DNA of 64,000 nt from Chrysomallon squamiferum (GCA_012295275.1 CM022671.1:33604001-33668000); one strand, 5' to 3'. Shown: positions 1 to 64,000, counted from the first letter of the stretch. Made by a program: numbers and translations. Notes: generated by a model not told the origin, from the sequence alone.

Positions 1-1505
1 TTACAAAACCATTTTATTTCTTTACATTCTTTGTCATTTATAAATAAATCTTTCTTATTTAAAAATATGTTACAAAAAAACTGGGGTGGTTTTTTTTGGG
101 GGGGTGGAATAGATTAATGGTATTTCAATTAATTTCAGTTGGGAAAAATGACTCAGCTAAGTAACAAATTAAACTCGCAAGTCAAAGTATCACTGTATTT
201 ATCTGGCCAAAACTTAAAATGAAATTTTATCCATATTCAAAAACAAGTTTATATGCACATATTACAAAAAAAAAAAAAAATAAAAATAAAAATACATTAA
301 ATATAAAAATGTTTCAGAAATAACTTCTTACAATAATTGGATTGAAAAAGACTAAACCCTAATACAAAAGTTTCTGTAGTGCTATTAACCATCACTAATC
401 TGGAATCCACTCATGATGTAACATAAATAATTGGTAAGCACATTATGCAAATATGGCAGAAATCAAAACAATTTATAATTTACAATGGATTCTGGTGTGC
501 AAAATTAATTATTAGCATCAGTCCTTCATAATTAATTATTAGTAATTATTCACAATAATCAAATGTTAAAATCTGATCTAAATTACAAAGGACCATTGAC
601 CGTTTTTTTTTCGGTGATTTGACATGGAATGACCCTAAGCTAAAAAAAAAATTAAGTATTAATAATAATAATAATAAATAAAAGATTCCATAATATAACA
701 TTCTTAATTTTTTTCAGATATTTAAAAAGTGAATAAATAATAATTTTACAAATGTCACTCAATCAATTCATTTTTATTTTATCACTTTTTAAACTATTTT
801 TTTCATTGATTACATTTCAAATCAATTATTAACTGAATTTAATGTATCAATAATCTTAAAATTTAAAAATATTTCTTTGATACATTTTATAATTTTTTAT
901 AGTACTGAAATGTAAATAATACTGAATTATATAAAGTACTAATCTTTCACTCTGGATCTTTTTACTTTTTTTTTTTTTTTTTTTTTGGAAACAGTTATTT
1001 TACCTTGCTGAAAGGTGGTAAATTTACACTGCCTAACAGAAACATTAGTTATATTTTAATAACTGCATTTAGTAATATTGCTGATTTTTATCAAATTTCT
1101 TGTCCAGTTTAGACAGAGGAAAAGGTAGGCCTATACGATATCGCGGTACTTAACTATTTGGAAGAAATAAAGAAATATACATACATATATGAAGGTAAAT
1201 ATACCTTCGCAAATTTTGCTATATCTGCATCATGTCCATTCCACTGTTAACAATTAAACGCAGTTAAAACATTAAAACAGTTTGTGAAACTACACCATAG
1301 GATTTGCTTCCGTTTAATGGAGGTTACCACTATATCGCGGTTAATCGTAAACTTTACAATGCGGTGGAGCGTACGGGTCAGACGTTTCACGTTTTGTACA
1401 CACATTCGGATAATATCTAGTAAACAAACTTCAACACAAGATCGAAGAAAAGTCAGCTTAAAATGTTTGGTTTTTTAATTGTAGTAACATATTAACATTT
1501 TCCAT

Positions 1506-1970
1506 ATAAAATCAGCATTCAGGCTACTAGCAGGGATTTCCAAGGGATTTCAATTTGTTAGGGTTTAAAATGGATGTCACAAAGTGGTTCCCATTGCAGA
1601 AATCCCAGCACTGTACTAATTTTTCTCGATATAGAAATAGATACAAATGACATGTTATAGCACCTACCTCTAAATAAATTGCTAGAATTAAGGCATCTCA
1701 TTGAGATTACTCTCTTGAAAAGAAAAACTACTTTAGAAAACATTGCAATCACTAATTAGGTACGTGAATTTTGCTTGCCAGGTGGTTAAACCAGGCCGGA
1801 CTTTTATTAGAGGGATGATTGATGCAACAACAGGAGGTACTAAGCGACATCACAATATCCGGGTTACACAAAGTATGAAGGCAGACTTGAACATATGGTT
1901 AGATTTTCTAGACCACTACAGTGGGATTACAGTCATGCCACAACATGTTTGGTCAAGCGGTAAACATTAG
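1506..1970 (+). mobile_element. Degenerate DIRS/Ngaro-type (tyrosine-recombinase retrotransposon) reverse transcriptase-RNase H fragment
   Basis: Broken frames read IKSAFRLL..PRDFNLLGFKMD, then VPIAE/PSTVLIFLDIEIDT..LPLNKL and QSLIRYVNFACQVVKPGRTFIRGMID..HHNIRVTQSMKADLNIWLDFLDHYSGIT (ORF 1743-1970). These motifs are typical of DIRS/Ngaro RT-RH. Frameshifts, an in-frame TAG and an internal deletion are present. Confidence 0.8.
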
Positions 1971-2000
1971 TGGGGATTTTGTTTGAAATGTAGAACATAC

Positions 2001-2785
2001 GTGTAGCAAAATCCCAAGTCAGGACAAATTGCTCTGTCACCACTCTTCAAGACATAGTCATCGCCGTACTCTTCTTGCAAATCGTAATTGTGTAGTTCTA
2101 GAGCCTTTCATGGAATATAACCATTTTTGTATAAATCCAGTAGTTTGTCCTTCACTTCCCTTGAGACATCTTTATACCGAATCGTATCGGCGGTAATGAT
2201 TGGATGATTGTGATTATGGTGTAGGATCACAACCAGCCGTATATCAGGTAGAAGTGTTCTGAAATATTTAAATTTTTAATTATTAAAAACATTTATGATC
2301 CATTCATAGAACATAAGTTACAAAATACATCACTGGCATGATTAGATTTCACTGCTGTTCTATCCTATCACGGTGACCTTTGATCTTTACATCTGTATGT
2401 ACATCTTTTTAAAATTAAAAATCAACAGAAAAATCTTTAAACTGAATAGATGTATATCAAGCCAATGTGGTCATAAATCCCCTATTTTTAGCTGAACTAA
2501 AAATAGTTCAGTTCAACGAAAAATAAGGTGGTTATGACAAACCTTATCTTGCCATGTGATTGGTTTTTGAAAAATGTAAAGGTAGTTTACAATATCAAAA
2601 TATCTATAATTTATCACTTTTTTTTGTCAACAAAACTGTTGTTTTTACCTTATGGTTCTTTTTTCATTTTCCTTTGGAATAGGATCTTTCAGTTTACAGA
2701 TGAACATCTGCAGCTTGGCTTTGTGATTACGTTCCTTTGCACTTTCTGCACTTTGCCGTGTATTTTGATGACAACGTAAATCAAC
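2001..2785 (-). pseudogene. Spliced Mutator(MULE)/SWIM-type transposase-related gene fragment, two exons, premature stop
   Basis: Exons 2785-2649 (VDLRCHQNTR...KRTI) and 2258-2001 (..VILHHNHNHPIITADTIRYKDVSREVKDKLLDLYKNGYIP*KALELHNYDLQEEYGDDYVLKSGDRAICPDLGFCY) have AG/GT ends and compatible phase (AG|A = Arg). In-frame TGA at 2108-2110. Family call rests on remembered RCxHNT / HNHP / DRxxCPD motifs. Confidence 0.55.
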
Positions 2786-2986
2786 CTGTAAAATAATACT
2801 ACAGAAAGAAAAGTGTAACAAGCAATAAAAACAATCGGCCAATATTGGACAAATTATTTTGCCTCTTAATTTCTATCCACATACTTTTTAATCCAGTTTG
2901 AAAAAGTGTCATTTCTAGGACTGGGCTCCACTCAGTTCATGCTTAGAGCAATACAATTTACTTCATTCTTTTTTGTTGCTCTAGGG

Positions 2987-3200
2987 CAGTCATGGGCAAA
3001 CGCGGCCCGCGCGGCTTTCTGAGTGGCCCGCCTAATTTCACAAGGAAAATAACGTTAATTCAAATTTTATACAATGAGTCTATTTTCTTCCTGAAGTAAC
3101 TGAAAATAAACTCTACGTAAAAACACAAAATCGCCTAAATTAATACCTGCGGCTCGCCTGGTCAGAAACAGGAATATAGCCCTTGAGACAACCAGACATC
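2987..3200 (+). mobile_element. hAT-Charlie-like non-autonomous element (left end; right end degraded)
   Basis: Begins CAGTCATGGGCAAACGCGGCCCGCG..TGGCCCGCC, resembling the Charlie/MER58-type terminus CAG.G.TGGGCAAACTACGGCCCGCG. Preceded by CTCTAGGG, similar to the NTCTAGAN target preference. Right boundary approximate. Confidence 0.45.
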
Positions 3201-3347
3201 AGGCAAAAATCCTGAAAACTATCATTCCTGCATTAACTGTCGTTAACAGTGTCGTTTATTAAAGGTATGTCGTTACCAAGCACGATATGAACTGTGCATT
3301 CTGCATACTTCATAAAAAACTAAAAGAAAAAGAAAATATAAAAAAGA

Positions 3348-3384
<37 letters not shown>

Positions 3385-4253
3385 TGTTTTCAAAGAAAAT
3401 AAACTTTAATTACTTAGATGTAATATAAATTACAATATTTTAAGCTTAATGAACGTTAATAAACCTTAACTTTTGTACATTATATTTTATATTCGACAAG
3501 TGAGCTGTTTCACAGCATACATGTAAATATCATGGATATTTATCTTTTGTTGAGGGAGTTAATGTAATCAGAATGTGATTAATATTATAACACTGTCATA
3601 GGGGAAAACTGAGTATAAACAATAAACAGAATAAAACACCCATTAAACTTTAAACAACAAATGGGTAAATAAACACTGGTTAAAAATTGCCAGCATGACA
3701 ATTAAACAGAAACAGACAATTTATAATCCGATCTACCAACACAATAAAAAATTGAATATGTAATAACCATAGCTGAAGTTTTATAAAACTTACGTAACCG
3801 ATTTAAAATAGTTTTAATAAAAGGTTGAGTAATGCAGATGTCAGACAGTCTACAGTAAAAATATTTCCAGTTTGTCCTTCTTACTCTCGAGGTCCACCGA
3901 CACCTTACTCCTTAGCTACATTCCACAGAAATAGCTCAAAAGCAAAATTAGAAAACAAATAGCAGAAAATACAAAGCTTTCTCTGTTATAATACCAATAT
4001 TTAGACAGTGTTTATTCAAATTTGTTGTTGTCTTATAAGTTTTAACAAATAAATGATATACTTAATTTAATATGAATACAATTTTCTGTAATAAAGGACA
4101 ACGTAATCAGTTTGGTGTTCAGAGTCCAAAAATAGCAGTCAAATTTCGCACGAAACGAAGATCTCGTGAGTAGTAAACAGAATAACGACACTGTGATTAT
4201 CTTTATTACGACAGACTTCAAACGACGTAACGAGAAGTAAACGACACTTTCCG

Positions 4254-4413
4254 CTAACAGTCGTAATGTTGTCGTTCGAGCCATTTTACGACGACTTCGG
4301 GAACATGGCCCCAGGTGTTGTTGGGTACGCAGTGTGCCAGCTGCTCGACTGAAATAATAACAATAACGGTGATGATGATGATGTTAACAGTCAATAATAA
4401 TAATAACAGTAAC

Positions 4414-4475
<62 letters not shown>

Positions 4476-4786
4476 TAATATTAATAATAATGATAATTGT
4501 GATAATGATGATAAAACAACAACATCAGCAGTATTTGCGGAAATCTAATAAGCCTAAGTTTTTTTCTTTCAAGAATTGCTTATCTACTGAATAAAATAAA
4601 TAAATAAATGATTAAATAAATAAATAAAGTTCAAATTTACGATATATTATTAACATTAAAATACGCTCTTTATTATTTCGATAAAAACGAACGTAATTTT
4701 TATGGCTTACGGTGACTGATATATTCAAAATATTTAGAAATTTTTGTTTGTACCTGTAGTATGAACCGTATGAACAATACGAGCAC

Positions 4787-4821
<35 letters not shown>

Positions 4822-5468
4822 TATGAATATGAACATAAATATAAAACAAAATCAATAAAACTAAAAAAAAAAAAAAAAAAAAAAAAAAACCCACTGCAAT
4901 TAATAAACAAGTAGTAGTAATAGTAGGGTAGAAGCAGTAGTAGTTTCAGTAACAATAGCAGTAGTTTAGGCATTAGTAGTAGTTCTAGTGTAAGCAGCAG
5001 TAGGTGCTGTAGTAGTAGTTGTAACAACTGTTGTAGTGATAATAAACTTAAATATGTAATTCAGTATATTTACTTTTCAATAGTCCATCACCATTCGGCA
5101 GTAAACGTCCACACAGAGGCTTTGACAGTGCACTGATCTTGAGACCATCACAAGTACAGTCTGTTCCACCACATTCCTCTATATCAAATAAAGAGAATCG
5201 CACTTCTACGTACTGAACATCGTTAGGAACTCGGATCGATCCTGCGGTCACGTTGGAATTAAATGGATAACTGGATGGATAATTCGGTGATGCAATTGAT
5301 CCTGTATTTTGACTGGCTGGAGTGTAGGCTAGATGTAATACAATTATTAATCGCAAGACCATTCATTATGCCAATTAAAGTTTTTTTTTTACTTTCTAGT
5401 TTTCTTTTCTTTTTTATTTTTGCATATCCTGAAACATATCAACATTTGCATAAAAATGTCATACACAC

Positions 5469-5554
<86 letters not shown>

Positions 5555-5559
5555 AGAGA

Positions 5560-5594
<35 letters not shown>

Positions 5595-6171
5595 ATTCCC
5601 ACTTTCACAAAAGAAAAAAACTAATACTCTTTATATATTAAGAAAAACAAAGAAAAAATTAAAAATATATCGTTTCTTACAAGCAGACATTCCAACAGAG
5701 ACAAAGGAAACATTAGCCTGAAATAAAAAACAAATTAAAATTAAAAAAAATGTCTCATTTTTCCTTTAATAAAAATTATATTAATTCTCTTTTTTATTTC
5801 AACACCTAGACTATTATAGGTAAAAACAGAACAAATCAGATTAAATTAAACAATATAAAATTCATTAATTCTCATTATTTTTTTCGCTCAGTATATATGC
5901 TGTCGATCAATATTCTGATACATCCGTCCACTTATCCATCCGTTTTTCCTTTTTTCATTTAACTGTCTGATTATTCATCCGAATTTACATGCATATACCC
6001 ATACAAATACATACAACCTTACATCCTGAAAACCCCCACTCTAAACTTGTTATAGTGATTTAATTTGTATAATAATTTCTTATTTTATGAATTTAAGTAC
6101 ATTTAAGTAATTACCTGTGTCTGTTTGGTTATTATGGTCAGAAAAACTACACAAACGATGAGTCGGTTCAT
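4254..6171 (-). CDS. Small secreted CUB-domain-containing protein (C-terminal exon uncertain)
   Basis: Exons 6171-6115 (MNRLIVCVVFLTIITKQTQ, signal-peptide-like), 5717-5681 and 5328-5074 (GSIASPNYPSSYP..VRFSLFDIE..CTCDGLKI..LCG, CUB hallmarks) join in phase via GT-AG. A phase-compatible candidate last exon 4348-4254 (IEQLAHCVPNNTWG...DC*) gives 147 aa but is not CUB-like. Confidence 0.7.
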
Positions 6172-6416
6172 CCTGAAAAGAAACGACTTTGTATGTTGTC
6201 TTGTGTGTTGCCATATATATATACAAAACAGGAGCAAAGAATGTTACCGGAATTATCGTGTTACTAGGCTGTAACTATTCTGAAGTTCTTTACTCTCTAT
6301 ATCACTAAGAATATAACGCTTATCTAAAAGAAAGTTTTCATATTTACATTTGATGCCACAAAAAGAACTTTTGTCTCACGGTTTGTTGTACGTGTATGTA
6401 GGTGTGTGTATGTGTG

Positions 6417-6470
<54 letters not shown>

Positions 6471-6933
6471 AACATAACATTAAAATCAACTACTGTTATA
6501 CGTTGTACCAAATTTCAAAACTAAAATTTCTATTTTCGGGCGGGGGAGAGGGTTATTGTCACTGGGTGTTTTTTTTCCCTCTTTTTTGGTGGTTCTTCTT
6601 CTTTTATTATTATTATTTTTTTTTTTTTTTTTAAGGAGATTGCACTTAATTTCTTCTTTTATTTGTTTTTTTTTTTACTAATTAACTTATAATCCACTTA
6701 TAAAATATTAGGGAATACAATTTTATACAATCTGATGCATCTGATTAATCATCTGTTTAGTAAGACACCTAATCAATATTGTTATTTAAAGCATCTTAAT
6801 CGTTTTCACCTTTCTACATAATATATTTTTAGTCAAAAGAACGCAAATGATAGTGCGCTTTACAAGAATTTAGTAAATAAAAACGGTTCGCTGTTATTTC
6901 CTGTAGAAATGTAACAAAGAATAAAAGCAATGG

Positions 6934-9900
6934 ATGAAGATGGCTGATCCGCTGCGTCGTCCTGAACAAATATCGCCAAAGTCGAGTCCCAGAGACCGAG
7001 GCTCGCGTTCACCGGCGTATGTTCCGCGACAAGACTCAACAGGAACCCTGAAGACTACAATTAGCCTGGGGAAAGTGCCCTCCGTAATCCATACGGGTCC
7101 ATTTTATCTCCTAAAAGATGTCCCCGGTAGGTTACTAGTATTACTATTAGTAATTTAGTACTAGTAGTAGTACAGTAATAATACAACTAACTATTAATAT
7201 AGTAATACTAGTCACTGAATAACTCAGACTACTGTCCTCTACTACAACTATACATAAATGATGATAGCATTTACTGTTTTAATTATTGTCATTTGTCACA
7301 TTTTGATTTATTAATTGCTTTTTATTACATTTTATGTACATGATGATGATGATGCACATTTAACATTAATAATAAAATGTAATTAGGAAATGTTTATGGT
7401 AATTGTTAAACATACTGTTACTTGTGTTAGTATTACGTTATTTCCCTAGATAAAACCTAAATAAAAAATAAAATTATGTTTTCTAATGTTTTATTTCAGA
7501 AAAGTCGGAAATCACAGGAAGTACAAACTTATTTCGGAGTCACGGACTGGAACATTCATACAGCAAGTTCTGTGGAAAAAAGGTTAAAGATGAACTTAGC
7601 TCATTCCTGCCTCACCTTCCAGGGAACATTGACGCCCCAGGAATTTCTGACAATAGGCAAGTTTATAATTTACTATTAAAATATTGATATAATATGTATA
7701 TATATTTATTAACAAATCGAGGCAAACATTTTCTTTTTCTGGGGTCGTTTTAATACTAGATTTACTACAGACCATTTTTAATAAACTGTTTGAAATTACA
7801 CAGTGGAATATAAATTATTTTGTATTCTTTTATTAAGTAGATCTCATAATTAAAACATAGTTGTTCTAACACCCAGTAACAGGTCATGATAAAAGAAAGA
7901 TATAATTAACAGCTTTAAAATGAAATTAACATGATTGGAATAACATAACCTGGATTTTCAATAAATATTATGTGTTAAAAAAAACATTTGTTGTAAATTT
8001 TATCATAATTAAGGTTGACAATATATTATCATAGATATTACAAATTTGTCACTTGTCTTTTTAACTTTTCAGTTTATTGCTTGCAATCTCTCATTGCAGC
8101 TCCTTGCGGTCACTCATTGAGAAGCCTCCCATCACCGGTAAAGAGCTGACGCCTCTCTCTGGCTCAGGACTCGCGGGCTTTCGACTTCACCCTGGCCCTG
8201 TAAGTCAGCTTTCCTAATTCACACACAATACTTCACCCTGTTAGTCAGCTTTCCTAATTCACACACAATACTTCACCCTGTTAGTCAGCTTTCCTAATTC
8301 ACACACAATACTTCACCCTGTTAGTCAGCTTTCCCCTGTTCACCCTGTTAGTCAGCTTTCCTAATTCATACACAGTACTTCATCCTGGCCCTGTAAGTCA
8401 GCTTTCCTAATTCTCACACAATACTTCACCCTGTAAGTCAGCTTTCCTAATTCTCACACAATACTTCATCCTGTAAGTCAGCTTTCCTAATTCACACACA
8501 ATACTTCACCCTGTAAGTCAGCTTTCCTAATTCACACACAGTACTTCACCCTGTAAGTCAGCTTTCCTAATTCACACACAATACTTCACCCTGTTAGTCA
8601 GCTTTCCTAATTCACACACAATACTTCACCCTGTTAGTCAGCTTTCCTAATTCACACACAATACTTCACCCTGTTAGTCAGCTTTCCTAATTCACACACA
8701 ATACTTCACCCTGTTAGTCAGCTTTCCTAATTCACACACAATACTTCACCCTGTTAGTCAGCTTTCCTAATTCATACACAGTACTTCATCCTGGCCCTGT
8801 AAGTCAGCTTTCCTAATTCACACACAATACTTCACCCTGTAAGTCAGCTTTCCTAATTCTCACACAATACTTCATCCTGTAAGTCAGCTTTCCTAATTCT
8901 CACACAATACTTCATCCTGTAAGTCACCTTTCCTAATTCATACACAGTACTTCATCCTGGCCCTGTAAGTCAGCTTTCCTAATTCACACACAATACTTCA
9001 CCCTGTAAGTCAGCTTTCCTAATTTACACACAATACTTCACCCTGTTAGTCAGCTTTCCTAATTCACACACCATACTTCACCCTGTTAGTCAGCTTTCCT
9101 AATTCACACACAATACTTCATCCTGTTAGTCAGCTTTCCTAATTCATACACAGTACTTCATCCTGGCCCTGTAAGTCAGCTTTCCTAATTCAAACACTTT
9201 CACCCTGTCAATTCCTAATTCACACACAATACTTCATCCTGTTAGTCAGCTTTCCTAATTCATACACAGTACTTCATCCTGGCCCTGTAAGTCAGCTTTC
9301 CTAATTCACACACAATACTTCACCCTGTAAGTCAGATTTCCTAATTCACACACAATACTTCATCCTGTAAGTCAGCTTTTTCACCCTGTAATTCAGCTTT
9401 TTCCTAATTTATACACAATACTTCACCCTGGTCCTGTAAGTCAGATTTCCTAATTCTCACACACTACTTCACCCTGTAAGTCAGCTTTCCTAATTCACAC
9501 ACAATACTTCATCCTGTAAGTCAGCTTTCCTAATTCACACACAATACTTCACCCTGTAAGTCAGCTTTCCTAATTTATACACAATACTTCACCCTGGTCC
9601 TGTAAGTCAGCTTTCCTAATTCTCACACACTACTTCACCCTGTAAGTCAGCTTTCCTAATTCACACACAATACTTCACCCTGGCCCTGTAAGTCAGCTTT
9701 CCTAATTCTCACACAATACTTCACCCTGGCCCTGTATGTCAGCTTTCCTAATTCACACACAATACTTCACCCTGTAAGTCAGCTTTCCTAATTCACACAC
9801 AATACTTCACCCTGGCCCTGTAAGTCAGCTTTCCTAATTCACACACAATACTTCATCCTGTAAGTCAGCTTTCCTAATTCACACACAATACTTCATCCTG

Positions 9901-11704
9901 GCCCTGTAAGTCAGCTTTCCTAATCCACACACAATACTTCATCCTGTAAGTCAGCTTTCCTAATTCACACACAATACTTCATCCTGTAAGTCAGCTTTCC
10001 TAATTCACACACACTACTTCACCCTGTAAGTCAGCTTTCCTAATTCACACACAATAAATTTTATAATTAACCTCAGAATATTTTTTTAATAGTTCAGTCA
10101 TTTTTATCATTTTAGTTTGTTTCTTATTTTTAAAATACTGTCTTTTTTTAAAGAAATATTTATGACTTGTATATTTTTATATTTATCAGTTCCTGACATT
10201 TAGAAGGTGGGAATGCTTTTCATAAATTGCTAAAAACTTTTTTGAATGACAGAAGTACAGCATAATGTTCAGTGCTCGTGTACATTTAGATGTAAATATT
10301 ATGGGTCCTTGCATATTATGATATTGAAACCTATCTCTATTAAAAGTAAACTAATATTATTGTTATCAAAGTTCTCTTGGGTAGTAATAATAGTTAAATG
10401 TTAATAACTGAGGATAACCACTAAACAAATATTTGTCCTGAGGTTGTTTTATTTATTTACTTTTCAGTTACCAGAGCAGTATCAAATGATGAATCAAATG
10501 ACACAGAAGAAGAAACACAAACACAAAAAGAAACACAAAGAAGGTGACAAAGGAAATACTCTTCAGGAAACACAAAGTGAGTATTCTCATGTTTTTTTAA
10601 TTATTCAGTAAAGTTTAATATATTGATACAATTCCCAATACAAATCGTTTTACGTTTGAATTGTTTCATAATGTGGTTCAGTCAATAAGTTTACCCCTTA
10701 CTGAAACAGATGTATAAACTTATATAATTAGAATTATTCTTTTTTTTTAATTAAGAAACTATACATTCACAAAACAATTTACAGGAATAACATTCATTAA
10801 TATAATTTTGTTCTAGTTTCTAAAATGGCATATATATCCACTTGACATGTTTTTAAATATGATATTCCCTAAGACTGTGATGGGTTCTTGCTTAGAGGTT
10901 AATAGTCCACCTCAGGAAACAGCAGTTGAGTGCATCTGTCCTTCTTTCTTCCTGCTTAGACACCATGGCTGGGGTATCAAATTTATGACTGTACTCTCAT
11001 TTCAATGGGAAGATTTCTTACATCAAAATAACTTCCTGCACCACTGATCAATAAGCAAACATTTATATATATGCATTGGTAATTTATTTTAAATTAGTAA
11101 AATACTCCTTGTGTTCATTAATAAATAATAATCTTCTTTTTTATTTTTTTTTGTGAAATGAATATTAAATAACTTGGACCTATTTTAATATTTTATCTAG
11201 CTGACAACACAGCAGATGCAGAAGCAAAGAAACACAAAAAGCCAAAGAAAGACGAAGAACAAAAAGATGCAAACAGTCGAAGGAAAAAGAGAAAGGATAA
11301 AAAAAAGAAAAAGGTTTGTACAGTATGGTTTCAGTTTTTATGGTCGAGTGGGCAAGAGGTTGCCACTATGATTTTTTGTAGCAGTTATCTATAACCAAAA
11401 CACATTTGATCTACATCTGGATAAGCGTTTTATTTGTTTTTGTGCAGTGTTTTTAATAAAAACAAATATTTTCAATGCTACAATACTTAAAATCATAAAT
11501 CTGGAATGAAAATTAGATAACATTTATCAACTTATTGTAATGCTATGTAAAAATAGTTGTACGTTGTAACCATTGAAAATTTATATATTTTATAAAGATA
11601 TTTCTACCTCTGTGAATGTTTATGAAGAATGTCTAATTGTATTTTGATTTGTTTTGCAGAAACACAGTCCAGAACACACATCCACTCATGGCGATACTGT
11701 ATGA
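6934..11704 (+). CDS. MED19: Mediator of RNA polymerase II transcription subunit 19
   Basis: Exons 6934-7126, 7500-7656, 8100-8199, 10468-10576, 11201-11313, 11660-11704 sum to 717 nt, 238 aa, open. Motifs GPFYLL, TGSTNL..HGLEHSYSKFCGKKVKDELSSFLPHLPG, DNSSLRSLIEKPP, LAGFRLHPGPLPEQY and a Lys-rich tail ending KHSPEH. Intron 2 is GC-AG. The start may be the ATG at 6940. Confidence 0.96.
8184..10055 (+). repeat. 40/46-bp minisatellite (~45 copies) starting inside MED19 exon 3 and filling most of intron 3
   Basis: Unit CTTCACCCT(GGCCCT)GTAAGTCAGCTTTCCTAATTCACACACAATA repeated in tandem with few variants (GTTAGT, CATCCT, CATACACAGT). Copy number estimated from length. Confidence 0.97.
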
Positions 11705-13498
11705 CAAATGTTAACACTATCTTGCCTCACCACATCTGATATGTGATATCAGCACAGACATCTATCATATCATGACCTTCAACATCTACATCTCTTACTG
11801 AACATCCACTGATGAAGGCTTTTATGTTGACCTTCAATATTTGTGACCTCGTCATCTCATTTTTTTTTTTTTTTTTTTTTGATCCCACTGTTGAGCATAT
11901 GGAGAGACTCTTGATGTTATCTGTGTATTTTATTGTCTTCTTACCATTAGTGCGTAAATGGTCTATTTATACTGTACTGTAGGCTACCTGGTTGTTTTTA
12001 GAGAATTTTTGTTTTTGTTTTTACATTTATTTTGAAACATGACAGATATTTATGAATTAAATATATGCGTACAGATTACTTATGATATCAAGAAAAGAGA
12101 AGAAATGAATTTTATTAAAAGTAATTATGACAGATATTAGTGGATTCTGTCATTTGTTTACAATATAATTTTTTATAATGCCAGTGGTGATAGATTCACT
12201 GATAACACAAGTAATAAAATTGATAATGTTCTAGCAATCATTTGTTTTATTTAACTGTACAAACATTAGTTGAAAACCAACTCTAATGTTAGTGATTACA
12301 AAACAAATGATGAATGAATATTTATAATAAAAAAACTTAAACATCAACACACATGTATGAAAAAAGATCTATTCATTATCGTCAATACAAATTGTAACTG
12401 ACTACTCGGATTTCATACAAAAGGTATACATTATACATATATAAAATAATTGTTTTGTCAGTGTAAATTGTGCGTATTTGTCTGTGCTCCATGTACAAAA
12501 TATTAGTGTTTTAATTCTGCACATCCAGAATGTGTGTACACCAAAAATCCCTGCATACAAAAATATCTGCATATATTTTATAATCCAGCATTTATAAACC
12601 ATTTGCATATTAATTGAAAAAACATACATTTTATAACTGATGGCACTGAATTACACATATTAAAGATATTTATTAGATTATATATAATTAACTCTGCAAT
12701 CTTCAAGCAGTACATCAAAAGATTATACAGTATTTCATGCAACACATATTAATCATATCAAATATATGTGACCAAAGTCATGAAACAAAGACCGGTTTCT
12801 AATGATTAACTTCCAAAGCATTTTGTGCCAAGTTCAATGATTTTCTTTCTGAAAATGTCAAGTAAAATGAATTTAGTTACCAGACTTTATATCTGACTCA
12901 TATATAACAGATTGGTGTGTTCTTTCTGACAAATTTATTTACATTAAATTTGTTGTAATTATAACAACAGTTAATGCAATTAGTTATTCAAGTGTTCAAC
13001 ATTATTATTAATCTTTGACTGCTGTCTAGAGAGAAGCTCAATAAAGTTAATTACAATTCAAAAGATTTAGATATTTTGAATTTGTATGTCTGTAAATATA
13101 TTCTGTAAAGTATTTCTGTTTTCATGTCTCGCAAAACAAACTGCATTGACCACAGAATTCAGACATGTCACCAATATCAGCAAGCTGATGGTTAAAATCT
13201 TTTATTTTTCAACACATTTTGTAGGATGCTAAAGTTCAGAATCAGGTTTTTGTATGACAAGGATAAAAACTAATATTTTACCATTTGATGTACATGTAAA
13301 CACACTCAATGTTTATTACAAACAAGTAATTAAAAGTCAGATATGTTGTTACCAAAGAACAGAAAACTTCACAATCTCAACTGCATTTATATTTCAGTTT
13401 TAAAACACTAAAGGTTTCTGTTCATGATCAGTGTACTATTGCTGAAATACACAAGACCAAAGAATATATGTTTTGGTGTGTACAATATCCAGCAATAC

Positions 13499-16400
13499 TT
13501 AGCTAATACTATCAAGGAATTTTAACAATATCCTTAAAAATTCTCCTGGATTTTCTGTGTGCACCCAGTGTCCAGCTGATAATACATGTTCTATCTGTGC
13601 CCTTGGAAATAATTTCTTTATTGCAGGAATGGTCTGTTCACTGTACAGAGAAAAAAATGTGAAAATAGAAAGAAAAAAAAATAATAAAGTAAAGTAAAAA
13701 AGTAAAGTAAAGTAAAGTATGTAAAATAAAGTAAAGTAAAGTAAAGTAAAGTAAGTAAAATAAAGTAAAGTAAAGTAAAGTAAAGTAAAGTAAAGTAAAG
13801 TAAAGTAAAGTAAAGAAATGAAATGAAAAAAAATAATAAAATAAAATAAAAACTAAAAAATTATATGTAAACAGGATAATTATTAACTGAATATTTTAAC
13901 TGCATGATTAGAGAGTAATTTTATTAATATTCAGTGCTGGGCACAGTCTATTTTTGGAAATAATAAAAATTGTAATTAATAAAAAATAAAGCTAATTTGA
14001 ACAAATTATGGAATAAAATAATTTAATGTGGGGTTCATTTAAAATAAATAAAACTGTCTTACTCTTAAAATATGTGTCATTTTTATGACAAAAAGTTTTA
14101 AAAATAAATATCTTCTTACCTTATGTGATGGGAAAGACTACCTCCAATAAATAATGCATCTTTTTCATATGTAGTATTAAACTGTGGAAACTCTAATATG
14201 TGGTTGAAGTTATCAATAATTGCATCCAGATTCAGCTTCCATTTAACTTTTCCCTCTTGCTCCACTAAATTTGTTATAAGAAATTTCCTTACCATCTCAG
14301 ACTGCAAATAAGCAATCATTTTTCAAAAATAAATATAATTTTAATCATTTAATCAGTCCTGCATTTAATTTAAAAAAAAAAAAAAACATTATTATTGATA
14401 AAAAATTGTAAAAAATCAATGTGTTATTGCTATATATGGATATAAAATATTTTTATCCCTGCTATCAAACTTTACATACAATATTATAATAACAAAGATT
14501 AATTAGAAACCAAGCATAAAATAAGTCAGTTGGCAGAGAGAAACATTTGTAATTCAGGAAAAAAGAGATAATTCTACCTGAACTATAGCACTAAGATCTT
14601 CTTCAACCTGTCTACGAACAGTGGAGAGAGGTTTCCCCTCCTCTGGCACATTCTGCTTCATACGCTTGGCAAACTCAAGCAGATCTGTTCCCACTGGACT
14701 CATAGAGGGAGAAACATCAACCACAACTAGAGCATCCACACGTTCAGGCTTAAATATAGAAAAATGATATTACACTGCATTGACACACACACGGACAAAC
14801 TGACTAAACTCTTTTTTATTTTCTACTGTACTTCCAAATAATTGTTCTTTTTTGTGTCTATTATTAAACTGTTTTTATGTGCTTTTTTTTAGGATGCCCA
14901 AACTGTTATTTGATTTTGTCACTGGAAATAATTCTTTGCTAATAATAAATATGAAAGTAATAAAATTACTCCAATAAAAAGTATCTGTAACATTGTGTCA
15001 GAAAATAAATTTAAAAAAATAAATATCCACAGTAAACAAGCAAAAATTAAATAAATAAAAAAAATTGTAATACAAAATTTAAAAAATTTAAAAACAATGA
15101 AGGCATATTTTTAAAAGAATACCCCAAACAAATTACCTTATATCTAAGCAATTAGAATCATTAATCGTTTTCCTTATTTTGATTGATGTTAAAGAACCAG
15201 TGTTAATAATATTCTGTCACTACATCTGGATATTCAGTTAAACATTTTAAGTAACATCTTCAAACTGTCCACATATAAATAGAAGGTATATTTTCATTTT
15301 AAGTTCAAATTTTTTAAAATTCTATTTTGAATGTAGTGTTCACAAAATCAGATAAAACAGCAGTGAAAATATAAAATAACTGCAACAAAGACAAACAACT
15401 AGTTTGCATACCACATTAAGGGCTGTTGTCATGGCAATTTTGCCTCCCAAACTGTGTCCAACAAGAATAGCACTATCCAGCCAAAGTTCATCCATTAATT
15501 TCAGGATATCCTCACTCATTACCTCATAGTTCATGACCGGATTATGCTCACTGTTGCCATGGTTTCTCACATCTACTGTTATTACCTAACAAATGGAGAC
15601 ATCATAGAAAATTAGTGGAAGTACCATAAGGATTAGCTTATTGTGAACTATGCTGTGGATTTTATGACATATAAATTAACTGATTTAATTGCATTTAAAA
15701 AAACATTTCATTATAATATATTTTATATATATATATATATATATTTTTTTTTTAATTATCAGTGTGTTAAAATTCTAACTTAAAATGACAAGAAGACTGA
15801 TGATTGATAACTCTTCATAATTATACAAACAACTAAACCTTGTGAAAAGCACAAGCATACTTCTTATGCATGGCTTGACTGGTACCTGTAGATTAAGTGA
15901 TGCATGCTGACACCTGGTAAAATTAATAGATATCATTCATCAAAAAATTATAATTTCTACTGCTATTATTTCGATATTCTATGGACATGTATCTTTTTAT
16001 AATAGCTAATTTACAAATTAGGTAAATTATATTAGATTTGAATTATATTATTATTAAAATAAATAAACAACAGCAACAATAAAATAATAATAAAAATAAA
16101 TAATAAAATCAAATAAAAATCAAACTGACGTACCTTCCTGCCAGTTTTTTTAACCAGATTCTTAGACAATGTGTGCCAGTTGAGTTTTGATCCAAATAAT
16201 CCATGCAGGACGAGTAAAGGTGGACTTGCAGAAAATTCTGAAGTACCATTTTCGTTTTGTTCATCAATGTGATATGCCAGTTTTACAGCATTTCTGAAAC
16301 ATAATTAACACCATAAAGTGATAAACGATATAAATTATATCCTATTTTAACACTTTTTTAACAGTGTTCGTCAACAGAGTGAAACAAAATACTTTTTAGC

Positions 16401-16609
16401 ACAAATAATCACTAACAACAACAGTAATAAAGAAAAGATAAACAAACACACAAACAATAGTGTTGACGCTTTAGCTGATCACTACAAAATCTAATAATAA
16501 TTATTCTTTCATGCGTGACCTTTCAGTGTTATCTTTACCTGTAATCTGATGCACATCGACAAGTCACTGACCGCGTGGCAAACGAAAACAAATTCAGTGT
16601 TTTAAACAT
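13499..16609 (-). CDS. ABHD11: Alpha/beta hydrolase domain-containing protein 11 (mitochondrial)
   Basis: Exons 16609-16539, 16293-16134, 15585-15412, 14748-14578, 14301-14120, 13640-13499 sum to 900 nt, 299 aa, all GT-AG in phase. Motifs PPLLVLHGLFGSKLNW, VDVRNHGNS, GHSLGGK (nucleophile), VVVDVSP, WKLNLDAI and AGHWVH (catalytic His). N-terminus is Arg/Ser/Thr-rich, like a targeting peptide. Confidence 0.93.
13685..13815 (+). repeat. (AAAGT)n pentanucleotide microsatellite in the last ABHD11 intron
   Basis: Direct reading of tandem AAAGT units. Confidence 0.9.
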
Positions 16610-16779
16610 AATCCTACTTTTATCTTTTTCATGCACGTATTCAGTGGAATGTATTGAAACCTCTAAAGAAACAGAAGATTACTATGGCGAATGTCACAAG
16701 CAAGACAACTTATAAACTGTGATTATACTGCTGTGCAATGTAGCTCTGCAGACGATATATTGTTGTAAACAAACACATC

Positions 16780-16800
16780 CCGGAAGGAAGAGTGAGTCAT
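16780..16800. promoter_or_regulatory. Candidate ABHD11 promoter motifs (ETS-type CCGGAAG, AP-1 TGAGTCA)
   Basis: CCGGAAG at 16780-16786 and TGAGTCA at ~16793-16799, about 170-190 bp upstream of the ABHD11 ATG. Motif match only. Confidence 0.35.
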
Positions 16801-17003
16801 ACTGCGCAAGTCAGAAGAACAATAATATATTCTAGAAAGTTTTTATTATTCATTGTAAATAGCTCTACTGAGACTTTGTTGAAAATAATATCTAAAAATA
16901 ATCGCTATAAGCCAATTTCAACCAGATACCCTGCTTGTTTCTTAAAAATTATCCAAATATATGTACTGAATGTATTTCAAACATTACCTAAAAGAAACAT
17001 AAA

Positions 17004-17058
<55 letters not shown>

Positions 17059-17148
17059 CATGCTAGTTCAGTTTGAATCTAGGAAAAAAAGTCACAATTT
17101 TTAATTAAGAAATATATTAGCAATGAAAGATAGATCAAATACATTTTG

Positions 17149-17640
17149 TCAGAGTTTTTTGTTAATGTTCTTTGATTTTAATGTTGGTGGTTTAGGCCGT
17201 TGGTTGTGAAGGTACTGCAGAAGGTAGAAGTGCAGTATGTCATCGTCACATTGACTCACAGCATGGGCAAAGATCTGGCCTGGCTTGTCATGGGTCCTGG
17301 CAGCCTGATCTTTCATCAACTTGCATATTGTGGCAAGACAGACATGTGTCTGATCTGCAGCATGGCTGTGGGGTTGAACTGCTTCTGAGTGCTCTCTCTG
17401 TAAGTCTGTTATCACAGAACCTCGACAATTACCAATAGATCTTTTGATGCATTTCCACCACACCTTTGTCTTGTGAGTTGCATGTTTGGTATACAAAAAC
17501 CGCTCATAACAGATTTTGTTACCACCCTTATTGCTGTGAAAAACTTCCATATTAAACATACTTCTGATACTAGAGCAAGCTGGAGAATATATAGTGAAAC
17601 ACATTTTACCCTGGGACATTTTATAAAGCATTTACAATAG
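17149..17640 (-). mobile_element. FLYWCH zinc-finger fragment of a Mutator-like (MULE) transposase, truncated
   Basis: ORF 17149-17631 contains SNKGGNKICYERFLYTK..WWKCIKR..CRGSVIT..HSH followed by a helical MK..A...KP.QIF segment typical of FLYWCH-MULE N-termini. No DDE domain follows. Confidence 0.7.
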
Positions 17641-19561
17641 GAAGTCCTTAGTTTTAAAATCCATCGTAATCAGTAAGCTAGACAAGCATCACCCCTTCAC
17701 AATACGAAGCCTCTTTCTTTAATCTAACCTGACCTAATCAATAAGCTTAACAATTACCCCATGCATACTATGATGCCACATTCAATACTTTACAAACCCA
17801 TACATTTTGTTAAATACAAATTTTGACTTTTTTTCCTACACTAAATTGTGACTTTTTTCTGTACATTAAAATCAACAGAAAGTAGTACTGGTGATGATGG
17901 CAGTGATAGTAGCAGTAACAAATAAACAAATAAATAACAAACACAAGTTTCTCTGTTGTACACTGCTTTATTCTGCTATGTACACAATGGGGCCAATTCA
18001 CTGCAGCTTCAGACAAATGACAATAACACTTATATTTGCATACACTCTTCTAAACCAGTTACATCTTTGCTCTATGTTACATAATGTGTATTTACCAATG
18101 TCCCAGCATGGTTTACATAGTTTGGAAAATAAAGCTGTAGCAAATTTCAGTTTTATGATATTTAAATATATTGATTCAAACAAAAAGCCTCAATTTTATA
18201 TACTTTTAACATACAGTTTATTGTTAACATCCAATCTTTATTAATAATGAAGTATGATAATAAAATAAAACTTTTGTGCTTTTTCAGTATGTCACTTATT
18301 ACATAAAATTTTTAAAATTAACACCCTATACTTCTTGCATAAAAAATTATTAAAATAAAAACAGTCAAATTGATTTACTCAATTTATTTTATCTACCAGT
18401 CTGTCTGTCTCTCTCTCTGTCATATTATTATTTTTCTTTTTGTTTATACTGCTATATGAAAAAACAAACAAAATGGCAAACTGTAAACTCCATATATCCC
18501 TAAAATTAATATTTAATGTAATTGTTTTATTAAACACTGATCTGCGTAACAACTAAGATATCTACATGGAACATATAAAATATATTCAGGCTTTCTGTTC
18601 ATACCACTGCATGTATACTCTAATGTATTTTGTGGAAGTATGTAAATCTTACAATCACAGAAAACAGAGAAATATATTATGCATAAAGACAAATGAAATA
18701 AATGAGGAGAGGTAATTAACAATGTCATTTAGAACATTTTCTAATACAATTATTTGTTCCTGTATAACTATCATTGACAATGAAAATAACAGTGAAAAAT
18801 AAAGTCAGCTATTGATGAGTTGTTCAGTGACCTGGATCTAACTCACATTTACATCAAAGAAATTATATCGTACATGCTTTAGATAAATTATGAAATTTAT
18901 TTTCATAATGTCTTTTTTTTTGGTGTACCCACTATTCATTGGCAGTTCAAATAAACTTTTAAGGGTGAAAAAAATAAATAAAATAAAAATAAAAATAATA
19001 ATAAATATATAAATAAACTACATTTTATTTATAGTGAAATAATAAAAACAGCAGAATATTTTCTGAATGATACAGAACACAATTCAGTGAGTTTGAAAGT
19101 TTGAAAAATAATTTCATTTTTTGACCTTAAAAAATGTGGACATAATAACCATTAGTAAAGGCAAGAAAAACATTTTTCTAAAATATTTTAAATATTTAAA
19201 AAATGTTTCTGTAGCAAACTATTTAAAAATAATGACAGATTTCACTAATAATGCTTTCTCTGTTTAGCTTTTTAAATTTAAAATCTTTTCCTCAACTTTA
19301 CATTAAGTTTGTATAAACATGTTGCATGCTTACAAATTATAACATTTTTGTTTAATAAAGACTAGTAATAATAAATTCAACTTTCACTACAGTAAAGCAA
19401 AATATTTCTTACAAATACTGAAAAGTTTCAAATTGGTAACTATTACAAAATTATAGTAAATAAATATAGAAAAAAATAAGTTTATAAATTTATAAATTTC
19501 TGCTATAAAATGCAAGTTAATATAAACAACTATAATACTTTTCATCTGTGTACTGGTGTCA

Positions 19562-19623
<62 letters not shown>

Positions 19624-22600
19624 AAATAAAAGTAATAATACCGGTAATATACATAATCACAGAAGACATTGTTTTAAAAAGATAAAATAATATATTTAAA
19701 GATTTCTGTTTTAATAATATTAAATAATAATAATAATAATAATTACTACCATCATATCAATACTATTTTTAAAATAAATGTTCACATTCTTAGGAAGAAA
19801 ATAAAATAACATTTACAAATAAACTTAATTTTTTGAATTTATCAAAACAAGTGATTAACACTCTATTAAGTATATCATATTAAACAGAGCTGATAGGCTA
19901 TCATAACCTTCCCACCATAACAAAGATATGTGATGTGAATTTGAAATGTTAAAAAACAATAAACAAATTTCTTTGTGGTCTGTGTTAATTTTGAAAAAAA
20001 CTAAATATTCCTGGTAATATTAAACAACATATTTATTTGCATTTTATTAAACAATATATTTGTTGAATTTTATTAAACAACATATTTATTTGCAACATAT
20101 TAAACAATAATGATATCTGTCTATGAATGAACAATATTAAACATGGGTTCGAACGGATAACTGGTTCAAAAATTTTATGTATTTTTTGTGCAGTTTTCTG
20201 ATACATTTAACAATGAAATCTCACTACTATGAATCTGCAGTAATATCAAGTATGATAATCTATGATTACACATTTAATGTAATTAACAAATAATGATTGG
20301 AATGCAAAAAGAAATGATGAAGCAGTTATCAACATCAGAATGTGATATTTTGAGATAGAAACAACTCTGAATTACAGTGTTTTGTAAAGATAACAGAGAT
20401 TGAATGGTCAGTGTTGGAAATCTGATTCAATAATTTTCTAATTCTTTGTTCATCTTCAATGTACCTGAGGCTGTTTTACATATTCCTGTTTACTTATTTT
20501 GATGTTTATAAAAATGAAAAGTTATTACTGATTTGTTTAAACTGACAATGTTTGTTTTTATGTTAATTTCAAACACAAAATTTATGTTGGCATTACAGAA
20601 TGATTATTAGAACTAATTCCATTTTGTAAAAGGCGGAATTGTTGAAAATCCTTGGATGTAACAAATTCAAAGCAAACAATAATAAAAAAAAATAATAATA
20701 AAATAAAACCTATGTAATTAAATGAATGTTACTGTTTCTGCAATATTTTTGGCCAGAGGCAGAACTTAAAGCAATTCTGGCTTCATATTAACATAAAAGT
20801 AAAAAGATTATCAAATTAATTTCTAGCAAAATGAAAAAAACAGTTGGTTAGATTACTAACAGTATATTCTTGTACTCAAATATTTACTTCCAAATAATAC
20901 ATTTATATATCAATGATTCAAATAGAATAAATAAATAATAATACTTGATAAATATAATTTTTATAGAAATGGACACCAACACTGTAACATGAAAAAGATC
21001 AACATTAATATGTTGCGTTTTTTCTTGCAAAGTTTTAGTAAACAGACATTATTAAATTCTATTTACATTTCTCATTTTCAAATAATCTTGTGACAAATAT
21101 CTATCTGTATATAAATAGCAGCAGTCAATAGTCTAAGCAGTAACATATTTAGTCTACTTTAAATTCACACATCTTAAGCAAAGTCGATAATATTTTAAGT
21201 AGCATAGACTATTAATAAGCGACAATAAATATCTGAACAATTTCTAATAGTCTTTAAAACTATATTACCTATCAAAATATATATATATATATTTTTTTTT
21301 TTCAGTCATTATTAGGCAAAAGCAAACCTCCACAGTTAATATTAAATGTAGTTTAAAAACAAAAGGAAAAAAAGTAGCTATGCAGAAATACTGAAAATGA
21401 AATTTCCAAGCCATATTATTTATTGATAAGATATGCATATGTTATAAACAGCATGTATTATGAATAAAACGCAACAATATAACAGAATAATGTTACAGAT
21501 AGTGTTAGACTAACAATATCACTTCAATCTAGACAGTTTTATTTAAAACTTTGATTTTCAAGTATGGAGAAAGAAAAAGGCATCTTGTTAAAAAGAAAAT
21601 ATTCATTTCTTGCATGCTTGTGGTAACATAAATGGTTGTGGTAAGAAAGGCCGACTTTTTATTATGAGCTAAAACTCGTATAACAAAAAAAAAAATAAAA
21701 AATAAAATAATAATAATAATAATAATAAAATAATTAAGGAAAATGATTAAAGGTCTTGTAAAAAAAAAGTAAAAAATATTTAATGTGTTTCACATTCTAT
21801 GATCTGCTGTCTGTATGTGTGTAAATCTGATAAATTACATAAAGATTTTACAAAAATATTTTGCTGTCTTTTTCTTTTTCTTACATTTCTGAAGTTCTAC
21901 TCCTGGTACATGTATAATGATTACATGCATCACTCTGTTAATTAAGATTATTATTATTTTTTAATATCCAGCTTTTGAGCTAATAAATCTTAAATACTTT
22001 AAAGACTTTATTGAAAATAATTTCTTCCAACAATAAAACAGTAAAATCTCCCCATATGAAATCACACTTAGTATCAAAATTATAAAAAAACAATGAAAAT
22101 AAATATTACATCAGGATGTTTAATATTTATATTATCTAATTTAGACAGTTACTTTATTTATTTATTTCTAAACATAGAAATATATATTGAAAAAGTAATA
22201 AAAAATAAAATAAAAATGTAATTAAGTAATAAAGTAATAACAAAAAATACTAATAGTAATATATATATATATTTTTTAAATTAAAAATTTAAAAATTATG
22301 AGGTGTAAGTTCTTTAAATAAAAATTTACGAATGGTAAAAATCAAAACCCTACTCAATGGTTACTTCTAATATACTTTTACCATGGTAACCAATGGCTAC
22401 CTAAGTTGTGTTACTGTTTTATCATCTAGTCATGTTCATTATTCAATACTATTACTATCATTGTTCTGTTCTTCAATACTATTACTATCATTGTCCTATT
22501 CTTCAGATCTAATTGTCAGTCATGTAAACAGGTACTTTAAGAAACCTTTCTGTTTACATTGCCATATTATTTTTCTTTTTTTTTCCTTTTTGTGACATTG

Positions 22601-23965
22601 CTACATTTTTGGCAACAATGTTTTTGTTTTTCATTTTTTACGTTGCTACATCATAATAAACATAACCTTTGTAAAACTTGAAACACAAATTTAAGGCAGA
22701 TAAAGACAAAAGCTATGTTTATTTCTTTCTTCTAAGATTATTTTTTTGTTATAAACAGCAACAACAATGGTAAAAATAATAATAAAAATAATAATAATAA
22801 TAATATTACTACTACTACTACTAATAATAAAAATAGTAATAATAATAATTATAATAATTAACTTAAAAAATAAAAAAATAATACATTTGGATAAATGCTC
22901 TGGTTTAATAATTAACAAATTCATTATCCTACAAAATGTGTATTTTTCTTTAACAGACTTCGAAATTTTGGGTTCATGGTCCAGCCATAGGCAAAACAAA
23001 AATAAAGTTACAAATATTCTGCCTGCCTAAAATGCATGGCCTTTTCCTTTTAAAGAAGACATATACACACACTGACATATATACAGATCTATTTACAAAG
23101 AAATTTATAAATTTGGTTTAAATGTACATGAAACTTTGTTGCTACAAGAGTGATAATAACTGAATTATTAAGTATCAAACTGGACCATCTGATTCTCTGA
23201 CTGCAGGACATATAAACTCTATAGGGTTATCTACTGTTTGTCATGGTTAACTTTAGTCTATTCAGTTAACAATATACTCAATATGTTGTAATTAATATGA
23301 AATGTTTCAATTAGATTTTGTTAAAAAAAAATTTTAAACTTATAAAGGAACAAGAAGAGTTTTATCTTTTATGTGTTTGTTTTTTTATGTTTAATAACTA
23401 AGAAGAAAAAATGGAAAATAATTTCAAATATTTGTTAGTTGTGAAGAAAATGAATAATAAAAATAGCATAAAGTCATACAGTTTAGTAAAATGTCATTTT
23501 GTTTATACAAATACTATATAAAAACAATAATAATAATAATAATAATCAAATAATAATAAATACTGAAGTGCTAAACATTTCTCTTTCCTAGATACCATAT
23601 TCCTTTAATAGCTCTACCATGAAACTTACAAATGCCCATTTACAGTTGAACACACACATACCTACTTACTTTTGTTTGCATTATTGTAAATATGTATGTT
23701 TGTGTGTATGACAGTATGTATGTGTGTATGTAGAAAGGTAAATTACAGCAAGTTTAGAGTTTACCCACTCCATCTATACATGGAATGCTTTATAATACTT
23801 TCTCATCTCAAAACATCAACATTTTGTTCATGGTCCTTTTAACAATTTCACTGTCACAGGATATAGTATTTTTTTGTCTGATGTCTTGTGTCTACATCAG
23901 GTGCCCAATTATGACTGAATTATTATTATTATTATTATTATACAAGTATCTACAATTGTCTAAAA

Positions 23966-27030
<3,065 letters not shown>

Positions 27031-27245
27031 TATCTTCGAAATAAATTGTTAAAAACGTTCAAGGAAGTGATCAACAACATTCAGGGGAGGACAAAACGGA
27101 AGTACTTTGAGGTATTCCGCGCATGACGAAAAATATTAATACTATACACTAAATAACCGATTTTGTATTTCGAATTGGTAAGATTATTAATAATTTAATT
27201 TTCTTGTACTGGCTGATTTGAAACAGATTAATAATAATAACGATG

Positions 27246-27277
<32 letters not shown>

Positions 27278-27550
27278 AATAATAACAACAACAATAATAT
27301 TTTTTTTTTATTTTATTAATTAATAAAATGAAATAAATAATTCAAAATAAATAATTCAGTTATAAAACATTTAATAACTAACTCAATAACTAACTAAATA
27401 AATAAGTAAATAAATAAATAAGAAAGGAAGCCAGTAAAAAGCAAAAGTATTTACCATAATTATCAACAATTTGAAGTAAAACAAAAATTAAATTAAATTC
27501 ATAAGCAATTAAATAAAATATAATAAAATAACAAACAGTCAAGCAAAGAA

Positions 27551-27581
<31 letters not shown>

Positions 27582-27794
27582 ATAGGTACATGGTCGAAGT
27601 GTGACAGCGGTTTGTGCGATAACTCAGTCTTTTTAGTTTATTCTGACATTTCAATCCTCAGTCTAATGTGAAATTATGCTTTGGCACTCTCAATTAATTA
27701 TGCAGAAAAAATAAATTTATATGGGTAATTTAGAGTTTTTGCATTATGCCTACTACCTTTGCTACTTTTGCTACTATTGTTGCTGTTACTGTGG

Positions 27795-27842
<48 letters not shown>

Positions 27843-28016
27843 AAACTTTCATTTTAGTGAATTTATAAAGAATTTGTTTGTTACATCTACATTTGCCTTT
27901 CTGTTTATCCACTAAGATATACCCAAAAGAAACCTCTGCAGATTCACACATACACACATACATACGTAATACATACAAAATACATGCATACATCCAAAAT
28001 ACATACATACATTCAG

Positions 28017-28049
<33 letters not shown>

Positions 28050-28680
28050 TATACATACATACATGCCTACATACATACACATAAACAGATACATACACAG
28101 ACATACATACACATATACATTCATACATACATCCACACGTACGTACATACATACATACATACATACATACATACATACATACATACATACTACGTACATA
28201 TATACTGCAAACATACACACATAATTACATACATCTGTGAATATACATACACATACGCAGTCAGAGACATATACATTTATGTATGACCTTTACAAAAATA
28301 CTGCCTGTTATTTTAACAATACATTATTACATCATTCCAAAACATTCCAGACATTCGTCCTTAAAACATTAACCCCTTTTACACTCGTCCATCCTCCATC
28401 GTCCACAAGCCCGAATTCGAAGAACATCTGACTTTGAAAGATTACAACTGTTACACACAACAGATCAAATTGGTAAAATAAAAAAAAAAAAAAAATAAAA
28501 TAAAAATAAAAATACGTTTAAAATAAATTTTTTAAAGAAAAAATAAATAAAGAAATAAAATAAAAGTCTCCTAAAAAGCTGTACGATTCATCTGGATAAC
28601 ACATTAACTCGAGAAGCGACGAAAATGTTCCGCGCTAGGGAATTCTTTAAAAGCTTCTTACGGTAACCTGGGCGCGAGCC

Positions 28681-28693
28681 ATGACGTCATTGG
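28681..28693. promoter_or_regulatory. Perfect CRE palindrome (ATGACGTCAT) overlapping an inverted CCAAT box; candidate promoter of the testin-like gene
   Basis: ATGACGTCATTGG in a CpG-rich patch ~240 bp upstream of the candidate ATG at 28922. Confidence 0.5.
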
Positions 28694-28921
28694 TCGAGGC
28701 GAAGAACTGACGGAACAGACGATAGAAGTTTGGCGTATGAAGAAGAAGAAGAAGAAAAAAAAAAAAAAAAAAAGAAGAAGTGAGCGAAAGAAATACTGTG
28801 GATATACAGTGTTGCGTTCAGGCGCGGCTGGAACTAACGTTGAATCGTTATTTCGCTTGGAACTTTGAAATAGTTTACAAGTTCGTGGAAGTGAAAAGAA
28901 GGATTTCTTATGGCTGGGAAT

Positions 28922-56621
<27,700 letters not shown>

Positions 56622-56726
56622 TTACAGACATTTTGTTACTTGTTAAAAATCTTAGTTTAAATAGCTTCAGGATCAGGATAGTTTGATGGTTCTTCTGGAA
56701 CGGTTTTCGAAACACACGGATGATAC

Positions 56727-56786
<60 letters not shown>

Positions 56787-57736
56787 GATTTGTTCTTCTG
56801 TCCCTTTGGACAGAATAAACAAATCGTATAAAAGGCTAGAAATTCTTTTTAAATTGTGGAATTAACCATGTCTTCCATTTCATCACCAAAGTTGTGACAA
56901 ACCTTTCTTTTATGTTAGAAGCAATTGTGGGGGTCGGGGGGAAAAAAAAAAGAATCTAGGAAGATAAATAATCGACCGTAGTATTATGATTTCAGTGAAA
57001 GTTAATTGTGACATAATGCATTTTAGTACTGCATTTCGGCTAAAGAACAAATATTCGCGAAATGCTGCTGTAATTTGTATGTGTCAGAGTAACAAGGCAA
57101 AGACTGAAACAGGAAGTTAACGAATTACGCCATCTGTGAAAGTGATTAAAAAAAATATATAAAAAATATCTAAATTTTTATTTTTAAAACATCTGAGAAA
57201 TTTAAAGAGTTAGTGAATGTCAAAAAAAAAAAAAAAAAAAGAAAGTGATTTTTGTTTAGATTTCATTATTTTCTTCCCTTTTTTAAAATAAAAGGACAAC
57301 TGATGTCAGAATGAAATATACCTTTTTGTTTCAATGAATACTTTTTTTTAAAAATTATTTAACATAAAGCGATCTTTCCTTTTCTTGATTTTTTATTTTA
57401 TTTTATTATTATTTTTATTTATTATTATTATTTTTTTTTTGCTTTTTCATCATGGGATCACCCTGTCAGGACTTTGTAATTAATCATTTATTGTTTGCTG
57501 TTGGGAAAATATTATCAACAAAATCTTATTGATGGTACATAGATTCCAGAAGACGCCAAATTAGAGCGAAGTGTTTGAAACAGTTGTAGAAATGCAGCGA
57601 ACCGTGAAACAGGAAGCCGGTGTATTTTTAAGACAACATCTGTTAGATTTATTTTAGAATACTCAATAAACAGGATGCAATACAGATTAAGATTACCGGC
57701 TCTGATAATACTGTTCAAGTTCAAGTACAAAACGAG

Positions 57737-57935
57737 CTAGCAGTTAGGCTGCTAGTACGAGTACGTAAATTGTATCCGGATACGCTTTGGATAACAGTAT
57801 CCAGATATTCGTACATCGGTTGTATCGGGGCATGCGTACACAGATTATATCTGGGCAAACGCAGATTGTATCTTAAGATACGTAAATCTAATGTGCTTCC
57901 GTACGCAGATCGTATCTTGAGATACGCAGATTTAT
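57737..57935. repeat. Array of short palindromic GTATC..GATAC motifs preceded by a small hairpin; probable DNA-transposon relic
   Basis: Stem CTAGCAG/CTGCTAG (57737-57755), GTATCCGGATAC (57772-57783), GTATCTTAAGATAC (57868-57881), CGTATCTTGAGATACG (57911-57926) and recurring ACGCAGAT. Confidence 0.55.
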
Positions 57936-58724
57936 CGTTCTTGTGTACGCACATATGGAGGATACTAGAAGCTAAATTTATTTCTGTTTATGTTGTTTTA
58001 TGTTCTGACACGAGTGATCTGTAATACTGGTAGTTTTGTTTTTTATATATAAAAAGAGGAAATACTAGAAGTGTTTTAGATTTATATATAATGGTGGAGA
58101 CAATTTCAATGTTTCTCACACGCATACACACATACTTTCTTCTTGTTTTTGGTTGTTTTTCTTTGTTTTGGGTTGGGGGATTTTCGCATAAACATTTACA
58201 CAATTAATCATAGTAACGACATACAAACAAAATGGCTGCCAACGGTACCAACTGACGTGTCTATTGTACCTATTTTATTTATTTTTATTTTTTATTTTTT
58301 TCATGAAAGTTTTCGGTAGCTTTCTATATCTTTAAGTAGTTTATCTTGATAAATATTTCCCTAGCTCTGGGTTGACAAAAAAATGTTTCTTATTTTAAAA
58401 TTTAAAATAAACACAATAACAACAAAAACAAAACAAAATAAAAAAGAAACAAACAAAGAAATAATAATAATAATAAAAAAAAAAATTATGATTATAATAA
58501 TAATAATAACAATAGTAATATTATGAAATAAATAAAAAATAACAAAAATTGAAAACAAAATCATGTCGATGATGAAATTGTACAAATTTCTTCCTTTTAA
58601 CAGACCAGTGTAATATTTTATATCTCTATATCTGTGTGTGTGTGTGTGTGTGTGTGTTTGTTTAGTATTTGATTTTAAAATTTTAAAATAGTTAAATTTA
58701 AAAGCGACATTGGTCTAAATTCTA

Positions 58725-58795
<71 letters not shown>

Positions 58796-59631
58796 CAACC
58801 ATAATAAAAGCTTCCTAATTTCTCTGATAAGAAATATCAAACAAAATAAGATGTTTCCAGTTATTTGAAAGCAATAAGGTGTTTGATAAAAACCATATTT
58901 AATAATGAGATCAGATAAATATGTAGCTTTTTAGCTTTTTGTTTTGAATAACTATTATTTCTGACATAACGATGGCAATAGAAAATAAATCATTTTCATT
59001 TTCTTTTCGTTTTTATTTCTTTATTGTTGTGATAATTTTATTTTATTAGAAAATATTTCTTAAGCTTTCTGTGATATTTAATTTCAGTAGAATAAATTTT
59101 GTAACAAAAATATTTTATGCAAAATTCATTAAAGTTCGTTTAAGTTTGTTAGCTGTACTTTTATGCTGCACTTTATTTTGTTACTGATAAAACTATTTAT
59201 TTAATAAAGAAAATAAATACAAATAATAATACAGTAATAATGAAAACCAGTTAAGTAAAAAAACAAACAAAAAAACAAAACAAAAAACAGATGGTATCTT
59301 CTCCAATAAGTGAAATTTGTTTTTCATTTCTTGTTTTTTATTCTTTCTTTCTTTTTTTTTTTTTTTTTTTTTTTTTGATTTCTTTCTTTCTTTCTTTTTC
59401 TTATTTGTGGAATGATCATTCCAGATTCTGGCTGACATTTCCTACTATTTGTGTGTAGTTTGTATTTTTATCAAACGTTTATAAATAAATTATAACCTCA
59501 GGTTTTGCTTTTTGTATGCTGTCTGACAGTTATTTTACATCAGTGTTTGACTACTGTTTTGTGTACATCATTTCTAAACACGTATGTCTGCCTTTCCCTT
59601 ATATCTCTCTGTGTGTCTGAATCTATTTTTA

Positions 59632-59718
<87 letters not shown>

Positions 59719-60245
59719 TTATTTCTGTCTTTGACTGATTTTTCCTTTATGTCTCTCTGTGTCTGTCTGTCTGTCTGCCTGTCTTTGTTTTTCTATGTCT
59801 CTTCTGTACCCTCTCTCGTTCTCTCGTTCTCTCTTTCTTTCTGTTTGCTTTGAGATGTCACTGTTTCTGCATCACATCATATAACATTTGTAATAATTAA
59901 ATAAAAACAGCTAAAAAATACTTTCATTACAGTTTTGTAGATCATTTTTCATCATGCTCATGTTAGAATAAATTCTCTGTTAAAACTGTCTTCTGAGAAT
60001 AAAATAAACAAACAGTTTGAAATGTTGTTTAAGTTTCTATTTAATTAATTACATGTTATTAAGGAGGCCTTATTTGTCTAAAAGTCGAGACGATAGGCTA
60101 AAAACAACAAACACAACAACAACAACAACAACAAAATAACAAAACAAAAAGAACAAAAACAAAACAACAATGGAAAAGCCCCCCAAAACCCAACCAAACA
60201 ATTGAAGATGAAAAAATAAAATATTAAATGATATTGATGGTGGTG

Positions 60246-60296
<51 letters not shown>

Positions 60297-60606
60297 CATT
60301 AAATACGAGCAAATCTTTAAGGAAACCATTAAGTTAATATTAAACTAACTAACCACGTAACATTTTATGTTTAGATGAAACATAGATAGACATTTTGTTA
60401 ATTCATTTATTCATTAAATTTTACAACTTCTTTTTATTATTCTGTTTTTACTGATAGTTAACAACCTGGTTGATGAATTTTATAAGAAAATAAATGTCTG
60501 TTACTTCTCAGTGTACTGCCAAAAACCACAGAATATATTTTGTTTTCTAACACTGGAATCAAATAAATCAAGGTGTTTGATTTTTAATCTAAGAATAATA
60601 AATTTA

Positions 60607-60734
<128 letters not shown>

Positions 60735-61302
60735 ATCAGAATAAAGGGTTGGACAAACAAAGAATCAATTTCTGTTTGTGTTTTTCTTTGTTGCTGTTAC
60801 TACAATAGGAAATAACCCTAACGAGAATCGATCCTGTTGCTACACAAATGCCACGTCAAACCCGAAAATTAAAACATCTATTTGACCCAAGTAAAAGCAG
60901 TTATTTCTGTCTTACGCAACCATAAAACCTGTGGTCTTTGCGTTTTTAGTTTTGCGCCTACCAAATGAAGGGCTTAGAACAAGCTAGGTCTAACTCACAG
61001 AGCAGAGTTTTTGAGGTAACTGGTATTGGTGTAATTATATAAGTAATACTCACGAGGTAGATACTTATATGTGACTGGCATGAATAAACCAATTTTACCT
61101 TGATGAGTCAGTCATGTAAAGAGTACAATCCTGATTTATTATTTTTAAAAATCACCAGAGGTTAAAGCTGTCTCAAATGAGAACTCATAAGATGTATGCC
61201 AAGGGAACCAACTCTTATGAGAATTAGACATTATTTTGAGACTGAGAAATTCTCTGCCATAATTTTCACATGAACACACACACACACATATATATATATA
61301 TA

Positions 61303-61382
61303 TGCCCAGTTTTAGAATCACCCACCACAGCAGCCAGAAATTAATTTCTGGCTGCTGTGGTGGGCGATTCTAAAACTGGGCA
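61303..61382. repeat. 80-bp spacerless palindrome (40-bp arms, one mismatch)
   Basis: TGCCCAGTTTTAGAATCACCCACCACAGCAGCCAGAAATT / AATTTCTGGCTGCTGTGGTGGGCGATTCTAAAACTGGGCA. The only mismatch is A61320 vs C61365. Confidence 0.95.
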
Positions 61383-61535
61383 CGCAAAAAAGGGAAGAAG
61401 GTAAAAACGATAACTGTATATTAGAAAAAACGAAAACGGTTGATTACGCTGAATAGATTATTTAAATGGAAAATGTAGACCTATCGCCTTTCACCTTCTG
61501 CCTTGTATTTTACGGAATTAGTGGAAAAAAAAGAG

Positions 61536-61573
<38 letters not shown>

Positions 61574-62278
61574 CCTTCTCAGGAACGACAACTCTATAAG
61601 TAAACATCAAAATAATAGAAAAAAATAACTCTTCACGAACGACAACTCTTACTCATGAACTTAGGTTGCATCAATCAATTGAAACGGTTCTAAAACGTAA
61701 TATGTAACTCAGAAATTCTACCTGTATTAAGGTCTTCTTAAAAAAAAAGAAAAACACCAAAACCCCACTTTACTGAATAAATAATACAGATTTGATAAAG
61801 ATATCTCTTGAAATAAGTGTTTTAGTGGTTTACGGTTGACGTTAACAAAAAAAAAGTCAAACTCGGAAAGTTGATTTTTGAAAACTTTGAAATACTTTTT
61901 TTTTTTTTTTTTTTTTTTTTTACTATTATAGATATCTTCAAAAGGTTTTTTGTTTTTACATTTTGATTGGCAATAATAATTAAAAATCCGTCAGCATTGC
62001 TATTTTGGAATGGTGTTATCTTGTTTTTAAAGAGAAGAATTTTATTAATTTTTTTTAAATGAATAGAGGTATGTAAAACGCAGTTGTTTGCCTAACATTA
62101 GGTTCATGTTAAATTACAAAACAACGCTAAATTTCTATTATTATTAAAAAAAAAGAGAAGATTTACGAATTTTTAAACTTTTTGTTTCTTTATTGCAATT
62201 ATGAATAAAACATATCTGACTACAGAAATGAACGATTTTTATTAATTTTCTTTAATAAAAATCGTTAATTTCAGTGGT

Positions 62279-62331
<53 letters not shown>

Positions 62332-62995
62332 GTAAATATTATTGTTATTCAAAGAAAGGTGAAAGATAGTAAAGTAGGCCATATGATGGGGCAGTCTGAA
62401 CTATGTGCAACATTAATTATGTGCTTCTTAGCACAAAGGTGATTATATAAATATACACTCACACACATGCATATTCATATCAGCACCTTTCAGTTTTTTC
62501 TTGCCCTCACTCTGTCATCATATTTCTAACAACGTTCACATTTGATGGAAGGATTTATCTTTGCCAAGTCAGAACAGAGAAAGGTAATCTCTTTTTTATG
62601 TCATGTTATGAGCATTGGTGCATGAGTGAAAAACAAAACAAAAATAAGATGGCCAAACTGCACAAGTTCTGATCATTTCTCAAGTTACATTATCTTGGAA
62701 AAAAACCCCAAAGCAAATAAAATAAAAAAAAACAATAAAAAAAAATTAAAACAGCAACAATCAAGCATGCAAACAAACAACAAAACAAAACACCAGTGGA
62801 AGAGTTATGTCTTTCATTTTCCACTTTCCTGTTACATTTTTCATAATTATTTTTTAGGTATTTTTAAATACATAATGTTTACATGTGATGAGATAAACAT
62901 TTACGAGGAATATAAAGAATAATCCTGATTTTCTCAATGTGAATATTTACAGCATTTTCTTGTATCTCTCCTTAGAAAAAAATATAAATAAATAT

Positions 62996-63032
<37 letters not shown>

Positions 63033-63034
63033 AA

Positions 63035-63090
<56 letters not shown>

Positions 63091-64000
63091 ATAAATAATT
63101 AAAAATTTAAAATTCAATAAAATTGGAATAAGAAAGATTTTTTTTTTTAAATTGACATTGTCATAACTTTCCATAAATATAAATGTGTCAGTACACTTTT
63201 CTCATCTATTTAATAAAACTTGTTTATGAAGGGCACTTTATAATAAACAGAGATTGAGCAAAACACTATTATCTGTATCTGTATGTAATTACAAGTTAAC
63301 TATTGTTTATAAATAGTAACTTTGTTAACGTTTTTGTTAAATTATCATGTATAACTCTTTATTATATTTTTCAAAGATATAGGTATGTCTGAATGTGTAT
63401 TAGTGTATACACACACACACAGACACACACACTCATATGTAAAATATACATATAGGACTTAAAATGTATTAAAAAAAAACTAAGAAATAATAAAAACATA
63501 ATAATATAAAATAATAATATATATAATTATAAAGCAACTATAATTAAAAAGTTTTTTGAAAAGAAAGTAAAAGTACTTTTATAAATGGTTCACCAAACTG
63601 AGGGATTCTGAAGAAGGGCAAACAAAGAAATAATTTAAAAAAAAAAAAAAAAAAAAAAGAAAGAAAGAAAGAAAAAGAAAGAAAGAAAGATTCAAAGAAG
63701 GAAAGAAAAACGTTTATCAGATGGAATGATGTACAGTGATAAAATAATCTTATTTACATACATGATAATGATTATGCAACCCAGAGGATTGGATTAAGAT
63801 ATGAAAATAATGTCACATGTTAAATGTTTATGGAGATAAAAATTTTATAAAGAAAAATACTGATAATCATAAAATTCAGCAATTTAAAAAGTTACATTTG
63901 TTGTATGATCTAAAATGGGTATGTATCTGGCACTAGAATTATAAATATTTATGTTAAAATGTACACTTTTTGTTAACTAAACCAAACCACAACAAAAAGA

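What the first reader, a model, noticed from the sequence alone, without database searches (positions are those of the whole stretch)
8184..10055. Minisatellite born from the MED19 exon 3 splice donor: ~45 tandem copies of the exon end + GTAAGT
Seen: the repeat unit is the last 9-15 nt of exon 3 (CTTCACCCTGGCCCT) plus the first ~31 nt of the intron. The true donor at 8200 is therefore followed by dozens of near-identical CCT|GTAAGT sites. Each unit also has a branch-point-like CTAAT and a CAG. Reading past the true donor hits TAA at 8215-8217, so use of any downstream copy creates a premature stop. Established: such transcripts are NMD targets, and exon definition usually favours the donor nearest the upstream acceptor. 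Inference: the array may be a copy-number-variable U1 decoy or poison-splicing dial on an essential Mediator subunit, or a tolerated neutral expansion.
Basis: partly seen in the sequence, partly recalled or inferred. Interest (0 to 1): 0.8.

Follow-up and report, generated by a model that had tools for sequence, protein, structure and literature searches.

The report
Repeated splice donor in MED19 intron
In an animal's MED19 gene, the end of exon 3 and its splice signal are repeated 45 more times at the start of the next intron, but the assembled RNA joins at the first copy, so this is likely a harmless repeat expansion of a kind already known from several human and amphioxus genes.

Summary
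The array is real: 46 head-to-tail units (8184-10056, mostly 40 or 46 bp) start at the MED19 exon 3 donor. 30 read GTAAGT (the true donor plus 29 copies), 13 GTTAGT and 3 other. Both public genomic runs laid (two studies) hold the tandem joint and the 3' exit, so it is not an assembly artefact. Extending exon 3 to any of the 45 later copies passes the in-frame TAA at 8215. However, 3 of 4 runs laid carry spliced contigs joining exon 3's true end to acceptor 10468; no repeat-derived join is listed. Contigs drop rare and NMD-degraded forms, so low-level use is not excluded. The layout matches human F7, 6-16/IFI6, CBS, LMNB2 and PDGF donor-spanning minisatellites, amphioxus 'mirages' and chicken exon stuttering; in F7 only the first donor is used. 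No sign of selection to keep the extra donors: donor position +3 is among the most variable. A decoy or poison 'dial' has no support. The scan has noted the same arrangement on other DNA (134 notes in at least 41 genomes hold the search words; a related array lies in this genome). Verdict: ordinary, a new member of a known kind.

The parts
6934..7126 (+). MED19 coding exon 1 (ATG at 6934, or 6940)
   Evidence: Continuous 239-aa frame over six exons. No Pfam hit of its own. Spliced contigs have 450-484 nt upstream of exon 4, matching exons 1-3 = 450 nt plus a short leader.
7500..7656 (+). MED19 exon 2; ends at a GC donor (AG|GCAAGT), so intron 2 is predicted GC-AG
   Evidence: PF10278 E 2.9e-18; solved MED19 chains E 2e-16; frame.
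8100..8199 (+). MED19 exon 3 (100 nt); its last 16 nt seed the repeat
   Evidence: PF10278 E 2.6e-13, profile 64-96; 8170-8199 seen joined to 10468 in contigs of three runs.
8200..8205 (+). Authentic 5' splice site CCT|GTAAGT (first copy; the one used)
   Evidence: Loose ends before 10468 in X6, X7 and X8 equal 8170-8199.
8184..10056 (+). Minisatellite of 46 units spanning the exon 3/intron 3 boundary. Inferred founder unit 46 bp (8184-8229); derived 40-bp unit lacks 6 nt of the exon part. Fills 82% of intron 3.
   Evidence: head-to-tail joint 8229>8184 and 3' exit in genomic runs X2 and X5.
8215..8217 (+). In-frame TAA met by any extension of exon 3 past the true donor (stop after 155 residues, upstream of three further junctions)
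8240..8352 (+). Copies 2-5, all with the weakened donor GTTAGT (+3 A>T)
   Evidence: clustering test (permutation P 0.005, run-aware P about 0.10).
8285..8392 (+). Hypothetical in-frame, stop-free 108-nt cassette between a GTTAG-derived TAG and the first intact downstream donor; not seen in RNA
   Evidence: Enumeration; weak acceptor context; absent from contigs listed.
10057..10467 (+). Unique remainder of intron 3 with the T-rich acceptor. Without the extra copies the intron would be 442 nt; the gene's other introns are 346-624 nt.
10468..10576 (+). MED19 exon 4
   Evidence: Spliced contigs, GT..AG joint 10576>11201; Pfam profile 97-126, weak.
11201..11313 (+). MED19 exon 5
   Evidence: Joints 10576>11201 and 11311>11658 (cut +2) in X6, X7, X8.
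11660..11704 (+). MED19 exon 6, coding part to the stop; 3' UTR follows

Best explanation
The array is a tandem amplification of the 46 bases spanning the MED19 exon 3 donor, the assembled RNA is spliced at the first copy, and the other 45 copies are likely silent passengers removed with the intron. Inferred history: one 46-bp duplication across the junction, then a 6-bp slip between two CCCTG words giving the 40-bp unit, then growth by unequal exchange or slippage. Inferred reason for silence: the first donor is the one that defines the 100-nt exon with the acceptor at 8099, and position outranks sequence among equal donors, as shown for human F7. The next four copies are also weakened (GTTAGT), and any rare extension hits TAA at 8215 and would be removed by NMD. 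The cost is small, so the array likely drifts.
For: Shown: unit structure and variants; longest exact internal repeats of 139 bp at lags of 80 and 353 bp, i.e. block duplication; array present in 2 of 2 genomic runs laid, from two studies; exon 3 joined directly to exon 4 in spliced contigs of 3 of 4 runs laid, from two studies, with upstream lengths that leave no room for an insert; donor position +3 varies in 12 of 40 regular units, second only to position 37 (15), so the donor motif is not specially kept; no RNA family hit in the array; no unusual folding of exon 3 plus the first units, z = 0.33. From papers: F7 minigenes use only the most upstream functional donor (PMC1557585, sections read); amphioxus mirages do not disturb splicing (PMC3087553, passages).
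Against: All RNA evidence is assembled contigs, which drop rare forms, and NMD would hide extension products. The filter demonstrably loses contigs: X8 and X9 laid nothing on the exon 1-3 stretch, though X8 holds the exon 3 end. 3 loose ends and 3 pieces were not shown. The scanning rule was shown in mammalian cells, not in this animal. Neutrality itself was not measured.
Confidence: 0.82

Rival explanations
1. Leaky but unselected: downstream copies (first candidates 8240 and 8393) are used at a low rate, more under stress, giving stop-bearing transcripts that NMD would remove. The GTTAGT change in copies 2-5 may have been favoured because it shields the true donor, as reported for the second CBS repeat.
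For: Copies 2-5 are all GTTAGT; P = 0.005 if variants were placed at random. The title of Yang et al. 2000 states this mechanism for CBS (seen only in the reference list of PMC1557585). Latent donors behind stop codons are activated by heat shock in human cells (PMC3510495, abstract).
Against: Variants spread in runs: a second run of five GTTAGT copies lies at copies 11-15, and a run-aware estimate gives P about 0.10. No such junction was listed.
Confidence: 0.11
2. Functional dial: copy number tunes MED19 output through U1 binding, poison splicing, or inclusion of an in-frame cassette such as 8285-8392.
For: 29 extra donors have the same -3..+8 sequence as the true one. 45 of 45 extensions give a premature stop; 13 of 567 internal AG-GT pairs are in frame and open. 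Word depth hints that array size or make-up differs between samples: 7.7x flank in X5 against 17.6 assembly copies; 11.9-20.3x in X2 against 13.8-18.0. The tool warns that depth is not copy number.
Against: Only the canonical junction was seen. The donor core is not conserved among copies and the array's acceptors are weak. The arrangement recurs in unrelated genes and taxa with no common function (PMC1557585, PMC3087553, PMC12954441).
Confidence: 0.05
3. Assembly artefact: the array is absent or much shorter in the real genome.
For: The exact copy number could not be read from contigs; X5 depth suggests fewer copies than the assembly.
Against: 26 distinct unit types among 45. The head-to-tail joint, high repeat depth and 3' exit are in genomic runs of two studies, and repeat contigs are in X6 and X7.
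Confidence: 0.02

Closest known systems
Human F7 intron 7 37-bp VNTR (Borensztajn et al. 2006, PMC1557585; abstract, introduction, first results section and discussion read)
   Same: The first monomer spans the exon-intron boundary; the authentic donor is followed by sequence-identical copies; only the first is seen used.
   Different: 5-9 copies against 46 here; two unit lengths (40/46) and 16 altered donors here; invertebrate gene; polymorphism and the ability of the copies to be activated are shown for F7, not here.
Human CBS intron 13 VNTR and 6-16 (IFI6) intron 2 minisatellite; LMNB2 and PDGF intron minisatellites (as described in the introduction and reference list of PMC1557585; originals not read)
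   Same: Donor reiterated 10-25 times. For CBS a substitution in the second repeat is said to prevent multiple alternate splicing, echoing GTTAGT in copies 2-5 here.
   Different: 6-16 and CBS use the nearest pseudo-sites as well; no such use was seen here, on insensitive data.
Amphioxus 'mirage' minisatellites (Adh3, globins BflGb6/BflGb9; PMC3087553, passages)
   Same: [quoted passage not shown]
   Different: Different lineage and gene; length instability shown there, only hinted here.
Chicken exon stuttering (PMC12954441, passages)
   Same: Edge fragments of an exon multiplied into the neighbouring intron.
   Different: Concentrated on chicken dot chromosomes, with a link to high GC or DNA structure proposed there; this locus is AT-rich (about 30% GC flanks) and only one intron of the gene is affected.

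Membership tests
Donor-spanning minisatellite (F7/CBS/6-16 type; 'mirage') | Head-to-tail array of 10-160 bp units | tested here: met
   46 units, mostly 40 or 46 bp.
Donor-spanning minisatellite (F7/CBS/6-16 type; 'mirage') | First monomer spans a real exon-intron boundary | tested here: met
   Unit 8184-8229 crosses 8199/8200; junction confirmed by Pfam continuity and spliced contigs.
Donor-spanning minisatellite (F7/CBS/6-16 type; 'mirage') | Donor sequence reiterated in the intron | tested here: met
   29 further CCT|GTAAGT and 13 CCT|GTTAGT.
Donor-spanning minisatellite (F7/CBS/6-16 type; 'mirage') | Most upstream donor dominates in mRNA | tested here: met
   Canonical join in 3 of 4 runs laid; the fourth showed no MED19 mRNA contig. 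Minor forms are not measurable from contigs.
VNTR | Copy number differs between alleles or individuals | tested here: inconclusive
   Depth ratios differ between X2 and X5, but contig depth is not copy number and no read spans the array.
Poison-exon / regulated unproductive splicing | Alternative site use introduces a premature stop upstream of later junctions | tested here: met
   45 of 45 extensions; a property of the sequence only.
Poison-exon / regulated unproductive splicing | The stop-bearing isoform is made and rises under NMD block | tested here: inconclusive
   Not seen in contigs; no raw-read or NMD-inhibited runs were offered.
Poison-exon / regulated unproductive splicing | The element is conserved or under selection | tested here: inconclusive
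   Within the array the donor core is not preferentially kept. No related animal genome could be searched, so conservation across species is open.

The most novel reading that the evidence does not exclude
The array is an active, length-variable splicing rheostat on MED19. Selection has weakened the four copies next to the true donor (GTAAGT>GTTAGT), and the same change creates new TAG acceptors 27 nt behind a branch-like CTAAT. The array would then yield NMD-bound extensions and an in-frame 36-residue cassette (8285-8392) at rates set by allele length or stress: an exon or intron being born inside a Mediator gene.
Probability: 0.06. Interest if true: 0.55.

Novelty: new member of a known kind. 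Interest (0 to 1): 0.13.

Why it matters
As it stands, little: one more donor-spanning minisatellite, with more copies than the human textbook cases. It adds an invertebrate data point that the first of many equal donors wins. No paper in the library holds both 'MED19' and 'minisatellite' or 'MED19' and 'poison exon', so this locus seems undescribed, but the class is not. If inner copies were used in proportion to array length, it would be a natural titration of donor competition and of mirage-type exon or intron gain in a core transcription gene.

Tried and rejected
Whole-genome search: no genome is held for this window, so other copies of the unit elsewhere in the genome were not checked; inside the window the unit occurs only in the array. 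Rfam over 6000-13000: one chance-level hit on a GT microsatellite (21.9 bits against a gathering score of 58), none in the array. RNA folding of 8100-8440: no better than shuffles, so masking of the copies by structure is not supported. RNA runs X8 and X9 laid no contig on 6880-8239; for X8 this is a filter loss, since it carries the exon 3 end. X9 showed only short off-target pieces on 9986-12400; no conclusion is drawn from it. The joint 10470>11636 in X8/X9 (side 21 nt, CC..TA ends, other letters between) was rejected as an unrelated sequence. The 45-nt stretch 8200-8244 looks like a miniature intron (GTAAGT...CTAAT...TAG) but was set aside: its donor-to-branch distance of 18 nt is too short by general knowledge (recalled), and RNA shows no such product. 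The run of GTTAGT next to the true donor was not accepted as evidence of selection (P about 0.10 once runs are allowed for). First trial exon boundaries were off by 1-2 nt and were corrected. Paper searches without a useful result: 0 papers each; listing only, not used; PMC10078293 passages concern human splicing-associated repeats and gave no donor-spanning case. Look-up of earlier findings by MED19 exon 2 sequence found nothing.

Full report
Observation. Tandem Repeats Finder reports a period-40 array at 8196-10056. Parsing it gives 46 donor-like sites from 8200 to 10026, all preceded by CCT: 30 GTAAGT (including the true donor), 13 GTTAGT, and one each of GTCAAT, GTAATT and GTATGT. Of the 45 donor-to-donor units, 30 are 40 bp, 10 are 46 bp and 5 are irregular. 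A 16-nt core occurs 42 times in the window, all in the array, against 0.09 by chance. GTAAGT occurs 30 times in the 1,873-bp array and 10 times in the other 62,127 bases of the + strand.

The gene. Six exons (6934-7126, 7500-7656, 8100-8199, 10468-10576, 11201-11313, 11660-11704) give a continuous 239-residue frame (the first trial had boundaries 1-2 nt off). Of 5 exon pieces scanned, exons 2 and 3 match Pfam Med19 above the cut-off, exon 4 matches below it, and 2 gave no hit; the profile continues from position 96 to 97 across 8199/10468. Exon 2 also matches solved MED19 chains (E 2e-16). Earlier unreviewed notes on the same genome call the animal a snail; I did not test this.

Anatomy and history. 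The founder unit is 8184-8229: 16 exon bases plus 30 intron bases. The last unit ends at 10056 and runs into unique intron. Removing the extra copies leaves a 442-nt intron, in line with the gene's other introns of 346-624 nt. The common 40-bp unit lacks 6 nt of the exon part, which a slip between two CCCTG words would explain (inferred). As a result, 36 of the 45 downstream copies match the exon end for only 3-4 nt, 6 for 9 nt and 3 for 16 nt. There are 26 unit types, regular units differ by 2.2 bases per 40 on average, and exact blocks of up to 139 bp recur at several lags. This is ordinary minisatellite turnover. Among 40 regular units the donor's +3 base differs in 12, second only to position 37 (15), so the donor motif is not selectively kept (copies are not independent events).

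The in-frame TAA at 8215-8217 is confirmed, and extension of exon 3 to any of the 45 later copies includes it. It lies upstream of three junctions, so NMD is expected from general knowledge. CTAAT and CAG are each in 44 of 46 units, but they do not make good acceptors. The CAG follows another AG by 4 nt, and all 93 AGs in the array have 2-4 T in the tract against 5-8 for the five real acceptors. A stop is not unavoidable for cassette-type use: 13 of 567 AG-to-donor pairs of 20-300 nt are in frame and open, the first being 8285-8392.

Is it real DNA? The run search listed 11 runs, 9 holding the stretch, from 3 studies, all as contigs. I laid 6 of the 11. Genomic runs X2 and X5, from different studies, both cover exon 1 to the first unit, show the head-to-tail joint 8229>8184, show far higher depth on the repeat than on the flank, and show the 3' exit into 10057 onward. 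An assembly artefact is therefore unlikely. Depth of single repeat contigs over flank was 11.9-20.3 in X2 (assembly 13.8-18.0 copies of those words) and 7.7 in X5 (assembly 17.6). This hints at a different length or make-up in X5, but the tool warns that depth is not copy number.

Which donor is used? On 9986-12400, which includes the last whole unit so that a repeat-to-exon-4 join could show, X6, X7 and X8 each carry one spliced contig through exons 4-5-6 with GT..AG joints. In each, the loose end before 10468 is exactly 8170-8199, the true end of exon 3. X6 and X7 are labelled 'DNA?' but behave as RNA; X8 is on record as RNA; together they come from two studies. The lengths upstream of exon 4 (476, 484 and 450 nt) fit exons 1-3 (450 nt) plus 26, 34 and 0 nt. 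No joint from the repeat to 10468 is listed. X9 showed no MED19 mRNA contig. Limits: contigs drop rare variants, NMD would deplete extension products, 3 loose ends and 3 pieces were not shown, and the filter loses contigs (X8 laid nothing although it holds exon 3). X6 and X7 each hold one 70-nt repeat contig (depth 4.2 and 13.2) beside intron contigs at 2.4-4.1, which is compatible with pre-mRNA.

Other tests. No Rfam family lies in the array. Exon 3 plus the first units fold no better than shuffles (z 0.33). Copies 2-5 are all GTTAGT, which pushes the first intact rival donor to 8393 (a 293-nt exon). Random placement gives P 0.005, but variants come in runs (9 of 13 GTTAGT copies are followed by another) and a run-aware estimate gives about 0.10, so this is a lead, not evidence of selection.

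Comparison with what is known. PMC1557585 (abstract, introduction, first results section and discussion read) describes minisatellites whose first monomer spans an exon-intron boundary in human F7, 6-16, CBS, LMNB2 and PDGF. In F7, LMNB2 and PDGF only the authentic donor is used; in 6-16 and CBS nearby pseudo-sites are used too. [quoted passage not shown] The title of Yang et al. 2000 (reference list only) reports that a substitution in the second CBS repeat prevents multiple alternate splicing. Amphioxus 'mirages' (PMC3087553, passages) are the invertebrate equivalent, do not disturb splicing and are proposed as a route to intron gain. Chicken exon stuttering (PMC12954441, passages) was found in 236 introns. 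Latent donors behind in-frame stops are common, normally silent and activated by stress in human cells (PMC3510495, abstract). Library searches for MED19 with 'minisatellite' or 'poison exon' found no paper; subscription journals and supplements were not searched. The scan's own notes hold 134 findings in at least 41 genomes with the search words, 8 shown, and a related splice-junction array in this genome; these are unchecked notes and not support.

Verdict. A real, donor-spanning minisatellite in MED19 intron 3, spliced at the first copy in the RNA available. It works like, and meets the tested defining features of, the F7/mirage class; length polymorphism is unproven. Silent passenger 0.82, low-level leak with possible shielding by copies 2-5 0.11, functional dial 0.05, artefact 0.02. 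New member of a known kind; interest 0.13.

Noticed in passing
window 7654-7662: MED19 intron 2 is predicted to be a GC-AG intron (AG|GCAAGT); only this boundary keeps the frame into exon 3. No RNA contig was laid across it.
   Followed up: partly
window 8200-8244: The +3 A>T change turns a donor copy into a TAG 27 nt behind CTAAT, so the first unit plus GTTAG resembles a 45-nt miniature intron; not seen used.
   Followed up: partly
window 7185-7188, 7017, 7350, 8043: X2 and X5 both lack 4 nt at 7185 relative to the window; single-base differences at 7017 (X5, exon 1), 7350 and 8043 (X2): ordinary polymorphism or an assembly difference.
   Followed up: no
window 11314-11675: X7 has a contig (depth 4.1 against 43 for the spliced form) running from intron 5 into exon 6, and X6 has intron 4 contigs at depth 2.4-3: pre-mRNA or retention.
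   Followed up: no
window 11660-12400: MED19 3' UTR extends at least to 12400 in X6 and X7 contigs.
   Followed up: no
window 5051-5362 (-): Exon with a CUB domain (PF00431), transcribed away from MED19.
   Followed up: partly
window 14557-14769 (-): Exon that resembles an alpha/beta hydrolase of the ABHD11 type (recalled; no Pfam hit), converging on the MED19 3' end.
   Followed up: partly
window 17152-17631 (-): FLYWCH zinc-finger ORF (PF04500), possibly a Mutator-like transposon remnant (recalled link).
   Followed up: partly
window 24630-25677 (-): Two exons of a Ras-family small GTPase (PF00071), Rab35-like by recall.
   Followed up: partly
window 33306-33389 (+): tRNA-Ser(GCT) gene, followed by a 126-bp two-copy repeat at 33401-33659.
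   Followed up: no
window 40265-56618 (+): LIM-domain exons at 55032-55300 and 56367-56618 (PF00412) and an upstream exon at 40265 without a Pfam hit (Prickle/Testin-like by recall). A 24-bp, 5-copy repeat at 55307-55434 begins about 30 bases behind the first LIM exon's apparent donor.
   Followed up: partly
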